64,000 bases of DNA. Source: an uncultured Gammaproteobacteria bacterium. Lineage in GTDB: Bacteria > Patescibacteriota > Patescibacteriia > Patescibacteriales > JAGXOH01. Below, one piece after another: positions 1 through 64,000 of this stretch. The notes beneath the pieces were generated by a model. That model was not told where the DNA came from, did not search any database, and worked only from the letters and a program-made list of their open reading frames with translations. The DNA lies in contig CAZXUK010000001.1 of the NCBI GenBank assembly GCA_964644045.1, forward strand, positions 5,401-69,400, given 5' to 3'. The position numbers were made by a program, and so were the translations under genes. Each line of letters opens with the position of its first letter. Within the stretch, counting starts at the first letter, position 1.

Positions 1-124
1 ATTTTTTATGTATTTCAACTTGCGAAGAAACCAGATTAGATAAAACCTTAACTTTATCGCCCCTACCCCCTACCACGGAAGCGGCGGTTTCATCACAGCT
101 GGTCTCAATTCCCAAAATTTTCAT
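1..124 (-). CDS. tsaD: tRNA N6-adenosine threonylcarbamoyltransferase TsaD (Kae1/Gcp family), N-terminal fragment; gene runs off the window start
   Basis: My translation of the reverse strand from the ATG at about 124 gives [41 protein letters not shown]. This is the canonical TsaD N-terminus ([11 protein letters not shown]). Confidence 0.75.
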
Positions 125-340
125 CTTGACTAATTTATAAATAATGTTTATACTATTTTTAGTATTAACATAAATATTTAAAAAAATCCATCCCGGCTAA
201 GGGATGATTTATTTTTAGCAAAGGAAAGGAATATTGGATTCTTCCATTAGGGGCGCACAAGCATTCCGGTAAGAACAATAAAATTCATTATTCAATTCCA
301 AATACTAAATTCATTATTCGTAATTCATAATTTCAATAAT

Positions 341-417
341 GGCCCGTTCGTCTAGTGGTTAGGACGCCAGGTTTTTCAGCCGGAGGCTGACCACCCTCTG
401 GGTGGCATCCTGATAAC
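341..417 (+). pseudogene. 5' part of a tRNA-Glu-like gene with a 30-nt insert in the anticodon loop, truncated in the variable region
   Basis: Acceptor GGCCCGT, D-arm GTCT-AGTGGTTA-GGAC, anticodon stem CCAGG. The loop TTTT[30 nt]CAT is followed by CCTG, then the sequence diverges after ATAAC. Confidence 0.6.
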
Positions 418-431
418 ATAAATATTATTTA

Positions 432-683
432 ATGTGGCACGTATACTTATTAAAAAGTAAGATTAATAACAAATATACTTATATAGGCTACACAGATAAT
501 TTAAAGAAAAGGCTCGGAGAACACAATCAAGGCAAAACAAAATCTATCAAACACAAAATTCCTTTCAAATTAGTATATATAGAAACATACTGCGATAAAG
601 CTATAGCCAGAAAGAGAGAGATAGAATTAAAAAACAACAGTTTTAAGAAAAAAGAATTGTTCGAAAGATTGAATATTATATAA
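432..683 (+). CDS. small GIY-YIG nuclease family protein (YhbQ/UPF0213-like)
   Basis: 83 aa. Motifs YVYLL...YIGYTDNLKKRLGEHNQG...KREIELK match the GIY-YIG pattern (GIY, YIG, R, E, N). Confidence 0.8.
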   Translation: MWHVYLLKSKINNKYTYIGYTDNLKKRLGEHNQGKTKSIKHKIPFKLVYIETYCDKAIARKREIELKNNSFKKKELFERLNII

Positions 684-686
684 TAT

Positions 687-758
687 GCCGCCATCGTCTA
701 GTGGTTAGGACGCCAGGTTTTCATCCTGGTAACCGGGGTTCGATTCCCCGTGGCGGTA
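687..758 (+). tRNA. tRNA-Glu(UUC)
   Basis: Hand-folded cloverleaf: GCCGCCA / GTCT-AGTGGTTA-GGAC / CCAGG-TTTTCAT-CCTGG / TAAC / CGGGG-TTCGATT-CCCCG / TGGCGGT-A. G1.U72 wobble; CCA not encoded. Confidence 0.85.
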
Positions 759-797
759 CTAATAAACATCTTCTTTAATTATCTTTTTGTCAGAAGA

Positions 798-873
798 CCA
801 GGTTTTTCAGCCAGAGGCTGACCACCCTCTGGGTGGCATCCTGGTAACCGGGGTTCGATTCCCCTACGGGTCA
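798..873 (+). pseudogene. 3' part of the split tRNA-Glu-like gene (anticodon stem with the same 30-nt insert, T-arm, acceptor 3' strand)
   Basis: CCAGG-TTTT[30 nt]CAT-CCTGG-TAAC-CGGGG-TTCGATT-CCCCT-ACGGGTC-A. ACGGGTC pairs with GGCCCGT at 341-347 (one G.U). The T-stem has one C.U mismatch. Confidence 0.6.
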
Positions 874-883
874 CAAATAAAAA

Positions 884-908
884 GGTGTCACGAAGTGGCA
901 TCTTTTTT
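884..908 (+). terminator. intrinsic terminator inside repeat unit 1
   Basis: GGTGTCAC-GAA-GTGGCATC hairpin (8 bp including wobbles) followed by TTTTTT. Confidence 0.55.
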
Positions 909-1069
909 ATTTGTGTCCTATGGGGATGAGAACCCCTGATAACCAAAGGTAATAGGCAAACAAAGAGATAAAAATACAAAAAAACTTTAGAGAGCAAAGT
1001 CTAAGCGGTGAGATTTTCATCCAGCCCTTCCCCAAGAAGGGCTGGGCCCCTACGGGTCACAAATAAAAA

Positions 1070-1094
1070 GGTGTCACGAAGTGGCATCTTTTTT
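1070..1094 (+). terminator. intrinsic terminator inside repeat unit 2 (copy of 884-908)
   Basis: Identical hairpin plus T-run, 186 bp downstream of the first copy. Confidence 0.55.
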
Positions 1095-1335
1095 ATTTAG
1101 CTCCTACGGGGATGAGAACCCCTGATAACCAAAGGTGGAAAGAGAAATTAATTTAAATAAATTTGAAAAAGGTTTTAAAATCCAACTAAGCGGTGAGATT
1201 TTCATCCAGCCCTTCCCCAAGAAGGGCTGGGCCCCTACGGGTCACAAACAAAAAAACTGGTCCTTAAAGAATCAGTTTTTTGTATGAACATACCATGGTA
1301 TGTTCAATGGTATGTTCAATGCTTATTTATAAAAA

Positions 1336-2409
1336 TTACTTTAGTTCTTTTTTAAACCAATCCACCCAAGGGATTTGAGAAGGATTTACATTATTCAGGA
1401 TACCCAAATAAAAAGACAACCAAGAGCCGAATTGTAAGACCCGAGCACACTGATTTAGGCGAGATCCTTTTTCTGTTTTATAATCCAAAACTTTAATTCC
1501 GTTTTTCTTTGCTACTTGTTTGGTTAGCTCGCTTCTTTTTTGCACCCGAGGATGATATTTGTCCGAGTCCAAAAATAAAAACACTAAATTCTTCTTGTTG
1601 GCTACGGGATGAGAAAGACTTTCCAATAAATAATGGTTAAGCTCGGGCAAACTTAGGTAATCGGCAAAATTTTTGGAATTCTCGCAAAACTGATTACGCA
1701 GAGTGTGAAGATTGCCTTCTAAAAATTCCGCTCCCACTAAAATAGGGATTTTGCCTTTCAACTCTTGAGCTATTTTTTTAGCCGGATTTTTTTGGCTCTC
1801 GCTCTCAGGACGAAAAATAAAATTATCATCCCGCAACTTTTTGATTATAGACTCCGCTTCTTTTTCATCTAAATTCAGCAGTCCCGCTTTTTCCAAGAGA
1901 ATTAAGAGTCCGAAAATGGAATAGCCCAAACCGATCCTGGGCTGTTCTGAGGGATTATGCAGAGGTTTAAAAATAAATCCGGGAATATTGTCTTTGATCA
2001 TTAATTTCTCCAACTTATTTTTTTCGTGACTGGAAGTAATGCCCATGATCTTGGCTCCGCTTTTTTTTACTTTTTCATAAACACTTAAAGGCTCCTCGGT
2101 ATTACCGGAATAAGAAGAGATAATATACAAGGTCTTCCGGTCTACATAACCGGGCACTTCATATCCCGGAACTATATCCAGGGGAGCTTTAAGCTTATCA
2201 GCCAAACAAGCTTTAATGATCCTCCCTCCCAAATTAGACCCCCCCATGCCGTTCAAAACGATTTTTCTAACTTGGGTGTGTCCTTCGGGAATTCGGACTA
2301 AAGGCGCATCTTCTCTGACTTGTCTGATCTGCTCCGGCAGTAAACCGATTGATTCAGCCACCAGACCCGGATCCATTTTATAAATTTTTTTAGTATTGTC
2401 TAAATTCAT
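1336..2409 (-). CDS. bifunctional phosphoglucose/phosphomannose isomerase family protein (SIS domain)
   Basis: GMGGSNLGGRII and ISSYSGNTEE SIS motifs. The ORF is open to 2469, but the ATG at 2409 (MNLDNTKK) sits directly after a 5' leader motif shared with rdgB. Confidence 0.7.
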   Translation of the reverse strand: MNLDNTKKIYKMDPGLVAESIGLLPEQIRQVREDAPLVRIPEGHTQVRKIVLNGMGGSNLGGRIIKACLADKLKAPLDIVPGYEVPGYVDRKTLYIISSYSGNTEEPLSVYEKVKKSGAKIMGITSSHEKNKLEKLMIKDNIPGFIFKPLHNPSEQPRIGLGYSIFGLLILLEKAGLLNLDEKEAESIIKKLRDDNFIFRPESESQKNPAKKIAQELKGKIPILVGAEFLEGNLHTLRNQFCENSKNFADYLSLPELNHYLLESLSHPVANKKNLVFLFLDSDKYHPRVQKRSELTKQVAKKNGIKVLDYKTEKGSRLNQCARVLQFGSWLSFYLGILNNVNPSQIPWVDWFKKELK

Positions 2410-2572
2410 AGGTTTAATTACAAATTCACAAATCTTGTCACACCTGTCCACCTTGGGCGGAAATATCACAAATTTGTTTTTACATTTTATAATATTAGTT
2501 TAGCAAAAGGTAATTATAATTTCAATTGATCTCTGACTTTGCTTTAAAAAGAAAAAGTGCTAAAATAATAAT

Positions 2573-2812
2573 ATGAAAGATTTAATAAAAACAACTAACA
2601 AAAAAATCAACGGCCTGATTTTAACCCTGTCCGCCACCGGACTGTTTTTGGTTATTCTGGCAATTCTGATTATTGTTACCCAATTCCTCCTGCGCTGGCT
2701 GGTAGGAATAGTTATTCTGGCCATTGCTTTCAGTTTTTTTTATTCCGCCTACCGCATCTGCAGTTTAAAAAAGGAGGCTAAGGAATTCTTGAAAAAATGG
2801 GGTATAAAATAA
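2573..2812 (+). CDS. small hypothetical membrane protein (2 predicted TM helices)
   Basis: 79-aa ORF with two hydrophobic stretches. No recognisable family. Confidence 0.4.
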   Translation: MKDLIKTTNKKINGLILTLSATGLFLVILAILIIVTQFLLRWLVGIVILAIAFSFFYSAYRICSLKKEAKEFLKKWGIK

Positions 2813-2941
2813 ACTCTTTAAAAAGCAGAATATCATTTATATTTTTAACAGCGAACAAGATTCTATAGCTGTTTAAAAAAATAATCTGGTGATTTTTATT
2901 TAAATTTAGAGCATAATCAATGTACAAGTCCATGAACATAA

Positions 2942-2970
2942 TTGACACTTATTAAAGTTTTCTGTACTAT
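2942..2970 (+). promoter_or_regulatory. sigma-70-type promoter for the glyQS leader
   Basis: TTGACA, 17-nt spacer, TACTAT. Confidence 0.5.
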
Positions 2971-2974
2971 TTTA

Positions 2975-3190
2975 ATAAAGGGAGATTGGCACCCTTTAGG
3001 ACAATTAAATAATTAAGGTGGTTTCGCCAAAGGTATGGGCTGATATTGTTTAATCTTTAGGATTAACCGGGCAAGCCCGCCTTCTCCGCCAATCAGCGGA
3101 TTCGGCGAGACAAAGCTAGATGGAACCGCGGGGAAAATCTCGTTCTAGCAATCTAAAAAATTTTGGATTGCGGGAACGGGATTTTTTTAA
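2975..3190 (+). promoter_or_regulatory. T-box leader (glycine-type) with terminator, upstream of glyQS
   Basis: AGATGGAACCGCGG resembles the T-box core (GGGTGGTACCGCG). Its UGGA fits the UCCA end of tRNA-Gly. An imperfect hairpin ATCTCGTTCTAGCAATC...GGATTGCGGGAACGGGAT plus a T-run follows. Confidence 0.55.
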
Positions 3191-3372
3191 ATTTAAAAAC
3201 TTTTTTTAAAAAATGAATTACCAACCTTTGGCCTGATTAGCGCGACTTAAGGGAACAATCACCCTCAGGATCAACCCCGCAAGGTAATAAACCGTAAATC
3301 AAATTAAACTAACAAACCCCGTCCATCTCCTCTCCTTGATAAGTGGAGGATCAAGAAGGGGTTCTCCTAAAT

Positions 3373-4752
3373 ATGTCTAAACAAAACGAAAACTCTAATA
3401 AAATGGAAAAGATTATTTCCCTTTGCAAAAGACGGGGCTTTCTTTTTCCTGCTTCGGAGATCTACGGCGGTCTGGCTAACTCCTATAGTTACGGACCTTA
3501 CGGAGTGGAATTAAAGAACAATCTTAAACAACTCTGGTGGAAAAAATTCGTTAGCGAGAGAAGTGACGTCGTGGGTATAGACGGCCCCATTCTGCTTCAC
3601 CCCAAAATGTGGGAAGCTTCCGGTCACACCACCGGCTTTAATGACGCTTTAGTGGATTGTAAAAAATGCAAGAAAAGATTTCGGGCCGATCATTTGGTGG
3701 AAGAGGTAACCGGAGAAGACTTGGAAGGGGAAAATAAAAAAATGGAAAAGGCTATTAAGGAAAATAAAATCAAATGCCCGGAGTGCGGCGATTTTGATTG
3801 GAGCGAGGTTAAAAAATTCAATCTTATGTTTCAAACCGAGATGAACGGAATTGAAGAACCGATTTACTTCAGACCGGAGACAGCCGGAGCTATTTTTATT
3901 GAATTTAAAAATATATTGGATTCCATGAGGGTAAAATTGCCTTTTGGAGTCGCTCAAATCGGCAAGGCCTTCCGCAACGAAATCGTAGCCGGAAATTTTA
4001 TCTTTCGCCTAAGAGAATTTGAACAAATGGAAATTGAATATTTTATTCATCCGAAGACTAAATGGGAACCGATTTTTAAAAATTGGCTTGAACTTATGGA
4101 AGAATTTGTCCAGGAAGCGGGGGTAGAAAAAAAAGATTTAAAACGCAACGAACATCCACCGGAAAAACTCTCTCACTATTCCCGAAAAACCGTGGATATA
4201 GAGTATAAATTCCCTTTTGGATTTAAAGAGCTTTATGGTCTTGCTCACCGCGGTGATTTTGATTTAAGTCAACACTCCAAATATTCCCGGGAGAACCTGG
4301 AATATTATGACCCGGAAACCAAGGAAAAAGTGGTTCCCCATGTACTTGAACCTTCTTTTGGTTTGGATAGAACCATTCTGGCAACCCTACTGGCCGCCTA
4401 TAAAGAAGAAAAAGTGGAAAAAGAAACCAGGATAGTAATGAAATTTCCCAAAAAAATCGCGCCTATTAAAATCGCGATCTTCCCGCTTCTGAAAAACAAA
4501 CCCGAATTGGTTAAAAAATCTCAAGAGATTTTTGAGAATCTAAAATATAACTACACTTGCGAATACGACGAAGTAGGCAGTATTGGCAAAAGATACCGCC
4601 GCCAAGATGAGGTGGGGACACCTTATTGTATAACCGTGGATTTTGATACCCTGGAAAAAGATAATACCGTAACTGTCCGCGACCGAGACAGCATGAAACA
4701 AGTTAGGATAAAAATTGAAGAACTGGAAAACTATTTTGCCGAAAAACTATAA
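3373..4752 (+). CDS. glyQS: glycine--tRNA ligase (class II, dimeric GlyRS)
   Basis: KRRGFLFPASEIYGGL, FRNEI and the C-terminal anticodon-binding region are typical. The start is uncertain: GTG 3343, ATG 3373 or ATG 3403. Confidence 0.9.
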   Translation: MSKQNENSNKMEKIISLCKRRGFLFPASEIYGGLANSYSYGPYGVELKNNLKQLWWKKFVSERSDVVGIDGPILLHPKMWEASGHTTGFNDALVDCKKCKKRFRADHLVEEVTGEDLEGENKKMEKAIKENKIKCPECGDFDWSEVKKFNLMFQTEMNGIEEPIYFRPETAGAIFIEFKNILDSMRVKLPFGVAQIGKAFRNEIVAGNFIFRLREFEQMEIEYFIHPKTKWEPIFKNWLELMEEFVQEAGVEKKDLKRNEHPPEKLSHYSRKTVDIEYKFPFGFKELYGLAHRGDFDLSQHSKYSRENLEYYDPETKEKVVPHVLEPSFGLDRTILATLLAAYKEEKVEKETRIVMKFPKKIAPIKIAIFPLLKNKPELVKKSQEIFENLKYNYTCEYDEVGSIGKRYRRQDEVGTPYCITVDFDTLEKDNTVTVRDRDSMKQVRIKIEELENYFAEKL

Positions 4753-4761
4753 AACAAATTT

Positions 4762-4796
4762 AAAAGGCCGTTTCTTTTTTAGAAACGGCCTTTTTT
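4762..4796. terminator. bidirectional intrinsic terminator between convergent glyQS and 4836-5471
   Basis: AAAAGGCCGTTTCT-loop-AGAAACGGCCTTTT, flanked by A/T runs. Confidence 0.7.
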
Positions 4797-4835
4797 GGAA
4801 AAATATCCTAAGTCAAGCTATGAAAAAAATCTGGC

Positions 4836-5471
4836 TTAATTTTGAAACATAGGACAATTACCACAACCCAAGCTTTTGTCTTTCATTGCCTTGCCTTTTC
4901 TTTCTTTGCTCATACCCAAGCTATCTTTAATTTTGCTCGCTTTCTCAAAATTACCTTCCTGTCTCAAATTATGAACTTCTACCAACTTTTCAAAATCTTC
5001 TTGAGATAAACCCTGAACAAACGGGCGGTCTGATTTTAAATTTTTCCAAGATTCATAATCACCGGTTTCCAGGGCCTGCCACATTTTTTCTCTGGTTTCC
5101 GAATCCACACCTTTACCGTTTTTATAGAGTCCTCCTCTTTGAAAACCTTGATTAAGCCCCAGCTCTTCCCGGATTTCGCGAGCGCCTTCCAGGTCGCCTT
5201 GCTCGACCAGCTTATGCGCCTGAGCGAATTTGGCAAAATTTTCCTCTGTAACCACCTCGGCAACTCTACCTCGGTCTCCCATTAACTCTTCCCAGGCCCG
5301 GTAATTACCCTCCTCCAAAGAGGTTTCCATGGCTTTATGTCTTTCCGGGGAATAATTCGGCCCCTGAACTTCGGGATTCCCTTGGTAGGCATAACTGGCT
5401 CCGGCGATTCCGACTACGGCGATTAAAGCCACTAAGGCAGCCGCGCCGGTAATCATTTTTGAATTTGTCAT
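4836..5471 (-). CDS. secreted or membrane-anchored protein with two internal repeats and a C-terminal CxxC
   Basis: N-terminal hydrophobic anchor. Two copies of a ~70-aa module (E.G.Y..W..L...R...V..E.F.K......L...G..E.A..I...LG). The protein ends in GCGNCP. Confidence 0.5.
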   Translation of the reverse strand: MTNSKMITGAAALVALIAVVGIAGASYAYQGNPEVQGPNYSPERHKAMETSLEEGNYRAWEELMGDRGRVAEVVTEENFAKFAQAHKLVEQGDLEGAREIREELGLNQGFQRGGLYKNGKGVDSETREKMWQALETGDYESWKNLKSDRPFVQGLSQEDFEKLVEVHNLRQEGNFEKASKIKDSLGMSKERKGKAMKDKSLGCGNCPMFQN

Positions 5472-5574
5472 ATTTTTATAATTAGTTATTAATCTATTTA
5501 CCCGGGATATTTTAGGCCTTCTAATCTTTATTACGCCGGACAGTCTTAATTTCTTTCACGGCCAAAAATTTTTT

Positions 5575-6318
5575 CTATCGAAAAGACTTAAAACTCCCGG
5601 AACGATGCTCGGATTTAAAAGCAGGGGCGGTTTTAAAAAGTTTAATGTCCCTGGCCTGAAAACAATCCTTGCCTGTTTTTCCTATTATTTTAACCGAATT
5701 ATTAAAACCTTCTTGAATATGCGGGCATTGGGAAAGTTGGGGACATTCCACACACCAATTTTTATTATTAAAATCAAGTAAATAAAATTTTTGCGGGCTT
5801 TCCACTTCCAAAACCCTGCCGGCTAAAAGTCCTTTTTGGGGACGATTCCACATTTTACATCTGCGCTCCAAGGTTTCTTTGTAAAAAGGGATTTTCCGGC
5901 TAAAAACATTATTTATAGGCTCGCTTAAGCCCGCCGCATACAAGCCACCGCCCAGAAAAACACTGATCAATAAACTTAAAACCAAAATTTTTCCCAGACT
6001 CAATAAATATCCTTTTTTGGTATGTTTTAAATTGTAATAAGCCGAAACAATAAAAAAAGCCAAAATTATCAGCCAAAAATAGGGAAGAGTGGCCAAAAGA
6101 AAGCCTGAGAAATTCCCGGAAACATACTGATATAAATCCCAATCATTATTAACCACCATATGAAAGATTACCGAAACCGCCAGACCTCCGATAATCAAAG
6201 AAATTCCGAACAAAGTCCAAACGGTATAATCCTTAAGCAAAAACTCCCATCTGGGCCTGGGCTTGAGATGATCCTCTTTAATTTTCCGAAAAATTTTTTC
6301 ACTGATTTTTTTGGTCAT
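5575..6318 (-). CDS. multi-pass membrane protein, candidate anti-sigma factor
   Basis: Lies immediately downstream of the ECF sigma gene (gap of a few nt). It has 4 hydrophobic helices and a Cys-rich C-terminal domain. Confidence 0.4.
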   Translation of the reverse strand: MTKKISEKIFRKIKEDHLKPRPRWEFLLKDYTVWTLFGISLIIGGLAVSVIFHMVVNNDWDLYQYVSGNFSGFLLATLPYFWLIILAFFIVSAYYNLKHTKKGYLLSLGKILVLSLLISVFLGGGLYAAGLSEPINNVFSRKIPFYKETLERRCKMWNRPQKGLLAGRVLEVESPQKFYLLDFNNKNWCVECPQLSQCPHIQEGFNNSVKIIGKTGKDCFQARDIKLFKTAPAFKSEHRSGSFKSFR

Positions 6319-6322
6319 ATTT

Positions 6323-6910
6323 TTAAAATTTCATTTTCATATCCCGGGCTTGTTCCCAAAAATTATTTCTTCCTCTTTTTAGTAGAGTGGCGACAGTTCC
6401 CAAGGGCTTTTTTAAAATATCCGCTATTTCCTTATAATCCTTCCCTTCTAAATATTTCAAAACCAAAACTTCCCGGTATTTATTATCTAATCGCTTTAAA
6501 ACCTTATCAATATTTTCTTTAAGAAATTTATAGTCCAATTCCCCGGCCAAATCCAATTCAGACTTCAATCTGTTTAAAAGTTTTTCATTTTCTTCCGCTC
6601 CCAATCCGTTGTAATAAACTTTATTTTTACGAAAATGACTGAAGGTTTCATTTCTCGTAATTCGGTAAATCCAAGCGGAAAAACTCAAACTCTTGTCAAA
6701 AGAGGCCAAGTTGCGGAAAACTTTTATAAAAACTTCCTGCAAAACATCCTCGGCTTCATCCCGATTAATGTGGGAAATCTTGGTAATAAAATTCAACAAG
6801 CGATTTTCATACCTTTCCATTAAATAAAAGAAGTAGTCCTCGTTCTTCAGGCTTAAACGAACCAAACTACTGTCATCCCGTTCACGGCATTTTTGAGGAG
6901 TTTTCTCCAT
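6323..6910 (-). CDS. RNA polymerase sigma-70 family, ECF-type sigma factor
   Basis: Region 2 (DAEDVLQEVFIKVF...WIYRITRN) and region 4 (EVLVLKYLEGKDYKEIADILKKPLGTV) are recognisable. Confidence 0.85.
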   Translation of the reverse strand: MEKTPQKCRERDDSSLVRLSLKNEDYFFYLMERYENRLLNFITKISHINRDEAEDVLQEVFIKVFRNLASFDKSLSFSAWIYRITRNETFSHFRKNKVYYNGLGAEENEKLLNRLKSELDLAGELDYKFLKENIDKVLKRLDNKYREVLVLKYLEGKDYKEIADILKKPLGTVATLLKRGRNNFWEQARDMKMKF

Positions 6911-6955
6911 ATCTTTTTTATACGAAAAAAATAATCAAAAACTTTCAATCTAAGC

Positions 6956-7951
6956 TTATTTTTTGCCGGCTAACTGGCCGCAGGCCCCGGCTATATCTCG
7001 GCCCTGACTGACTCTTTGGGTCACTTGAACGCCCTCTTTTCCCAAAATATTTCTAAATCTCTTTATGCGACCCGCCTCCGGAGCCTTAAATTCTCCGACA
7101 AAATTACAAGGGATTAAATTAACCAAATAAAGTTTCTGTTTCATTAATCGGGCCAATTTTCGCGCCTCTTCTTCCGAATCATTAAAATCTTTGATTAAAA
7201 GATACTCAAACATAACTTTACGGTTGGTTTTGTCTATATAATAATCAACCGCTTCTAAAACTTGCTGAATTTTATATTTTTTATTAATCGGAATTATTTT
7301 TTCTCTAAGCTCATCCGTGGGAGCATGCAAGGAAACAGCCAAATTAACCTCCAGGCCCTCCCGAGCCATTTTTCTAATCCCTTCAGTAATTCCAATAGTG
7401 GAAATAGAGATGCGTCTGGCTCCCAAATTAAAAGTATCTTTACTATTTAAAAATCTTATTGCCCCCCAGACATTTTCATAATTAAGGAAAGGTTCGCCCA
7501 TACCCATAAAAACCACATTACTTACCTTTTTGCCTTCGGTCTTTAAAATCCGAGCAAAAAACAATACTTGCTCCACTATTTCCTCCCAATCTAAATTGCG
7601 CTCAAAACCGGCCCCGCCGGTAGCACAAAATTTACAACCCAGAGAACACCCTACTTGAGAAGAAACGCAAACCGTATTTCTTTTGTCCCGATGGCGCATT
7701 AAAACCGCTTCTATTTTTTCTCCGTCTTTTAAAGTAAAAAGGGCTTTAAAAGTATCTTTTCGAGAAGATTCAAAAATTTCTCCCCGTATATTCAAACTCG
7801 AAACTTGAGACAATTTTTCTCTTAAACTTTTGGGCAAAGTGGTAATTCCGTTCCAGTCCGAAATCAAATCAACAAAAAGAGCTTTTTCCAATTGCCGCCG
7901 CCTATAATTCGGTTCTGAGTTTAAAATTTTAAAAATCGCTTGTAAATCCAT
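6956..7951 (-). CDS. rlmN: 23S rRNA/tRNA (adenine-C2)-methyltransferase RlmN (radical SAM)
   Basis: CSLGCKFCATG radical-SAM motif, GMGEP, C-terminal GACGQL. Confidence 0.9.
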   Translation of the reverse strand: MDLQAIFKILNSEPNYRRRQLEKALFVDLISDWNGITTLPKSLREKLSQVSSLNIRGEIFESSRKDTFKALFTLKDGEKIEAVLMRHRDKRNTVCVSSQVGCSLGCKFCATGGAGFERNLDWEEIVEQVLFFARILKTEGKKVSNVVFMGMGEPFLNYENVWGAIRFLNSKDTFNLGARRISISTIGITEGIRKMAREGLEVNLAVSLHAPTDELREKIIPINKKYKIQQVLEAVDYYIDKTNRKVMFEYLLIKDFNDSEEEARKLARLMKQKLYLVNLIPCNFVGEFKAPEAGRIKRFRNILGKEGVQVTQRVSQGRDIAGACGQLAGKK

Positions 7952-7991
7952 AAAAAATATTAAGTAAAAAAAAGAATAACATTTTTGTTTT

Positions 7992-8032
7992 AAAAATAAA
8001 AGAACCGCAGTCTTTATTTTTAAAACTTGCGG
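7992..8032 (-). terminator. putative intrinsic terminator after the holA-PIN transcription unit
   Basis: Reverse strand: CCGCAAGT...ACTGCGG hairpin followed by a T-rich run. Confidence 0.4.
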
Positions 8033-8197
8033 CCAAACAATAAAAAACGGAAATTAAAGTATATTTTGCTGAGTTAGCTTTTTTCTCTCTTCTTTTTCAG
8101 TTTTTCTGCCCTTCCCTCCTCTTTTTTTACTTGATCATTCGGCTTTTTAAACGAATATCTTTTTTCGGCTCATACCTCTGTCTCCTTTTTTGATTTA

Positions 8198-8614
8198 TTA
8201 TTTTCTGTTTTTTTCTATAATAACCCTCCAGGAATCCTTGGTTCCTTTAATGGGGATTTTTCTGAAACTACCCAAGTCCAATAAATGACGATCGCTGGAA
8301 ACTATTAGATCCGCTCCTCCCGCCCAAGCGCACGCCAAGAATTTATCATCTTCCGGGTCTTCCGCGATAACCCGCAAGCGGGGAGGATTTTTTATCTTAT
8401 TTTTTTCTTTAAAAATTTTGTTCCACTCCAATTTCTTTCGATTGGCTGAACGACTAATATTGCTCAGAATATACTCGGCTTCTTTTTTAATAGCGTCACT
8501 CCATAATATTTCGATCTCTCCTTGCCGGGATAAATTAATTATTCGAGCGGCAAAACTTTTTTTATTAAAAAGGTGGGCAACCAAAAGATTGGTATCTATT
8601 ACTATCTTAAGCAT
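8198..8614 (-). CDS. PIN-domain protein (putative toxin-type ribonuclease)
   Basis: IVIDTNLLV start, acidic residues, SSDRHLL near the C-terminus. Confidence 0.75.
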   Translation of the reverse strand: MLKIVIDTNLLVAHLFNKKSFAARIINLSRQGEIEILWSDAIKKEAEYILSNISRSANRKKLEWNKIFKEKNKIKNPPRLRVIAEDPEDDKFLACAWAGGADLIVSSDRHLLDLGSFRKIPIKGTKDSWRVIIEKNRK

Positions 8615-8618
8615 TGTT

Positions 8619-9650
8619 TTAAACTCTTAAAAGAAATAAATCCAGATCAACTCGCGAATCACTTTGACCGGATTTCCAAAGATAATCCATTTCCACTAAA
8701 GAATTGAGGGATCTTTTTAATTTAATTAAACTAAATTTTCTTGCTTGATTAATGCCCTTTTGAACCACAAAGGGGTGAAGGCCCAGACTGCTGATCATTT
8801 TACGAGAGCTTTCTCCTTCGTCTAAACATTGTCGGATTTGCAAGAGTATTTTGATCTGCCGAGTGATCATATTAAGAAGATAATATTCATTAACTCCGGC
8901 TGAATATTGTTTTTCCAATAAATTAACTGCCAAAGAATAATTTTGATTACTAATAGCGTCGGTTAGGGCAAAAATATCCTGATCAAACAGGCCCTCCACC
9001 AACTCTTCCACCTCTTCGGGTTCTACTGTTTGGCCGGCATCAGCTCCCTGGCCTTTTTTATAATAAATCAATTTGTTTATTTCTTGGTTCAATTGCCATA
9101 AATTATTACCCACCAAGCTAATCAAAAGCTCGCAAGCTTTAGTGCTTATTTCTCCTCCTCGAGATTTAAACTCTTCCCGAACCCATTTATTAAGCTCGGT
9201 ATTGGACAAAAGAAAAAATTCCTGACTGAATTTTTGCGAATTCAAAAATTCAAACCAAGCCCGCGCCTTTTTGCTCAAAGGTTTTTCTCTGCCCACGGAA
9301 TCGATCATCAATATTTCGGTTTTAGCTCCTTTTCTTTTGCTTTTGATCCGCGGCTCCCAAAAAATTACGGTATTATCGGTCTCTTCTTTTTGAGTACGAA
9401 AATATTCGGAAAGCTCTGAAAGCTGAGGATTTTGAAAAGTATTTTTCAAAACAATCATTCTTTTATTTCCGGAACTAAAAAGAGAGGAGGCGCTGATTTT
9501 TTCCTTTATTTCGGATAAGTCGGCTTCAGAACCATCCAAAAAACTGATACTATCCTCGCCTCCGCCGATCTGGGTTAAAAATCTTTTTTTTAGCTCTTGG
9601 ATCTTTCGATTGGCCCGAAAAGTATCCTCGCCGTAAAAAAATATAAACAT
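8619..9650 (-). CDS. holA: DNA polymerase III subunit delta
   Basis: MFIFFYGEDTFR N-terminus and a length and helical C-terminal domain typical of HolA. Confidence 0.75.
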   Translation of the reverse strand: MFIFFYGEDTFRANRKIQELKKRFLTQIGGGEDSISFLDGSEADLSEIKEKISASSLFSSGNKRMIVLKNTFQNPQLSELSEYFRTQKEETDNTVIFWEPRIKSKRKGAKTEILMIDSVGREKPLSKKARAWFEFLNSQKFSQEFFLLSNTELNKWVREEFKSRGGEISTKACELLISLVGNNLWQLNQEINKLIYYKKGQGADAGQTVEPEEVEELVEGLFDQDIFALTDAISNQNYSLAVNLLEKQYSAGVNEYYLLNMITRQIKILLQIRQCLDEGESSRKMISSLGLHPFVVQKGINQARKFSLIKLKRSLNSLVEMDYLWKSGQSDSRVDLDLFLLRV

Positions 9651-9855
9651 TTGATGTTTTTTATTAATTGTTATTTTAAACTTGAAATACTCGGGTCTTA
9701 TTGACTACCGGGCCTCACTATTACCGGACATAAAATTATAATTAAAGTATAACAGCAAACCGCCCCGCGAATCAACAAATATAAATCTACAAATAATTTC
9801 CTGTTGGTCTTTTATACCAAATTTGTTAAAATAAACATATACTTAAACTCATTTT

Positions 9856-11022
9856 ATGAATATTTTTTTATTCTTAAGCACGATTTTTTTATTGACTTTT
9901 ATAATTGGTAAAGGCATAGAAAAAATCCGGGTTCCCTGGATTTTTGCCGCCCTAATTTTGGGCGCTTTGGCAGCTGTTTACAACCCTTTTCAAAGCTTAA
10001 CTGATTCTGACTCTTTTGAGTTTTTAGCTGAACTGGGAATGTATTTCCTGCTTTTTATGATCGGGCTGGATATAAACCTCACTAAACTCAAGAAAAAAAG
10101 CGGTTTTATATTTCGAGCCACTTTTTTTATTATTTTCCTAGAAGCTATCCTGGGAAGCACTCTTATTCATTTTTTATTCGGATACGGATGGGGTGTCTCT
10201 TCTTTAGTGGCCCTTTCTTTTGCCACAGTGGGGGAAGCTATTTTGATTCCCATCCTGGATGAATTTAAAATAACCAAAACCAAGCTGGGCCAATCAATTA
10301 TCAGCATCGGGGCTCTGGACGATATTATTGAAATCTCGGTTTTAATTACGGTAATAATAGTGATCGGAGGCACAAGCGGAAGCAGTTTTAATGCTGCCGG
10401 TATGGCTTTATCCTTGATTCTCTTGCTAATCTTGGCTTTACTTTTGGTTAATTTTAAAAAAAGCAAGGAATATTTTAAATTTTTTAATATAAAAACCTTG
10501 TTCCTCTTTACGGTTTTTATCTTCTTTTTATTTATAGGGATCGGAAGCTATGCCGAGGCCGGGGCACTGGGCGCTTTGCTGGCCGGAATCAGTATTAAAA
10601 ATCTCTTGCCGGCTAAAAAACTAAAAATGATTGAAACCGAGATCAAAACTTTGAGCTACGGCCTGTTCGCCCCGATTTTCTTTTTTTGGGTGGGCCTGGA
10701 AATGGATATGGGCTACCTGGCAACCGCGCCCCTGATTGTTTTAGCTTTGGTTTTAGTCACTAAAGGAGCTAAAATTTTGGGAAGCTTGATTGTGGGTAAA
10801 AAAGAATTGGGATTAAAAAGGTCCATACTTCTGGGAATCGGCTTATCCGTCCGCTTTAGCACAAGTATTATTATCATAAAAATACTTTTTAATAATAATA
10901 TTATAGACACTCAGCTTTACTCCGTGATCATTGCTTCCAGTATTGTTTTTAAATTCATAGTTCCCCTTCTTTTTGCCAATCTTTTGGTGCGCTGGGAAAT
11001 AAAAAAACCCAAAACCGCTTAA
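9856..11022 (+). CDS. cation:proton antiporter (CPA family, Na+/H+ exchanger-like)
   Basis: About 12 hydrophobic helices and a DD pair in ALDDIIEI. Confidence 0.7.
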   Translation: MNIFLFLSTIFLLTFIIGKGIEKIRVPWIFAALILGALAAVYNPFQSLTDSDSFEFLAELGMYFLLFMIGLDINLTKLKKKSGFIFRATFFIIFLEAILGSTLIHFLFGYGWGVSSLVALSFATVGEAILIPILDEFKITKTKLGQSIISIGALDDIIEISVLITVIIVIGGTSGSSFNAAGMALSLILLLILALLLVNFKKSKEYFKFFNIKTLFLFTVFIFFLFIGIGSYAEAGALGALLAGISIKNLLPAKKLKMIETEIKTLSYGLFAPIFFFWVGLEMDMGYLATAPLIVLALVLVTKGAKILGSLIVGKKELGLKRSILLGIGLSVRFSTSIIIIKILFNNNIIDTQLYSVIIASSIVFKFIVPLLFANLLVRWEIKKPKTA

Positions 11023-11035
11023 TATTAAATTATTT

Positions 11036-13519
11036 ATGACTCAAAAAATAAAAGGACTTAGTTCAAAAGAAGCCCAAAAAAGATTAGATCAATACGGTCC
11101 CAATAAAATCAAAAGGACTCAAAAAATAAATCCTATTAAAATTTTAATTTCTCAATTCAAATCCCCTTTGATCATTATTTTGATCATAGCCGCGATTATT
11201 TCTTTTTTGGTTAACTATTATCAAGGCGAAAATTATGTGGATTCGACCTTAATTGTGATCATAGTTTTAGCTTCCGGGGTCGCCGGATTTATTCAGGATT
11301 ACAAAGCGGAAAAAGCGATCGAGGCCTTGAAAAAAATGGCCACCCCCAAAGCCAAAGTTATTCGGGGGGGAAAAGAAAGAGAGGTCAAGGCCTGGCAGAT
11401 CGTGCCCGGGGATATAATCGTTTTGGAGGGCGGAGATGTAATCCCGGCTGATGCCAAAATCCTAAAAGGAAAAGCGGAAATCAATGAATCGGTCCTGACC
11501 GGAGAATCCAAAGCCGTACACAAACAAAAAGATAAATATATCTATTCCAGTTGCAGTGTTTTGTCCGGAAGGTTAAAGGCCGAGGTTCACGCCACGGGTA
11601 TGAAAACTAAAGTGGGGAGAATTGCGGAGAAAATGCAGAATATTCAAGAAGAAAAAACCCCTTTTCAAAAACACATGCACAAGTTCAGCAATAAATTGGT
11701 AGTGGGGACCGGGTTTATTATTCTTTTAACTTTTTTAGCCGGCTTTGCCAAATTCGGCTGGCTGCAAACCGGTTTAATCGCGGTGTCTTTGGCTGTGGCC
11801 GCCATACCCGAAGGTCTCCCCGCGGTTATCACCCTGGCTCTTTCCTTGGGGGCTAAAAGTATGGTGGCCCGCAACGCCCTGATCCGAAAACTGGCCACCA
11901 CCGAATCCATCGGCAGCATCAACACCATCTGCACCGACAAAACCGGCACTCTTACTCAAGGAAATATGAAAGTTAAGAATATTTGGAGTAACGAGCATAA
12001 TAATGCGATTAAAAATATTTCCTACCAATGCGCTTATTACTGCAATGATGCCAAACAAATTTACAAAGAAGGAGAAAAAAAATGGGTGGGGGATGAAACC
12101 GAGATCGCTTTAAAACAATACGCTCAAAAAGAAATAAAAAAAGAGGGTCAAAGAAACGGAGAGATATCTTTTACCAGTAAAAGAAAAATGATGACCGTGA
12201 TGCAGACCCTGGACAAAAACAAATGGATCTTCTCCAAAGGGGCTCCGGAGGTCATAATCGAAAAATGCGATAAAGTGGCCACTCCCGGGGGAAACAAAAA
12301 ATTAAGCCAAACCGAAAAAGAAAAAATTTTGAAAAAAAACAAAAAACTGGCCTCCCAGAGTTATCGCGTCTTGGCTTTAGCTTATAAAAAAAGCGGAAAA
12401 TTAACTGAAGATAACCTAATTTTTATCTCCTTAATTTATCTTAACGATCCGGTGCGCAAAGAAGCTAAAAAATCGGTTAAGGAGTGCCAAAATGCCGGAA
12501 TCAGAACCATTATGATAACCGGAGACAATCCCTTAACCGCCCAATCCATAGCCCGAAAAGTGGGGATAACAAGTCCGGAAGTCTATATCGGCGAAGACTT
12601 GGAGAAATTAAAAGGGGCTGAAATTGATAAACTTTTAGCCAAAGGCAATAACATTTTCGCCCGCACCTCTCCTTTTCATAAATTAAAGCTCTTAACTTCC
12701 TTACAAAACCAGGGCCAAGTAGTGGCCATGACCGGAGACGGAGTAAATGACGCTCTGGCCCTGAAAAAATCAGATGTAGGGGTGGCTATGGGCACTAAAG
12801 GCACCGAAGTTTCCAAACAAGCCAGTGATATAATCCTTTTGGACGACAATTTCGCCACTATTAGAAACGCCATCCAGGAGGGCAGGCGAATTTTTGATAA
12901 TATCCGCAAATTCGTAAATTATCTGTTAACCTGTAATCTGGCCGAAGTTTTAGTAATATTGGTAGCCACTTTAACTCTTCCCTTTGTGGCCTTATTCCCG
13001 GTACAGATCTTATGGATCAATTTGATCACAGACGGCTTAGTGGCCCTGGCTCTTTCTGTGGATCCGGCTCGTCCGGATGTTATGTCACGCCAACCCCGGA
13101 ACTCCCGAGAAGGGATTATAAACAAAGAGTTGGGTATCTTAATAATCAGCAACGGCCTCTTGATGTCCGTAATCCTACTGGCAATCTTTTTCCTTACCCT
13201 GAACTTGAATTGGGGGCAGGAAAAAACGCGAACCATAATTTTTACCGGCTTTATCTTATTTGAATTTGTTCGTTTAGGAGTAATCAAATACAACGAACAT
13301 CTTCATTCCTTAAAAGACTGGGTCGCCAATAAGTTCCTGGTTTTATCTTTACTTCTTTCTTTGGGCTTACAACTTCTCATAATTTATACTCCTCTGGCCC
13401 ATTATTTTAAGATCGTGGCCCTGGGGTGGTTGGAATGGGCGACTTTAATAGGTTTTACCGTAATCGGTTTTATTTTGGGAATTATTACTACCAAAATAGT
13501 TCATAAATTTATTAAATAA
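11036..13519 (+). CDS. cation-transporting P-type ATPase (type II, Ca2+/Na+-like)
   Basis: TGES, CTDKTGTLT, MITGDN and TGDGVNDA motifs. Confidence 0.9.
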   Translation: MTQKIKGLSSKEAQKRLDQYGPNKIKRTQKINPIKILISQFKSPLIIILIIAAIISFLVNYYQGENYVDSTLIVIIVLASGVAGFIQDYKAEKAIEALKKMATPKAKVIRGGKEREVKAWQIVPGDIIVLEGGDVIPADAKILKGKAEINESVLTGESKAVHKQKDKYIYSSCSVLSGRLKAEVHATGMKTKVGRIAEKMQNIQEEKTPFQKHMHKFSNKLVVGTGFIILLTFLAGFAKFGWLQTGLIAVSLAVAAIPEGLPAVITLALSLGAKSMVARNALIRKLATTESIGSINTICTDKTGTLTQGNMKVKNIWSNEHNNAIKNISYQCAYYCNDAKQIYKEGEKKWVGDETEIALKQYAQKEIKKEGQRNGEISFTSKRKMMTVMQTLDKNKWIFSKGAPEVIIEKCDKVATPGGNKKLSQTEKEKILKKNKKLASQSYRVLALAYKKSGKLTEDNLIFISLIYLNDPVRKEAKKSVKECQNAGIRTIMITGDNPLTAQSIARKVGITSPEVYIGEDLEKLKGAEIDKLLAKGNNIFARTSPFHKLKLLTSLQNQGQVVAMTGDGVNDALALKKSDVGVAMGTKGTEVSKQASDIILLDDNFATIRNAIQEGRRIFDNIRKFVNYLLTCNLAEVLVILVATLTLPFVALFPVQILWINLITDGLVALALSVDPARPDVMSRQPRNSREGIINKELGILIISNGLLMSVILLAIFFLTLNLNWGQEKTRTIIFTGFILFEFVRLGVIKYNEHLHSLKDWVANKFLVLSLLLSLGLQLLIIYTPLAHYFKIVALGWLEWATLIGFTVIGFILGIITTKIVHKFIK

Positions 13520-13559
13520 CTAATCCGCCAAAAAGTGTGTACTAAAACAAAAAAAGCTC

Positions 13560-13587
13560 TTGACAAAATTTCTAAATATGTTATTAT
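13560..13587 (+). promoter_or_regulatory. sigma-70-type promoter of the GC-rich RNA unit
   Basis: TTGACA, 16-nt spacer, TATTAT. Confidence 0.55.
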
Positions 13588-13607
13588 ATTTTTTGTTCTT
13601 TTCATTT

Positions 13608-13655
13608 GAGGAATTTGGCTAAGGCATAGGGTCTTAGTTTAAATCCTCATTTTTT
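13608..13655 (+). promoter_or_regulatory. leader hairpin with U-run (attenuator-like) at the 5' end of the GC-rich unit
   Basis: GAGGA/TCCTC outer stem, CTAAG/CTTAG inner stem, then ATTTTTT. Confidence 0.35.
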
Positions 13656-14250
13656 AATACCTTTTTTGCCTAAGGAGGCGCCCATGATTATCAGAGGACC
13701 GTGTGAAACCGCAAAGACATTAAAGAATTTTGACGGCACCATCACCCGCCCGGCCTATCGCCACGGCCCGGTGCTTGCCAAGGGCAACACCATGGCCATT
13801 GCAAGCGCCGGCACCCATTGACGGAGACGCCCATGATTCAAATCATCGGAACCGGGGAAACCTGGGTTTCAGGATTTATCTGACCGGACTAATACCGGTC
13901 TGGCATCCTCCCAAAGGCACTGAGAGCCGGCGTAGACGCCATCGATCAGCCCGAATAATCCCCCCTGAAAAAACGCGCGCGCAAAATCGGGGGAATCGCG
14001 GGTATCGCAAGGCAATATCGGCGACCGGGTAACCGCAAGTGGCCACGAAAAAGTTCGCCGCGCGGACTACACCCACACGCCCATCACAGCAGCCGGACAC
14101 ACCGGGAGGATGCCTTTTCTTCAGGCAAAAAGGCCGGACACCGGGGAAAAATGTTTACCCCCGGACAAAAACCGGCCAGGCGAATTGAGGGGCACAGACC
14201 AAGTCTGGGCCACCCAAAGCGCCGAAAAAAAACAAAAAACAAAATCAACC

Positions 14251-14282
14251 GAGGTTGTCATCAATGACAACCTCTTTTTTTT
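14251..14282 (+). terminator. intrinsic terminator of the GC-rich unit
   Basis: GAGGTTGTCA-tcaa-TGACAACCTC (10-bp perfect stem) followed by 8 T. Confidence 0.8.
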
Positions 14283-14329
14283 ATTCTTAAAAAATTAAGA
14301 ATATATATTCGAATATATATTCTTTTTAA

Positions 14330-14480
14330 AAACCAACTTCCTACCCTGCCCTAAAAACTAATATCTAATTTCTAATTTCTAATCCCTAATCTCTAAAACC
14401 CTAAAAACTAACCCCTAATACCTAATCCCTAATCTCTAAAACCCTAAAAACTAATCCTTAAAACCTAACACCTAACCTCC
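14330..14480. repeat. G-depleted CTAA/CCTAA-rich low-complexity tract
   Basis: About 150 nt built from CTAA, CCCTAA and CTAAAA units with almost no G on the + strand. A block of about 60 nt is repeated internally (CCTAATCCCTAATCTCTAAAACCCTAAAAACTAA). Confidence 0.8.
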
Positions 14481-14509
14481 TTGCTTCCTAAGCAAATTTC
14501 CTGTATAAT
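14481..14509 (+). promoter_or_regulatory. putative uvrA promoter
   Basis: TTGCTT, 17-nt spacer, TATAAT, about 35 nt upstream of the uvrA ATG. Confidence 0.45.
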
Positions 14510-14542
14510 TATTTTCTAATTAACATACTTAACAAACTAAAA

Positions 14543-17404
14543 ATGGCTAATCAAAACAACTCCAAAATCAAAATTAAAGGAGCCCGGGTTCATAATTTAA
14601 AAAACATTGACGTGGAGCTTCCCCGCCAAAAAATGGTGGTCCTAACCGGACTTTCCGGTTCGGGCAAATCCAGCCTGGCTTTTGACACTCTTTATGCCGA
14701 AGGCCAAAGAAGGTATGTGGAATCCTTGTCCGCCTATGCCCGTCAATTTATCGGAGTAATGGATAAGCCGGATGTAGACTCTATTGAAGGCCTTTCCCCG
14801 GCCATCTCTATTGACCAGAAATCAACCACTCATAATCCCCGCTCTACAGTGGGCACGGTTACGGAAATTTATGATTATCTTCGCCTTCTTTTTGCCCGCA
14901 TCGGAATTCCGCACTGTCCTAAGTGCGGGAAAAAAATTAAACAATATTCTGTAGATGAAATTGCGGATAAAATTTTGGAAAAATATCCGGGGGAGGAAAT
15001 TCTCATTCTGGCTCCCTTGGTGCGAGACAAAAAAGGAGAACATAAAAATATCTTGGACAATGTAGCCCAAGCCGGTTACTCCCGCATCCGCTTTGATAAA
15101 AAAATTTATACCCTGGAGGAAGCTAAGGAACAAGAAGTAAATAAACAAAAAAAACACAGCTTAGAAGTGATTGTAGATAAAATTAAAATCAATACTGACA
15201 AGGAAGATGTCTCCCGCCTGAGCGAAGCGGTAGAAAAAGCCTTGGAGCTCTCCGGGGGCTTAATATCTTCGGCTCCGGCAGAAAACAAAAAAGGAGAAGA
15301 AAAACTTTTTTCCCAAGAATTTGCCTGCCCGGATTGTGATATCAGCTTACCACAACTTGAGCCCAGACATTTTTCTTTTAATTCTCCGCACGGAGCTTGT
15401 CCCAAATGTACGGGGTTGGGAACCAAACTGGAAATGGATCCGAAGATCATTCTTAATCCCAAACTGACTATTGCCCAAGGAGGAATCAAGCCCATCTCTC
15501 ATAATCTTTCCGGACAAACTTGGATACTCCGAATCCTGGGAACCGTAGCCGGAGAACACGGCTTTGATCTCAATACTCCTATCAAAGACTTAAGCCGGGA
15601 ACAACTTAATGTGATCTTATACGGCTCTAAAGACAAAACCTATAATATTGAGTATGATGGAGAAAAATTAAGCGGGGAATTCACCACCAATTTTGAAGGT
15701 ATTATTCCCAATCTGGAAAGGCGATATTGGCAGACCGAATCCGAATATATCCGCAAAGAAATAGGCAAGTATATGAGGGAATTCAAATGTCCGGCTTGCA
15801 AGGGCAAAAGATTAAAACCGGAAATTTTAGGAGTAAAAATAGATGGCTTATCAATTTATGATATTTCTTCCCGAGATATCACCAAAATCAAAAAATTTTT
15901 CCTGAATTTGGAAAAAGGAAAAAAACTAAACGCCAAAAACAAAAAAATATCTTCTCAGATCATTAAAGAAATCAAATCCCGCCTGGATTTTCTCCTTAAT
16001 GTGGGCTTGGACTATTTAACTTTAGACAGAGCGGCCAAAAGTTTATCCGGAGGGGAGGCGCAAAGAATCAGACTGGCAACCCAAATCGGTTCAGCCCTGA
16101 CCGGAGTTTTGTATATTTTGGATGAGCCCTCCATAGGTCTTCACCAAAGAGATATTGATAAACTTATAAAAACTTTAAAAAACCTTAAAAAATTAGGCAA
16201 TACCGTGGTGGTGGTAGAACATGACGAAAATATCATCACCTCCTCGGACTGGATTGCGGATATTGGTCCCGGGGCCGGAGAACACGGAGGTAAACTGGTG
16301 GCTGCCGGTACCCCGGCTCATATCAAAAAAAATACTAAATCCTTAACCGGCCAATATTTATCCGGCAAAAAATCCATCCCTGTTCCCAAAAAATTCCGCA
16401 CGGGAAACGGCCAAACCCTGTCCATTATTAACGCCCGTGAACATAATTTGAAAAATATTAATGTTGATTTTCCTTTGGGGAGATTCATATCCTTAACCGG
16501 AGTTTCCGGTTCAGGCAAATCCACTTTAATGAGCGATATCCTGGCCCGCGCTCTGGCGCAAAAATTTTATAGAGCCAAAAACGAGCCCGGAGCCCATGAC
16601 CGCATTGAAGGTTTAAGATATATAGATAAAATTATTGACATAGACCAATCTCCCATCGGCCGGACTCCCCGCTCCAACCCGGCCACCTATACCGGCGCTT
16701 TTACTCCTATTCGCGAACTATTTGCCTCTACTCCGGAAGCCAAGATCAGGGGCTACAAACCTGGGCGCTTCTCTTTTAATGTGGTGGGCGGAAGATGCGA
16801 GGCCTGCCGGGGAGACGGAATGATAAAAATAGAAATGCAATTTTTACCCGATGTTTACGTGGATTGCGAAGTCTGCCATGGAAAACGCTACAATAAAGAA
16901 GCTTTGGAAATAACTTATAAAGGCAAAAACATTGCCGATGTTCTGGAAATGACAGTGGAAGAGGGTTTGGATTTTTTTGAAAACATTCCGGCGGTGGAAC
17001 AAAAACTAAAACTGCTCCAAGAAGTGGGCCTGGGCTACATTCGCCTGGGTCAATCGGCCACCACCTTGTCCGGAGGAGAAGCGCAAAGAATCAAGTTAGC
17101 CACAGAGCTGGCTCGCAGATCCACGGGCAGAACTTTCTATATTTTGGACGAGCCCACCACCGGTCTTCATTTTGCCGATATTAAAAACCTCTTGGCTGTC
17201 TTAAACAAATTAGTGGATAAAGGCAATACCGTACTTATAATCGAACACAATTTGGATGTGATCAAATCAGCTGATTGGCTGATTGATCTGGGGCCTGAAG
17301 GAGGAGACAAAGGAGGAAAAATTGTCGCCCAAGGAACTCCTAAACAAGTAGCTGATATCAAGAAAAGTTATACCGGACAATATTTAAAGGGAATATTTGA
17401 TTAG
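14543..17404 (+). CDS. uvrA: excinuclease ABC subunit A
   Basis: Two ABC modules ([24 protein letters not shown]), zinc-finger cysteines, 953 aa. Confidence 0.95.
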
Positions 17405-17447
17405 AATGATGAATAATGAATTAAGAATCAAGAATCAAGAATTTGGT

Positions 17448-17891
17448 TTAGTCTCGGCTGTAGAGGCCGATTAACTCGGTTTGCTCTATAATCGCGCCTT
17501 CCATGGCTTGCTCTAATTCTTCTCGACTCGCGCCCTCTTCTAAATCCAATTTTTTGTCCAGGGCATAGAGACGGAAGAAATAACGATGCTCTCCGGAGGG
17601 AGGGCAAGGACCTCCGTATTCCGCGCTCCCGAAATCATTTATTCCCTGAATAGCGCCTTCGGGCACGCTGTCTTCGGAGATTTCGGCGGTAGCCGGATCA
17701 ATATTCCATAAAGTCCAATGAACAAAACTTTTCGGCATAGGAGCATCAGGGTCATCCATAATCAAAACCAAGTTTTCAGCCCCTTCGGGCACCTCGCTTA
17801 TCTGCAAATGCGGATTAATATCCTTTCCATCACATCCGTATTTGTGCGGAATAGATTGATTGTGAGAAAAAGAATTACTAATTAATTTCAT
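17448..17891 (-). CDS. YbhB/YbcL family Raf kinase inhibitor-like protein (PEBP)
   Basis: DDPDAP and GEHRYFFRLYALD motifs. Confidence 0.85.
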   Translation of the reverse strand: MKLISNSFSHNQSIPHKYGCDGKDINPHLQISEVPEGAENLVLIMDDPDAPMPKSFVHWTLWNIDPATAEISEDSVPEGAIQGINDFGSAEYGGPCPPSGEHRYFFRLYALDKKLDLEEGASREELEQAMEGAIIEQTELIGLYSRD

Positions 17892-17971
17892 AAAATGTTA
17901 ATTGCAAATTAAATAAATAAATTTTTTATCTAAAAACTTATTTTACTTAATTTGCATATTTTACTTATTTT

Positions 17972-19444
17972 TTAATTACTAAACACCTCGGAAGTAAAAG
18001 TATACATCTCCAAATCTTTATCAGTTTTAAAACTGTCGGGCTGAAGTCCGGCTTTCTGCCAACAAAGCTGAGAAAGGAATTCTTCCTTATTCCAACCGGT
18101 CTCTTCCGCCACCTGGGGAAGAAATACTCCGCTATAACCACCTTTGCGCACGATCACTCCGTGCTTTCCCGGTTCAATATTCCGCCAATCATTAACAGGC
18201 TCGGGTAAAGATAAAACGCTTATTTCATAAGTCAAGTCCGGGAGCTCCTCCGGGGTCACGGGAGAGAAACGATGATCCTTAACAGCGGCGGCAATGGCCA
18301 TTTTTTCCACCACTTCCCATAAAGGTTTCTCGCTTTGTACTATCTGGCCAATACACCCCCTTAATTGGTCCCCTTTTTTTAAAGTAACAAAAGCTCCTCT
18401 GGGCTCTTGGAGTTTTTCCTCTTTTATATTGAATTCCGGGATCTTGCCGTCTTTAACATAACTTTCCACTGTTTCCCGAGCCACTTTTAATAAAATCTCT
18501 TGCTCTTGAGAATTTAATTCTTCTTGGCTTTCTTTCTGATTATCTATTTTTTGTTGCGCTTGTCCGCCTTTTTCTTCTTTTTTCTCTCCGTGGTTAAAAA
18601 CCATTGCTCCGTACCCCACCACGCTGTCTTTAGAAGCTAAACCCGTATCCCCGCTATTAGCGTATTTTAATATTTTTCCTTTCTCCCAATCCAGGGAATT
18701 GGCCATCTCCATTATAGTTTTAACTCCGTCTTCTCCGCATAACAAAGTTTCCTCTCCGGGGATCCCCTGTTCCATAACTTCACTGATATGATTCTCCAAT
18801 TCTTCCGTATCTTTCTCCGCAATTATTTCTAAAGTCTTAGTATCTATCCGATTAGCTTCCTCATAAGGAGGAAAATGTGACATATCGCTGGAAACCACTA
18901 TTAAATCTTTTTCCTTTAAAATATCCGCCAAATTCCCGGCAAGCTGTTTGGCGTCTTCACCGGAAATATTGCCGAATAATACCGGCAGCACTTTAAAACC
19001 GGACTGAAGAACCGTTTGTAAAAAAGGAATTTGGACCTCCAAACTATGCTCACCGGCATGGGCTTTTTCATAAAAATCAATATGCTCGTTGCTCTCTGAT
19101 AATTTTTGAGATTTTTCCTTGTCTACCTCTAACCGCCCCAGGGGAGTGGACCAATAATCCGCTTCACTAAGAGCTACGCCCTCGAAAAAAGCGGAATGTG
19201 AATTGCATATCACAATAACTGTTCCTCTTTCCTCTCCTTTTATCTGATTATAGGCCTCAGCCGCTACCGGTCCACTAAAAGAATAACCGGCATGCGGCAC
19301 TATTAAAGCTTTTACTTTTTTATTGGTCTGGCTGTTTTCCGCCTGATCCAAAAAATTTGCGATCTGCTCTTTCAGTTCTTCTGCGGAACCCGGATAAAAT
19401 TGTCCGGCTACCGCTGGTTGTCTAACAGTATTGGAAACGATCAT
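17972..19444 (-). CDS. fusion of a Memo-like protein (AmmeMemoRadiSam B) and an AMMECR1 domain (AmmeMemoRadiSam A)
   Basis: N-terminal half has PAVAGQFYPG...VPHAGYSFSG (Memo). A Lys/Glu-rich linker follows. C-terminal half has RGAFVTLKKGDQLRGCIG (AMMECR1). Confidence 0.75.
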   Translation of the reverse strand: MIVSNTVRQPAVAGQFYPGSAEELKEQIANFLDQAENSQTNKKVKALIVPHAGYSFSGPVAAEAYNQIKGEERGTVIVICNSHSAFFEGVALSEADYWSTPLGRLEVDKEKSQKLSESNEHIDFYEKAHAGEHSLEVQIPFLQTVLQSGFKVLPVLFGNISGEDAKQLAGNLADILKEKDLIVVSSDMSHFPPYEEANRIDTKTLEIIAEKDTEELENHISEVMEQGIPGEETLLCGEDGVKTIMEMANSLDWEKGKILKYANSGDTGLASKDSVVGYGAMVFNHGEKKEEKGGQAQQKIDNQKESQEELNSQEQEILLKVARETVESYVKDGKIPEFNIKEEKLQEPRGAFVTLKKGDQLRGCIGQIVQSEKPLWEVVEKMAIAAAVKDHRFSPVTPEELPDLTYEISVLSLPEPVNDWRNIEPGKHGVIVRKGGYSGVFLPQVAEETGWNKEEFLSQLCWQKAGLQPDSFKTDKDLEMYTFTSEVFSN

Positions 19445-19488
19445 AAATAAAATTTAAATTAAATCTAGATCTATAAATGCTTTATTCG

Positions 19489-20283
19489 CTAATTTAAAGA
19501 TCTTAAAAGCTGTTTATAGATCAAGCCGTTGCTGGCCAACATATCCCTGCTTTTTAAGTTCCAATCCCTTCCTTGGGAATCAGTAACTTTTCCCCCCGCT
19601 TCCCGAACCAGTAAAACTCCGGCTGCCACATCCCAAGGATGAGCTCCGGGAATTACAATGGATTCGGTGCGACCGGCTGCTACAAAAGCCAATTCTATGG
19701 CGGCACTACCCAATTGCCTGCAGTCAAAATCATTCAATTTTTGTTTTTTGTGATAATTCACCGCTCTTTTAATATCTTTTTCTTTGCTTCCGTGACAAAA
19801 AGTATTCAAAACCTTGCCTTCGCTTATTTCGGAAACCCCCATCTTTCTGCCCCGGGAAGAATCACCCGGAGAATAAAGTTTGGCTCCCTCTCCCACCTCG
19901 GCCAAATAAAGCTCGTCCAAAAAAGGGGCGTAAACTATTCCCAAAACCACTCTCTCTTGATAAAACAAACCAATGGATACAGAGAAAAGAGGGTTATGCA
20001 TAGAAAAATTAGTAGTTCCGTCCAAAGGATCTACCACCCAAAGATAATCAGAGTCTTTTTTATTATCTCCGGCTTCCTCGGATATAATTCTATGCTTGGG
20101 AAAAGCTTTCTTTATAATACTCAAAATCTTTTTTTCTGAAGCCAAATCAGCTTGCGTTAAGATCTCATGATCAGATTTAAGCTTTACCTGTCCGCGGTCA
20201 AATCTCTGGAAACGGGAATATAAAATTTTTCCTCCTTCCTGGGCCGCTTCCCGGGCAACTTCTTTTATTTGTTTATCCAACAT
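19489..20283 (-). CDS. inositol monophosphatase family protein
   Basis: SEE, WVVDPLDGTTNF and WDVAAG motifs. Confidence 0.85.
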   Translation of the reverse strand: MLDKQIKEVAREAAQEGGKILYSRFQRFDRGQVKLKSDHEILTQADLASEKKILSIIKKAFPKHRIISEEAGDNKKDSDYLWVVDPLDGTTNFSMHNPLFSVSIGLFYQERVVLGIVYAPFLDELYLAEVGEGAKLYSPGDSSRGRKMGVSEISEGKVLNTFCHGSKEKDIKRAVNYHKKQKLNDFDCRQLGSAAIELAFVAAGRTESIVIPGAHPWDVAAGVLLVREAGGKVTDSQGRDWNLKSRDMLASNGLIYKQLLRSLN

Positions 20284-20300
20284 AAATTATTTTTATTTAT

Positions 20301-20792
20301 TTATAAATCATCCACTAATTTTAATTCCAAATTATTGTTTTCCGTGTCATAAAAGGCGAAACTGGCTTTACTAAAAACTCCTCCCAGCGTTCCGGGATTA
20401 ACCACCCGCGTCCCTTGGCGCCTCTCTTCCCACGGTTTATGGGTATGTCCATAAAACACCAAATTACAATCCCCCTTTTCCAAAACCTTAGCAATTAAAA
20501 AGGGTTCGTGACAAGCCCCGATAGTTAAACTTCCTATCTCCCAAACAGCTACCCGACCTCCATAATCTATTTGAGAAAAACTTTTAACCTCCTCGTCTTC
20601 AAAAATTTCCATATTTCCTCTAACCAGATAAACCGGTCCGGGAGAATTTTTATCCAAAAATTCCAGGGTTTCCGAATTGGTAACATCGCCGGGGCAAATC
20701 ACAGCTTCAATCTTATTATCCCTGCACCAAGACAGGCACTTGTCCAAATTAACCAAATTGTCGTGAATATCGGAAATTATAGCTATCTTCAT
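20301..20792 (-). CDS. metallophosphoesterase, YfcE/MJ0936 family
   Basis: ISDIHDN, GD, GNME and GHTH motifs. Confidence 0.8.
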   Translation of the reverse strand: MKIAIISDIHDNLVNLDKCLSWCRDNKIEAVICPGDVTNSETLEFLDKNSPGPVYLVRGNMEIFEDEEVKSFSQIDYGGRVAVWEIGSLTIGACHEPFLIAKVLEKGDCNLVFYGHTHKPWEERRQGTRVVNPGTLGGVFSKASFAFYDTENNNLELKLVDDL

Positions 20793-20804
20793 AAAATATA
20801 AAAA

Positions 20805-21941
20805 TTATTTAATAAAATACCACAACTCATAAAGTACCCCCAAAATAAAAAGAAAACAAAGCACGAAAGCCCAAAATTTACCTAAACCCACCCGGAGGAC
20901 GGGCTGCTTTTTTCTTTCCTTTTTAACCTTAAACAAAAGAAGTATCAAGATCACTCCGAAAATTCCTCCGGTAATAGACCCTGTCAAACCTATCACTTTG
21001 GTAATATTGCTAATGCCCAAAAGATAAAGCAGGAAAGGAATACCGCAAGCCACCACCCAGGAGAGCTTATTATTCATTTTTAAATCCCACCAATAAACCT
21101 CGCGCAAAGATTGGCTGATCACCAAAAAAGAAGTAATAATGGTTAGGAGCCCGAAAACCAGGGAGGCGGTTATAACTCCGTTATGAAAATACATCTTCAG
21201 GCCCACCAAGGCCTCGGGGCTGGTATTGGCTCCGCTTACCCCCACAACCACCAAAACAAAAAAAAGCATTAAAAAAGCGGGGAATATTGTGCCCCATTTG
21301 ATAGCGCTTCTGATCTTCTCTTTTTTATGATTTAGGAGCCGGCAAATCTCCGGGATTGCCGCTTGTCCTCCTACGGCAAAAAAAATGGGCCCATAAGGTA
21401 AAAAAACAAACTCTTTATCAAACCAAGTAAAATTATCTAAACTAAAAAACCCTTGGCTTTTAAAAGCGATCAAAAAAACCAATAAAACCAAAAGGAAACT
21501 CAGGATAAATTCCACCCCGGCAATTAACCTTAAACCAAAAAGGACTATCAGGGATTCAATAACAAATAAAATAGTGGCATAAATAAACACATCTCCTCCC
21601 AAATATGGGCTTAAAAGTCCGCATAAAAAGGTTCCTCCCAAAAGAATATAAGCCAACAAAGCTCCGTGTTTTCCGATTATGGAAATAAGAAGGGTCCACT
21701 TTTTGGCTCTTTCTCCTTTATAATAACCTACGTATCCGGGCATACGGTGTTTTTGCGGGGTGGAAAGAATAATCTCGGCATAAATGGAATGAAGAGTATA
21801 CTGTACAAAAGTCAAAATCGGTAAATAAACAAACAAGGGTAAAAGTCCGGCTTTACTGACCACATAAGGAGTGGCAAACATTCCGCCGCCGATAATGGTT
21901 CCGGCCAAAATAGTAATAGCAAAAAAATAATTTCTTTTCAT
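20805..21941 (-). CDS. amino acid permease-like transporter (aromatic/HAAAP-like)
   Basis: About 11 TM helices and an N-terminal GTIIGGGMFATP motif. Confidence 0.5.
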   Translation of the reverse strand: MKRNYFFAITILAGTIIGGGMFATPYVVSKAGLLPLFVYLPILTFVQYTLHSIYAEIILSTPQKHRMPGYVGYYKGERAKKWTLLISIIGKHGALLAYILLGGTFLCGLLSPYLGGDVFIYATILFVIESLIVLFGLRLIAGVEFILSFLLVLLVFLIAFKSQGFFSLDNFTWFDKEFVFLPYGPIFFAVGGQAAIPEICRLLNHKKEKIRSAIKWGTIFPAFLMLFFVLVVVGVSGANTSPEALVGLKMYFHNGVITASLVFGLLTIITSFLVISQSLREVYWWDLKMNNKLSWVVACGIPFLLYLLGISNITKVIGLTGSITGGIFGVILILLLFKVKKERKKQPVLRVGLGKFWAFVLCFLFILGVLYELWYFIK

Positions 21942-22089
21942 AAAAAACTGAGTTTTTTCTTGGTTTTTTTATTTTAACATATACCAAGCCGAATTACTAA
22001 CTCATAAATATTATTGCCGGCCGGACAAAGGACAAATTCATAAATAAAAAAATATTGTGGATCTGCGAGGTATGTGCTATTTTTAAATT

Positions 22090-22524
22090 ATGAGAACGAT
22101 TATTCAAAGAGTCAAAGAAGGGGAAGTAATAGCGAACAAAAAAACGATAAGCCGAATCCGAAAAGGTTTATTGGTTTTCTTGGCTGTGCATAAGAATGAT
22201 ACTGAAAAAGATATAAACAAAATAGCTCACAAAATTTTGAATCTAAAAATTTTTGAAAAAAACAAAAAACTGGGCCTGTCTATCCGAGAGATCCAAGGAG
22301 AAATTTTGCTTATCCCCCAGTTCACTTTATATGGCAATTGCCGAAAAGGAACCAAGCCCAACTTCAGCGACTCCGCATCCCCGAAAAAAGGAAAAGAATA
22401 TTATAAAAATTTGGTTAAAAAATTAAAAAAAGAAGGGTTGGGCATAAAAACGGGAAAATTCCAAAGTCATATGGAAGTAAATCTCATCAATGACGGGCCG
22501 GTAACTCTAATAATTGATAGTTAA
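22090..22524 (+). CDS. dtd: D-aminoacyl-tRNA deacylase
   Basis: MRTIIQRV start, SQFTLYG-like PQFTLYG, C-terminal NDGPVT. Confidence 0.85.
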   Translation: MRTIIQRVKEGEVIANKKTISRIRKGLLVFLAVHKNDTEKDINKIAHKILNLKIFEKNKKLGLSIREIQGEILLIPQFTLYGNCRKGTKPNFSDSASPKKGKEYYKNLVKKLKKEGLGIKTGKFQSHMEVNLINDGPVTLIIDS

Positions 22525-22573
22525 AATAATTTTTTAATTTATTAAAAAGTCATAAGGAATTAAAAACTAAAAA

Positions 22574-23407
22574 ATGAAAACGATCATAGCCAAAAAACTG
22601 GGATTTTGTTTCGGGGTCAAAAGATCCATAGAAATAGCCCGAAAATCCTTAAAAGAAGATCCCAGGCCTGTCAATTTTTTGGGCAATATTGTACACAATC
22701 GCCAAGTAATGGATAAATTCCGCAAAGACGGAATAAATTTTATAAACGATTTAGAGGATACTGAAAAAGGAACCCTGATAACCAAAGCGCACGGGGTATC
22801 GCAAAAAATTATAGACCAAGCCCGAGAAAAAAAATTAACCATAAAAAACACTACTTGTCCGATTGTGCAAAATGCCCAAAAAAAAGCCCGAGAACTAAAA
22901 GAAAAAGGATATAAAGTGATCATAATCGGAGAAAAAAATCATCCGGAAACCCGAGTAATCAAAGAGCTTGCGGGAAGCGAGGCCTTAATTACGGAAAGCG
23001 AAGAAGAGATCAAGGAAATGCCTTACTGCTCTCGTATCGGAGCAGTGGCTCAAACTACTAAAAAAAGAGGAATGGTAGAAAAACTTTTGGAAATTTTAAA
23101 AACCAAATGCGACGACTTTGAATGGGCAGATACTATTTGTAATGAAGTGGCGGATAGGCAAAAGGAATTAAAAAATATTTTAAAAAAAGTGGAGGGGGTG
23201 GTCGTGGTCGGCTCCAGAGAATCGGCCAATACCACCCGCCTGGCAGAGATTGCCCGGGAAGCAAATAAAAAACTTTTCTGGGTTGATTGTTTGGAAGAAC
23301 TAAACCGGGCCGAGATCAAAAAATTAGATTCCGTGGGCCTGGTCTCCGGAACCTCGGCTCCGGATTGGGAGATAGAAAAAATTAAAGATTTTTTGGAATC
23401 TCTATAA
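22574..23407 (+). CDS. ispH: 4-hydroxy-3-methylbut-2-enyl diphosphate reductase
   Basis: GFCFGVKRSIE, conserved Cys positions, SANT motif. Confidence 0.9.
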   Translation: MKTIIAKKLGFCFGVKRSIEIARKSLKEDPRPVNFLGNIVHNRQVMDKFRKDGINFINDLEDTEKGTLITKAHGVSQKIIDQAREKKLTIKNTTCPIVQNAQKKARELKEKGYKVIIIGEKNHPETRVIKELAGSEALITESEEEIKEMPYCSRIGAVAQTTKKRGMVEKLLEILKTKCDDFEWADTICNEVADRQKELKNILKKVEGVVVVGSRESANTTRLAEIAREANKKLFWVDCLEELNRAEIKKLDSVGLVSGTSAPDWEIEKIKDFLESL

Positions 23408-23431
23408 AAAATACAAAATAAAATTAGAAAA

Positions 23432-24490
23432 ATGGCTAAAATAAAAAGGCATAAAACCAAAACCGTAAATATAGGAGGAGTGAAAATAGGGGGAGATAAT
23501 CCCGTTGCGATCCAGTCTATGACCAATACTCCCACCAAAAACACAGCCCAAACCATTAGCCAGATCAAAGACTTGGAAAAAGCGGGTTGCGAGATTATTA
23601 GAGTGGCTGTGCCCGATTTGGAGTCCGGCCGGGTTTTGGGAAAAATCAAGAAAAACATAGAGATCCCCCTGGTAGCCGACATTCATTTCTCCGCCCCTAT
23701 TGCCCTGGAAGCCCTAAAACAGGGCGTGGACAAACTAAGAATTAATCCCGGGAATTTTCCGGAAAAAGATTTAAAAAAAATAGTAGACTTGGCCAAAGAT
23801 AAAAATACTCCTATCAGAGTGGGCGTAAATGCCGGATCCTTAGAGAAAAAATTCCTGCAAAAACACGGACAAGCAAATTCCGAGGCCATGGCGGAATCCG
23901 CCCTGGAGAGTATTAAAAAAATGGAAAATTTGGGTTTTGATAACTTAGTAGTGGCTCTCAAGGCCTCGGACATCCACCGAACTGTCAGAGCTTACGAACT
24001 GTTGGCTCAAAAAGCGAATTATCCCTTGCACTTGGGAATAACCGAGGCCGGAACCGAATTTTCAGGCACTATTAAATCCTCAATCGGTTTAGGACATCTT
24101 CTCTTGCAAGGCCTGGGAGATACTCTACGAGTATCCTTAAGCGCCGATCCGGCAAAAGAGGTAAAAGTGGCTTGGGAGATATTAAGATCTCTGGAGCTTC
24201 GCAGTCGGGGAGTTAGAATTATAAGTTGCCCAACCTGCGCCCGAGCCAGCATTAATGTGGCCGAATTGGCTAAACAAGTAGAACAAATCACTGCCCACAT
24301 AGACAAACCCTTAAAAATCGCGGTAATGGGTTGCGTGGTTAACGGTCCGGGAGAAGCCGGAGAGACGGACTTGGCCGTGGTGGGCGCGGGCAAAAAAGCT
24401 ATGATTATTACTGGAGGAAAAAACAAAAAATTAATTGAAAAAAAAGATGCCTTAGTTGAACTGGAAAAAGAAATAAATAAATTACTTTAG
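23432..24490 (+). CDS. ispG: 4-hydroxy-3-methylbut-2-en-1-yl diphosphate synthase (flavodoxin)
   Basis: PVAIQSMTNT, RINPGN, CPTCAR...GCVVNGPGE. Confidence 0.9.
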   Translation: MAKIKRHKTKTVNIGGVKIGGDNPVAIQSMTNTPTKNTAQTISQIKDLEKAGCEIIRVAVPDLESGRVLGKIKKNIEIPLVADIHFSAPIALEALKQGVDKLRINPGNFPEKDLKKIVDLAKDKNTPIRVGVNAGSLEKKFLQKHGQANSEAMAESALESIKKMENLGFDNLVVALKASDIHRTVRAYELLAQKANYPLHLGITEAGTEFSGTIKSSIGLGHLLLQGLGDTLRVSLSADPAKEVKVAWEILRSLELRSRGVRIISCPTCARASINVAELAKQVEQITAHIDKPLKIAVMGCVVNGPGEAGETDLAVVGAGKKAMIITGGKNKKLIEKKDALVELEKEINKLL

Positions 24491-24514
24491 CTTTTTTATA
24501 ATTAAAAAAATCAA

Positions 24515-24680
24515 ATGAAATTAATAAGCTTTAATATTGGAATTAAAATCAATAATTCTAAAAAAGTGGGAAGTTTTATTATTTGTTAATAATAAAATTA
24601 AAGTAAATAATTTTAGAGTTATTAACACCAACATCTCAGACCACCTCCCTCTTGTTTTAGATTTTGATATTTTGGATTAA
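24515..24680 (+). pseudogene. relic of an endonuclease/exonuclease/phosphatase (EEP) family gene with its middle deleted
   Basis: MKLISFNIGIKINN... stops after 24 codons. VINTNISDHLPLVLDFDILD-stop follows about 30 nt later. These are the typical first and last strands of EEP enzymes. Confidence 0.55.
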
Positions 24681-24725
24681 CAACAAAAAAGGGAACAAAA
24701 AAAGAGCTTTCCAAAGCTCTTTTTT

Positions 24726-24776
24726 TGTATCTAAACAACCTAAAACCTAATCCCTAAAACCTAATCCCTAATCCCT
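24726..24776. repeat. G-less CCTAA/CTAAAA tract (same family as 14330-14480)
   Basis: CTAAACAACCTAAAACCTAATCCCTAAAACCTAATCCCTAATCCCTA. Confidence 0.7.
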
Positions 24777-25356
24777 ATCTCTTGGTTTTCATCTCATAAT
24801 TCAAATGCTCTATTTTCTTCAAGTTGGTTTTGGCCTGATCATATTTATTGCGCAAGTAACCGGTTAAATCAAATTCTATAAGTTCTTCCAACACTTCAGT
24901 GATTATTTCCTTAGCTTTTTCCACTTCTTTGATTTCTCCGCTCGCCGCCTTATTGGTGGCCCAACGAACCAACTCTCCGGTCAAATCGCTCAAACCTCCA
25001 ATATAGCCGTCCAAGCCTACCTGGCCTTCAGTAATACGCCTTAGTTTTTTGCCTTTTAAAACCAAATAAAAAAATTTGGCCTCGGCGTATTCCTCTACCG
25101 CCGCCTTAAAAGAGGGCTCGTCAAAAATCCTTTTAATTCCGAACTGCTTCTCCATTTTTTTAAATATCTTTTCGATTTCGGAAAAGTCGGCTTCCGCCTT
25201 GGCAAAATCCTCCCTATGCAGGGCAAAAATAATTTTTTTGGAGTTATTAAGAATTAAATTGGAAAAGCCGATAATCCTTTTTCTCTCTGTTTCCCTGGAT
25301 TTATAATCTTTTTTTAAACTTTGAAAAAATCTCTTGTCTATAACTTTTTTTGCCAT
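24775..25356 (-). CDS. translin family protein
   Basis: The C-terminal block YIGGLSDLTGELVRWATN...LRNKYDQAKTNLKKIEHLNYEM parallels the translin signature (YL.G...L..EL.R ... LRKRYD.LKYD.KK.E). Confidence 0.65.
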   Translation of the reverse strand: MAKKVIDKRFFQSLKKDYKSRETERKRIIGFSNLILNNSKKIIFALHREDFAKAEADFSEIEKIFKKMEKQFGIKRIFDEPSFKAAVEEYAEAKFFYLVLKGKKLRRITEGQVGLDGYIGGLSDLTGELVRWATNKAASGEIKEVEKAKEIITEVLEELIEFDLTGYLRNKYDQAKTNLKKIEHLNYEMKTKR

Positions 25357-25368
25357 AATAAATTTAAT

Positions 25369-28300
25369 TTATTTTATCACTCTAAACACCTCATTAACGG
25401 AAGTTAAGCCGTCCAAGGCCTTTAAAAGACCGTCCTGGACCATTAAAACCGTTCCTTGTTTCAAGGCCTCTTCCTCTATCGCATAAGTGGTTGTATCACT
25501 TCTTTGGATAAGCTTTTGCATCTCCGACCCTATTTCTATGACTTCATAAATACCGATTCTGTCTTTATAGCCCAAATTATTGCACTGTTTGCAACCCTTT
25601 CCTTTATAAAATTTCAATTGGGAAGGTATTTTCTTTTTTAGCTCCGGGCTTAATTTGTCCAGACGCTCTTTCACTTCCTTTAAAACATCTTCCGGAATTT
25701 CGTCTTCCACTTTGCAATGTGGACAAATTCGACGCACCAATCTTTGCCCGATACTGCACTCCAGAGAACTGGCAAGCATTTCTCTCTCCACTCCCAGGCC
25801 GGCAAAACGATGGGTGGCTCCGGCGGCGCTGTTGGCATGAACCGTGGAAAGCACCAAATGTCCGGTTTGACTGGCCTCGATAGCGATTTTGGCCGTTTCC
25901 TGATCCCTGATCTCTCCGATCATCATTATATTGGGATTCTGCCTCAACAAAGAACGCATGGCCCGAGCAAAAGTATATTCCTGTTTTTCATCCACTTGAG
26001 TCTGCATAACCCCTTCCAAGTGATATTCAATCGGGTCCTCCACAGTAATTATCTTCACATCAGGTTTATTAAGCTTATTTAAAATACTGTAAAGAGTGGT
26101 GGTTTTACCCGAGCCGGTGGGGCCGGTATTAATTATAATCCCCCTGGTTTTTTTTATGGTTTTATTTATTACCTCCAAAGTATAAGGTTTCATGCCCAAT
26201 TCTTTCATATCCAGAGAAGCGGCTTGGTTGGCCAACAATCTAATAACTACGGTTTCTCCGTAACCTCCGGAGATGATGGAAACCCGGCAATCCATTTTTT
26301 CTTCTTCCAAAAAAATACTGAAACGGCCATCCCAAGTAGCTTTTTTCACATTAGTGGGGAAACCGGCCAAAATTTTTATCCGAGACAAAAGAGAAAAATA
26401 ATGATCCTTGGAAAGCTCTAAAAAGTCATGCAAAATTCCGTCTATTCTTAATCTTATTTTAACTTTGTTTTCCTCGGGTTCGACATGTATATCCCCGGCA
26501 TTACTTTTAATAGCGGTGGCCAGGATGATATTGATCATATCTTTGATGGGAATATTTTCTATTCGATCCTTGTCCACATCATTTATATTCATAGCCATTT
26601 CCCAACCCTGATCAAGATCCTTTTTTCTCAATTTAATCCCCCGACCAAAGGTCTTGGAAATAACAATATCATATAAAGTGTCTATATAATCGGTTTTACC
26701 TATAACCCTGAAAACCTCGTCCAAACTGGTGGTTCCGTCCAGCACTTTTAAAACTCCGTCTTGAAGCATAGTAATCATACCGTTTTCTATGGCTTGTTGA
26801 AGAATTTTAAAAGCCGGAGCATTTTCCGAGGCCAATTGTTTAATATTATCCGCCATGGTAAATATTTCGTAAATTCCGATTCTCCCTTTATAACCAATAC
26901 CATTGCATTTTTCGCAACCTTGACCGACTTTATAAACAGTAGGCATCTCTTTAGGGGTTTCCACTCCGGCCTTGGGAGAAATTACCGCTAAAATTTTTTC
27001 CACCTTTTCTTTTTCTTCCTCTCCCAATTCATGCTTTACCCGACAATTAGGACACAAACGACGCACCAATCTCTGTCCGATAATAGCGTTTATAGACGGA
27101 GTTAAAAAATAGGGCTTCACTCCGATATCAATTAAGCGGGGGATTACGCCGGATGAATCATTGGTATGGAGAGTGGATAAAACCAAATGGCCGGTTAAAC
27201 TGGCTTGAATGGCGATATCTGCGGTTTCCAAATCCCTAATTTCTCCCACCATTACTATATCCGGATCCTGCCGCAAAATAGAACGCAACCCCTTGGCGAA
27301 AGTATAATCCTTGCTTTTATCCACTTGACTCTGATTAATTCCTTCCAAGTGATATTCAATAGGGTTTTCCAAAGTAACAATTTTGGCTTCCGGATTATTC
27401 AATTTTCTTAAAATGGCGTAAAGAGTGGTGGTTTTACCCGAACCGGTGGGACCGGTGGTTAAAAGCATACCATTGGGCTTTTTAATCTCCTTTTGTAAAA
27501 TTTCATAGGCCTGGGGCATTAATCCCAATTCCTCAAAAGGTAAACTAATAGAACTGGAACGCAACAATCGCATTACCACACTTTCCCCATAATTAGTGGG
27601 CAGAAAAGAAGAACGGACCTCGATTTCTTCATCATCCAAAAAAATGGTATAACGTCCATCCTGGGGCCTGTCAGTAATATTTATTTTAACTCCGGCCAAA
27701 AGCTTCATTCGAGAAACTATCTTTTTCCATTTATCCTTATCTATTGTGGCGGCATCTTGAAGAACTCCGTCAATCCTTAAACGAACCTTGATCCCGTCTT
27801 CCTCCGCCTCAATATGAACATCACTGCAATCAGTTTTAATCCCGGTGGCCAAAATCAAAGTAACCACATCACTGATGTTTACCTTGTTTATTTTTTCATT
27901 TAAACTCTTATAATCTTTAATATCATCCCTGAATTTTTTTAAATCTTCTTCTTTAACTTCCACTCCTCCGGTAATATGTTTTACCTTGGGCAAACTCTCA
28001 TAAATCTTTAAAGCATAATTCAAACTATGTTGAGAAACCAAATAAATCTTTGCTTCTACATTAACTTCTTCTTCCAGCTCTTTTTTTAAGTCCTCCACCT
28101 CTTTTCTATCAGGTTTAACGGTGGCCAAACGCGCCCTCTTTCCGTCATAAAAAAAACATACCGTTTGTAATTTACGGGCTCTTTCCTCTTTGATTAAAGA
28201 TAAAGCTTCCGGGCTCAAAGGAAAACCTACAAGATTGATATAAGGATAACCCAAAGACTGGGCTCGTCCCTGAGCTCGCCTTTCCAGTTCCTTGAGTTTT

Positions 28301-28413
28301 ATCTCTTGTTGTTTTTTCTGAAATTTACCCTGAGTGCTTTCTTCCTCAACTTCTTCGCCCTTAGAAGCTTTAATCAGATTTTCCACGGATTGAAAACCGT
28401 TGTCATCCCCCAT
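25369..28413 (-). CDS. tandem-duplicated GspE/PilB-type secretion/pilus ATPase (two complete ATPase modules in one chain)
   Basis: N-terminal GSPII_E_N-like domain. Two sets of Walker A (GPTGSGKTTTLY), Asp box and Walker B (VGEIRD / IGEIRD). Two His boxes (GHLVLST.H.N) and two tetra-Cys motifs. Confidence 0.85.
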   Translation of the reverse strand: MGDDNGFQSVENLIKASKGEEVEEESTQGKFQKKQQEIKLKELERRAQGRAQSLGYPYINLVGFPLSPEALSLIKEERARKLQTVCFFYDGKRARLATVKPDRKEVEDLKKELEEEVNVEAKIYLVSQHSLNYALKIYESLPKVKHITGGVEVKEEDLKKFRDDIKDYKSLNEKINKVNISDVVTLILATGIKTDCSDVHIEAEEDGIKVRLRIDGVLQDAATIDKDKWKKIVSRMKLLAGVKINITDRPQDGRYTIFLDDEEIEVRSSFLPTNYGESVVMRLLRSSSISLPFEELGLMPQAYEILQKEIKKPNGMLLTTGPTGSGKTTTLYAILRKLNNPEAKIVTLENPIEYHLEGINQSQVDKSKDYTFAKGLRSILRQDPDIVMVGEIRDLETADIAIQASLTGHLVLSTLHTNDSSGVIPRLIDIGVKPYFLTPSINAIIGQRLVRRLCPNCRVKHELGEEEKEKVEKILAVISPKAGVETPKEMPTVYKVGQGCEKCNGIGYKGRIGIYEIFTMADNIKQLASENAPAFKILQQAIENGMITMLQDGVLKVLDGTTSLDEVFRVIGKTDYIDTLYDIVISKTFGRGIKLRKKDLDQGWEMAMNINDVDKDRIENIPIKDMINIILATAIKSNAGDIHVEPEENKVKIRLRIDGILHDFLELSKDHYFSLLSRIKILAGFPTNVKKATWDGRFSIFLEEEKMDCRVSIISGGYGETVVIRLLANQAASLDMKELGMKPYTLEVINKTIKKTRGIIINTGPTGSGKTTTLYSILNKLNKPDVKIITVEDPIEYHLEGVMQTQVDEKQEYTFARAMRSLLRQNPNIMMIGEIRDQETAKIAIEASQTGHLVLSTVHANSAAGATHRFAGLGVEREMLASSLECSIGQRLVRRICPHCKVEDEIPEDVLKEVKERLDKLSPELKKKIPSQLKFYKGKGCKQCNNLGYKDRIGIYEVIEIGSEMQKLIQRSDTTTYAIEEEALKQGTVLMVQDGLLKALDGLTSVNEVFRVIK

Positions 28414-28427
28414 AAAATAATTTTGTC

Positions 28428-29450
28428 TTATTTCTTAATTTGAGAAGCCAACCTTAAAATTTTGCTTAAACCGCCCTGAGAAGAATTGAGTTTAACAAAA
28501 AAATCCGTCCATGCCACAATCCGAAAAGCGCTTAAAGCCGCTCCTGCCACAGCCACAAAAATCGCCAAAATCAAAACCCCGATGACAAAAATCCAAAAAC
28601 CCAACAAAGCGCCGGAATAAAGCAAAAGAAGGTTTAAAATTAATAAAATCGGAAGAGAAATAATAAAAGAAACCACCAAAATAAGCAAACTAACAATAAA
28701 AGAAATAATAAAAAGTATAAAGGCCATTTCCACGCTAACCAACCAATTTTTAGCAAATAAGCTAAAGGCATTCCTGATAGCTTGGGAAAAACTGTTCTTT
28801 TCTATTACTATATAACAAATAGCGAATTTGGCGATAAAAGCCAAAATTAAAGCCAGGGGCACAAAAATGATAAACAGGATCATATTTAAAACCAATATCT
28901 TTACCTCTAAAGAAGTATAAGCAACATAAAATATCAAAAAGCTTAAACACAAAAAAATAGAATAAAGCAAAACTTTGATTATAATATTAATGAAAAAAAC
29001 CGGCCAAAAACTCTTGATGCCGGCCTCCACCCCTTCTTGGATTCCGGGTTCGTCTTTGGTTTTATTTTTCAAAAACCGGGAAGAATTATTTACTAAACCG
29101 ATCTGGGAAATCACGGTTAACCAGACCAAAAAACAAAATAAAGCCAAAATAATCAAAAAAATGGCCAACATTATTACCATGGAAACCGGCTCGGTTTTAA
29201 ACAAATTAATAAAATTGAAAAAAGCGCTACCACTTAGAATTCCGGTTTCTTTAATGGACTGTAAATTGTTTACAAATCTTTGAATAAAAACCCCGTCAAT
29301 TTTATTAAACAATATTTCCAACTCCAAAAAACTCCCCAAAAAAGCGGCGAAAAAACCAAAAAACCATAAATGTTTACGCTTCCAAATCATTTGAAAGCTC
29401 TCTTTTAAAATATTACGATATAAGGTCATATTTATTATCACTCCTGACAA
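28428..29450 (-). CDS. hypothetical polytopic membrane protein
   Basis: About 7 hydrophobic helices, no recognisable motif. Alternative start at M8. Confidence 0.45.
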   Translation of the reverse strand: MSGVIINMTLYRNILKESFQMIWKRKHLWFFGFFAAFLGSFLELEILFNKIDGVFIQRFVNNLQSIKETGILSGSAFFNFINLFKTEPVSMVIMLAIFLIILALFCFLVWLTVISQIGLVNNSSRFLKNKTKDEPGIQEGVEAGIKSFWPVFFINIIIKVLLYSIFLCLSFLIFYVAYTSLEVKILVLNMILFIIFVPLALILAFIAKFAICYIVIEKNSFSQAIRNAFSLFAKNWLVSVEMAFILFIISFIVSLLILVVSFIISLPILLILNLLLLYSGALLGFWIFVIGVLILAIFVAVAGAALSAFRIVAWTDFFVKLNSSQGGLSKILRLASQIKK

Positions 29451-29563
29451 ACCAAACTTTGCTTTATCAGAAGAATAGAGTTCTAAATTTTATTATTATT
29501 ATTATAACATATTTTTAAAAAATAAAAAACAACCTTTGCGTTGTTTTAAAGATAAACAAAAAT

Positions 29564-29590
29564 AAAACCCCGGATTCAAACCGGGGTTTT
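29564..29590. terminator. intrinsic terminator downstream of the rpsP-KH operon
   Basis: AAAACCCCGG-attcaaa-CCGGGGTTTT. Confidence 0.7.
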
Positions 29591-29608
29591 ATCTATAAAA
29601 ATACTTTT

Positions 29609-29953
29609 TTATATTTTTAGGTCTTCCACTGAAGAAGTGTCCACTTCTTCAGATCCAGAATTGGAGCCACCAGAATTGGAACCTTCTTGATTTTGACCCT
29701 GATTAGGATCATAGATCTTTAGATTAACCCTGGCGTTGTTTTTGGCTCCCACAATTTTCAACAGGGTCCTGATAGCTTGGGCGGTTTGACCTTTGCGGCC
29801 AATCACATTACCCATGTCTTCTGGGTCAACCTTTAAAGTTAAAAGGACGCCCATTTCGTCCACCGCTCTTTCTACCGAAACTTGATCCGGCTTAGTAACA
29901 ATGGACTTCACAATAGTTTCCAGGAATTCTTTGTCTTGTACTACATCTGCCAT
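29609..29953 (-). CDS. KH-domain RNA-binding protein (YlqC/UPF0109 family) with a Gly/Ser/Asn-rich tail
   Basis: VIGRKGQTAQAIRTLL GXXG motif. Canonical position after rpsP. Confidence 0.8.
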   Translation of the reverse strand: MADVVQDKEFLETIVKSIVTKPDQVSVERAVDEMGVLLTLKVDPEDMGNVIGRKGQTAQAIRTLLKIVGAKNNARVNLKIYDPNQGQNQEGSNSGGSNSGSEEVDTSSVEDLKI

Positions 29954-30052
29954 AAATACTTTTTCTCTTTTAAATTTGAGGGAACAAATTCAAAAGATTT
30001 TTTATTAATTTATTATTTCCGGTCGCGTTGACTAAACGCGACTTGATAATTT

Positions 30053-30529
30053 TTATTTTTCCTGCTCGTTTTCTTCACTTTCTTTTTTGCTGTTTTCTTC
30101 CTTTGCGGACTCTTCTGTCTTCTTTTCCTGTTCAGCTCCTGCCTCGGTCTCTTCTTTGTTTTTTTCAACTTCTTTTTCACTTTCCGGCCCTTTTTCACCC
30201 TCCGAAGATCTTTCTTCAATTACGGATTCCTTGGTTTTCTCTTTTGACTCTTCTTTTTTCTTTTTTTTATTTTTGCTGGCCTTAACTTTTTCTCCCTTAA
30301 TAATACCTTGGGAAATCAACAAATTATTTACTGTAGGAGAAGTTTTGGCCCCTTTGTTTAACCAATATTTTACTTGTTCGGTTTTAACTTGTAAATCTTT
30401 GGTGTGAGGATTATAGGAGCCCAAAAATTCCAAACTTCGGGAGCGAGGAATTCTGGCTTTTTCGGATACAACCATCCGATACATAGGCCTGTTTCTTTTA
30501 CCGGTTCGTGATAATCTAATAGTCAACAT
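30053..30529 (-). CDS. rpsP: 30S ribosomal protein S16 with a ~75-aa Lys/Glu-rich C-terminal extension
   Basis: MLTIRLSRTGKRNRPMYRMVV...GSYNP core, followed by a low-complexity KE tail. Confidence 0.9.
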   Translation of the reverse strand: MLTIRLSRTGKRNRPMYRMVVSEKARIPRSRSLEFLGSYNPHTKDLQVKTEQVKYWLNKGAKTSPTVNNLLISQGIIKGEKVKASKNKKKKKEESKEKTKESVIEERSSEGEKGPESEKEVEKNKEETEAGAEQEKKTEESAKEENSKKESEENEQEK

Positions 30530-30756
30530 TTTTACTGCTAATTAAGCAACATCAACTTTTCTCTTTTTTCAAAAATGTAAATGTCACCTAAAAAATTAAT
30601 TTAATCTTATTTAATTAGTAAGAATAATAACTTAATTCAGATTATAAGTCAAGGGCAAAAAAGAAAAAATTTTATTTATTTTTTAAGCGATTTCTTAAAA
30701 AAAACAACCTTGTTTTTAATAAATTCTATGTTATAATAAGCTCTATAAATCAATAA

Positions 30757-32664
30757 ATGTTTTATATGACCAAGAAAATTATTATAATAGCCGTAATTGT
30801 TTTATTGGTAGGCGGGGGAGTCTCCTATTTTTTTCTTTTTTCCCAAGAGAAAACAGCTAATTACGAAACCGCGCAAGCGAAAAAAACGGATTTAAGACAA
30901 ACTGTCCGGGAAACCGGAAAAGTAAAAGCTAATAAGGAAATCGAGCTTAGTTTTGGCCAAGGAGGAAAATTACACAAACTCTGGGTTGAAACGGGAGACA
31001 AAATTACTGCCACCCAGACCTTAGCCGAACTTGACTATACTGATTTAGAAATCCAAAAACAAGAGGCTGAAGCCAATTTAAGGGCCGCTCAGGCCAAATT
31101 GGCCAAATTACAAGCCGGAGAAAAGAAAGAAAACATTGAAGTAATAGAAAAACAAGAAAAACAAGCGGAAAAAGAATACCGTTCAGCCCTAAACAGCCTG
31201 AAAGAAACCAAAAAAAGCGCTCAAAACAGTATTGACCAAGCAGAAGAAAATTTATACAACCTGCAAAATGATGATCCCGACACCTTAACCGGCTATGAGC
31301 AATCCATACAAACAGCCCAAGACAGTTTGGAAAAAACCAAAGAAAGCTATAAACAAAGCATTGAAAAAAACCAAGAACTGGCTCTGTCAACCATCAACCA
31401 TTCTTTGGCCGTAATTAATACCGCTTTAGATGAAATTGACGAAATTATAAATGACAAGGATCTGGAAAGATTAGGATTGTTGGGAGCAAAAAATCCAAGC
31501 AATTTAGATAAAACCAAAAATCTTTATAAAGAAAGCCTTAGTTTAAAAACAAATTCTCAAGAAAGCTACGATCAAGCTTATTTAAACTCAACAGAAGAAA
31601 ATCTAAATCAAGCTTTAACTGATGCTCTCGCGGCAACTAACAAAACCATGGAGGCTCTGAATTATTGTTATAAAACCCTGGAAGACTCTGTAACCTCTCC
31701 GAATTTTACCACTACTCAACTGAACGATTACAAAACTATTATAGACGGACAAATTACCACGATTAACTCCGGTATTAATTCTTTACAAAATATTAAACAT
31801 TCCCTGGAAAGCGCTTATATCTCTTATGACTTAAACATAGCCAGCGCGGAAAATAATTTAAAAGGAGCTCAAACCAATCTAGAGGATGCGATCAGAGAAG
31901 CTGAAAACACCCTGGAAAGCGCCCGGATTAACGGAGAACAAAATATAACCACAGCCCAAAACCAGGTCCAATCAACGCTCCAAGCCTGGGAAGTGGCCAA
32001 AAGCAAACTAAAACAAATTAAAGCCTCTACCAGACAAGAAGATATAGAGCTGGCCCAAGCCGAAGTGGAGCGGGCCCGGGCCAATATAACGCTTTTGGAG
32101 GATAAAATAGCCAAAAGCGTTATAAAGGCTCCTTTTAACGGACAAATTACCCGAATAAACTATGAAGAAGGAGAACAAATTCCGCCCAATTCGCCGGTCC
32201 TTAAAGTTTTAAACGAAGCCAATCACAAAATAGAAGTGGATATCTCCGAGGTGGATATCGCCAAAGTCAATTTAAACGATAATGTTACCATAACCCTGGA
32301 TGCTTTTGGAGAAAAAGAAAAATTTCAAGGCGAGGTTCATTCCGTTGATCCGGCGGAAACTATTATTCAAGATGTTGTTTATTATGAAGTAACTATCTAT
32401 TTTACCGAATCGGAAAATAAACTAAAAAAAATTAAACCGGGAATGACCGCCAATATTACTATTCATACCGACCAAAAAAACAATGTATTGGCCATACCAA
32501 GCAGGGCGGTTATAAAAAAAGAGAAAGGAAAAATAGTCAGAGTTTTAAAAGAAGGCGAATCAAAAGAAAAAAAGGTGAAAACCGGACTGCGGGGAGATAA
32601 TGGGATGACTGAAATAGTCAGCGGCCTGGAAGGAGGAGAAGAAATAATAACTTATATAGAATAA
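30757..32664 (+). CDS. HlyD/MacA-type periplasmic adaptor with a very long coiled-coil insert
   Basis: N-terminal TM helix, lipoyl-like and beta-barrel segments at both ends, about 350 aa of heptad-rich sequence. Alternative start at 30766. Confidence 0.75.
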   Translation: MFYMTKKIIIIAVIVLLVGGGVSYFFLFSQEKTANYETAQAKKTDLRQTVRETGKVKANKEIELSFGQGGKLHKLWVETGDKITATQTLAELDYTDLEIQKQEAEANLRAAQAKLAKLQAGEKKENIEVIEKQEKQAEKEYRSALNSLKETKKSAQNSIDQAEENLYNLQNDDPDTLTGYEQSIQTAQDSLEKTKESYKQSIEKNQELALSTINHSLAVINTALDEIDEIINDKDLERLGLLGAKNPSNLDKTKNLYKESLSLKTNSQESYDQAYLNSTEENLNQALTDALAATNKTMEALNYCYKTLEDSVTSPNFTTTQLNDYKTIIDGQITTINSGINSLQNIKHSLESAYISYDLNIASAENNLKGAQTNLEDAIREAENTLESARINGEQNITTAQNQVQSTLQAWEVAKSKLKQIKASTRQEDIELAQAEVERARANITLLEDKIAKSVIKAPFNGQITRINYEEGEQIPPNSPVLKVLNEANHKIEVDISEVDIAKVNLNDNVTITLDAFGEKEKFQGEVHSVDPAETIIQDVVYYEVTIYFTESENKLKKIKPGMTANITIHTDQKNNVLAIPSRAVIKKEKGKIVRVLKEGESKEKKVKTGLRGDNGMTEIVSGLEGGEEIITYIE

Positions 32665-32694
32665 AAAACATTAAAAGCTCTGCGACTCTCCTTT

Positions 32695-33366
32695 ATGAGT
32701 CATTTAATTGAAATTCAAAACCTAAAAAAAGAATACCGCAATGAAGAATTGGTAACCAAAGTCTTAAAAGGGCTTACTTTTAATATTGACAAGGGAGAAT
32801 TTCTCTCCATTATGGGCCCTTCCGGCTCGGGTAAATCCACTCTTATGCATATTTTGGGGCTTTTGGAAAGACCTACTTCCGGGAATTACAAATTTGAAAC
32901 CGAAGATGTCAGTAATTTAAACGACAAGCAATCCGCTTATCTGCGCAACAAAAAAATAGGTTTTATGTTTCAAAATTTTAATCTTCTTCCCCGGTTGTCG
33001 GTTTTAGAAAATGTTAAACTCCCATTAACTTATTCCGAAAACAAAAAAAATCTTGCGGAAAAAGCCAAAAAAGTTTTGGAAAGCGTGGGACTCGAGGAAA
33101 GAATACATTATTTTCCCAACCAAATCTCCGGAGGGCAAAAACAAAGAGTGGCCATTGCCCGCGCTTTAGTAAACAATCCTTCGGTAATTTTCGCCGACGA
33201 ACCCACAGGAAACCTGGATTCCAAATCCAGCACGCAAATTATGGAAATTCTTGCCCGCTTGAACAAAGAAGGCAATACCATTATTCTGGTTACTCATGAT
33301 CCTCGAACAGCTAAATATTCCAAAAGAGTGATTAAAATAAAAGACGGCCAACTTTCAAATAAATAA
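32695..33366 (+). CDS. ABC transporter ATP-binding protein (MacB/LolD-like)
   Basis: [33 protein letters not shown]. Confidence 0.9.
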
Positions 33367-33391
33367 CTTTGAGGATTCTTCTTAAAATAAA

Positions 33392-34636
33392 ATGTTTCCG
33401 CTTCTAAAACAATATTTAAAAACTTCTTTTACTTCCATATTTCATAATAAAGTCAGGAGTTTTTTAACTATGTTGGGAATTATTATAGGAGTGGCCGCGG
33501 TTATAATTATTATGGCGATCGGCTCGGGGGCTCAAAGTTTGATACTTTCCGAAATAAAAACCCTGGGGACCAATAAAGTGGGGGTTTTCCCGGGAAAATC
33601 GGAAGACAGCGGTCCTCCCACTTCCGCCATGGGCATAGTTATTACCACTCTTACTTATAAAGACGCTTTGGCCATAAAAGAAAAAATCAAGGAAGTAAAA
33701 GAAGTGGTGGCTTACAGCAATGAAAGCAGCAACACTTATTGGAGAGGGAGTAGTTATTCCACCACCATTAAGGGTTGTACCACCGGATATTTAACAGTGG
33801 ATGATGCCGAGGTTGCCCAAGGACGCTTTTTTACCAAAAAACAGGAAAAGGATATTTCCAAAGTGGCGGTTTTGGGACACACGGTAAAAAAAGAATTATT
33901 CGGCAACTCTCAAGCGATCGGAGAAACAATCAAAATTCAAAATCACCCCTTTAAAATAATAGGAGTTATGAAAGAGCAAGGAACAGTGGCCTTTCAGGAT
34001 TATGATGATCAAATTTTAGTGCCCATTAAAACCATGCAAAAAACAATCAAGGGAGTTGATTATGTGGATATGATACGAGCGGAAGTAGAAAAAGGGGAAA
34101 TAAAAAAAGGAAAAGAAAAAATCGAATTGCTTTTACGGGACAGGCATGATATTGAGGACCCCAGTGGCCGGAATGATGACTTTACCGTCCGCAGTTCCCA
34201 GGAAGCCCTGGATATAATTACTACCGTAACCAACGCCTTAAAATATTTTTTAACCGCCATGGCCGCTCTTTCTCTTTTGGTGGGAGGAATAGGAATTATG
34301 AACATAATGCTGGTTAATGTAACCGAGAGAACCAAGGAAATAGGTCTGCGTAAAGCAGTGGGCGCGAACAATCAGAATATTTTAGGACAATTCTTAATAG
34401 AAACTATGATCATTACTCTGGTGGGAGGTATCATAGGAATAATTATAGGTATAATTATTTCTTTTTTGGTTTCGGTGATTATTAAAAATCTGGGTTACTA
34501 TTGGGAATTTTCCGTTTCTTTATTATCTATAATTTCCGGTTTGGGAGTAGCCACCGGCATCGGATTGATCTTCGGGCTTTATCCGGCCCAAAAGGCCTCT
34601 CGCCTCACTCCCTTAGAGGCCCTAAGATATGAATAA
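33392..34636 (+). CDS. ABC transporter permease, MacB/FtsX family
   Basis: N-terminal TM helix, large extracytoplasmic domain, C-terminal FtsX 3-TM bundle (ERTKEIGLRKAVGA). Confidence 0.85.
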   Translation: MFPLLKQYLKTSFTSIFHNKVRSFLTMLGIIIGVAAVIIIMAIGSGAQSLILSEIKTLGTNKVGVFPGKSEDSGPPTSAMGIVITTLTYKDALAIKEKIKEVKEVVAYSNESSNTYWRGSSYSTTIKGCTTGYLTVDDAEVAQGRFFTKKQEKDISKVAVLGHTVKKELFGNSQAIGETIKIQNHPFKIIGVMKEQGTVAFQDYDDQILVPIKTMQKTIKGVDYVDMIRAEVEKGEIKKGKEKIELLLRDRHDIEDPSGRNDDFTVRSSQEALDIITTVTNALKYFLTAMAALSLLVGGIGIMNIMLVNVTERTKEIGLRKAVGANNQNILGQFLIETMIITLVGGIIGIIIGIIISFLVSVIIKNLGYYWEFSVSLLSIISGLGVATGIGLIFGLYPAQKASRLTPLEALRYE

Positions 34637-34652
34637 TTCCTAAAAACTGAAT

Positions 34653-35939
34653 ATGAATTTTTCCACCCTGATAAAAACTTCTTTAATGTCCTTAAAAGCC
34701 AATAAATTGAGAACCGGCTTAACCGTGTTGGGAATTGTTATTGGGATCGCCGCTATTATAATCGTCTTTTCGGCCGGCGCTGCGATCGAGGAATTGATTT
34801 TATCCGAAGTGCAGTCTTTCGGAAGTGATATTATAGAAACAGAAATAAAGATCCCCACGGACAAAAAAGGATTGGCCGGCGAACAACAGTCCGCCGCCAG
34901 CTTGGTTACCGGCGCTCAAGTAACCACCCTAACCCTAAAAGACATGAAGGATATTAATAAACTTCCGAATATTGAAGAGGGTTACTCCGGAGTTATGAAT
35001 CAAAAGCAGGTCAGTTATCTGAATGAAAGGAAAAAAATCTTTCTCTTGGGAACTAATGCCAGTTATACCAGAGTCGACAAAAGCGAGGTCGATAAAGGGC
35101 GCTTTTTTACGGAAAATGAAAATGAATCTTTAGCTGAAGTGGCGGTAATAGGAAACAAGGTCAAAAAAGATCTTTTTGGACCTTCCCGAGCAATAGGGGA
35201 AAAAATTTCCATCGGAAACTCCAAGTTTAAAATAATCGGGGTAATGAAAGAAAGGGGTTCGGTTTTAACTTTAAATTTTGATGAATATATTTATATTCCC
35301 GTTAAAACGCTCCAGAAAAAAATGATGGGCATAGATTATGTTGTTTACATGGTACACAAAGTAAATAATATGGAAAAGGCGAATAAAACCGCGGACAAAA
35401 TACGGGCAATTTTAAGAGATAATCACAATATCAAACCGGAATACAATGAAGAAACCGGAAAAGTGGAAACTAACCGAGATGATTTCCGAGTGATAACCAT
35501 GCAAGAAATGATGGATATGTTAAATATTATTACCGAGGCCTTGACTTTTCTTCTTTTGGCCATTGTGGCAATCTCTTTGGTAGTGGGAGGAGTGGGTATT
35601 ATGAATATAATGTATGTAATTGTAAACGAAAGAACCGGTGAGATCGGCTTGCGCAAATCAGTGGGAGCTCAAAAAAAAGATATTTTAATACAATTTTTGA
35701 TCGAATCTTCTTTAATCACTGTTTTGGGAGGAATTTTGGGAATTTTGGTGGGAATAGGAGCTTCCTATTTAATTTATTGGGGGGCTAACTCTTTTGGGGT
35801 GGATTGGAGTTTTGTCATTCCTTTAAAAGCTTATTTCACCGCTTTGGTTTTTTCCTTGGTTTTCGGAATAATATTCGGGCTTTATCCGGCCCAAAAAGCG
35901 GCCAATCTGGATCCGATCACGGCCCTAAGATTGGAATGA
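34653..35939 (+). CDS. ABC transporter permease, MacB/FtsX family (second paralog)
   Basis: Same architecture as the first permease (ERTGEIGLRKSVGA). Confidence 0.85.
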   Translation: MNFSTLIKTSLMSLKANKLRTGLTVLGIVIGIAAIIIVFSAGAAIEELILSEVQSFGSDIIETEIKIPTDKKGLAGEQQSAASLVTGAQVTTLTLKDMKDINKLPNIEEGYSGVMNQKQVSYLNERKKIFLLGTNASYTRVDKSEVDKGRFFTENENESLAEVAVIGNKVKKDLFGPSRAIGEKISIGNSKFKIIGVMKERGSVLTLNFDEYIYIPVKTLQKKMMGIDYVVYMVHKVNNMEKANKTADKIRAILRDNHNIKPEYNEETGKVETNRDDFRVITMQEMMDMLNIITEALTFLLLAIVAISLVVGGVGIMNIMYVIVNERTGEIGLRKSVGAQKKDILIQFLIESSLITVLGGILGILVGIGASYLIYWGANSFGVDWSFVIPLKAYFTALVFSLVFGIIFGLYPAQKAANLDPITALRLE

Positions 35940-36000
35940 CCAAATTTGGGAATTATGACTTTTTATGATAAAATAAAAATATTTAAATTCATTAATAAAT

Positions 36001-36597
36001 ATGCCTTCTGAAGAAGAAAAAAAAGAATTAAAAAAAATAAAAGGCAAGATCCGGGGAGCGGCTCTGCTTACGGATATAAAATATATTAAAAAACACAAAC
36101 AAGAAAAAAAACAAAAAGAAATTTTTAAGGACTTAAAAAAAGACATCCCAGATTTTAATGCCAAAAAAATAAAAAACACTGAATGGTATCCGCTTTGGTG
36201 GAGAGTTCTGCTTTTAGTGATATTGAAAGAAAAATTTAAATGGAGCAACAAAGCCCTTTTTAAGATGGGTAGGGAAGCCCCTTTAAATTCTTTTATAGTA
36301 AAAATACTTCTGAGGTATTTTACTTCCCTGGAAAAAACTTGCCGCCAGGTTAATGCATATTGGAAGAAACATTATTCTCGAGGTCAAATGGAGGCCGGGG
36401 AATTTAATCAAGAAAAAAAATATGTGGTTTTTAGATTGAAAAATTTTAAAATCCATCCTCTCTTGTGTACTTATCTGAGAGGATATTTTAACGGTTTGGC
36501 CGATTTGACCATCGGAAGCGAAGAAGTAAATACCGAAGAAACCAAATGCTCTTTTGAAGGAGACCCTTATCATGAGTTTGTCATAAAATGGAAATAA
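36001..36597 (+). CDS. hypothetical protein, paralog 1 of a tandem pair (possible small-ligand sensor, V4R/DUF2378-like)
   Basis: Shares WYPLWW, HPL.C and ETKC.F.GDPYHEF...WK blocks with the next ORF. Confidence 0.5.
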   Translation: MPSEEEKKELKKIKGKIRGAALLTDIKYIKKHKQEKKQKEIFKDLKKDIPDFNAKKIKNTEWYPLWWRVLLLVILKEKFKWSNKALFKMGREAPLNSFIVKILLRYFTSLEKTCRQVNAYWKKHYSRGQMEAGEFNQEKKYVVFRLKNFKIHPLLCTYLRGYFNGLADLTIGSEEVNTEETKCSFEGDPYHEFVIKWK

Positions 36598-37175
36598 AAA
36601 AAATAAAAAAAACCAAAGGTAAAATAAAAGGACTTGTAATAAAAGGGATTTTAAACTACATAAAAACAGCAGAGTCAGAAAAGAATGTGGAAAAATTCCA
36701 AAAAGCTTTAAAAAAAGAGGGCTTAAAAGATGTTTTTGATAAAAAAATAAAAAGTTTTGAATGGTATCCTCTTTGGTGGTATGCGATTTTAATATTTAAA
36801 ACTCAAGAGATTTTGGGTTGGACCGAGGATGATGTTTTTCAAATGGGATACCAGGCGGCAAAACGCTCTTTAATGGCCAAAATATTTTTAAAATATTTTA
36901 TTGACATTAAAAAGGCGGCTCAAGGCGGGAAACAACATTGGAAACAAATAATATCAACGGGAGAATTAAAAATAAAAAAGACGGATCTTAAAAACAAAAA
37001 AATTGTCTTTAAACTGGAAAATTTTAATATTCATCCTTTGGTTTGCGCGGATATTAAGGGATACATGAAATCCATGGGGGAGTTTATAGTAGGTAAAAAA
37101 AATGTTAATATAAAAGAAACTAAATGCGTGTTTCAGGGCGATCCTTACCATGAGTTTGAGGTTGTCTGGAAATAA
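36588..37175 (+). CDS. hypothetical protein, paralog 2 of the tandem pair
   Basis: Aligns end to end with 36001-36597. Its start overlaps the preceding stop by 10 nt. Confidence 0.5.
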   Translation: MEIKKIKKTKGKIKGLVIKGILNYIKTAESEKNVEKFQKALKKEGLKDVFDKKIKSFEWYPLWWYAILIFKTQEILGWTEDDVFQMGYQAAKRSLMAKIFLKYFIDIKKAAQGGKQHWKQIISTGELKIKKTDLKNKKIVFKLENFNIHPLVCADIKGYMKSMGEFIVGKKNVNIKETKCVFQGDPYHEFEVVWK

Positions 37176-37192
37176 TTATTTAATTTATAAAC

Positions 37193-38788
37193 ATGAGAAA
37201 AGAAGAAAATTTTCTGATAGAAAACTTGCAAGAAGATTTAGAAAATTTAGAAAGATATATTGAAGAATATTCTCTTTTTCTTCCTTTGGCGGTATACTCG
37301 GTTAACCCCGTGGGCATAATAGTGGATGTCAATCAAGCGGGAAAAGACTTAAGTAATTATAAAGAAACAGAAATAGTGGGGCAAAATATAGAAACAATTT
37401 TTAAAAATAAAAAAAAAGTTAAAAACGCTTTTAAACAAACCCTAAAAAAGGGCAATGTCAAAAACAAAGAAGAAATTCTTTTAACTAAACAAAACAAAGA
37501 GGTCCCCGTAAGATTCTCCGCCTCTGTACGTCAAGATCAAAAAAGCAATATTATCGGATGTTTCGTCGCTCTTAACGATATTACGGAAATAAAAAAATTC
37601 CAAAATAAACTGGAGGACAAGGTTAAACAAAGAACCCGTGAGTTGGAAAAAACCAAAAACGAATTAGCTGAAACTTTAAAAGAAACCAAAGAAACTAAAG
37701 AAAAAGTGGAGGAAGAAAAAAACAAGACCTCTGCCATAATCTCCAATTTGGTTAACCCCATAATCATAATAGATTCCGAAAATAAAATAAACCTCTTCAA
37801 CCCTAAAGCAAAAGAGGTTTTGGGCTTTAAAAAATCCGATATTGGAAAAAAAATAGATAAAAAAGACAATTATTCCCTGGAAAATTTCAAAGATCTTATC
37901 AAAAAAGAACATAAAATAAAAAAAGGTAAAAATATGGACCCCCCGATACCGGAAGAAGAAGAACTAAACATTGAACACCAAGGAGAAACCTTGACTTACA
38001 AAATAGTTACCACTAAGGTTTATGATAAGAAAAACAAATATTTGGGAACCATGAAAACTTTTTCCGATCTCACCCGAGAAAAAAGAATCAACCGCTTAAA
38101 AACGGAGTTTGTCTCTATTGCCGCTCACCAGCTAAGAACCCCTTTGTCAGCTATAAAATGGGCTTTAAAAATGATCTTGGACGGAGATACAGGCACGATA
38201 AACAAAGACCAAAGAGAGATCCTGACCAAGGGCTTTGAAAGCAATGAAAGGATGATAAAATTGGTTAATGACATGCTCAATGTCTCCCGGATAGAAGAAG
38301 GGCGACTACAATATTCTTTTGAAAAAACCAACTTTAAGGAAGTCTATGAAACCGTAGTAAACAATATAAAAAACAAATTAGAGAAAAAAAATATAAAATT
38401 CAACATTAAAAAACCGCAAAAAATGCCTTCGGTTTATATGGATGATGAAAAAATTAGATTAGTTATACAAAATTTATTGGAAAATGCGGTTAAATATACT
38501 CCGGTAAACGGAACTATAACCCTGGAAATAAAAAAATTAAAAAGAAAAATAAAAGTCAGAGTAAAAGATAACGGAGTGGGCATTCCCAAAAAAGACCAAG
38601 AAAAATTATTTTCCAAATTTTTCCGAGGAGAAAATGTAAAAAAAATGCAAACTAGCGGAACCGGATTGGGGCTTTTTATAGCCAATAATATAATTAAAAA
38701 ACACGGCGGAGAAATACATTTTAAAAGCCAAGAGGGAAGAGGGACCGAATTTTACTTTTATCTTCCCCTTAATAAAAATAACAATTAA
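37193..38788 (+). CDS. PAS-domain sensor histidine kinase (cytoplasmic)
   Basis: Two PAS-like regions, a coiled coil, HisKA (SIAAHQLRTPLSAI) and HATPase (DNGVGIP, GTGLGL). Confidence 0.85.
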   Translation: MRKEENFLIENLQEDLENLERYIEEYSLFLPLAVYSVNPVGIIVDVNQAGKDLSNYKETEIVGQNIETIFKNKKKVKNAFKQTLKKGNVKNKEEILLTKQNKEVPVRFSASVRQDQKSNIIGCFVALNDITEIKKFQNKLEDKVKQRTRELEKTKNELAETLKETKETKEKVEEEKNKTSAIISNLVNPIIIIDSENKINLFNPKAKEVLGFKKSDIGKKIDKKDNYSLENFKDLIKKEHKIKKGKNMDPPIPEEEELNIEHQGETLTYKIVTTKVYDKKNKYLGTMKTFSDLTREKRINRLKTEFVSIAAHQLRTPLSAIKWALKMILDGDTGTINKDQREILTKGFESNERMIKLVNDMLNVSRIEEGRLQYSFEKTNFKEVYETVVNNIKNKLEKKNIKFNIKKPQKMPSVYMDDEKIRLVIQNLLENAVKYTPVNGTITLEIKKLKRKIKVRVKDNGVGIPKKDQEKLFSKFFRGENVKKMQTSGTGLGLFIANNIIKKHGGEIHFKSQEGRGTEFYFYLPLNKNNN

Positions 38789-38800
38789 CTTTACAAAAAT

Positions 38801-39637
38801 ATGACAAACAAAAAAGAAACCAAGAAATCCGAAACTAAAATTTTAATAGTGGAAGATGAAAGACCTCTGGCCGATCTTTTGGCCTCCAAATTAAAAAAGG
38901 AGGGGTACGAAGTGGATAATGCTTTTGACGGAGAAGAGGGTTATGAAAAAATAAAAAAGTGGGATCCCGATTTGATTCTTCTGGATATTATTATGCCCAA
39001 AATGGACGGATACGAGGTAATGGAAAAGATTAATGAGGAAAAAAAAGAAATTCCCGTGATCGTAATATCCAATTCCGGGCAACCGGTGGAAATTGAAAAA
39101 ACCAAAAAACTGGGGGCGGTTGATCACCTTATTAAAACCGAATTCAGCCCCACTGATGTTTTAGATAAAGTAAATAATTATCTAAACAATGGCAAGTCAG
39201 AGAAAAAAGATAAAAAAACAAAAAACAAAACCGAACCCAAGGAAGATAACGGTGCGGAAAAAATGGGAATAAATGTTTTATTAGTGGAAGACGAGTCTTT
39301 TTTAAGGAATATGTGCAGCAAACAATTAACTAAGGGCGGTTTTTCGGTTTATGAAGCCAAAAACGGAGAAGAGGCCTTGGATATATTTGAAGAAAGCAAA
39401 ATAGATATAATTCTCCTGGACATAATACTCCCCTCCATAGACGGATTTCAGATCCTTAAAAAAATAAGGAATCACAAAAATAAAGACAAATCCAAAATTC
39501 CGATCATAATGCTTTCCAATTTAGGACAAGACAGCGATATTAAAAAGGCCAAAGATATGGGAGCTGATGACTTTATGGTCAAAGCCAATTTTACTAGCAA
39601 AGAAATTGCCGAAAAAATCAAAAAATATTTTAAATAA
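38801..39637 (+). CDS. response regulator with two receiver domains and no output domain
   Basis: ILIVEDE...DIIMPKMDG...K and VLLVEDE...DIILPSIDG...K, separated by a Lys-rich linker. Confidence 0.85.
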   Translation: MTNKKETKKSETKILIVEDERPLADLLASKLKKEGYEVDNAFDGEEGYEKIKKWDPDLILLDIIMPKMDGYEVMEKINEEKKEIPVIVISNSGQPVEIEKTKKLGAVDHLIKTEFSPTDVLDKVNNYLNNGKSEKKDKKTKNKTEPKEDNGAEKMGINVLLVEDESFLRNMCSKQLTKGGFSVYEAKNGEEALDIFEESKIDIILLDIILPSIDGFQILKKIRNHKNKDKSKIPIIMLSNLGQDSDIKKAKDMGADDFMVKANFTSKEIAEKIKKYFK

Positions 39638-39651
39638 AATTTTTAAAAATC

Positions 39652-39861
39652 CTAAGCTTTTTTTCTTAAAGAAGCGGCCACTACCAGCATATAGATACCA
39701 GACAAGCCTACTAAGCCGTAAACCACCCTGGATAAAGCGCTCATTTCTCCAAAAATAGTAGCAACTAAATCAAAATCAAAAGCCGCTACCAAGCCCCAAT
39801 TCAAGGCCCCAACGATGACTAAAATTAGGCAAACCCAATCTAAAATTTTTAATTTATTAAT
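39652..39861 (-). CDS. DUF378 family small membrane protein, apparently with a non-canonical (ATT) start
   Basis: My translation gives INKLKILDWVCLILVIVGALNWGLVAAFDFDLVATIFGEMSALSRVVYGLVGLSGIYMLVVAASLRKKA. GALNWGLV...FDLV is the DUF378 signature. The frame has no ATG, GTG or TTG after the upstream stop. AAAGGGGGTGA lies 6 nt before the ATT. Confidence 0.6.
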   Translation of the reverse strand: MNKLKILDWVCLILVIVGALNWGLVAAFDFDLVATIFGEMSALSRVVYGLVGLSGIYMLVVAASLRKKA

Positions 39862-39937
39862 ATATACTCACCCCCTTTCTGTTAAAGATTATATTATCTT
39901 CTTTACTCTAATAATAGAATAAAAAATTAAAAAAAAC

Positions 39938-40061
39938 AATAACGTTAGGAATAAAAGAAGTCGCGAAGCGATTTGGGAAAATTGCGACCTGCCCGCCAAT
40001 CGCTGCGCTCAAGGCGCTGGCAGGCGGGGCCGAGCAATTTTCCTTTTATCCCTTGTTATAC
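39938..40061. repeat. attC-like GC-rich imperfect palindrome (element A)
   Basis: ATAAC...GTTATAC outer pair, AGGAATAAAAG/CTTTTATCCCT and GGGAAAATTGC/GCAATTTTCC inner pairs, unpaired extra segment on the left arm. Confidence 0.45.
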
Positions 40062-40163
40062 GCCCCGAACGAAACGAAGTGTAGTGAGAGCGCAGCGTGG
40101 TCGAGCGATAGCGAGAATGCAACGTGCCGACGAACGAAGTGAAGAGAGTTGAGAAAACGCCCG

Positions 40164-40496
40164 TTAAACTAATTTGATTCTTATTCCAAGAACACTATAC
40201 TTTTGTTCGTCTTCTTTAGAATAAATACTATAAATTGATTCAGCGAAAGCCCGTTTATCATGATCATCGGGATAACCAAAATAACTCATTGGAAAATCAT
40301 TAACTAAATCTTGAAAAGATTTGTATCTTAAAAGACCGATGACTTCAACAGACAATTCATCATTTAAGTCGGGCAACTTTGAAAAAGTAATTATATCTCC
40401 AAGATTAAGACTTTGTCTTTTTTCATCAAAAAGTCTTATTTCAATTCTCTTTTTGCCCGACTTAATTCTATCAAATGGGCTTTCGTACAATTTCAT
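40164..40496 (-). CDS. ASCH domain protein
   Basis: MKLYESPFDRIKSGKKRIEIRLFDEKR... is typical of ASCH. The ORF is open to 40523, but that stretch is part of an inverted repeat. Confidence 0.7.
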   Translation of the reverse strand: MKLYESPFDRIKSGKKRIEIRLFDEKRQSLNLGDIITFSKLPDLNDELSVEVIGLLRYKSFQDLVNDFPMSYFGYPDDHDKRAFAESIYSIYSKEDEQKYSVLGIRIKLV

Positions 40497-40574
40497 TTGG
40501 TGTTCCATAAAGATAAGAATCAAACTAATATTCTTAAAAATTACTATTCGTAGGGCGTTTTCTCAATTTCATTT

Positions 40575-40731
40575 AATGTGTGCGCTTGATCTGATGTTTC
40601 TTGGAGCAAATCCCGATAGGGTTTGCGGAAAGAAATTTCAGATAAGCAGCTGTTATGCGACAGTTTTCTGCGCTGAGCGTTAGCGAGGCCAGAAAATTGG
40701 CGCATGGCAGTTGCTGGTAAGCGCACACATT
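40575..40731. repeat. 157-bp GC-rich compound palindrome (element C), no ORF
   Basis: Perfect 13-bp termini AATGTGTGCGCTT / AAGCGCACACATT. Two internal sub-hairpins (CTGATGTTTCTT..AAGAAATTTCAG and ATGCGACAGTTTTCTG..CAGAAAATTGGCGCAT). Confidence 0.7.
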
Positions 40732-40790
40732 ATACAAAATTTGATGGGGCCGTGAGCGGAGGCGAACGGTCGCAGCAAATTTTGTATAAC
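40731..40790. repeat. 60-bp palindrome (element D)
   Basis: TATACAAAATTTG / CAAATTTTGTATA perfect 13-bp arms around a GC-rich 32-nt loop. Confidence 0.7.
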
Positions 40791-40881
40791 GTTTGTGATA
40801 ACCGAAGTTCGTTTGACCGAAGGGAAAACGAATTTGGGAAAATGCCGAGCTGAGGCATTTTCCGGTTATCACTTGTTAGAT
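40784..40881. repeat. attC-like palindrome (element E), related to element A
   Basis: GTATAAC ... GTTAGAT (fits RYYYAAC/GTTRRRY apart from one base). GTGATAACCG/CGGTTATCAC and GGGAAAATGCC/GGCATTTTCC pairs. A ~30-nt extrahelical segment sits on the left arm. Confidence 0.5.
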
Positions 40882-40885
40882 GAGG

Positions 40886-40931
40886 GTCTGGTCTGCCTTC
40901 ATTATTATAATTAACAAATAGGCAGACCAGA
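40886..40931. repeat. hairpin TCTGGTCTGCCT / AGGCAGACCAGA downstream of the ParB-like gene
   Basis: 12-bp perfect inverted repeat with a 22-nt AT-rich loop. Confidence 0.6.
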
Positions 40932-40963
40932 AGCGCAGCGTCCCCTTGAGTTTTGTTCAATAA

Positions 40964-41644
40964 TTACTTTTTTGTTTCTTTGATTACTTTTTTAATGATT
41001 TCTTGCACTTCGTCGTCGGCAACATACGTGGAATTAAATCTGTTTTTAAGAAGCTCTATAACGTTTTCATAAGTACGAGCTAACAATTTTAATGCGTAGT
41101 ATAGCTCTGTTTTTCCATTAATATCCTTGGCATGTCGCTGAAAACCTCGGATTAAATCGTAGACGGTGTGAGGCTCGCAAACGGGAAGATGTTTGTCTTC
41201 GTTAATCGGCACGTAAGCCATTACAGTTTTTCGTTTTTCAGCAACTGCACCGACAAATCTGTGCATTCCATCAAAGACTCGATAAAATCCTTTTTCATCA
41301 GGGCCACGCATTAAAATTGGTTCATTCCCGAAAGACGCTTCATGAGTAAATCTTTTCTTGATTTCCTCGTCTTGTTCGATAAGTTTTAGGAATTTATCAA
41401 CCGAACGTTCGCATTTATCTATCAGAACATTGTTCCAATCAGGAGTTGTTCCAGTAAAGAGAACTTGGTTTATCGGCACCTCTGTTTTCTGGTACTTAAT
41501 ATTGGGATTAGCTAAAAAGTCGCCAATCCAGTTAAGACGAATTCCGGCATTAACCAAAATGCGTTTTCTTGGATCAAGAAAAGATTTACTCTTCTCGTCC
41601 TCGTGGTCAGCAAGCCCTTCTATGTATTTTTCAAAATCATTCAT
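40964..41644 (-). CDS. ParB N-terminal domain (ParB/Srx/DndB-like, DGxHR) protein, putative nuclease or NTPase
   Basis: EPILMRGPDEKGFYRVFDGMHRFVGAV matches the ParB-like nuclease core. The ATG at 41644 follows AAGGAGGAAAAATAAA. The ORF is open to 41695. Confidence 0.65.
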   Translation of the reverse strand: MNDFEKYIEGLADHEDEKSKSFLDPRKRILVNAGIRLNWIGDFLANPNIKYQKTEVPINQVLFTGTTPDWNNVLIDKCERSVDKFLKLIEQDEEIKKRFTHEASFGNEPILMRGPDEKGFYRVFDGMHRFVGAVAEKRKTVMAYVPINEDKHLPVCEPHTVYDLIRGFQRHAKDINGKTELYYALKLLARTYENVIELLKNRFNSTYVADDEVQEIIKKVIKETKK

Positions 41645-41931
41645 TTTATTTTTCCTCCTTAATATATAAAAAGTAATTATTGAACAAAATTTCATCTAAC
41701 TGGTTGTTATACGAACTTTTTGCAGATAAGTAGCAAAAATTTAATGGTTATCTGTATAAATAATAAAAAACTGTAAATTTCTTAACCTTTTAAATTGTAA
41801 AAGTTTTTTTGTTTTTATGCAAATAATTTTAGCTAAAATTGAAAAAATGTTTAGTTAATGTTTTATGGCGTTATAACCAAAATACTCCTAATTTTAATAA
41901 ATTAGGAGCATTTTATTCTCTACTTCCTATG

Positions 41932-42004
41932 GGTGGCTACCGGGAGTCGAACCCGGATCGCCGGTGCCACAAACCGGAGTTCTAACCATTGAACCATAGC
42001 CACC
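41932..42004 (-). tRNA. tRNA-His(GUG)
   Basis: Reverse strand: G(-1)-GTGGCTA...CCGGT-TTGTGGC-ACCGG...CGGGTTCGACTCCCG...TAGCCAC-C. Confidence 0.85.
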
Positions 42005-42016
42005 ATAATTACCTCA

Positions 42017-42202
42017 AGCGCACTCGGCAGGATTCGCCCCGCATTCGCAGGGCTATCTCTTAAAATATTTGATTCTTGCGCTTTATTCAAACTAATTTCT
42101 CGAACAAATAGCGCACTCGGCAGGATTCGCCCCGCATTCGCAGGGCTATCTCTTAAAATATTTGATTCTTGCGCTTTATTCAAACTAATTTCTCGAACAA
42201 AT
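42017..42202. repeat. two 93-bp tandem units, each ending (in tRNA orientation) with a copy of the last ~20 nt of tRNA-Arg
   Basis: AGCGCACTCGGCAGGATTCG occurs at 42017, 42110 and 42203. The two units appear identical by eye. Confidence 0.85.
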
Positions 42203-42204
42203 AG

Positions 42205-42278
42205 CGCACTCGGCAGGATTCGAACCTGCGACCTACGGCTTAGAAGGCCGTTGCTCTGTCCGACTGAGCTACGAGTGC
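42205..42278 (-). tRNA. tRNA-Arg(UCU)
   Basis: Reverse strand: GCACTCG-TA-GCTC-AGTCGGACA-GAGC-A-ACGGC-CTTCTAA-GCCGT-AGGTC-GCAGG-TTCGAAT-CCTGC-CGAGTGC-G. Confidence 0.85.
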
Positions 42279-42358
42279 TTTAATAAAAAAACACCGTTTC
42301 AGGTGATTGCTTGTCTGCTTCGCGAATATTTTAAAATTACCAAAATTATACCTAAAAG

Positions 42359-42955
42359 TCAACTTGTTTTCTCTAAAAAACTCCTTAGTTCTTTAAACGC
42401 CCAGCCCCGATGACTCAAACTGTTTTTCTCTTTCTCGGACATTTCAGCAAAAGTTTTGCTAAACCCTTGGGGAATAAAAATAGCGTCATAAGGAAGGCCG
42501 GGCCTGGGCCGGCCTTGAGAGGACAAGGAAATAATTCCGTCAATCCTGCCTTTAAATGTCCAATGCTCTCCTTGGGGAGAAACCAAAACAGCCGCGCTTT
42601 CAAAATAAGCTTGCCTCGCACCCTCGGGAATATTTTTCATTTTTTCCAAAGTAAAAGAGGCCAAATCTTTGTCCGGACCGGCCCAACGAGCGGACTTAAC
42701 TCCCGGATCCCCTCCCAGGGCTTTAATACAAATACCACTATCGTCGGAAACCGCCCATTCCTTAAGTTTTCCGGCCGCAAAACTGGCCTTTTTATAAGCG
42801 TTACCCATAAAGGTATTTCTGTCTTCTTCCACCTCCTCGGTTATTCCCATCTCTCCGGCACTTAAAATCTCCAATCCCAAATCAGAAAGCATAGCTTTCA
42901 TTTCCTTGATTTTTCCCCGGTTATTACTGGCAAAAACTATTTTTTTTATATTCAT
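42359..42955 (-). CDS. rdgB: RdgB/HAM1 family non-canonical purine NTP pyrophosphatase
   Basis: VFASNNRGKIKE, DDSG, F.PQGF..TFAEM...K...SHRG. Confidence 0.9.
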   Translation of the reverse strand: MNIKKIVFASNNRGKIKEMKAMLSDLGLEILSAGEMGITEEVEEDRNTFMGNAYKKASFAAGKLKEWAVSDDSGICIKALGGDPGVKSARWAGPDKDLASFTLEKMKNIPEGARQAYFESAAVLVSPQGEHWTFKGRIDGIISLSSQGRPRPGLPYDAIFIPQGFSKTFAEMSEKEKNSLSHRGWAFKELRSFLEKTS

Positions 42956-43133
42956 AATTACAAACTCACAAATTACACGAATTTTATCATCGGCCTTGCC
43001 GATTAAGCGAACAAATTTACGAACAACCCCGCCTAAGCCCCTCTTTAAAAAGCTTAAAAAAAGCTAAAGAAATTTTACAATCAAACAACAAAACAAGGCA
43101 ACAATTTAACAACATATTTTTCCGATTTGTAAT

Positions 43134-44243
43134 TCATCTTTTATACCACCAAACCGCCAAAGCGGTGGAAATGGGCACAGATAAAATTATACCTATACTT
43201 CCCACCAAGGTTCTAACTATTTCCGTGGCCACGGCCCCGTTGTTAATAATATGCCACCAAGAAGGAAAAGCACTGCTTCCGCTCACAAAAAGCAAAAGCA
43301 AAGGCAAAGATACACCGGCATAAGCCAAAAATAAAGTATTAACCATGGAGCTGATATGGGAAACTCCCACCCGATGACCTTTTTTAAAAATTTCTCCTTT
43401 TGTCTGATAAGGATCGGTTTCTGTTATTTCTTTAACCGTAGTTACTTGGGAAACCACTACATCATCCAAAACCCCCAAACTTCCTATTAAAATTCCGGCG
43501 AGTAACAAACCCTGAAAATTTATATTCTTCTCTCCCAAGCTAACCAAAGGCAGAATATTTTCTCCGCTTAAACCGGTTAGATAAGCTATTTCCATAAAAA
43601 TCCAGGAAAGAAAAAACACTAAGGTCAAACTGATCAAAATGCTAAAAACGGAAATATGGGACACTTGTTTGAAGCCCTCGGTAATATAAATTACCGCCAA
43701 CAAAATCAAGGCCGAGCCCGCAATGGTAATTATAAGAGCGTTACTTCCGCCTAAAATACCGGGAATAATAAATTTTATAATCAGAAAAAAAGTTAAAAAC
43801 AAAGATATCAAAGCTTTTAAACCTTTTAATCTCCCCACCGCAAGCAAAGCCAAAACAAACAAAACCAAAAGCCAGCCCAGGGCGCCGGAGCGCACATAAT
43901 CAGTAATATAATAATTTACATTGCCCTTATGGTCATGCACGGCCGCCACCAAAACCTTATCTCCTTTTTTATAAACCTTGCTATTAGCCGCAACCACCTC
44001 CCCAATCCCGTTAAAAATTATGGTCTCTCCTTTAAACTCTCCTTCTAAAACTTTTAATTCCAATTTTTGTTGAGTAAAATCGCTTGATTTCTTTTCTGCC
44101 CTTTTTTCTTCTAAAATTTTTAACACCCGGGCTTTAAAAATTTTATCAGCCCGTCCGGAAACATTGGCTTGGGCGGTTTGGGCTTGTCCACCAACAGGCA
44201 ACAAAAACAAAAAAATCGCTATTAAGAAAATCTTTTTAAGCAT
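43134..44243 (-). CDS. YibE/F family membrane protein
   Basis: Signal peptide, soluble beta-rich N-domain, about 7 TM helices with an LKGLKALISL-type segment. Confidence 0.55.
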   Translation of the reverse strand: MLKKIFLIAIFLFLLPVGGQAQTAQANVSGRADKIFKARVLKILEEKRAEKKSSDFTQQKLELKVLEGEFKGETIIFNGIGEVVAANSKVYKKGDKVLVAAVHDHKGNVNYYITDYVRSGALGWLLVLFVLALLAVGRLKGLKALISLFLTFFLIIKFIIPGILGGSNALIITIAGSALILLAVIYITEGFKQVSHISVFSILISLTLVFFLSWIFMEIAYLTGLSGENILPLVSLGEKNINFQGLLLAGILIGSLGVLDDVVVSQVTTVKEITETDPYQTKGEIFKKGHRVGVSHISSMVNTLFLAYAGVSLPLLLLFVSGSSAFPSWWHIINNGAVATEIVRTLVGSIGIILSVPISTALAVWWYKR

Positions 44244-44244
44244 A

Positions 44245-45474
44245 TTAAATATTTAAAAAATCCTCAATCTCTTTGCCTTTTTCTGTTTTGGTTATTTTTA
44301 TATCCGCTTCTTTGGCTTTTTCTTTTACCCCTTCTCCTATAAACGGAGTTATGATCTCGTCCGGCACAAAAGTGCGGATCATTCTCATTCCTCCTCCTTT
44401 CTCCTTGTCCAAATAAGGATTATCTATTGTCTTTTTTTGTCTTATATTTTCTCCTTCTTTATCCACTATCAAATACTGCGGTGCCCCCAATTTCTCATAC
44501 ACCCGACCTTCTTTAATTGGAACTATAATTCTATATCCCCTTTTTTCTTCAACTCCCAAATCTCGAGGATTAACAAATCTTTTTTTCCAATTCATTCTTC
44601 TGCCCCAAATAGGCCTGATCGTGCCCGAACTATAATCATGGGACTCTACTTGGATCACCACTTGGTCCAAGCGAGTTATTTTATCCACCAATTCTTGCTG
44701 TAAGGCCTTGGTTTTATCTTGCGCCTGCTTAACTGACAGATCAGCCGGTAGCTTAATGGTAATTTCGGCAAACCCGGCCGAACCTATTTTTCTGGTCTTA
44801 ATATCTGATAACTCAACTTTTTTTTCTTTTAAAATTTTTCTAACCCCCTTTTCCACCTCTTCGTCTTTTACTCCCACCAACTGATCTATAGTTTCAGCTC
44901 CCAACTCCCTGGTTTCATAAATAATATAAAGCCCGATAAATATGGCTAAAACTCCATCAGCCAAAGGAAAAAATTTAACTAAAACCAAGCCCAACAAAAC
45001 CCCCAGAGAAGAGATCACATCGGCCCGAGAGTGCTGGGCATCTGCTACTAAAGCTAAGCTGTCTTCTTCTCTGCCCACCTTGAATTTATATCTGGCCATT
45101 AATTCATTGGCAATAACAGATATTATAACAGCTCCAAAACCCCAAACACTTAACCTGACCGCGCTATAACTCATTAATTGCTCCACCCCTTCATAAATTA
45201 TCCAAACAGCTGAAATAAACAATAAAAAAACTATACCCAAACCGGCAATATTTTCAAAATTGTAATGTCCGTAGGGATGTTTTTCATCTTTGCCTCTTTG
45301 GGAGGCCTTAATACCAAAAAAAGACACAACTGAAGAAAGCACATCCAGACCGGAATGAATTCCGTCCGCCATTAGAGCCGCGCTTCCGGCCAAAAAACCC
45401 GCTCCCAATTTACTTAAAGACAAAAAAACATTAACAACCACGGAAACCCCGGAAGTTTTTTCTTTTCTATTCAT
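44245..45474 (-). CDS. cation diffusion facilitator transporter with an extra C-terminal NifX/NifB-like domain
   Basis: CDF motifs (ADGIHSGLDVLSS, HSRADVISS) and a cytoplasmic CTD. An extra ~110 aa (GYRIIVPIKEGRVYEKLGAPQYLIVD...MIRTFVPDEIITPFIGEG) follows. Confidence 0.75.
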   Translation of the reverse strand: MNRKEKTSGVSVVVNVFLSLSKLGAGFLAGSAALMADGIHSGLDVLSSVVSFFGIKASQRGKDEKHPYGHYNFENIAGLGIVFLLFISAVWIIYEGVEQLMSYSAVRLSVWGFGAVIISVIANELMARYKFKVGREEDSLALVADAQHSRADVISSLGVLLGLVLVKFFPLADGVLAIFIGLYIIYETRELGAETIDQLVGVKDEEVEKGVRKILKEKKVELSDIKTRKIGSAGFAEITIKLPADLSVKQAQDKTKALQQELVDKITRLDQVVIQVESHDYSSGTIRPIWGRRMNWKKRFVNPRDLGVEEKRGYRIIVPIKEGRVYEKLGAPQYLIVDKEGENIRQKKTIDNPYLDKEKGGGMRMIRTFVPDEIITPFIGEGVKEKAKEADIKITKTEKGKEIEDFLNI

Positions 45475-45489
45475 AAAAATTAATTAATC

Positions 45490-46977
45490 CTAAACCCAAC
45501 CCATAACCATGGCCAAGCCCAGTAAAAACATTATTAAACCGGCAAATAAATGAAGTTTATGAATATTATTTTCTTTCCAAGCAGAAACATCTTTTACTTG
45601 TTTGAGGCCCAAATAAACCAAAAACATGATAATCAACATGGGAGCCACAAAAATAAGGTTATAGATCAACAAGGGCGGCAATGATTGAAAAATATTTTGA
45701 ACCGACAAAACTCCGCAACAAATTATATAAGGACCTATGGTGCAGGGAAGTAAAAATAAAGTTACAAAAATCCCCACAATACCGGCCCCCAAGGGCGAAG
45801 TAACCCCGGAAATTAGTTTTTTAACTTTTGGCCGCAGAAGCAAAGGCATTTCCGTGCCCAGGCCACCCGGTTTATAGCTGATAAAATCCTTAATATTTAA
45901 AAGTCCTAAAACAATAGCTACGCCTCCCAAGATCTTATACATCCATAAACGGATGGAAGTAATAGCTTGAACCAATTTTATAAACTTAATAATCACTAAA
46001 CCATAAAATAAATACATCACAAAAACCGCCGCTATAAAAGCTAAGCCGGCTAAGATTATATTTTTTCTGCTCTTGGGGTTATAAGTCAAAATTGTGGTAA
46101 GCATTAAAATCAAAACCGCAAAAGCGCAAGGATTAACTGCGTCCACAACAGCCAAAGAAACAATTTTAAACCAGGTAAAATCAGTATTCATTTTTTCTCC
46201 GGCAAATTTCTGTTTTTGGGTAGAATCTTTTTCGGTTTTTGTCTTATCCCCAGAATTGACCGCAGAAGAACTTTCAGAATTTTTTTGGACATAAGGAACT
46301 CCTTGTCCATTCCACTTAATTATCCAGCCGTCTATCTTAACCGCTTGATCAAACTCTACTTCTTTTCCGGACAAAGACACGGAAAGATCGTTCCAAGAAA
46401 CATAATCACCTTCTTTTTTAATGGTTTCGGCCAAATTATCAACTCCTAAAAATTTTTGTAAATTATCCAGAGAAGCATTTTCCTCTTTTTTTACCAAGAC
46501 CCTGTCCTTTTTCCAGATCTTGGGATAAAAAGGCAAAAAATTTAAATTCAGTTGAGAAAAATTCTTTAATTCTCCGTTAGACAAAGAACATTTATTCTGA
46601 CCGTTTTTCAGTCTCTGTTCAAAATTGTTTAAAATACCCCTATCTCCGCGCAAATAATCATTGGGACCGAATATTAACAAAGGAATTCCCAATCCCGTAT
46701 TATAATTCTCGTTATACTTGCTCATTAAATTGGGATTCCCCGGCGTTTGATAAATCTCGTATTCAATTACTGTTAAATTCTCATATTTTTCAGGCAATTC
46801 TTGTAAAACTTCCGGGTCAGTCTGGGCGCAATGAGGACAGCCCACTCCGGTAAAATAAACCGCGCAAAAATTTTTACTATTACCCTCTTGCGCGGAAACA
46901 TTGAACAAGGGAAAACATAAAATCGATAAAAAAAACAAAATTTGAAAAAATCTCTTTAACCTAAAAACACTGAACAT
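45490..46977 (-). CDS. thioredoxin-like (CPHC) domain fused to a CcdA/DsbD-type membrane electron-transfer domain
   Basis: Signal peptide, GVGCPHCAQ, then 6 TM helices with DAVNPCAF and LPCTIGP motifs. Confidence 0.75.
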   Translation of the reverse strand: MFSVFRLKRFFQILFFLSILCFPLFNVSAQEGNSKNFCAVYFTGVGCPHCAQTDPEVLQELPEKYENLTVIEYEIYQTPGNPNLMSKYNENYNTGLGIPLLIFGPNDYLRGDRGILNNFEQRLKNGQNKCSLSNGELKNFSQLNLNFLPFYPKIWKKDRVLVKKEENASLDNLQKFLGVDNLAETIKKEGDYVSWNDLSVSLSGKEVEFDQAVKIDGWIIKWNGQGVPYVQKNSESSSAVNSGDKTKTEKDSTQKQKFAGEKMNTDFTWFKIVSLAVVDAVNPCAFAVLILMLTTILTYNPKSRKNIILAGLAFIAAVFVMYLFYGLVIIKFIKLVQAITSIRLWMYKILGGVAIVLGLLNIKDFISYKPGGLGTEMPLLLRPKVKKLISGVTSPLGAGIVGIFVTLFLLPCTIGPYIICCGVLSVQNIFQSLPPLLIYNLIFVAPMLIIMFLVYLGLKQVKDVSAWKENNIHKLHLFAGLIMFLLGLAMVMGWV

Positions 46978-46994
46978 ATTTTTTAAATTAATTA

Positions 46995-47321
46995 TTATTT
47001 TTCTCTGGAAATTTTAATGCCTTTGCCTTCTGATAAGGCCTGGCTGACTTTTTTATAAGCCGAACTCAAAATCCTTTGGAAAGTACTTTGAGAAGTATTC
47101 ATCTTTCGAGCACACTCCTTTTGTTCTAAATCCCTGATATTTTTAAGGCGCAGGGCCTCTATCTCTTCCGCGCTTAATTCCACTATTTCCAAATTTCGCA
47201 TAGGCACACCCTGGGGCTTAAAATAATCAGAACGCAGATCCGAACTAACCCGACGCCTTAAAGGGGGTCGGCCCAAGCGACGAGAATAATAAATATTTTT
47301 TCGGAAATCTTTCTTGTTCAT
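46995..47321 (-). CDS. DUF134 (UPF0251) DNA-binding protein
   Basis: GRPP...YFKPQG.P......V.L...E.EALRL.....L.Q.E.A..M..SQ.T..R.L pattern. Confidence 0.8.
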   Translation of the reverse strand: MNKKDFRKNIYYSRRLGRPPLRRRVSSDLRSDYFKPQGVPMRNLEIVELSAEEIEALRLKNIRDLEQKECARKMNTSQSTFQRILSSAYKKVSQALSEGKGIKISREK

Positions 47322-47398
47322 ATAATTATTTATTATACAATAACAAAAAACAAAATTAAAGCCGGAGAAAAATTTCCCCGGCTAATAATTTTGGTCCT

Positions 47399-47665
47399 TT
47401 ATTTTTCTTCGGCCAAATTTTCCTTTTCTTTCTGTATCTGATTCAATTCCTGTTTTAACATCTCTTCTTCTTGCTCCAGGGCCTTTTTTTCATCTGTTTC
47501 AGTCCAGGCTCTACGAAAAGATCTAAAACCAAGCCCGAAACCTCTTCCTCTTCCCGAAAAACCGCCTCGTCTAAAACCGCGAGCAGCTCCGGCTCCGCAA
47601 GGACCCATTCCTCTACCGCTTCCGGGGCCCGCGCCCATAGGACCGGTTCCGTTAAATCCTGGCAT
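47399..47665 (-). CDS. DUF5320 family protein
   Basis: MPGFNGTGPMGAGPGSGRGMGPCGAG N-terminus followed by a coiled-coil tail. Confidence 0.75.
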   Translation of the reverse strand: MPGFNGTGPMGAGPGSGRGMGPCGAGAARGFRRGGFSGRGRGFGLGFRSFRRAWTETDEKKALEQEEEMLKQELNQIQKEKENLAEEK

Positions 47666-47784
47666 AATTTTATTACCTTTTTTATTAATCCCTTGAGGAC
47701 TTAATATAAAATGGTAAATTAATATTTATGAATATATACCTATATCTATTATTGAGTATATACCCATAAATAAATCTTGTCAAC

Positions 47785-48140
47785 CCCTATTACGAATTCA
47801 CAAGATTACGAATTCACAAATTAAATCACGAATTGCACAAATAAAGCTATCAATAATTTTATAAATCTCTCCTCTTTTAAAGTAGAGGAATTGAATATAG
47901 TTTTTAAAAAATTCCTCCCCTTTTTAAGGGGAGGTTAGGTGGGGTTATTCGTGAATTTGTGATCGGATTCGTGCGTTTCGTAATCTTTTTAAGTCCTACC
48001 CATTACGAATTCACGAATTTTATCACGAATTACACGAATAAAACGGTTAATAGTTCTAAAAAAATTCCTCCCCTTTTTAAGGGGAGGTTAGGTGGGGTTA
48101 TTCGTGAATTTGTTATCGGATTCGTGCATTTCGTAATCTT
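47785..48140. repeat. tandemly duplicated ~153-bp-period module built from CACGAAT/ATTCGTG heptamer arms around a CCTCCCCTT/AAGGGGAGG hairpin
   Basis: About 47903-47987 and 48056-48140 are nearly identical (2-3 differences). The left arms at 47785-47830 and 47998-48045 are the inverted counterparts. Confidence 0.8.
48057..48087 (-). terminator. intrinsic terminator of truB (a second copy lies at about 47905-47934)
   Basis: Reverse strand: CCTCCCCTT-aaa-AAGGGGAGG (9-bp perfect stem) followed by AATTTTTTT. Confidence 0.7.
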
Positions 48141-48819
48141 ATGTATTTGTGATTAGATATTCAGTCCAATTTTGAGAAGTGAGAATTTCCGGATTCACAG
48201 CGTTTTTTAGAGTATAATCTCCCACCGCGGTTCTTTGTAGCTCTTTTAGATAAGCCCCGCACTCTAATTCTTGGCCGATATCATAAGCCAAAGAACGAAT
48301 ATAAGTCCCGGAGGAACAAATTATTTCTATCTCCACACCGGGAAAATCATAGTTTTTTAATTTTAATTCATAAACCTCGATTTCCACCGGCTCTCTTTCC
48401 ACGATTTTTCCTTGTCTGGCCAAATTATAAAGCTTTTCTCCTTTTATTTTTTTAGCACTAAACATGGGTGGAATCTGCTTTTGTCTGCCTTGAAAATTTT
48501 TCAAAACTTTTTTTATTTTTTTGCGAGTTATAAATTCAATCTTATTTTCTTCTATAATTTTACCGGTTGAATCATGGGTGTCAGTAACCACTCCCAAACA
48601 AATTTGGGCTTTATACTTTTTTTGAGTTTTGACTATCTTATCAATTTGCTTAGTAGCATTCCTGCCTATTGCCAAAACCAAAACTCCGCCGGCAAAAGGG
48701 TCCAAGGTTCCGGCATGGCCGATTTTTTTAATCCCCGTAATTTTCCTAAGCTGATTAACTATATCATGAGAAGTGGGGCCAACCGGCTTATTTACAACCA
48801 AAAAACCTGAATTTTTCAT
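48139..48819 (-). CDS. truB: tRNA pseudouridine(55) synthase
   Basis: GFLVVNKPVGPTSHDIV...GHAGTLDPFAGGVL. Confidence 0.9.
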   Translation of the reverse strand: MKNSGFLVVNKPVGPTSHDIVNQLRKITGIKKIGHAGTLDPFAGGVLVLAIGRNATKQIDKIVKTQKKYKAQICLGVVTDTHDSTGKIIEENKIEFITRKKIKKVLKNFQGRQKQIPPMFSAKKIKGEKLYNLARQGKIVEREPVEIEVYELKLKNYDFPGVEIEIICSSGTYIRSLAYDIGQELECGAYLKELQRTAVGDYTLKNAVNPEILTSQNWTEYLITNT

Positions 48820-48880
48820 TTTTTACTATTAAAAATAAATCAACACCTAAAACCCAAAAACTAACACCTAAGACCTGTTA

Positions 48881-49153
48881 TTAATATCTAACTTCAAAAC
48901 CCTCAAAATTTTTCAGCTCTTGGGAAAAATCTTGCTCAACCTTATCCACGCGGGCAGAAGATGAGCCTTGCCAACACCAAGCCAATAATTCTTTTAATTT
49001 TTCTTCTTCTCCCTCCGCTTCCAAATAAACCGAGCCGTCCGCTTGGTTGGCCACCCAGCCGGTCAAGCCCAGCTCCCGAGCTTTTTGGCGGGCGGAGTCG
49101 CGAAAAAACACTCCTTGGACCCGTCCGTAAATTGTGGCTTTAAGATGTTTCAT
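48881..49153 (-). CDS. acyP: acylphosphatase
   Basis: IYGRVQGVFFR...GWV.N..DGSV motif, 90 aa. Confidence 0.85.
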   Translation of the reverse strand: MKHLKATIYGRVQGVFFRDSARQKARELGLTGWVANQADGSVYLEAEGEEEKLKELLAWCWQGSSSARVDKVEQDFSQELKNFEGFEVRY

Positions 49154-49184
49154 AACTATACCATAATAAAATAAAGGTAATCAG

Positions 49185-49242
49185 TCAAAACAAAACCCCT
49201 CCCCAGTCCTCCCCTTTGAAAGGGAAGGATTGAGGTGGGGTT
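49185..49242 (-). terminator. long hairpin terminator after the rbr-dfx operon (same CCCCACCT...CCTYCCCTT family as the truB terminator)
   Basis: Reverse strand: AACCCCACCTCAATCCTTCCCTTTCAAAGGGGAGGACTGGGGAGGGGTT followed by TTGTTTTG. Confidence 0.55.
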
Positions 49243-49260
49243 ATCAATTTTTAAAATTTT

Positions 49261-49638
49261 TTATTTACTCTTCCACAATCCGTGAACATTGCAATAAATT
49301 CGCGCGGACAAATTCTCTTCCCGCGCTTCAAATTCAGCTTCCGGCGCCTGCGTGGGGTTTAAAAACTTCTTAAAACTTTTGTCCCCGGCCTGAAGCTCTA
49401 TCCACTCAATATAATGAGCCCCTTCCATGGGATGAGCCACTGAGCCAACCTTAACTTTTACCCCCTTTTCCGATCTTTCAATTACCGGGACATGCTTTTC
49501 CCGGCCCTCATCCTCTTGCTTGGCTTCCAACAACTCCATATTCTCTCCGCAACAAACCAGCTGACCGGCTCCGGCATGCAAAACTTCCACTATATTTCCG
49601 CAAACATTACAGCGATAAATTTGTTTTTCTTGGGTCAT
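49261..49638 (-). CDS. dfx: desulfoferrodoxin (2Fe superoxide reductase)
   Basis: YRCNVCGNIVEV...LVCCG desulforedoxin domain, plus KHVPV and the neelaredoxin domain. Confidence 0.9.
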   Translation of the reverse strand: MTQEKQIYRCNVCGNIVEVLHAGAGQLVCCGENMELLEAKQEDEGREKHVPVIERSEKGVKVKVGSVAHPMEGAHYIEWIELQAGDKSFKKFLNPTQAPEAEFEAREENLSARIYCNVHGLWKSK

Positions 49639-49650
49639 ATTTAAATTTTA

Positions 49651-50232
49651 TTAATAAGTCTCGCATTTAAGCTCAAAATAATTATAAGGATGATCGCAAC
49701 TGGGGCACTTAGCCGGAGCCTCTTCTCCTTCATGAACATAGCCGCATTTTCGGCAAACCCACTCCTTTTTCTCGCTTTTTTTAAAAATTGTCTTTCCCTG
49801 CACTTCTTGCAAAAGACAGGTATAACGATCCTCGTGGTGCACTTCCGCCCGCCCGATAGCTTTTAATCTTTGGGCAATCTCGGGAAGACCCTCTTCTTCG
49901 GCAGTTTGGGCAAACTCCGGATACATTTGACTGTTTTCATAGTGCTCCCCGGCAATAGCGACTTGTAAATTCTCTTCAGTGTCCCCATAATCAGTCGGGA
50001 CCTCAGCCTCTACCTCCAAAGTTTTTTCTTGAAAGTTTTTAGCCTTAAGTTCTTGAATCATTTTAAAAAGCCATTTAGCATGCTCTCTTTCATTTTCAGC
50101 GGTTAAAAGAAAAATCTCGGAGATCTGCTCATAGCCCTCTTTTTTGGCCACCTTAGAATAAAAAGTGTAACGATTTCTTGCCTGGCTTTCGCCAACAAAG
50201 GCCTTGGCCAAATTTTGTAAAGTTTTTTCCAT
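49651..50232 (-). CDS. rbr: rubrerythrin
   Basis: Ferritin-like diiron helices (E..A...Y, E..H) and a C-terminal rubredoxin CRKCG...CPSC. Confidence 0.9.
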   Translation of the reverse strand: MEKTLQNLAKAFVGESQARNRYTFYSKVAKKEGYEQISEIFLLTAENEREHAKWLFKMIQELKAKNFQEKTLEVEAEVPTDYGDTEENLQVAIAGEHYENSQMYPEFAQTAEEEGLPEIAQRLKAIGRAEVHHEDRYTCLLQEVQGKTIFKKSEKKEWVCRKCGYVHEGEEAPAKCPSCDHPYNYFELKCETY

Positions 50233-50368
50233 AATTATTGATATTATTAATGAAGTAATTATATTTTATTAACTTTAACCTTTTTAGTCAATTAATATTT
50301 GTTTAATATTGCCAAAATTTTAAAAAAATGATTAAATAAAGAAAACACCTAACTATTAATAAAAAAAT

Positions 50369-51502
50369 ATGGCTAAAAAATTTGAGGATTTATTAAAAGA
50401 GGATTTTTTTCGTTTTTCCCTGGAAGAAATCAAAGATCTTAAATTAAGATTCTTTAGGGAAGCTTTCCGGCATCACTATAATAATTGCCCGGAATACAAA
50501 AAATATTGTGATTTTTATAAAACCAAACCGGAGGATATAAAAACTTATGATGACCTGGAGAAGATCCAGCCCGTTCCCGCGGACGCTTTCCGGGATTCGG
50601 ATAATTTGATCCTAAGCGTTCCCCGTGAAGAAGTGGTGGAAATCTTTACAACCAGCAGCACTACCTCGCCCAACCCCGTAAGATACGCTTACAACCAAGA
50701 AGATTATGAAATGATATCAAAAATAAACGGTGTTTTATGGAAAGACGGATATGACATTCCCGATGCTCGATCCCTTCTTTTCTTGGCTCCCAGTCCGGAA
50801 GAATCAGATACAGGTTTGGTAAAAGGGGGTTACTTAGGTTGGAAAGGAGTCGGCTTTAAAGATGAAAATATTATTTTCGGGGTAAAAAACGGAAACCTGG
50901 ATGTGGATGATCTTTTAGAAAAGATAGAAAACAGCCCTAAACCCATAACCATTTACGGTCCTCCTTTTGCCTATCTCCCCTTTACGGAAAAATGGAAACA
51001 ACAAGGAGAAAAACCGCTTATTGACTTAAACGGAAAATCCCGTTTTATCACTACCGGCGGATGGAAAGGAGTCAAACATGACATCTCTAAAGAAGAACTG
51101 AAAGAACAAATAGCCAAAACTTTTAATGTTGATCCTTCGGAGATCAGAGATGGCTACGGATCCACCGATATAATGACCATGCTTCCCGAATGCGGCCAGC
51201 AAAGAAAACACGTTCCTTTTTGGAATCATGTTTCTGTAAGAGATCCAGAGGATACCAGCAAGGAATTAGGCCCGGATAAAGAGGGCTTGATAGTTTTAAT
51301 GGCCTCCTGGCCTCAAGCTTATCCCGCTTTTTGTATGACCGGGGATATGGGCTTCATTAAAGAAGAAGACTGCCCCTGCGGAAGAAAAGGACAAACAGTG
51401 GAAATTACCGGCAGAGCCAAAGGAGCGGGAGCTCGGGGTTGCGCCATAAGACTGGAACAATTCATGGAAGCCATACAAAGCAAAGACGCCTTTGATTTTT
51501 AA
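50369..51502 (+). CDS. LuxE-like acyl-protein synthetase / adenylate-forming enzyme
   Basis: Length, the N-terminal FR....Y..C.EY..YC motif, the TTSSTTS P-loop-like motif, and pairing with a LuxC-like gene. Confidence 0.55.
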   Translation: MAKKFEDLLKEDFFRFSLEEIKDLKLRFFREAFRHHYNNCPEYKKYCDFYKTKPEDIKTYDDLEKIQPVPADAFRDSDNLILSVPREEVVEIFTTSSTTSPNPVRYAYNQEDYEMISKINGVLWKDGYDIPDARSLLFLAPSPEESDTGLVKGGYLGWKGVGFKDENIIFGVKNGNLDVDDLLEKIENSPKPITIYGPPFAYLPFTEKWKQQGEKPLIDLNGKSRFITTGGWKGVKHDISKEELKEQIAKTFNVDPSEIRDGYGSTDIMTMLPECGQQRKHVPFWNHVSVRDPEDTSKELGPDKEGLIVLMASWPQAYPAFCMTGDMGFIKEEDCPCGRKGQTVEITGRAKGAGARGCAIRLEQFMEAIQSKDAFDF

Positions 51503-51520
51503 ACCTTTTAATCTTGAAAT

Positions 51521-52900
51521 ATGAACAAAATCAAAATTCCTTTTATTATCGGGGGAGAAACAATAAACAGGGAGGAAAATACGGAAAAAATAGATTTCCA
51601 TAAAAAAAGCGTGGAAATAAGCACGCCGGTTTTAACTCCCGAAGATCTGGAAAAGATCAAAAAAACTCAAGAGTACAAAAAATCTCTTCACGACTTAAAC
51701 TCGGAAGAAATTATTTCCTTTTTAACCAAAGCGAAAGAAAAATGGAAAAAAGGAAGCAACCTCCGGGAAGAGGCCGGAAAAAAAATCACTCAGGCCACCG
51801 GTTATTCTCCGGAAATGGTGGATTTCGCCTTGCAACAAATAGAAGACATTTTATCCCGAGACTATCTGGAACTGCTTTTAAAATCGGAACTGGGAAACAA
51901 AGAAATGATGGATTCTTGGGTAGAAAAAGGAGAGGCCTATGTCCATTGCCAACCCGCGGGGACTGTCCTTCATATTCTCTCGGGCAACGCTCCTTTGATC
52001 GGGATCATAAGTTTGCTCCGCGGTCTTTTAACCAAAAACATTAATATTTTGAAAATGTCTTCCGGAGACTTGGTAACTCTTTCTCATTTTATTCAAATCT
52101 TTCAAGAAATAGACCCCGACCACCCCATAACCAAATCAATTTCGGCGGTTTATTGGAAAAGTTCGGGCTTGGAAACCTTGAATCAATTCGTGGAAATTTC
52201 CGACTTACTTTGCGTTTGGGGCGGAGGAGAAGCAGTAGAAACCATAAAAAACAATTCTCAGGGCAAGGAAGTGTTGGAATTCGGCCCCAGAAGAGGAGTT
52301 CAATTGATCGGCAAGGAAGTTTTTCAAAACAAAAACCCGGAATATCTAAAAGGCGTAGCCCGAAAAGGAGCCCATGATCTGGTGGTTTTTGATCAAGAGG
52401 CCTGCTTTTCTCCTCAAGTATGCTTTATTGAAGGGAATTGGGAAGAAGCGAAAAAATACGCCTCCGAACTTAAAAAAGGGTTAGAAGAAGAAAATTCCCG
52501 CCTTCCCAAAGGAGAAAAAAACCTGCAAAGCGTTGCGGCAGTGGAGCACCTAAAGGCCTATTCCACCTTTTTGGGAAATGAGATCCTTGATTCTCCCCAA
52601 AAAGACCATATGATCGTAATAACGGAAAAAGTCAAACACACCAAGTCCCACCCCCTGGGAAGAACTTTATTCATAATTCCGGTTGAAGATTTCTCGGAAG
52701 CTATAAAAGAAATAGGGGAGGAAACCCAAGTAGTGGCGATTGAACCTTTTTCCCGGGCCTACGAATTAAGGGAAGAACTCACTTTGAACGGAGTGGACAG
52801 AATAACCCATTTGGGGAAAATGCCTTATTTCGCAGCCGGCGCTCCCCATGAAGGGATCTATCCCTTGTCCCGAATGGTAAGATGGGTAAAAAGCAGATAA
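51521..52900 (+). CDS. LuxC-like acyl-CoA reductase (ALDH superfamily)
   Basis: HILSGNAPLIG..SLLRGLLTKN..ILK.SS.D segment, about 460 aa, adjacent to the LuxE-like gene. Confidence 0.55.
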   Translation: MNKIKIPFIIGGETINREENTEKIDFHKKSVEISTPVLTPEDLEKIKKTQEYKKSLHDLNSEEIISFLTKAKEKWKKGSNLREEAGKKITQATGYSPEMVDFALQQIEDILSRDYLELLLKSELGNKEMMDSWVEKGEAYVHCQPAGTVLHILSGNAPLIGIISLLRGLLTKNINILKMSSGDLVTLSHFIQIFQEIDPDHPITKSISAVYWKSSGLETLNQFVEISDLLCVWGGGEAVETIKNNSQGKEVLEFGPRRGVQLIGKEVFQNKNPEYLKGVARKGAHDLVVFDQEACFSPQVCFIEGNWEEAKKYASELKKGLEEENSRLPKGEKNLQSVAAVEHLKAYSTFLGNEILDSPQKDHMIVITEKVKHTKSHPLGRTLFIIPVEDFSEAIKEIGEETQVVAIEPFSRAYELREELTLNGVDRITHLGKMPYFAAGAPHEGIYPLSRMVRWVKSR

Positions 52901-52925
52901 ATTCCTAAATAAAAACTTTGTTTTT

Positions 52926-52955
52926 AAAAACCCCTGCTTGTCAGGGGTTTTGTTT
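52926..52955. terminator. bidirectional intrinsic terminator
   Basis: AAAAACCCCTG-cttgt-CAGGGGTTTTGTTTT. Confidence 0.7.
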
Positions 52956-53374
52956 TAGAAAAAAATTTCTAATTCACTTTTTTTAATAATTTGAAATAAG
53001 TCGGGAAAAAGATTCAGTAAATCCTGAAAAACTTTTTCCCCCAAAAAGGAACTTTTGCGTCTCCACATAATTGACTGGGCCACTTTTTCTTTAGAAACCT
53101 GACAAAAAAACCAAAGATTAAAAGACAGGGATAAAAACAAAGAAAAAGAAAGAAAAACCCCGAAAAAAGACTCAAACAGAGGAGACCCTAAAAAACACAG
53201 AAAAAAACAAGCAAACAAAAACATTAAAACATTAAGTAAAGCAATCGGGTTTCTGCTTGAAAAATAAAGTAAAGAAAATAACTCCAAATAATCATAGGCC
53301 AATTTTTTTTCTTCCCGGGAAGAAAAAAATTTCTCAATCTTTCTCATCTTCTCACTTGTTTTAACAGGGTCCAT
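52955..53374 (-). CDS. hypothetical membrane protein
   Basis: 139-aa ORF with 2 hydrophobic helices and no recognisable motif. Confidence 0.35.
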   Translation of the reverse strand: MDPVKTSEKMRKIEKFFSSREEKKLAYDYLELFSLLYFSSRNPIALLNVLMFLFACFFLCFLGSPLFESFFGVFLSFSLFLSLSFNLWFFCQVSKEKVAQSIMWRRKSSFLGEKVFQDLLNLFPDLFQIIKKSELEIFF

Positions 53375-53463
53375 TTGACCTCCTTAAATTAAACAATAAA
53401 GAACAATAACAATCAACCAATTTTTATTTTATCTATTTCCTATATTTGGTCAATAAAAACCTA

Positions 53464-53557
53464 TGGCGGTGGGACTGGGATTTGAACCCAGGGTCCGTCT
53501 AAAAACGGACACCGCATTTCGAGTGCGGCGCATTAAACCAAGCTCTGCCACCCCACC
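53464..53557 (-). tRNA. tRNA-Ser(CGA), CCA encoded
   Basis: Reverse strand: GGTGGGG...GCCGCA-CTCGAAA-TGCGGT, long variable arm GTCCGTTTTTAGACGGAC, T-arm CTGGGTTCAAATCCCAG, CCCACC-G-CCA. Confidence 0.85.
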
Positions 53558-53576
53558 TTAAAAAACATATCTTTCC

Positions 53577-54275
53577 TTAGTTGTTTTTAACAAAATCTTT
53601 TTTTAAATATTCCCAGTCTCCTTCTTTTAATCTTCCCAGTTTTATTTGGCCGACCCTAATTCTTTTTAAATCTACCACTTCAAGGCCCAAAGCGGCAAAC
53701 ATGCGCCTGATCTGCCTTTTTTTTCCTTGAGTCAAGGTTATTTTAAAGTTATCATTACCTGCAAACTGAACATTTTTTGCTCTTACCACCCCATTCTCTC
53801 GGCCAATATCTATTCCTTTTAAAAACTCTTTTTTTATTTTATCTTTCTCTTTTTCCGCGCCAAACTTTAATTTAACACAATATTCTTTTTCCTTGGCAAA
53901 AGAAGGATGTGTAATTTCTTGAACCCAATCTCCGTCATTACTTAAAAAAACCAGGCCACGACTGTCTTTATCCAACCTTCCGGCTATTAAAAGTCTCTTT
54001 TTCTCTTTAATTAAAGAAAAAATGTTTTTTTCCTTGCTAAAACTTCTATTGGTGCAGGTATATCCGGGCGGCTTATTGAGTTTAATATAAACTTTGTCCA
54101 AATCCCGAGAAAGCCTCCGGCCGGACACTTTAACTTTATCTTCACTCCAAACCCGCTGTCCCAAATCAGCTCTTTTACCATTAAGCCAAACTTTTCCTTC
54201 TTTAATAAGTTTTTCCGCCTGACGGCGAGAGCAATAGCCTGTGCGGGCAATATATTTTTGTAAGACTTCTCCCAT
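53577..54275 (-). CDS. rRNA pseudouridine synthase (RsuA/RluB family) with an S4 domain
   Basis: LQKYIARTGYCSRRQAEKLIKEGKV.LNG (S4), GRLDKDSRGL, GKKRQIRRM. Confidence 0.85.
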   Translation of the reverse strand: MGEVLQKYIARTGYCSRRQAEKLIKEGKVWLNGKRADLGQRVWSEDKVKVSGRRLSRDLDKVYIKLNKPPGYTCTNRSFSKEKNIFSLIKEKKRLLIAGRLDKDSRGLVFLSNDGDWVQEITHPSFAKEKEYCVKLKFGAEKEKDKIKKEFLKGIDIGRENGVVRAKNVQFAGNDNFKITLTQGKKRQIRRMFAALGLEVVDLKRIRVGQIKLGRLKEGDWEYLKKDFVKNN

Positions 54276-54367
54276 TGGTTAAATAAAACCGTTTAAAAAT
54301 TGAGGTAATAAAAACAAATACTATTCAAAAAAATAATTAAAAAATTTATAAACTCCAAAAACTTAAA

Positions 54368-55786
54368 CTAATTTTTTTTATCCGGTTTATATTTAATCTT
54401 TAAACTTATCATACTTATCAAGCCGGCCAAAACCCAAAAAGCAACCGCTAAATCGTTTTTAAAATAAGGAACATCAACCAAGCCGTGCACCAAAATAACC
54501 ACCAGCGCCCCTCCCAGGCCCAGGGATAAATATTTGTCTTCAGCATCCCCGTTTTCAATATTTCTCCGGCTTACAGCCAAGAGCTTGATGATTATCCAGG
54601 CAAACAAAAGCACTCCCGCAAGACCCAGCTCGGTCCAAAAATTAAGAAAAATATTATGAGGATAAAGATAAATTTCTACCGGTTGCCAATATTCGGACTT
54701 GTACTCTTGGTCAAAAAGCAAAAGCTTAGTGCGGAAAAGAGGGTCTTTGTCTCGGTTATAAAAAATTCCTTCCTGATGATAAGGGGCTACTTTTTTCTGA
54801 TAAGTTGCCAGGCCCGCTCCCAAGAAAAAAGTTTTTTTATCCTGACTTAGCATCTCCCAAGTCTCCCTCCATTGCTGTTTGCGTATCTCTCCGGACAAAT
54901 CATTTAAGGTCGCCTTCTGTGTCACCCAGAGGCGCGGAGCCGGAAAAAAGATCAAAAAAAGCAAGGCCGCCGCCACCGCTCCGTAAACCAACCCTCTAAA
55001 TCGTCCTCCTTGAAACCAAAAAAATATTAAACCGGAAACGGCCAAAGCTATTAAAGCCCCTTCAGAGCGGGCAAAATAAATCGCTCCCAGCCCGAGAATT
55101 ATGGTTAAAAACAAAAAAAACACTTTGGATAAAAATTTTTTAAGATCATCTTTTCTTTTTTTAAACTCTACGCAAATCTGGCCCCAAAAAACAATCAACA
55201 AAGGAGCCAAAAAAAGAGCCAGAGCATTGGGGTAAGGAAAAACCGAGGTAGCTCTTCGAGTAACTTCCGCCTGCCAAAATTCATTTCCGATTCCCCAGCC
55301 GGTAAATTTTTGCACCCAGGCATAAATCGCCAAAAGAAAAGAGGAAAAAGCGAGGCCGTAAATAATCTTTTGATAATCTTTTTTTAGTTGAAAATTGTTT
55401 AAGATCAAAATAAACACCAAAAGCGGCTCCAAGAAATAGGCCTTCCAAACCCCCAGAGCGGAATCACTAAATCCGGCCACAGCCACGGATAAAAGGGAGA
55501 CCAAAAGCAAAAAAACTATTTCTTTGCTCAAAGGATAGCTTATAGTCCCGCTTTTACCTTTAAAAGTGTTAACCAAGTTATCTTTTATCTGTTTTCTTTT
55601 TTTCACAATCCAAACTAAAAAAGCGATCCAGATCATTGCTTCCAAAAGAGTAAAAGGCACCATCCCCAAATTAAACCTGATCAAATAAGCGGGCAAAGCA
55701 AAAATTAAAAACAAAACCGCCCAATCCGGTCTTTTATAAGCCAAAACTCCGAATCCCAAACAAAAAAATAAAATTACCCAATTCAT
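54368..55786 (-). CDS. O-antigen ligase/polymerase (Wzy_C) family membrane protein
   Basis: About 12 TM helices with a central extracytoplasmic loop (RATSVFPYPNALA...). Confidence 0.6.
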   Translation of the reverse strand: MNWVILFFCLGFGVLAYKRPDWAVLFLIFALPAYLIRFNLGMVPFTLLEAMIWIAFLVWIVKKRKQIKDNLVNTFKGKSGTISYPLSKEIVFLLLVSLLSVAVAGFSDSALGVWKAYFLEPLLVFILILNNFQLKKDYQKIIYGLAFSSFLLAIYAWVQKFTGWGIGNEFWQAEVTRRATSVFPYPNALALFLAPLLIVFWGQICVEFKKRKDDLKKFLSKVFFLFLTIILGLGAIYFARSEGALIALAVSGLIFFWFQGGRFRGLVYGAVAAALLFLIFFPAPRLWVTQKATLNDLSGEIRKQQWRETWEMLSQDKKTFFLGAGLATYQKKVAPYHQEGIFYNRDKDPLFRTKLLLFDQEYKSEYWQPVEIYLYPHNIFLNFWTELGLAGVLLFAWIIIKLLAVSRRNIENGDAEDKYLSLGLGGALVVILVHGLVDVPYFKNDLAVAFWVLAGLISMISLKIKYKPDKKN

Positions 55787-55801
55787 AAAAACAAATAAGA
55801 A

Positions 55802-56770
55802 TTAAAGCGTTACCAGCATATATAAACCGGTGGCGATCAAACAAGTTCCCAAAATTTTTTGAAGAAAAACCCCTCCTCTAAGCTCCTCTTTTAAGGCTTC
55901 CGGAAACTTAGCAGATAAAAGAAAAACGATCAACAAAAGAAAAAAATACTGAACACCTTTTAAAGAATTTATTAAAGCCACATTACCCATACTAATGGCC
56001 CAATTTAACAAAATAAAAGCTCCGGCCGCGACCAAACGAACCGATAAAAAAAATGGGAGGTTTTGGGGCGAACGTCCATGCTTTTGTTTATCTTTAATAT
56101 CCTTTCTCCATCTGGGCACAAACAAAATTAACAAAACTCCCAAGAAACTGCCCAGCCGAGACCAGACAAAGCCACCGATAAAAGGTTGGGTGGTATAAAT
56201 ATATTTGATTAAAATATAATAAGAGGCGAACAAAAAAGCGGCAAAAGTAGAGTTTAAAACCAATCTGCGGGAAGGGCGGTAACGGGCGTGAATTCCTCCC
56301 AAGACCCCGCCGAAAACATTCTTAATGCTTTCCTTGATCTCTCTTAAAACATAAAAGCGGGTCTCTTTAACCGAAATTAAAACCCCTCCAATAATCAAAT
56401 TTATAAAAGCCAAAAGTTCCCTTTCTCCCAGGGTGTGACCTAAAAAAATAAAAGATAAAACAAAGCTGAAGATCGGGATCAAGGCGCCCACGATCGGAAC
56501 CACTCGGGTGGCCTCGCTCTGATGTAAGGCCTTATACCAAAAAACCAGGGTTACCAAGAACAAAAAACCGGCCAGCAGATCCAAGCCCAACTCCATGGCA
56601 CCCGGCACCCAGGGATCAAAAACCAAAATAATAAAATTAAAAATGCTCCAAATACCCACAAAAAAAGCGTAAGTCATAGAAGAGTGGAATTTTTTGGAAA
56701 GCAAAAATTTATCGGCGGTATAAACACCGGCACTAATAAAATAAGATAAAATAGCTACTACCAACCACAT
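55802..56770 (-). CDS. polytopic membrane protein, possibly DMT/EamA-like
   Basis: About 10 TM helices in two similar halves. Confidence 0.4.
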   Translation of the reverse strand: MWLVVAILSYFISAGVYTADKFLLSKKFHSSMTYAFFVGIWSIFNFIILVFDPWVPGAMELGLDLLAGFLFLVTLVFWYKALHQSEATRVVPIVGALIPIFSFVLSFIFLGHTLGERELLAFINLIIGGVLISVKETRFYVLREIKESIKNVFGGVLGGIHARYRPSRRLVLNSTFAAFLFASYYILIKYIYTTQPFIGGFVWSRLGSFLGVLLILFVPRWRKDIKDKQKHGRSPQNLPFFLSVRLVAAGAFILLNWAISMGNVALINSLKGVQYFFLLLIVFLLSAKFPEALKEELRGGVFLQKILGTCLIATGLYMLVTL

Positions 56771-56779
56771 AATTTAAAA

Positions 56780-58021
56780 TTAGTTTAATTTCAACTCATT
56801 ATCCCGACAAACTTGAGAATAAAAAAAAGCGCTGGGACGGGGGCTGCGCTCAAAAGTCTCCCTGTCCACCTTATATAAACCGAACTTGGGCTCCCAGCCC
56901 TCTGCCCATTCAAAATTATCCAGGAGAGACCAATAAAAATAACCGCGAACATCCGCGCCTTCGGATATGGCCTTATGAACATAAAAAAGATGATCCTTGA
57001 TAAAATCACGGCGATGTTTATCTTCCGAGTCAGCTAAACCGTTTTCCAAAATTATAATCGGTTTTTGATATTCAGCTAAATATTTCAAAACTCTATAAAT
57101 TCCTCGGGGATATATCTCCCAGCCCATGTCGGTTACTTCTTTGTTTTTATTTTTCTTAAAAGGGGGATACCACACCATTCGATCATGAAAATAATAATCC
57201 AGGCCTATAAAATCCAAATGATTTTTAAGCCGACGCAACAACCTTTCATTCCAAAAATAATGAGCAATTCCGGCAACAATCCTGTCTAAAAAACAAAGTC
57301 TCCGGGCCGGCTCAAAATCATTGGTCAACTTGGTAATACTCACCTGTGCTCGGGGGTTTTTGCGGTGAAGTATCTTATAGCTCTCTTTGTGCGCCCGGAC
57401 CAAATTCTTAAAAACTTGATTAGCTTGGAGTATTTTTTTTCTGTTTGGAGGAAACTTTCCGTTTACATATCCGTTGGCCACATGAACCATGGGTTCATTC
57501 AAGGTTATCCAATAATCAACCAAGTCCCCCAATTCCTCCGCGATCTTTTCGGTGTATTGAGAAAAAAAATTAACTATTTCTTTGTTGGCCCACCCCCCGC
57601 TATCTCTCACCCACAAAGGGTTGGTCCAATGCCACAAAGTAACCACTGTTTTTATGTTTCTTTTCTTAAGCTCCTTAAATATTTCTCTATAACGGTTTAT
57701 TTCCTTATCCGCCCATTCTCCTTTTCGGGGCTCTATCCGCGCCCATTCCAAGCCCAAACGATAACTGTTGCAATTTAATTCTTCCACTAAAGAAATATCT
57801 TCCCGCCAACGATTATAAGAATCGCAAGCCCGGCCACAGATATATTTTTGCGTCTCTTTATTTTCAGCTTTTAACCGTTCCATTCTTTCCGCGCTCTTTT
57901 CCCATTCGCTCCAATCATTAATAACTCCTCCTTCAATTTGATAAGCGGAAGTGGAAACCCCCCAAAGAAAACCTCGGGGAAAAGAAATTTTTTTTAACCG
58001 GGCTGAATTATTCTTGTTCAT
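56780..58021 (-). CDS. glycoside hydrolase family 1 (beta-glucosidase-like)
   Basis: FLWGVSTSAYQIEGG, TLNEP (acid/base) and ILENG (nucleophile). Confidence 0.9.
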   Translation of the reverse strand: MNKNNSARLKKISFPRGFLWGVSTSAYQIEGGVINDWSEWEKSAERMERLKAENKETQKYICGRACDSYNRWREDISLVEELNCNSYRLGLEWARIEPRKGEWADKEINRYREIFKELKKRNIKTVVTLWHWTNPLWVRDSGGWANKEIVNFFSQYTEKIAEELGDLVDYWITLNEPMVHVANGYVNGKFPPNRKKILQANQVFKNLVRAHKESYKILHRKNPRAQVSITKLTNDFEPARRLCFLDRIVAGIAHYFWNERLLRRLKNHLDFIGLDYYFHDRMVWYPPFKKNKNKEVTDMGWEIYPRGIYRVLKYLAEYQKPIIILENGLADSEDKHRRDFIKDHLFYVHKAISEGADVRGYFYWSLLDNFEWAEGWEPKFGLYKVDRETFERSPRPSAFFYSQVCRDNELKLN

Positions 58022-58571
58022 ACTCTTTGTCTTCTTTTTTTTGTCTCTGCCTGTCCTTTTGGATCAATTCAATTACCACATCCTTGATCTCATCCGGGTG
58101 CGGCACCTGTTCAAAATGAAAATTCCTTTTGGTTCCGGCTGTCTGAACATACACGCTCCCGTATTTTAAAATAGTGGGGAAAACCCCTTGTACCTCGCTG
58201 GTCACATCCTGAATCCGAAAAAGCTTATGTTCGGAAACCCGGCGGGCAAAAAACCCCTCTTGTTCTATATCAATAATACGGCGATTGGTCACTATCCAAA
58301 CATCCAAATAATAATCAATAAAGGTAAAAAAGAAAAAAAGCCAAATAAACAAATAATAAGCGCTAAGCCCCAAGACTATCAGGGGATAAGAAAGCTCCCC
58401 GGTCTTAAGAGAAGGATAAAAAGAAAAAGACATCCCCAGCACTCCCGCCGGTAAAACGAATAAAAGCAAAAAAAACAATACTTTTCTAAAAAGCACGAAC
58501 ATGTCCCGGCGCACATTTTTGACCACCTTTTCTCCGGGAAGTTGATTGGGAAGTTTAATTTTAGAAAACAT
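58008..58571 (-). CDS. membrane protein with a bacterial PH domain (bPH_2/YdbT-like)
   Basis: Two TM helices followed by WIVTNRRIIDIEQ...RIQDV... Confidence 0.65.
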   Translation of the reverse strand: MFSKIKLPNQLPGEKVVKNVRRDMFVLFRKVLFFLLLFVLPAGVLGMSFSFYPSLKTGELSYPLIVLGLSAYYLFIWLFFFFTFIDYYLDVWIVTNRRIIDIEQEGFFARRVSEHKLFRIQDVTSEVQGVFPTILKYGSVYVQTAGTKRNFHFEQVPHPDEIKDVVIELIQKDRQRQKKEDKEYEQE

Positions 58572-58590
58572 GGATATTCAATTTTATTTT

Positions 58591-58845
58591 TTAATAAGGC
58601 GAAGAAGAATCAAACACCTCGGAAAAAACAGTAACTTTTTTGTCCCAATTTATTTCATTGATATGATTATAAGAAAACAGGAGTATAAAACCGGAAACCC
58701 CCAAAAAAATTAAAATTATAAAAAAACTGATCAAATTTTTATAACTGTAACGAAACATATGATAAAGGGCGATAAAGACAAAAATCGCCCAAAAAAATAA
58801 AAACCCCCAATAAATATAAAGGAAAATAATTAAAGGAATAACCAT
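58591..58845 (-). CDS. small hypothetical membrane protein
   Basis: 84 aa with 2 hydrophobic helices. Confidence 0.35.
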   Translation of the reverse strand: MVIPLIIFLYIYWGFLFFWAIFVFIALYHMFRYSYKNLISFFIILIFLGVSGFILLFSYNHINEINWDKKVTVFSEVFDSSSPY

Positions 58846-59012
58846 AAAAACATATTTAATTCTTATTTTATTTTAACATAAAAAAAACATAAAACCAAAC
58901 AAAAAATTTTTTTAAAATTTACTTGTTTTTTTGATTCTGCTATATTAAAAAAAACACTTAACTCCGCTAAGACGGCAAATACAACCGACTTTTAGCGGTT
59001 TTTTAATCAATA

Positions 59013-59714
59013 ATGAACAAATCTATGAAATCTAAAAAAAAGATGGTAATTTCTTTGGGTGGTTCCTTAATAGTCCCCGCCAAAGGAATTGATTGGGAAT
59101 TCTTAAAAAAATTTCGCAAATTAATTTTAGAACAAATCAAAAAAAACAAAATAATTTTTTTAATTGCCGGCGGAGGAGATACTTGTCGCAAATATAACCG
59201 GGCAGCTCAAAAAGTAATAAAAATAGATCCGGAAGACTTGGACTGGCTGGGCATACACTCCAGCCGGCTTAATGCCCACCTTATCCGCACCATATTCCGG
59301 GATGTGGCCCATCCGGAAATCATAAAAAACCCCACCATCCATTTACCCATTCAGGAAAAGGTAATAGTGGGAGGCGGATGGAAACCGGGCTGGTCAACTG
59401 ATTATGTGGCCACCTTGGTGGCCCAGGAATATGAAGTTAAAACGGTTATAAACCTCTCCAATGTTGATTATGCCTACTGGCAGGATCCGAAAAAAAACAA
59501 AAACGCCCAAGCCATAACCGAAACCGACTGGCCCTCTTTCCGAAAAATAGTGGGAAATAAATGGAAACCGGGATTAAGCGCTCCCTTTGATCCTATTGCT
59601 TCGCAAAAAGCCCAACAATTGGGATTAGAGGTGATTATTGCCAATGGAAAAAAATTGACCAATTTAAAAAAGATACTAAACGGACAAAAATTCCGAGGAA
59701 CTGTAATAAAATAA
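59013..59714 (+). CDS. pyrH: UMP kinase (short, archaeal-like type)
   Basis: VISLGGSLI, IAGGGDTCR.Y, amino-acid kinase fold, about 225 aa. Confidence 0.7.
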   Translation: MNKSMKSKKKMVISLGGSLIVPAKGIDWEFLKKFRKLILEQIKKNKIIFLIAGGGDTCRKYNRAAQKVIKIDPEDLDWLGIHSSRLNAHLIRTIFRDVAHPEIIKNPTIHLPIQEKVIVGGGWKPGWSTDYVATLVAQEYEVKTVINLSNVDYAYWQDPKKNKNAQAITETDWPSFRKIVGNKWKPGLSAPFDPIASQKAQQLGLEVIIANGKKLTNLKKILNGQKFRGTVIK

Positions 59715-59885
59715 CCAAAAATTCGTATTATTATTATAGAAAAATAAAACAAAAAATATGAATTCTTTATTTTTAAGAAAATTAATTCCGGCAGGCAAAG
59801 CCATGATTAACACCTGTGGTGTTTTTCACGCGCTTTTTTTCTCCGGCTGGGATAATTTTCTTAAAAATTTATATACCTCCTAAAA

Positions 59886-59920
59886 ATTATCCTTGCCGGG
59901 CAGGCAAGGATAATTTATTT
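59886..59920 (+). terminator. intrinsic terminator located inside the leader of the GNAT gene
   Basis: ATTATCCTTGCC-gggca-GGCAAGGATAAT (12-bp perfect stem) followed by TTATTT. The GNAT RBS AGGAGG lies about 20 nt further on. Confidence 0.6.
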
Positions 59921-59946
59921 GAACCTTTAAAATTTTAGGAGGAAAA

Positions 59947-60477
59947 ATGGAAAAAATCGTATTTTATTCCGGAAAAAAGCTGGACTTCTGCGTTCTGGAC
60001 AAAGAAAGACACTTGGCCAATTGTCTAAAATGGATAAACAGCCAAGAAATAAACAAATTTCTCTTAGCCGGCTACTTTCCCTTAAGCCCGGCTGAAGAAG
60101 AAAAATGGTTTGACAATCACGGTCAAGACAATAAAAATATTGTCTTTGCTCTGGAAACCAAGGAAAACAAGCATATTGGCAACATTGGTCTTCACAAAAT
60201 TGACTGGATTGCCGGGACCGCGGAAATGGGAATTGTGATCGGAGAAAAAGAAGAATGGAGAAAGGGTTATGGAAGTTCGGCTGAAGCCATGATGCTTACC
60301 TATGCTTTCCGGCAAATCAACCTAAGGAAAGTTTATGGAAAAATCATGGCTCCCAACACAGCCAGCCTCAAAGCCGCTCAAAAAAACGGAGCCCAAGAAG
60401 AAGGAAGATTAAAAAAACACCTCTTCTGCGACGGCGCTTTCCAAGATGTAATTTTAATGTCTTTTTTTAAAGACTAA
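59947..60477 (+). CDS. GNAT family N-acetyltransferase (RimJ/RimL-like)
   Basis: IGNIGLHKIDW....AE.GIVIGEKEEWRKGYGSEA... Confidence 0.8.
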   Translation: MEKIVFYSGKKLDFCVLDKERHLANCLKWINSQEINKFLLAGYFPLSPAEEEKWFDNHGQDNKNIVFALETKENKHIGNIGLHKIDWIAGTAEMGIVIGEKEEWRKGYGSSAEAMMLTYAFRQINLRKVYGKIMAPNTASLKAAQKNGAQEEGRLKKHLFCDGAFQDVILMSFFKD

Positions 60478-61854
60478 AGGTCTCCTTGCCTGCCTCCCCA
60501 CAACCCGCCTAACCGCGGGTTGTTTTTTTACTTCTTTCTTAAATAATTCTCCTCTCTGCTTGTAATTTTTAAAAAGCCCGAAACTGGCGCAAGCCGGAGA
60601 AAGCAAAACTATGTCTCCGTAAGATCTTTTTTTTCTGGCCAATTTCACGGCCTCTTTCATGTTGTAAGCGGTTTTTATTTTGGAGGCGGAAAAACCAGAA
60701 TTTTTAACCTCTTTTCTAAGCCGGGGCGAAGCCTGGCCGGAAAAAAGAATTAAAAATTTTACTTTTTCCTTAATAAATTTAGCCAACTCTTTAAAATCCG
60801 AATTCTTCTCCGCTCCTCCGGCTAATAAAATAATCGGGCTCGTAAAGGCCTTTAAAGCGGTCATGGTTGCCTCGGGGGTAGTGGCAAAACTGTCATTGAA
60901 ATATTTGACCTTATTTTTATCTTCCAAAACCAATTCCAATCTGTGCTCCAGGGGCTGATAGTTCTTTATCGCTTTTTTAATGGTTTCTTTCTTAATATTA
61001 AGGGCCCTGGCCGCCTCGTAAGCGGCGGCCACATTCTCTTGATTGTGCTCTCCGAATAATTTGCTTTCCCAGTCCAGGCGAGAAAAAGTAATTAATTTGC
61101 CGAGGGGGTTATAGGCAGAGACAAACCGCTCTATATTTTTATTTACAATGGCTTTATCTCCCTTTTTTTGATACTTTAAAATATTTAGCTTGGCCTTCCA
61201 ATAATCTTTTAGCTTTTTATGATAATTGGGGTTATGCGGATCACTGGCGCGCAAATGTTCTTTATATAAATTGGTAATAACCGCTATCTTCGGACTTTGC
61301 GTCATATCTTCCAGCTGAAAACTGGAAAGCTCCAAAACCACCCAAGAATTTCTCTTTATTTCCTCCAAAAAATCAAAAGGAGGGATCCCGATATTTCCTC
61401 CCAGCCACACTTCTTTGCCCGCTCTTTGTAAAATCTCATAAATCAAAGAAGAAGTGGTTCCTTTACCCTTCGTCCCGGTCACGCCGATCAAATTAGAGGT
61501 GGGAGACAAAGAAAAAAACAGTTTCATGGGACTGGACACCTCTGTTCCTTTTTTCTGCGCCGATTTTAAAGAAGGAGAAAATAAAGGATAACCGGGAGAA
61601 CGAAAAACCAAATTAAAATCGCCCAAATACCAATCATAACTGCGACCGCTTCTAAACTCTAATTTAATATTTTTCTCCTCTGCCAACTTGAACAAGGGAC
61701 TCAGTCTGGCAATTAGTTTTTTTTCAGGCTGAGGGTCGGCTATAACCATATCCGCTTCTATTTCTTTTCGCAATAAAAACCTAAGCAAAGAAGCGTTTTC
61801 CATGCCCAAACCTAAAAAAATTATTTTTTTTCCGACCAAATCTTTTATTTTCAT
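60454..61854 (-). CDS. murD: UDP-N-acetylmuramoyl-L-alanine--D-glutamate ligase
   Basis: GLGMEN, GVTGTKGKGTT, and central and C-terminal Mur ligase domains. Confidence 0.9.
   Translation of the reverse strand: MKIKDLVGKKIIFLGLGMENASLLRFLLRKEIEADMVIADPQPEKKLIARLSPLFKLAEEKNIKLEFRSGRSYDWYLGDFNLVFRSPGYPLFSPSLKSAQKKGTEVSSPMKLFFSLSPTSNLIGVTGTKGKGTTSSLIYEILQRAGKEVWLGGNIGIPPFDFLEEIKRNSWVVLELSSFQLEDMTQSPKIAVITNLYKEHLRASDPHNPNYHKKLKDYWKAKLNILKYQKKGDKAIVNKNIERFVSAYNPLGKLITFSRLDWESKLFGEHNQENVAAAYEAARALNIKKETIKKAIKNYQPLEHRLELVLEDKNKVKYFNDSFATTPEATMTALKAFTSPIILLAGGAEKNSDFKELAKFIKEKVKFLILFSGQASPRLRKEVKNSGFSASKIKTAYNMKEAVKLARKKRSYGDIVLLSPACASFGLFKNYKQRGELFKKEVKKQPAVRRVVGRQARRPLVFKKRH
60500..60529 (+). terminator. 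intrinsic terminator of the GNAT gene, embedded in the 3' coding end of convergent murD
   Basis: ACAACCCGC-ctaacc-GCGGGTTGT followed by TTTTTT. Confidence 0.65.
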
Positions 61855-64000
61855 TCCTTAAATTTTAGTTTTTTGAGTTCCCCCCAATTATTTCCGTATT
61901 CGGCATCCACTAAAACAGGCACTTTTAAAGCGATAATATCTTTCATAACTTGGCTGAACTCCCGGGCAGCCGTCTCTACCAAATCATTTTTTACCTCAAA
62001 AAGAAGCTCATCATGAACCTGAATTGTCATTTTTACATTTTCTTTATATTTTTTTTCTATTATTTCATCTATCTTAATCATGGCTTTTTTTATCATATCG
62101 GCGTTGGTCCCCTGAAGGGGAGTGTTAATGGCCATTCTCTCCGCTCCTTTTTTTACCTGGGGCACTTGAGAATTTATTTCCGGCAAATAGCGTCTGCGGC
62201 CGAACAAAGTTTCCGTAAAACCTTCCTCTCGGGCCTTTTCAATTTGTTTATCTATAAATTCTTTAATTTCTTTATAAACATTAAAATATGTTTCTATAAA
62301 TTCCTTGGCCCGCTTATAGGGAATATCCGCGGTTTGGGAAAGGCCGTAAGGACCTTGGCCGTAAAGAATGCCAAAATTTACGGCCTTGGCCTCCCTGCGC
62401 ATTTGCTTGCTCACTTCTTCCAAGGAAACCTGATTAATTTCCGCCGCTGTGACCGCGTGAATATCAAGATCGTTTTTAAAGGCCTCTATTAATTTTTTAT
62501 CTCCGGACATATGAGCGGCTAAACGAAGCTCAATTTGAGAATAATCCAAACTAAGCAATTTATAACCGCGGGGGGAAACAAAACTTTTTCTGATCTTCTG
62601 GCCCAACTCGGTGCGCACGGGAATATTCTGTAAATTGGGATCGGTGGAACTCAAACGGCCGGTGGCGGTTATGGTTTGATTAAAACTGGCGTGAAGACGT
62701 CCGGTCTTTTCCGCCACCAGCTGGGGCAAAGTTTTGATATAGGTATTTAAAAGCTTGGATAACTCCCTGTGTTCTTCTATTAAAGGGATTATTTCGTGTT
62801 TATCGCGTAATTTTTCCAGTTCATCCGCGGCTGTGGAGTAGCCGGTTTTGGTTTTGGATATATTTTCCGTGGAAATATTCAGTTTTTCAAACAAAACCTC
62901 TTTGAGTTGCTGAGGAGAATTGACATTAAAATTCTTTCCCGCCTGCTTCCAGATCTTTTTTTCCAGATTTTCTATTTTTTTGCTCACTTCTTTTTCCAGC
63001 TCCTTTAACATTTCCGAATCAATCTTCACCCCGTTGTCTTCCATTTTGGCCAAAACCTTGATCAAGGGCGTTTCAACCTCCTTAAAAAGTTCGTAAACTC
63101 CGTGTTCTTTAAGTTGTCTTTCCAAGACCGGGACCAAACGATTGGTAAAATCCGCGTCTTCACAAGAATAACAAGAAAGTTTTTCCGTCTCCGCTTCACC
63201 GAACTTAATTTTTTTCTTTCCTTCTCCCAAGAGATCCTTTTTGCTTATCTTGTCAAAACCCAATTCCGTAAAAACCACAGTGTCCAAGTTATGCTGGCGA
63301 GAACTGGGATTAACCAAATAAGAGGCCACCATGGTATCAAAGTCGCCCCCCTTCACTTCAATTCCCAGGTTACCCATAACCCTGATGTCAAATTTAAGAT
63401 TATGGGCCCTTTTTTTTATCTCGGGGTTAACAAAAATCTCAGCCAAACTCTTAAGCCAGGGATGAAAATCTTTTTCTTCCGGCTCCCGCCTTTCTTGGTA
63501 AGTAAATAGATCTTTCTTTCCCGTGTCTCGGCCGGATTTTGTTTTTTTGTCAGCAAAATTAAGATAGTAGGCCTCTCCTTTTTTCCAGGAAAAACTAATT
63601 CCCAGAAGCCGAGATTGAATAGTGTCGGCAAAAGTGGTTTCGGTATCAAAAGTAAAAGCTTTTTGTTTTTTTAATTTTTCCAAAAAATCTTTAAAATCTT
63701 TATCCGAATTTATTAAATGGTAATTGAATTTTTTCTGGTTGCGTTCGAATTTGTTCTCTTTTTCGGAATCATTTTCAATCTCGATCCCCAGATCGTTCAA
63801 ACGCGGAAGCAAGGATTTAAACTCCAAATCTTGAAAAGTTTTCACGATCTTTTTTTTGTCAAAATTTTCAAAACTGTTTTCTTTTAAAGAAAAATCAAAA
63901 TCCACGTCGGTTTTTATAGTGGCCAAATCCCGGGAAAGATAGGCCTGCTCTTTGTTTTTCTGTAAAAGTTGAACTATGCGCGGTTTTATTTGGGATGTTT
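61851..64000 (-). CDS. polA: DNA polymerase I (5' nuclease C-terminal end, 3'-5' exo-like and polymerase domains); N-terminus lies beyond the window end
   Basis: Motif A (LLSLDYSQIELR), motif B (RREAKAVNFGILYG) and motif C (VHDE). The reading frame stays open upstream of the listed TTG (…KNKEQAYLSRDLATIKTD). Confidence 0.9.
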   Translation of the reverse strand, partial: TSQIKPRIVQLLQKNKEQAYLSRDLATIKTDVDFDFSLKENSFENFDKKKIVKTFQDLEFKSLLPRLNDLGIEIENDSEKENKFERNQKKFNYHLINSDKDFKDFLEKLKKQKAFTFDTETTFADTIQSRLLGISFSWKKGEAYYLNFADKKTKSGRDTGKKDLFTYQERREPEEKDFHPWLKSLAEIFVNPEIKKRAHNLKFDIRVMGNLGIEVKGGDFDTMVASYLVNPSSRQHNLDTVVFTELGFDKISKKDLLGEGKKKIKFGEAETEKLSCYSCEDADFTNRLVPVLERQLKEHGVYELFKEVETPLIKVLAKMEDNGVKIDSEMLKELEKEVSKKIENLEKKIWKQAGKNFNVNSPQQLKEVLFEKLNISTENISKTKTGYSTAADELEKLRDKHEIIPLIEEHRELSKLLNTYIKTLPQLVAEKTGRLHASFNQTITATGRLSSTDPNLQNIPVRTELGQKIRKSFVSPRGYKLLSLDYSQIELRLAAHMSGDKKLIEAFKNDLDIHAVTAAEINQVSLEEVSKQMRREAKAVNFGILYGQGPYGLSQTADIPYKRAKEFIETYFNVYKEIKEFIDKQIEKAREEGFTETLFGRRRYLPEINSQVPQVKKGAERMAINTPLQGTNADMIKKAMIKIDEIIEKKYKENVKMTIQVHDELLFEVKNDLVETAAREFSQVMKDIIALKVPVLVDAEYGNNWGELKKLKFKE

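Follow-up and report, generated by a model that had tools for sequence, protein, structure and literature searches.

Positions 341–873 of the window, the 64,000-nt stretch of DNA analysed here, contain a tRNA-Glu gene whose break falls precisely between anticodon nucleotides 35 and 36. The insert of about 460 nt (376–836) has a double hairpin (HP) at both ends and carries a small GIY-YIG nuclease gene and a second, complete tRNA-Glu gene. This locus is probably one copy of a selfish cassette of homing type, resident in the chromosome, that inserts itself into tRNA-Glu genes and brings along a tRNA to make up for the broken one. The arrangement recurs in about 80 bacterial genomes and looks like an undescribed selfish element specialised on tRNA genes; our literature search, which was incomplete and may have missed an earlier description, found no paper linking GIY-YIG genes to tRNA genes in Patescibacteria or Bacteroidota. 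The locus and the DNA next to it are made up as follows.

341–375, + strand: 5′ orphan, resident tRNA-Glu(UUC) positions 1–35 (sequence)
376–405, + strand: HP copy 1, a 30-nt double hairpin between anticodon nucleotides 35 and 36 (sequence)
406–417, + strand: tRNA positions 36–47 after HP copy 1, CATCCTGATAAC (sequence)
432–683, + strand: 83-aa GIY-YIG nuclease gene (Pfam, PDB, AF2 model)
687–759, + strand: inner intact tRNA-Glu(UUC), acceptor stem GCCGCCA/TGGCGGT (ARAGORN; Rfam RF00005, 65.8 bits)
760–797, + strand: spacer, in whose last ~16 nt (782–797) the D-arm of the 3′ orphan survives in decayed form
798–806, + strand: tRNA positions 27–35, CCAGGTTTT, ahead of HP copy 2 (sequence, repeat comparison)
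807–836, + strand: HP copy 2, with one loop base unlike HP copy 1
837–873, + strand: 3′ orphan, resident tRNA-Glu positions 36–73, with the end ACGGGTCA (sequence)
874–1244, + strand: two tandem units of ~186 nt (874–1059 and 1060–1244; repeat families D1 and D2)

The two outer pieces fit together as one gene. The 5′ orphan contributes the acceptor strand GGCCCGT, the D-arm, CCAGG and TTTT, which ends in the first two anticodon bases, and the acceptor strand of the 3′ orphan (ACGGGTC) pairs with GGCCCGT at 341–347. When 341–375 is joined to 837–873, a 72-nt cloverleaf results that ARAGORN calls as tRNA-Glu(UUC); neither piece is called as a tRNA singly. The inner tRNA-Glu(UUC), presumed to be a functional replacement copy, starts 3 nt past the stop codon of the nuclease open reading frame (ORF). 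This tRNA and the 83-aa ORF are the only genes in the insert, from which a tyrosine or serine integrase is absent. Sequence, ARAGORN, Pfam and Rfam together confirmed all the elements listed in the original prediction, and its central idea, a nuclease cassette that sits inside a tRNA gene and brings a spare tRNA, is supported by comparison: the outer halves are those of a single tRNA-Glu gene, and the same signature is repeated in two related loci (L013 and L080).

In the window locus, the outer halves and the inner tRNA are identical over positions 8–63 and differ in their acceptor stems. This identity is indecisive for co-conversion, because tRNA bodies are conserved anyway. Differences are likewise confined to the acceptor strands in L013 (outer GGCCCGT/ACGGGCT, inner GCCGCCA/TGGCGGT), and L080 combines outer GGCGCCG/CGGCGCT and a shared ATCAG stem variant with inner GGCCCCG/CGGGGCT. 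Judged by their sequences, L013 and L080 are two independent repeats of the split seen in the window, with mutually pairing outer halves and a different inner tRNA. Among the 39 loci with a 5′ orphan broken at the anticodon site, the orphan is identical to the inner tRNA over positions 1–35 in 20, and in 5 more the differences lie only in the acceptor strand.

The segment 367–417 is repeated directly at 798–848 (51 nt, 2 mismatches), with the mismatches in a hairpin loop (382 versus 813) and at tRNA position 43 (413 versus 844); similarity extends more weakly to 351–417 versus 782–848 (repeat family D3, 87% over 67 nt). This duplication had been likened to a target duplication or recombination scar, and the repeat with its two substitutions is real, but the scar reading fails: the core of the 51-nt repeat is the HP, one copy of which sits at each break of the window tRNA. 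In HP copy 1 (TCAGCC-GGA-GGCTGA / CCACCC-TCT-GGGTGG), the two hairpins are predicted to stand on the leftover anticodon stem, which is closed beneath them by 406–417, and tRNA similarity stops at 417. About 100 copies of the HP were counted in the related loci, and almost every one sits precisely where a tRNA sequence is broken, so that what had been noted as a 'loop insert' is a conserved element. HPs occur in both orientations and at four sites within tRNAs: the anticodon (35/36), the T loop, the D arm and the junction of acceptor and D arms. In 57 loci an HP lies <50 nt from the ORF. Its place is always 9–45 nt upstream of the ORF start or about 22 nt downstream of the stop.

Across 32 homologous HP copies, 8 of the 12 hairpin pairs have changed on both sides, a covariation score reached by none of 500 shuffles. 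These copies had been picked by their perfect stems, which makes their 100% pairing partly a matter of construction, and pairing was recounted on roughly 50 inserts defined by their flanks: 39 have 12/12 Watson–Crick pairs and only ~5 have one G–T. Together with the leftover anticodon stem, the HP is predicted to fold as a T-shaped three-way junction in both DNA strands (z about −3.6). The HP is thus a conserved, covarying element and not a scar. A dispersed genomic repeat was considered and rejected, as the 64-kb window has only two GC-rich double hairpins, both at this locus; nor do further copies of the ORF or the repeat occur elsewhere in the window.

Mis-assembly, named in the original prediction as a possible refutation, is excluded because five independent metagenome contigs span the same arrangement at 100% identity; 3 further contigs break inside it, and the cassette is present in 8 of 8 contigs of the source population. 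In metagenome assemblies, loci of this kind lead to broken contigs, gapped scaffolds and, possibly, chimeric joins (L004, L007, L100, L104 and L106). Three population variants were examined as proof of mobility and set aside, since faulty assembly at repeats could account for each: L106 keeps 100% identity as far as the 3′ end of the tRNA-Glu and continues in a genome with only about 77%, the HP regions of L104 contain runs of N, and L100 loops once more through a 28-nt repeat at a contig end.

Downstream of the 3′ orphan, each of the ~186-nt units comprises a terminator hairpin (predicted at 879–907 in the first), an inverted piece resembling a tRNA 3′ part, a single CCAGCCC..GGGCTGG hairpin and the tRNA 3′ end CCCCTACGGGTCA. 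This end, which the original prediction had not mentioned, recurs at 1047–1059 and 1232–1244. The nearest relative (L101) has one homologous copy of the unit and the other related loci have no match. The units probably represent old remains of this locus or else another small element.

The 83-aa protein matches the GIY-YIG family in Pfam (PF01541, residues 1–72, E = 7.6e-16, 58.6 bits against a cut-off of 22.6), and 165 homologues were found. In a 25-sequence alignment Y5, Y17-I18-G19, R27, E51 and E63 are invariant and H31 and N69 nearly so, and the conserved residues of the motif (two Tyr, Arg and Glu) are all kept. An AF2 model (pLDDT 89.8; element order E-E-H-H-E-H-H) predicts a three-stranded sheet with helices on its flanks, in agreement with solved GIY-YIG members. 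Foldseek matched the model to 1zg2, Slx1 (TM 0.70, rmsd 2.3), At-HIGLE and UvrC, with Slx1 chains at structural ranks 2–11, and sequence searches matched PDB 1zg2 (E = 4.8e-13) and 1ywl (E = 1.7e-08); the solved structures closest to it are those of UPF0213 BH0048 and the nuclease domain of Slx1. By homology and model, the protein is a GIY-YIG superfamily member of the minimal Slx1/UPF0213 type. It consists of the catalytic domain only, and a DNA-binding module such as that of I-TevI and Seg proteins is absent. The ORF has no family in PHROGs, and PADLOC gave only a weak, motif-level match to defence systems. The protein is presumed to be an active nuclease whose target site would lie in the anticodon loop.

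Next, the arrangement was followed in other genomes. A scan of 185,579 species genomes gave 93 tblastn-confirmed ORF matches, distributed patchily over two very distant phyla, and 79 related loci were assembled from Patescibacteria and Bacteroidota. The original prediction had proposed to look for the cassette at other tRNA genes of relatives; ORF and tRNA are linked in essentially all 79 loci. A same-strand tRNA begins ≤40 nt downstream of the ORF in 57 of the 79 and a tRNA lies ≤100 nt upstream in 9 more; 6 loci reach a contig end, and in the last 7 the tRNA-Glu is truncated, masked or slightly more distant. The adjoining tRNA is usually tRNA-Glu, the flanks carry HP-interrupted tRNA fragments, and most ORFs have an orphan copy of tRNA positions 1–35 upstream; the 3′ piece is absent from most loci. 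The whole window cassette aligns collinearly with L026, L012, L013 and L040 (72–75% nucleotide identity), so the architecture is inherited as a unit. The two phyla share the ORF at about 60% protein identity and the flanking tRNA sequence matches the host type, which together imply horizontal spread. Other forms include tandem arrays (L027, L041, L055, L056 and L075), nested orphans (L102) and a mirror image (L036), and relatives of the ORF lie at tRNA-Ser and tRNA-Gln, fragments of which, broken by HPs, are also present (L072, L079, L081 and L082). These forms and relatives are signs of activity and retargeting.

To account for these features, we propose that an uninterrupted tRNA-Glu gene is broken by the nuclease, or has a break processed by it, and would then be repaired from a copy bearing the module. 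The conserved tRNA halves (about 35 and 38 nt) would act as homology arms, and everything between them would thereby be copied into the new gene. The imported tRNA-Glu would keep the cell supplied, so that the disruption would cost nothing. Repeated rounds, unequal exchange and deletions between tRNA repeats could then give rise to the range of forms among relatives, which comprises the two-part layout (5′ orphan-HP-ORF-tRNA), the mirror image, tandem arrays and piles of orphan fragments. The HP most likely serves one or more of three roles. It may present a branched structure recognised by the structure-specific nuclease, it may ruin the target in the displaced halves, or it may interrupt the homology of the halves so that the module is not looped out.

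The 'invasion' of the original prediction would be movement from an occupied into an intact gene; an empty site to match was not found. Synteny of the neighbouring PGI gene revealed no empty site or presence/absence polymorphism, the nearest PGI homologues (62–64% identical) being in unrelated, non-syntenic contexts in collections without a close relative of the host. The uninterrupted resident tRNA had 0 exact matches in JGI metagenome contigs. The uninterrupted allele sketched in the original prediction (341–417 joined to 849–873) was likewise not seen, neither the 94 loci nor the metagenome collection giving a match, and tRNA-Glu copies bearing the hairpin were always fragments. A search for phage or plasmid carriage gave 3 distant matches in viral contigs only and none among annotated phages or plasmids. 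The divergence of the cassette from its relatives is about equal to that of neighbouring housekeeping genes, which suggests that no recent transfer occurred in the window lineage and speaks against homing. So do the missing DNA-binding domain, the placement of the protein in the Slx1 branch and the absence of a phage or plasmid vehicle. Moreover, a nuclease that cuts a naive tRNA-Glu at the anticodon should, by sequence, also cut its own identical inner copy, which the homing model does not explain.

Several of these observations favour an alternative that we nevertheless consider unlikely, namely a fixed, vertically inherited and immobile operon in which tRNA-Glu shares a transcript with a housekeeping nuclease gene of Slx1-like type. 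The tRNA fragments would then stem from local tandem duplication and decay and be kept homogeneous by gene conversion with the intact tRNA, and the HP would be a cis-acting element (a leader, a processing or stability signal, or a replication or recombination site). The lack of an empty site in PGI synteny and in the exact JGI metagenome search, the housekeeping-like divergence and the lack of a phage or plasmid carrier all fit such an operon. The placement of the HP just upstream or downstream of the ORF fits cis-regulation, and gene conversion could account for orphans that are often 100% identical to the intact tRNA. A housekeeping operon is, however, hard to reconcile with so patchy an occurrence across two very distant phyla. 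In the window locus, L013 and L080, the outer halves represent another tRNA-Glu allele than the inner gene and are therefore not a product of local duplication. Tandem arrays, mirror-image forms and nested orphans also argue against it, as do the same ORF family at tRNA-Ser and tRNA-Gln with broken fragments of both, and HPs at four tRNA sites in both orientations.

Plain homing leaves the conserved shape of the HP, its varied sites and its two orientations unexplained. A second alternative, distinctly unlikely in our view, is homing programmed by nucleic acid: an HP-bearing tRNA fragment, as a transcript or a single DNA strand of a recombination intermediate, would pair with the uninterrupted tRNA gene, the looped-out HP forming a branched handle at the break point and the flanking tRNA bases the guide, and the minimal nuclease would cut there. 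Every HP has tRNA sequence on both sides, that on the element side (5–12 nt) having no other obvious purpose, and an 80-aa catalytic domain is too small to offer a 20-bp recognition surface. Proteins of the family that share about 50% identity go with different tRNAs and different sites within them, with the HP always at the homology break. The predicted three-way junction of HP and stem is also suggestive, given that the closest structural relatives of the protein cut branched DNA. The reading is nonetheless entirely inferential, the inner tRNA would be targeted too, and with so few G–T/G–U pairs, and with HPs in both orientations, a structure at the DNA level is indicated rather than one at the RNA level. 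If true, it would account for near-identical 80-aa proteins at tRNA-Glu, tRNA-Ser and tRNA-Gln and at four tRNA positions, and new flanking bases would retarget the element.

Last, an explanation at the RNA level, in which the outer pieces are joined or annealed like an archaeal split tRNA (the alternative offered in the original prediction) or the HP is a small intron removed from a tRNA-Glu precursor, is most improbable: although the hairpins are self-complementary and could pair between molecules, and ARAGORN, when its intron option is on, can be made to read the joined pieces as a tRNA containing a 30-nt intron, this forced model is an artefact because its identity shifts to tRNA-Ala, an intact tRNA-Glu(UUC) of the same isoacceptor lies at the same locus, the overlapping 51 nt are identical in sense and not complementary, most related loci are without the 3′ piece, no full-length hairpin-bearing tRNA-Glu occurs in 94 loci or the metagenome collection, the HP splits the anticodon at 35/36, a non-canonical intron site, and no bulge-helix-bulge motif is apparent by eye in the sequence. 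A group I intron or other known RNA family at the hairpin-bearing pieces was also sought in Rfam (window 1–1500, up to E = 10) and rejected, only the intact tRNA being matched; the 30-nt HP insert is without an intron ribozyme core.

If the selfish-cassette reading is right, an 80-aa nuclease and a 30-nt hairpin pair have established themselves, in two distant phyla of bacteria, within a gene that is essential and universally conserved, and have done so by carrying a spare copy of it. Homing elements must avoid killing their host, and introns and inteins manage this by splicing; protection of the host by replacement would be a new solution. Part of the prokaryotic Slx1/UPF0213 family, so far seen as repair proteins, would become selfish. 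Should the hairpin and its flanking bases confer specificity, the system would be among the smallest structure- or homology-guided DNA-targeting systems known, and in principle retargetable. In addition, leftover tRNA fragments can confuse tRNA annotation in Patescibacteria.

Several known systems share single features with the window locus. The UPF0213 proteins (BH0048 / PDB 1zg2 and EF2693 / PDB 1ywl) are prokaryotic, Slx1-like minimal GIY-YIG proteins; they and their Slx1-like kin are regarded as vertically inherited repair factors, and selfish GIY-YIG enzymes as derived from the UvrC-like lineage (PMC1564403). The window protein falls in the Slx1 branch and not in the branch with the known homing enzymes (PMC1564403). 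It is like UPF0213 proteins in domain, size and lack of an accessory domain, but the subfamily to which it belongs is closely linked to tRNA genes and acts as a component of a selfish element would.

SegB of phage T4 is a free-standing GIY-YIG homing endonuclease encoded among tRNA genes, whose 27-bp recognition site takes in the T-psi-C stem-loop, a conserved motif of tRNAs, and whose cleavage leads to preferential inheritance of the gene encoding it and of neighbouring tRNA genes (PMC2330249). Both loci thus place a GIY-YIG nuclease gene next to tRNA genes. SegB, however, belongs to a phage and to the HEase/UvrC cluster, whereas the 83-aa window protein comes from the Slx1/UPF0213 branch and is encoded on the chromosomes of Patescibacteria and Bacteroidota. 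The hairpin element, split target gene and orphan fragments of the window locus are all absent from SegB.

Structured DNA ends are known from the T-shaped terminal hairpins of AAV, the subterminal hairpins of IS200/IS605 and the folded attC sites of integrons. The HP resembles these in shape only (short, perfectly paired boundary hairpins, a T-shaped junction, both orientations); those systems use HUH enzymes or tyrosine recombinases, not GIY-YIG, and have no sequence or protein relation to the window locus. Archaeal split and multi-intron tRNAs have short, possibly mobile insertions at several loop positions and halves encoded apart, as the HP loci do. In the archaeal case, expression of the pieces and splicing at bulge-helix-bulge motifs yield the sole working copy. 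HP loci, which are bacterial, have an intact gene as well, and their interrupted copies are without exception fragments.

Integrative islands and prophages also enter tRNA genes and bring sequence that substitutes for the part of the tRNA they displace. Common to them and the window locus are the tRNA target, element-borne tRNA sequence that regenerates an intact gene and a displaced fragment that remains as a direct repeat. The window locus differs in having no integrase, an insert of only about 460 nt and a double hairpin at its junctions, and HP loci break in the anticodon, D or T loop rather than at the usual att core of the 3′ end. Finally, I-Ssp6803I, the enzyme of a cyanobacterial tRNA-fMet intron, targets the insertion site in the anticodon loop, and the 'collaborative homing' of cyanophage psbA couples a free-standing nuclease with an ORF-less intron. 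Insertion at a (presumed) target site in the anticodon loop, and a nuclease gene that lies apart from the short insertion interrupting the target, are features that the window locus has in common with these intron-homing systems. Insertions of the I-Ssp6803I and psbA type are self-splicing group I introns, and the interrupted gene still works. In the window locus, by contrast, the insertion is a 30-nt HP without a ribozyme, the interrupted copy is dead and rescue would come from an extra, complete tRNA gene.

The two outer pieces of the window's split locus make up a single tRNA-Glu gene whose break falls exactly between nucleotides 35 and 36 of the anticodon. Joined, positions 341–375 and 837–873 formed a 72-nt cloverleaf that ARAGORN called as tRNA-Glu(UUC), and neither piece alone gave a call. 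The same 30-nt insert, a double hairpin (HP; 376–405 and 807–836), is present at both cut ends.

Features of the split tRNA-Glu locus (window positions)
341–375: 5′ piece, tRNA positions 1–35, read from the sequence (acceptor strand GGCCCGT, D-arm, CCAGG, TTTT)
376–405: 30-nt insert, first HP copy, directly 3′ of tRNA positions 1–35
406–417: tRNA positions 36–47, CATCCTGATAAC, after the first insert
432–683: 83-aa GIY-YIG ORF (Pfam match, E 7.6e-16)
687–759: intact inner tRNA-Glu(UUC) (ARAGORN; Rfam 65.8 bits)
798–848: repeat of 367–417 with two mismatches; the T-arm follows, ending ACGGGTCA at 873
874–1244: two tandem ~186-nt units, directly 3′ of the 3′ piece

The inner tRNA begins after a 3-nt gap from the ORF stop codon and equals the outer pieces over positions 8–63, with a different acceptor stem (GCCGCCA/TGGCGGT versus GGCCCGT/ACGGGTC). 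ARAGORN on the rejoined halves and the Pfam match bear out the split gene, nuclease ORF and spare tRNA described in the original prediction. An identical ORF occurred in eight metagenome contigs from different samples; three stop inside the second repeat and five cover the whole structure at 100% identity, which rules out the mis-assembly that the prediction had considered. The three remaining tRNA genes of the window (His, Arg and Ser; 41931–42003, 42204–42278 and 53464–53557 (minus strand)) have neither a GIY-YIG ORF nor a GC-rich double hairpin nearby; in this stretch the module is confined to the tRNA-Glu locus.

Each ~186-nt unit beyond the 3′ piece contains a bidirectional terminator hairpin (879–907), an inverted piece resembling a tRNA 3′ end (GGGGATGAGAACCCC region), an A-rich segment, CTAAGCGGTGAGATT, one CCAGCCC-11 nt-GGGCTGG hairpin and a further copy of CCCCTACGGGTCA. 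L101, whose ORF is the nearest relative, has one homologous unit (~425–545) ending in its own tRNA positions 57–73. These units may be a second small element duplicating the tRNA-Glu 3′ end, or older module debris. L101 also carries, 1.7–3 kb downstream of the module (2079–3320), genes with bAvd and reverse-transcriptase domains that resemble a diversity-generating retroelement. Farther along the window, at 1285–1318 and just past the 3′ end of a PGI-like gene (1336–2376, minus strand), there is a perfect 12-nt inverted repeat (TGAACATACCAT/ATGGTATGTTCA), with ATGGTATGTTCA also repeated directly.

Database searches returned 165 ORF homologues at E ≤ 0.001, typically 57–74% identical among those aligned; where a source is named, it is in most cases Patescibacteria and in some Bacteroidota. 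A scan over one genome per species gave 80 loci. Among the 79 loci with a near-full-length ORF, 57 had a same-strand tRNA starting no more than 40 nt downstream and a further 9 had a tRNA within 100 nt upstream; the contig ended in 6, and in the remaining 7 the tRNA-Glu was truncated, masked or slightly farther off. The linked tRNA was tRNA-Glu in nearly all loci. Most carry an orphan copy of tRNA positions 1–35 about 50–90 nt upstream of the ORF, followed, as in the window, by a ~30-nt insert and positions 36–4x, and in at least 15 a 3′ orphan lies beyond the intact tRNA. The whole window cassette is collinear with four loci (L026, L012, L013 and L040) at 72–75% nucleotide identity. Two loci (L036, L042) show a mirror-image order of tRNA, ORF, insert and positions 36–73; the Cytophagales form (L041, L055) is broken in the T loop, with up to three repeats of terminator, ORF, insert and positions 57–73; and ORF units stand in tandem in L027, L056 and L075. 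A few divergent members (L072, L079, L081, L082) adjoin tRNA-Ser or tRNA-Gln genes, with fragments of those tRNAs broken by double hairpins (in L079, tRNA-Gln positions 1–55 and then the hairpin pair); the family has therefore changed its target tRNA.

The related loci contained about 100 copies of HP, and almost every one lies precisely where tRNA sequence is broken. The commonest site, and the window's, is the anticodon (between ...CCAGGTTTT and CATCCTG); others are the T loop (GGGGTTC and GATTCCCC), the D arm (GGTTAG and GAC) and the acceptor/D junction. The element consists of two neighbouring 6-bp hairpins with loops of 3–5 nt (consensus TCNSCC-loop-GGSNGA, then YCNSCC-loop-GGSNGR), and the window's copies are the only GC-rich double hairpins in its 64 kb. 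Among 32 distinct anticodon-site copies, two-sided changes were seen at 8 of 12 hairpin pairs, and none of 500 shuffles equalled the covariation score of the real copies. These copies had been chosen by perfect stems, so we recounted with sites set by the tRNA flanks only: of ~50 true inserts, 39 had 12/12 Watson–Crick pairs, about five had a single G–T and a few a mismatch. The scarcity of G–T pairs and the occurrence of both orientations (for example, L040 at 2903 versus 3005) argue for DNA-level pairing. Structure prediction folds HP together with the remaining anticodon stem into a T-shaped three-way junction on either strand (z about −3.6). On its element side, HP retains in every case a few tRNA bases that close the basal stem of this junction. 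The duplicated junction, originally read as a target duplication or recombination scar, is instead a functional-looking element, conserved, covarying and placed at tRNA breaks. In L012 (2224–2261) and L102 (2801–2838), a further upstream orphan carries a longer variant (38 nt; 7-bp stems, 5-nt loops) at its D-arm site; a single locus can contain hairpins of more than one type.

The 83-aa protein is a catalytic domain only, with GIY-YIG motif residues invariant in 25 homologues. Its best solved relatives by sequence were UPF0213 BH0048 (E 4.8e-13) and EF2693, with Slx1 next, and its structure model (pLDDT 89.8) superposed on the nuclease domain of Slx1 (TM 0.70, rmsd 2.3) and At-HIGLE, and more weakly on UvrC. 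Structures 1zg2 and 1ywl have been assigned to the prokaryotic Slx1 branch, a minimal variant of the domain; known selfish GIY-YIG enzymes derive from the other lineage (PMC1564403). Because a structure-specific enzyme without a recognition domain adjoins a conserved branched DNA structure, we suggest that HP is connected with what the nuclease recognizes.

Evidence for invasion of a resident gene came from L013, L080 and the window, where the acceptor strands of the outer halves pair mutually and differ from the inner tRNA (L013, outer GGCCCGT/ACGGGCT, inner GCCGCCA/TGGCGGT; L080, outer GGCGCCG/CGGCGCT, inner GGCCCCG/CGGGGCT). In L080, an ATCAG stem variant is common to both outer pieces and absent from the inner gene. 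This mismatch fits a cassette that carries its own tRNA inside a resident gene, and local duplication of one gene would not give it; apart from the scar, the original interpretation largely stands. Over positions 1–35, the 5′ orphan equalled the inner tRNA in 20 of 39 loci, and differences were confined to positions 1–7 in five. Nested orphans, seen in L102, and tandem arrays would be the expected residue of repeated insertion into a regenerated tRNA, or of unequal exchange. The family spans two very distant phyla at ~60% protein identity, its Bacteroidota and Patescibacteria ORFs interleave in a rough tree and the tRNA sequence on its flanks matches the host type, which together imply horizontal spread into host tRNA genes.

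We moderately favour a selfish module of the homing type, resident in the chromosome. When an uninterrupted tRNA-Glu gene is broken, a module-bearing copy would serve as the repair template, with the tRNA halves as homology arms; the insert would bring a complete or partial replacement tRNA, regenerating an intact gene and leaving the host unharmed. A three-part donor would yield the exact window layout, recipient-type acceptor strands outside and donor-type tRNA inside, and deletion between the repeated 3′ halves could produce the common two-part form. Several points weaken this reading: a nuclease able to cut naive tRNA-Glu genes should cut the inner tRNA equally well, our search gave no empty site or clean polymorphism and no phage or plasmid vehicle, and nothing about the cassette indicates recent transfer in the window's lineage. 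A fixed operon with HP as a cis-element is unlikely. A guide-like role for the tRNA bases flanking HP is less likely still. A split tRNA (the original alternative) or an intron, acting at the RNA level, is very improbable: no full-length hairpin-bearing tRNA-Glu was found in 94 loci or the metagenome collection, so HP is not a simple intron. Nor did the uninterrupted allele of the original prediction turn up there.

Three population variants (L100, L104 and L106) may be assembly artefacts. The contig end of L100 (ENA ERZ27257105 k141_814288, 3272–3372) equals window 764–864 and resumes at 750, switching through a 28-nt repeat (722–749 = 837–864); it is either an extra 115-nt unit from unequal crossover in the population or a contig-end assembly loop. 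L106 and L102, from a Roizmanbacteria population with identical ORF P0101, match at 100% over 1509 nt up to the last tRNA-Glu base, beyond which they are only 67–85% identical and differently arranged; either L106 was assembled as a chimera at the conserved tRNA, or it is a genuine recombinant bounded at the module. The deposited L104 MAG (GCA_001789545.1) departs from population contigs that are otherwise 100% identical at just two stretches, ~2770–2832, where N bases were seen, and ~3183–3237. Both stretches coincide exactly with hairpin-bearing repeats; modules therefore disrupt assemblies.

In the searchable literature, of which our coverage is incomplete, we found no description of a GIY-YIG/tRNA-gene association, and this widespread, tRNA-gene-specific module is apparently undescribed. 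It fits neither a group I intron nor a split or intron-containing tRNA. Like tRNA-targeting islands, it regenerates its target, but it has no integrase. Its nearest functional precedent is T4 SegB, a free-standing homing enzyme of the GIY-YIG type that is encoded among tRNA genes; the site of SegB includes the conserved T-psi-C motif, and the enzyme drives the inheritance of neighbouring tRNA genes (PMC2330249). Unlike SegB, the module belongs to a different branch of the GIY-YIG family, encodes a protein without a recognition domain, resides in a bacterial chromosome, rescues its split target with a spare gene and has a hairpin element.

Follow-up and report, generated by a model that had tools for sequence, protein, structure and literature searches.

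A candidate bipartite RNA of Patescibacteria that joins two short Shine-Dalgarno-led reading frames to a fast-evolving structured 3′ domain

A 64-kb stretch of DNA (hereafter, the window) from a member of the Patescibacteria (CPR) with an AT-rich genome contains a plus-strand unit of ~690 nt, running from promoter to terminator (~13594-14282), in the neighbourhood of genes for holA, a Na+/H+ exchanger, a P-type ATPase, uvrA, a PEBP protein and a Memo-AMMECR1 protein. The reading that we favour, with a probability of roughly 0.45, is that this unit specifies a lineage-restricted, independently transcribed bipartite RNA, in which a small-ORF mRNA is joined to a rapidly evolving structured 3′ domain with a probable role in cis. 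What is conserved in sequence is the 5′ half, comprising the promoter, a 5′ hairpin and two short ORFs, each preceded by a Shine-Dalgarno (SD) sequence. Since the conserved part is this SD-led pair of mini-ORFs, a heavily folded small-peptide RNA is likelier than a new giant RNA of the OLE/GOLLD type. The CPR are uncultivated bacteria with tiny genomes and few recognisable regulators, and their regulatory RNAs and micro-peptides are little known. An RNA that is strongly promoted, heavily folded and maintains a 16-codon ORF would, if real, give this group a concrete case of a dual-function RNA that can be put to the test. Its general importance is limited, as only two species are known to carry it.

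Transcription is expected to initiate at a strong sigma-70-type promoter, TTGACA-16-(TG)TATTAT (13560-13587, plus strand; 11 of 12 matches plus the TG extension), with a putative start at ~13594. The unit ends in a strong intrinsic terminator identified by sequence scan (14251-14282, plus strand; stem-loop 14251-14274), which has a 10-11-bp stem, a 4-nt loop and a T8 tract. A scan found no terminator-like site between the stop codon of the ATPase gene (13519) and the promoter, and the terminator at 14251-14282 probably also ends the upstream ATPase transcript. The GC content reaches 0.56-0.61 over 13700-14200, compared with a window mean of 0.383 (sd 0.064), and this region is the single island of sustained GC above 0.54 in the whole 64 kb. 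The unit is GC-rich, U-poor and A/C-rich, unlike the remaining genome. These boundaries and the sharp contrast in composition had been described in an earlier note made from the sequence alone, the hand counts of which (40/60 G+C at 13741-13800, 13/60 at 13561-13620) proved exact. All the helices that it listed (13902-13912 with 14104-14114, 14132-14177, 13882-13900 and 14195-14207) are likewise present, and the high self-complementarity that it reported is confirmed by a folding energy far beyond that of shuffled sequences (z = -6.46 for the plus strand and -5.18 for the minus strand). The unit is single-copy, no second copy being found within the window, and the window contains no DGR-like template/variable repeat.

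The earlier note had also raised the possibility that the segment is an assembly chimera, in which DNA from a GC-rich organism had been joined into a CPR contig. Several contigs break in or just past the unit (L006, L007 and L008 start at 14153, 14281 and 14320, respectively, and L030 and L031 end at 14306 and 14200), as such a join might produce. However, contigs from at least five samples and assemblers span both junctions with the same sequence, and the 1.1-kb stretch 13450-14560 (or the portion of it covered by each contig) is 99.9-100% identical across the assemblies compared (JGI 3300007628, 3300026197 and 3300009061; ENA ERZ27257085, ERZ27257105 and ERZ27257089; Logan SRR5468419). Moreover, another species carries a homologous unit at the same site. 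The identical contigs from independent assemblies and the syntenic homologue refute the chimera, to which we assign a negligible probability. Over all assemblies there are just two strain-level SNPs, 14105 G>T and 14351 C>A, which are uninformative on compensatory change.

The single homologue found (L009/L010) is flanked by the same two genes (P-type ATPase and uvrA) and belongs to a species whose UvrA is 85% identical. Homology detected by nhmmer is confined to 13546-13888 of the window, from the promoter to the end of ORF2 (E 1e-6), and nhmmer found nothing when the 3′ domain was compared with L009. Relatives with UvrA identities of 73-76% lack the unit at this site; their uvrA upstream regions are short or non-syntenic, and the holA-uvrA interval is variable among relatives. 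A further candidate, L011 (1548-aa UvrA), was rejected as non-syntenic, its upstream gene resembling uvrB by eye and giving no ATPase match. DNA pattern scans for the ORF2 block in genome, metagenome and viral collections returned no further copy: all genome and metagenome matches were antisense of an unrelated gene, nucleotidyl-transferase-like by eye, and the viral collection gave either nothing or an unrelated sequence that resembled the block by pattern only. The metagenome collection is evidently incomplete, as the window's own JGI contigs were not returned, and absence from it is therefore weak evidence. No match to phages or plasmids was obtained by blastn. In the intergenic DNA of the window we observed only same-orientation arrays of CTAANNN heptamers, which occur in other intergenic regions too, and in L009 imperfect inverted repeats of 53 nt, composed of AGCTNNN heptamers, bracket the entire spacer. 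A mobile-element reading is unsupported, given that no target duplication was seen.

Rfam searches of the whole window at the gathering score, and of window positions 13400-14600 and L009 positions 8600-10000 at E ≤ 10, returned tRNAs and noise only, with no family common to the two units among the noise matches. Covariance models for RNase P RNA, tmRNA, SRP RNA and 6S RNA had no match in the window or in L009, and ARAGORN identified four tRNAs and no tmRNA, in agreement with the absence of RNase P, tmRNA and SRP signatures recorded in the earlier note. No ORF of the island matched Pfam or NCBIfam. The interpretation offered in that note, a large structured RNA of unknown class comparable in size to OLE, GOLLD or ROOL RNAs, is partly supported. 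The unit is discrete, folded and outside every Rfam family, and the homologue search that had been recommended yielded L009/L010. However, the conserved part consists of SD-led ORFs, and the likeness to OLE, GOLLD and ROOL fails, since the large domain is unalignable, the unit is absent from the corresponding site of the next relatives and the pattern scans returned no further copy of it.

The 5′ third has the appearance of a small mRNA. L009 has identical promoter blocks, CTCTTGACAAAAT and TGTTATTATA, separated by a spacer that is likewise 16 nt long. A U-rich segment (13589-13603, plus strand) provides the 5′ arm of a 5′-3′ closing helix, which is predicted by the MFE structure and is visible as an inverted repeat, with its partner located within 14224-14245; the equivalent helix in L009 is built from different sequence (8876-8892 with 9410-9426, 17 nt, 88% complementarity). 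In the predicted fold this arm is followed by a 5′ hairpin, P1 (13607-13649, plus strand), with the base TGAGG...CCTCA and an inner stem-loop at 13617-13640. L009 has the same base pairs at the foot of P1, around a different interior, GTGCC-TTA-GGCGC. The first SD sequence, AAGGAGG (13672-13678, plus strand), is located 5 nt upstream of the ATG of ORF1 (13684-13821, plus strand; 45 codons, MIIRGPCETAK...SAGTH), which is called as a gene by several pipelines, and the arrangement AAGGAGG-5 nt-ATG is also found in L009. Of the AGGAGG-N3-9-ATG sites in the window, about half precede genuine long ORFs. This use of such sites for genuine genes and the canonical SD spacing of both ORFs in both species favour the bipartite reading. 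Folding predicts that the first SD pairs with an upstream pyrimidine tract.

The product of ORF1, a polar peptide of 45 residues, is unconserved, with 29% identity to the 52-aa ORF1 of L009. Synonymous and nonsynonymous differences are nearly equal (pS 0.55, pN 0.52) and are distributed 22/25/24 over the three codon positions, a pattern suggesting that ORF1 evolves neutrally and that its amino-acid sequence is free to drift. The open frame itself appears to be poor evidence of coding, as base composition leads us to estimate that 45 stop-free codons would arise about one time in four in such U-poor sequence. Searches of 5.8 billion proteins, with a two-sequence profile, and with phmmer against 1.84 billion representatives revealed no homologue of ORF1 beyond L009; apart from the query and the ORF1 of L009, all that they returned was noise from repeats or low complexity.

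Conservation within the unit is highest in ORF2 (13833-13883, plus strand; 16 codons and TGA, peptide MIQIIGTGETWVSGFI). Its ATG lies 11 nt 3′ of the ORF1 stop codon and 6 nt 3′ of a second SD sequence, GGAG (13823-13826, plus strand), for which the L009 equivalent is GGGAGG, 5 nt before the ATG. The L009 peptide, MIEIIGSGIPWVSGGD, has equal length, the same stop codon and 10 of 16 residues identical (P ~0.006 for random placement of an equal number of differences), and pS (0.59) exceeds pN (0.26) in the frame of ORF2 only. ORF2 therefore shows a coding-type substitution pattern and looks to be conserved as a peptide. The finding of the earlier note that the unit has "no credible gene" is not upheld, as it overlooked both AAGGAGG-5 nt-ATG of ORF1 and GGAG-6 nt-ATG of ORF2, which are position-conserved in the sole homologue. 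The overlapping ORFs that it did list (13730-14032 and 14110-14298 on the plus strand, 13876-14100 on the minus strand) exist and match no Pfam or NCBIfam family. We rejected the 100-aa frame 13730-14032 as a gene: it gives the best translated match to L009, yet this frame has no ORF there, and the match is therefore attributable to conserved DNA around ORF2.

The RNA of ORF2 is predicted to fold into two small hairpins, ATGAT-TCAA-ATCAT, which would sequester the start codon, and CCTG-GGTTT-CAGG. The stems are invariant between the window and L009, and every change falls in loops or linkers. Since all ORF2 differences lie outside the stems, RNA structure alone could give the same conservation pattern, and two species-level sequences give no real power to a test of either coding selection or covariation. 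The peptide, of 16 residues, is non-hydrophobic, contains Glu and has no recognisable function or family; its IIGxGxxW start may bear a faint resemblance to a Rossmann N-terminus.

The GC-rich 3′ domain begins at the ORF2 stop codon (13884-14250) and measures 250-370 nt across the two species. It carries nearly all of the folding excess, with z = -6.06 in the window and -5.08 in L009, compared with -1.74 and -2.54 for the 5′ halves and -6.5 and -7.7 for the whole transcripts. In the predicted fold a hairpin, GACCGG-ACUAAUA-CCGGUC (13882-13900, plus strand), overlaps the ORF2 stop codon and precedes a multibranch domain (13902-14114, plus strand) that is closed by an 11-bp helix, GGCAUCCUCCC/GGGAGGAUGCC (as DNA, GGCATCCTCCC at 13902-13912 and GGGAGGATGCC at 14104-14114), found as an inverted repeat and in both the MFE and centroid structures. 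In this helix an anti-SD-like CCUCC is predicted to pair with an SD-like GGAGG. A perfect repeat of this length is by itself mildly unusual, as repeats of at least 11 bp occurred in 14 of 300 dinucleotide shuffles. Next come a nested hairpin, GGCCGG..CCGGGG..CCCCGG..CCGGCC (14132-14177, plus strand), a hairpin GGCG...CAGAC-CAA-GUCUG...CGCC (14179-14223, plus strand; CAGAC/GTCTG at 14195-14207), both seen in sequence and predicted fold, and an A-rich tail (14224-14250, plus strand) that would supply the 3′ arm of the closing helix. In L009 an 11-bp helix, UUCAAGCCUCU/AGAGGCUUGAA, is predicted to stack on CCUCC/GGAGG and to start 2 nt past the ORF2 stop codon. Both species thus have the closing helix between the 5′ and 3′ ends, the terminator and, just past ORF2, an 11-bp long-range helix with CCUCC/GGAGG. 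By eye, two positions of the terminator stem have changed on both arms with the pairs kept (GAGGTTGTCA.. in the window, GGGGTCGTCA.. in L009).

The 3′ domains of the window and L009 are unalignable, although the flanking genes are 75-79% identical in DNA. A GC content of 0.54-0.60 is nevertheless kept in both species, which, with flanking DNA of this divergence, speaks for selective maintenance of structure or composition; in this tail of 250-370 nt it appears to be GC content and fold, not sequence, that selection preserves. Codon-like conservation, which the earlier note had named as evidence against a structured RNA, is restricted to ORF2. The 3′ domain has no 3-periodicity, and we therefore retain it as a noncoding structured segment rather than decayed coding sequence. 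This observation bears on the suggestion that the island is a horizontally acquired GC-rich remnant, a decaying gene fragment transcribed by chance and with no function of its own. Such an origin would account for the foreign composition, for a GC3 of 0.8 in the 3′ two-thirds of ORF1, as in high-GC coding sequence, for the faintly Rossmann-like start of ORF2 and for the next relatives without the unit. However, the promoter, SD sequences, ORF2 and terminator are conserved, no frame matches Pfam or NCBIfam, no phage or plasmid DNA matches, and GC richness and folding excess have persisted in both lineages past alignable divergence, which AT-biased decay would not allow. We consider a remnant very improbable.

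The main alternative, along the lines of the earlier note, is a structured RNA with no coding function, belonging to a new class of narrow distribution, the whole ~650-690 nt being the product (a regulator, sponge or RNP scaffold) and the SD-like and AUG blocks serving as structural, ligand-binding or ribosome-binding elements. The folding excess of the whole transcript in both species, the retention of the closing helix, the 11-bp helix and the terminator with altered sequence, the U-poor, A/C-rich composition, the neutral evolution of ORF1 and the sparing of both ORF2 hairpin stems are all consistent with this alternative, as is the recurrence of CCGG-(A/C-rich loop)-CCGG units (four in the window and one in L009). 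Conversely, sequence conservation is lowest in the largest and most structured part of the RNA and highest in a block that forms a perfect SD-ATG-16-codon-stop arrangement with an excess of synonymous change, and no Rfam family resembles the unit; the case also depends on two species, with helix conservation derived from two sequences and predicted folds. A purely noncoding product is thus a serious possibility, albeit an unlikely one. For screens that look for large ornate RNAs in GC islands, the locus illustrates that an island that is real, structured and foreign to Rfam may have its conserved core in tiny ORFs.

If the unit is instead a bipartite RNA with a small-ORF message, as we favour, the 5′ third would behave as a small mRNA, with a protective hairpin followed by SD-led ORF1 and then SD-led ORF2. 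Ribosomes translating ORF1 may open the hairpin that encloses the ORF2 start codon, enabling ORF2 to be translated by coupling. The 3′ domain, presumably tied to the 5′ end by the closing helix and keeping its structure and GC content while losing its sequence, would work in cis, as a fold that stabilises the message and/or responds to its translation, rather than as a conserved catalytic or scaffold RNA. A bolder proposal, which we regard as doubtful, is that the unit represents an undescribed Patescibacteria class of ~0.65-0.7-kb bipartite RNAs in which translation of ORF2, ending at the foot of the CCUCC/GGAGG-closed domain, remodels the rapidly evolving 3′ domain as a translation-coupled riboregulator, or else that the whole molecule is a new structured ncRNA conserved in fold and not in sequence.

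Among known systems, OLE, GOLLD, ROOL, HEARO and raiA RNAs share with the unit a length of ~0.6-0.7 kb, a GC island in an AT-rich genome, a multibranch fold and a strong folding excess. OLE, GOLLD and ROOL are widely distributed families with conserved cores, and OLE occurs in Firmicutes that are extremophilic or anaerobic, in genomic association with ole-associated protein genes (oapA and others). In contrast, neither the unit nor its L009 counterpart matches a covariance model of these families at E ≤ 10. The unit has conserved SD-led ORFs in place of a conserved core, and its distribution is extremely narrow: there is one homologue, in which the large domain is already unalignable at 85% UvrA identity, and RNAalifold on two sequences is without statistical power. 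The genes that accompany large ornate RNA families, including oapA, are not beside the unit, the host of which belongs to the Patescibacteria. The unit also resembles 3′-UTR sRNAs of the DapZ/MicL type in its position directly 3′ of an ATPase gene that lacks its own terminator, in the common operon terminator and in having its own promoter, but it is about ten times longer, carries ORFs and has no known Hfq-type seed or target.

A type I toxin-antitoxin-like module of the hok/mok kind would combine an mRNA kept inert by 5′-3′ fold-back and sequestered initiation regions with a harmful peptide, encoded by ORF2 or ORF1 and translated only by coupling or once the mRNA has been processed. In both homologues the 5′-3′ fold-back and sequestered initiation are predicted, the first SD being paired with its pyrimidine tract and the ORF2 AUG enclosed in a stem; a leader ORF precedes a short ORF, as in mok/hok, in a position suited to coupling, and presence is patchy among close relatives with a variable holA-uvrA interval. 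However, neither the 16-residue, Glu-containing ORF2 peptide nor the polar ORF1 peptide is hydrophobic or of membrane-spanning length, the 3′ domain is far larger and GC-rich, and the 64-kb window has just one copy of the unit. Nor is an antisense RNA gene evident: a consensus scan, which can miss promoters, found no minus-strand promoter-like site within 13588-14282, the nearest being at 14329-14300, past the terminator. We therefore consider a hok-like toxin module improbable.

The closest parallels to the bipartite reading are dual-function RNAs. Staphylococcus RNAIII (514 nt) encodes the 26-aa delta-haemolysin, and SgrS/SgrT and SR1/SR1P are further examples. The unit differs from these in having two tandem ORFs, no sequence or Rfam relationship, a structured part that evolves faster than the ORF part, a patescibacterial host with two carrier species and no known base-pairing targets. 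It resembles them in having its own promoter and terminator, a length of several hundred nucleotides, long-range helices and a very short SD-led ORF within a highly structured RNA. As read from its sequence, the unit thus appears to share with RNAIII the arrangement of an independent transcription unit that carries a short ORF, led by a ribosome-binding site, inside a structured RNA.

The unit between the P-type ATPase gene and uvrA (~13560-14282, plus strand) is bracketed, as the earlier note proposed, by a promoter and a terminator. Promoter scanning gave TTGACA-16-TATTAT, matching at 11 of 12 positions and extended by TG, at 13560-13587, and a terminator scan gave a 10-bp stem followed by eight T at 14251-14274. 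The compositional contrast was borne out: recounts agree exactly with the G+C hand counts made earlier (40/60 and 13/60), and 13700-14250 is the sole sustained region above 54% GC in the 64 kb, where the mean is 38.3% (sd 6.4%, 200-nt windows). The helices listed at that time all exist, namely the 11-bp pairing of 13902-13912 with 14104-14114, the nested GGCCGG/CCGGGG hairpin, GACCGG/CCGGTC and CAGAC/GTCTG. A perfect 11-bp inverted repeat is on its own only mildly unusual (11 bp or more arose in 14 of 300 dinucleotide shuffles); the predicted folding energy of 13595-14282 lies 6.5 sd below shuffles on the plus strand and 5.2 sd below on the minus strand. The plus strand is favoured because of the promoter, the terminator T-tract, a strong A>T skew and conserved ribosome-binding sites.

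That this segment is an assembly chimera, a concern raised earlier, is refuted. The flanking ATPase and UvrA proteins were found on contigs of several independent JGI, ENA, NCBI and Logan assemblies, and the contigs covering the island are 99.9-100% identical through both junctions, which excludes a chimera. The UvrA relatives carry a Patescibacteria annotation, which makes the host a CPR bacterium. Five independent assemblies (L006, L007, L008, L030 and L031) break at 14153-14320, inside or just past the element (three contig starts, two contig ends), possibly owing to a palindrome, repeats or a coverage/GC effect. The sole strain-level SNP within the element, G>T at 14105, disrupts a G-C pair of the 11-bp closing helix without compensation; it occurs in one contig (L029) and may be an error.

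Rfam 15 at gathering score returned four tRNAs and nothing else. At E <= 10 it yielded noise alone in the island, in keeping with the proposed RNA of unknown class, and noise again, of a different kind, in the homologue described below. ARAGORN likewise detected no tmRNA, and tests for membership of the OLE, GOLLD, ROOL, HEARO, raiA, RNase P, tmRNA, SRP and 6S families were negative. No island ORF matched Pfam or NCBIfam, and the island DNA had no match in phage and plasmid collections.

A single homologue was found, in the nearest UvrA relative having a recorded contig (85% identical; L009/L010, hereafter L009), where the gene order is that of the window (holA, Na+/H+ exchanger, P-type ATPase, spacer, uvrA) and the ATPase-uvrA spacer is 1.39 kb. 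The promoter blocks, CTCTTGACAAAAT and TGTTATTATA, and their 16-nt spacing are the same; the 5' hairpin has the same TGAGG/CCTCA base and a different interior. ORF1 (52 codons, led by AAGGAGG-5 nt-ATG), ORF2 (16 codons, led by GGGAGG-5 nt-ATG) and a GC-rich stretch of ~250 nt are present, and the terminator, compared by eye, has two positions changed on both stem arms with pairing kept. Flanking genes are 75-79% identical in DNA; nhmmer homology runs from the promoter through ORF2 and no further (window 13546-13888, E ~1e-6), with none found over the GC-rich 3' domain. The unit is absent from the site in L012 (UvrA 76%), where the ATPase and uvrA genes are likewise paired, 228 nt apart and with a simple terminator, in L025, where holA adjoins uvrA, and in other relatives, which have short regions upstream of uvrA. 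Degenerate-pattern scans for the ORF2 block in 185,579 species genomes, the JGI metagenome collection and IMG/VR found unrelated sequence only; this absence is weak evidence, because the metagenome collection failed to return the window's own JGI contigs.

The peptide encoded by ORF2 (13833-13883) is MIQIIGTGETWVSGFI, and its L009 counterpart is MIEIIGSGIPWVSGGD; length and stop are identical, and a Shine-Dalgarno (SD) sequence is present in both. Proportional differences are 0.59 synonymous and 0.26 non-synonymous, a relation reversed in the block's other two frames, and at least 10 of 16 identical residues without a stop arose in 0.6% of trials that placed the same number of differences randomly. 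The codon-like conservation that, by the earlier note, would refute a structured RNA is seen in ORF2, in its own frame, but not in the 3' domain, which lacks 3-periodicity and has no ORFs common to both species. The ORF2 block also folds into two small hairpins, and RNA constraint could mimic part of its coding signal because all differences spare the stems. A purely noncoding RNA, as first proposed, is the main rival: the strong fold speaks for it, but ORF2 with its SD and coding-type substitutions counts against it, and on the two sequences compared we consider it somewhat doubtful.

In ORF1 (13684-13821), SD and ATG are perfect in both species, the products are 29% identical, pN is close to pS and differences are even over codon positions; homologues elsewhere were found neither in 5.8 billion proteins nor in 1.84 billion cluster representatives. 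Judging from these comparisons, the act of translation would matter rather than the product, if ORF1 is translated. Most strong SD-ATG sites of the host genome head real genes. The ORF1 stop is followed by the ORF2 AUG after 11 nt in the window and after 27 nt in L009, and this AUG is predicted to sit within a stem, a layout apparently suited to translational coupling. Coupling and fold-back features would also fit a hok-like type I toxin module, but the peptides do not, making such a module improbable.

The 3' domains account for nearly all of the folding excess, with z = -6.06 over window 13881-14250 and -5.08 over L009 9186-9440, compared with -1.74 and -2.54, respectively, for the ORF-bearing 5' parts. 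Although the 3' domains of the two species defy alignment, their predicted folds have a common layout. An anti-SD-like CCUCC, 2-24 nt past the ORF2 stop, pairs with a GGAGG that lies 150-200 nt further 3'; this pairing is part of, or stacks on, a perfect 11-bp helix closing a multibranch region. Next come hairpins rich in GC, then an A/U-rich strand pairing with the 5' leader (U-rich 5'/A-rich 3' in the window, A-rich 5'/U-rich 3' in L009) and lastly the terminator. T content is low in the two domains, 12% and 20%, against 29% over the whole window plus strand. In genomes of 38-40% GC, both domains stay at 54-60% GC and fold with a large excess, and this retention despite divergence beyond alignment speaks for selection that acts on fold or composition and not on sequence. 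For the same reason a horizontally acquired remnant, as a decaying foreign fragment, is disfavoured and seems very improbable. Four CCGG-(A/C-rich 3-7 nt)-CCGG units lie in 13884-14166 (starts 13884, 14093, 14134 and 14161), CCGGAC occurs 4 times against an estimated ~0.3 expected from composition, and L009 has one GGCCGG-ACUAGA-CCGGCC; a hairpin repeated as a protein-binding site would be one explanation, a mere by-product of GC-rich helices another.

We tentatively favour, at a probability of about 0.45, a bipartite RNA that joins a small-ORF message to a structured, rapidly evolving 3' domain acting in cis. ORF1 would serve as a coupling leader and ORF2 would encode a conserved micro-peptide, with the 3' domain conferring stability or undergoing translation-sensitive refolding at the ORF2 stop. 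The 3' domain may double as terminator region for the upstream ATPase transcript; scanning found no terminator of the ATPase's own.

Just past the terminator, ~220 nt upstream of uvrA, lies a perfect 28-nt palindrome (14297-14324) of two tandem GAATATATATTC copies, not seen in L009. It appears to resemble the LexA (Cheo) box of Gram-positive bacteria, GAAC-N4-GTTC, apart from C>T and G>A changes placed symmetrically, and might serve uvrA as an SOS operator. Arrays of CTAANNN heptamers occupy 14351-14475 (17 units, some CCCTAAA-like) beside the element, and similar arrays occur in other intergenic regions, directly after terminators (24740-24771, ~48847-48876); they are a genome-wide intergenic repeat family separate from the element. 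In L009, imperfect 53-nt inverted repeats of AGCTNNN heptamers (8601-8653 and 9814-9866; cores 94% complementary) enclose the entire ATPase-uvrA spacer, element and ~340 nt more, in a MITE-like layout; no target duplication was found, nor a counterpart in the window. A second L009 element (~9665-9816), between terminator and uvrA and absent from the window, has by eye long inverted-repeat arms, AATCGCGGGCAGGGAAAATTTTGGATCACGAGC ... GCTCGTGATTTTTCCAAAATTTTCCAATGCCCGC. The holA-uvrA interval (window 8619-14543) varies among relatives, holding exchanger, ATPase and GC-rich unit in the window and L009, and two extra genes, Na+/H+ exchanger and P-type ATPase in L012; it looks like an insertion hotspot. 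L011, whose UvrA search score is close to that of the 85% relative, is not syntenic: its 1548-aa UvrA (1874-6520) has duplicated UvrA_inter and UvrA_DNA-bind domains and is encoded directly 3' of what by eye looks like uvrB.

The likening to OLE-, GOLLD- or ROOL-type RNAs did not hold, the unit belonging to none of these families, and a truly new RNA mechanism is unlikely. The unit's working is most like that of the dual-function RNAs RNAIII, SgrS and SR1, and it is similar in some respects to hok mRNAs, without being a member of either group; known from two related species, it is best called an orphan structured RNA bearing small ORFs.
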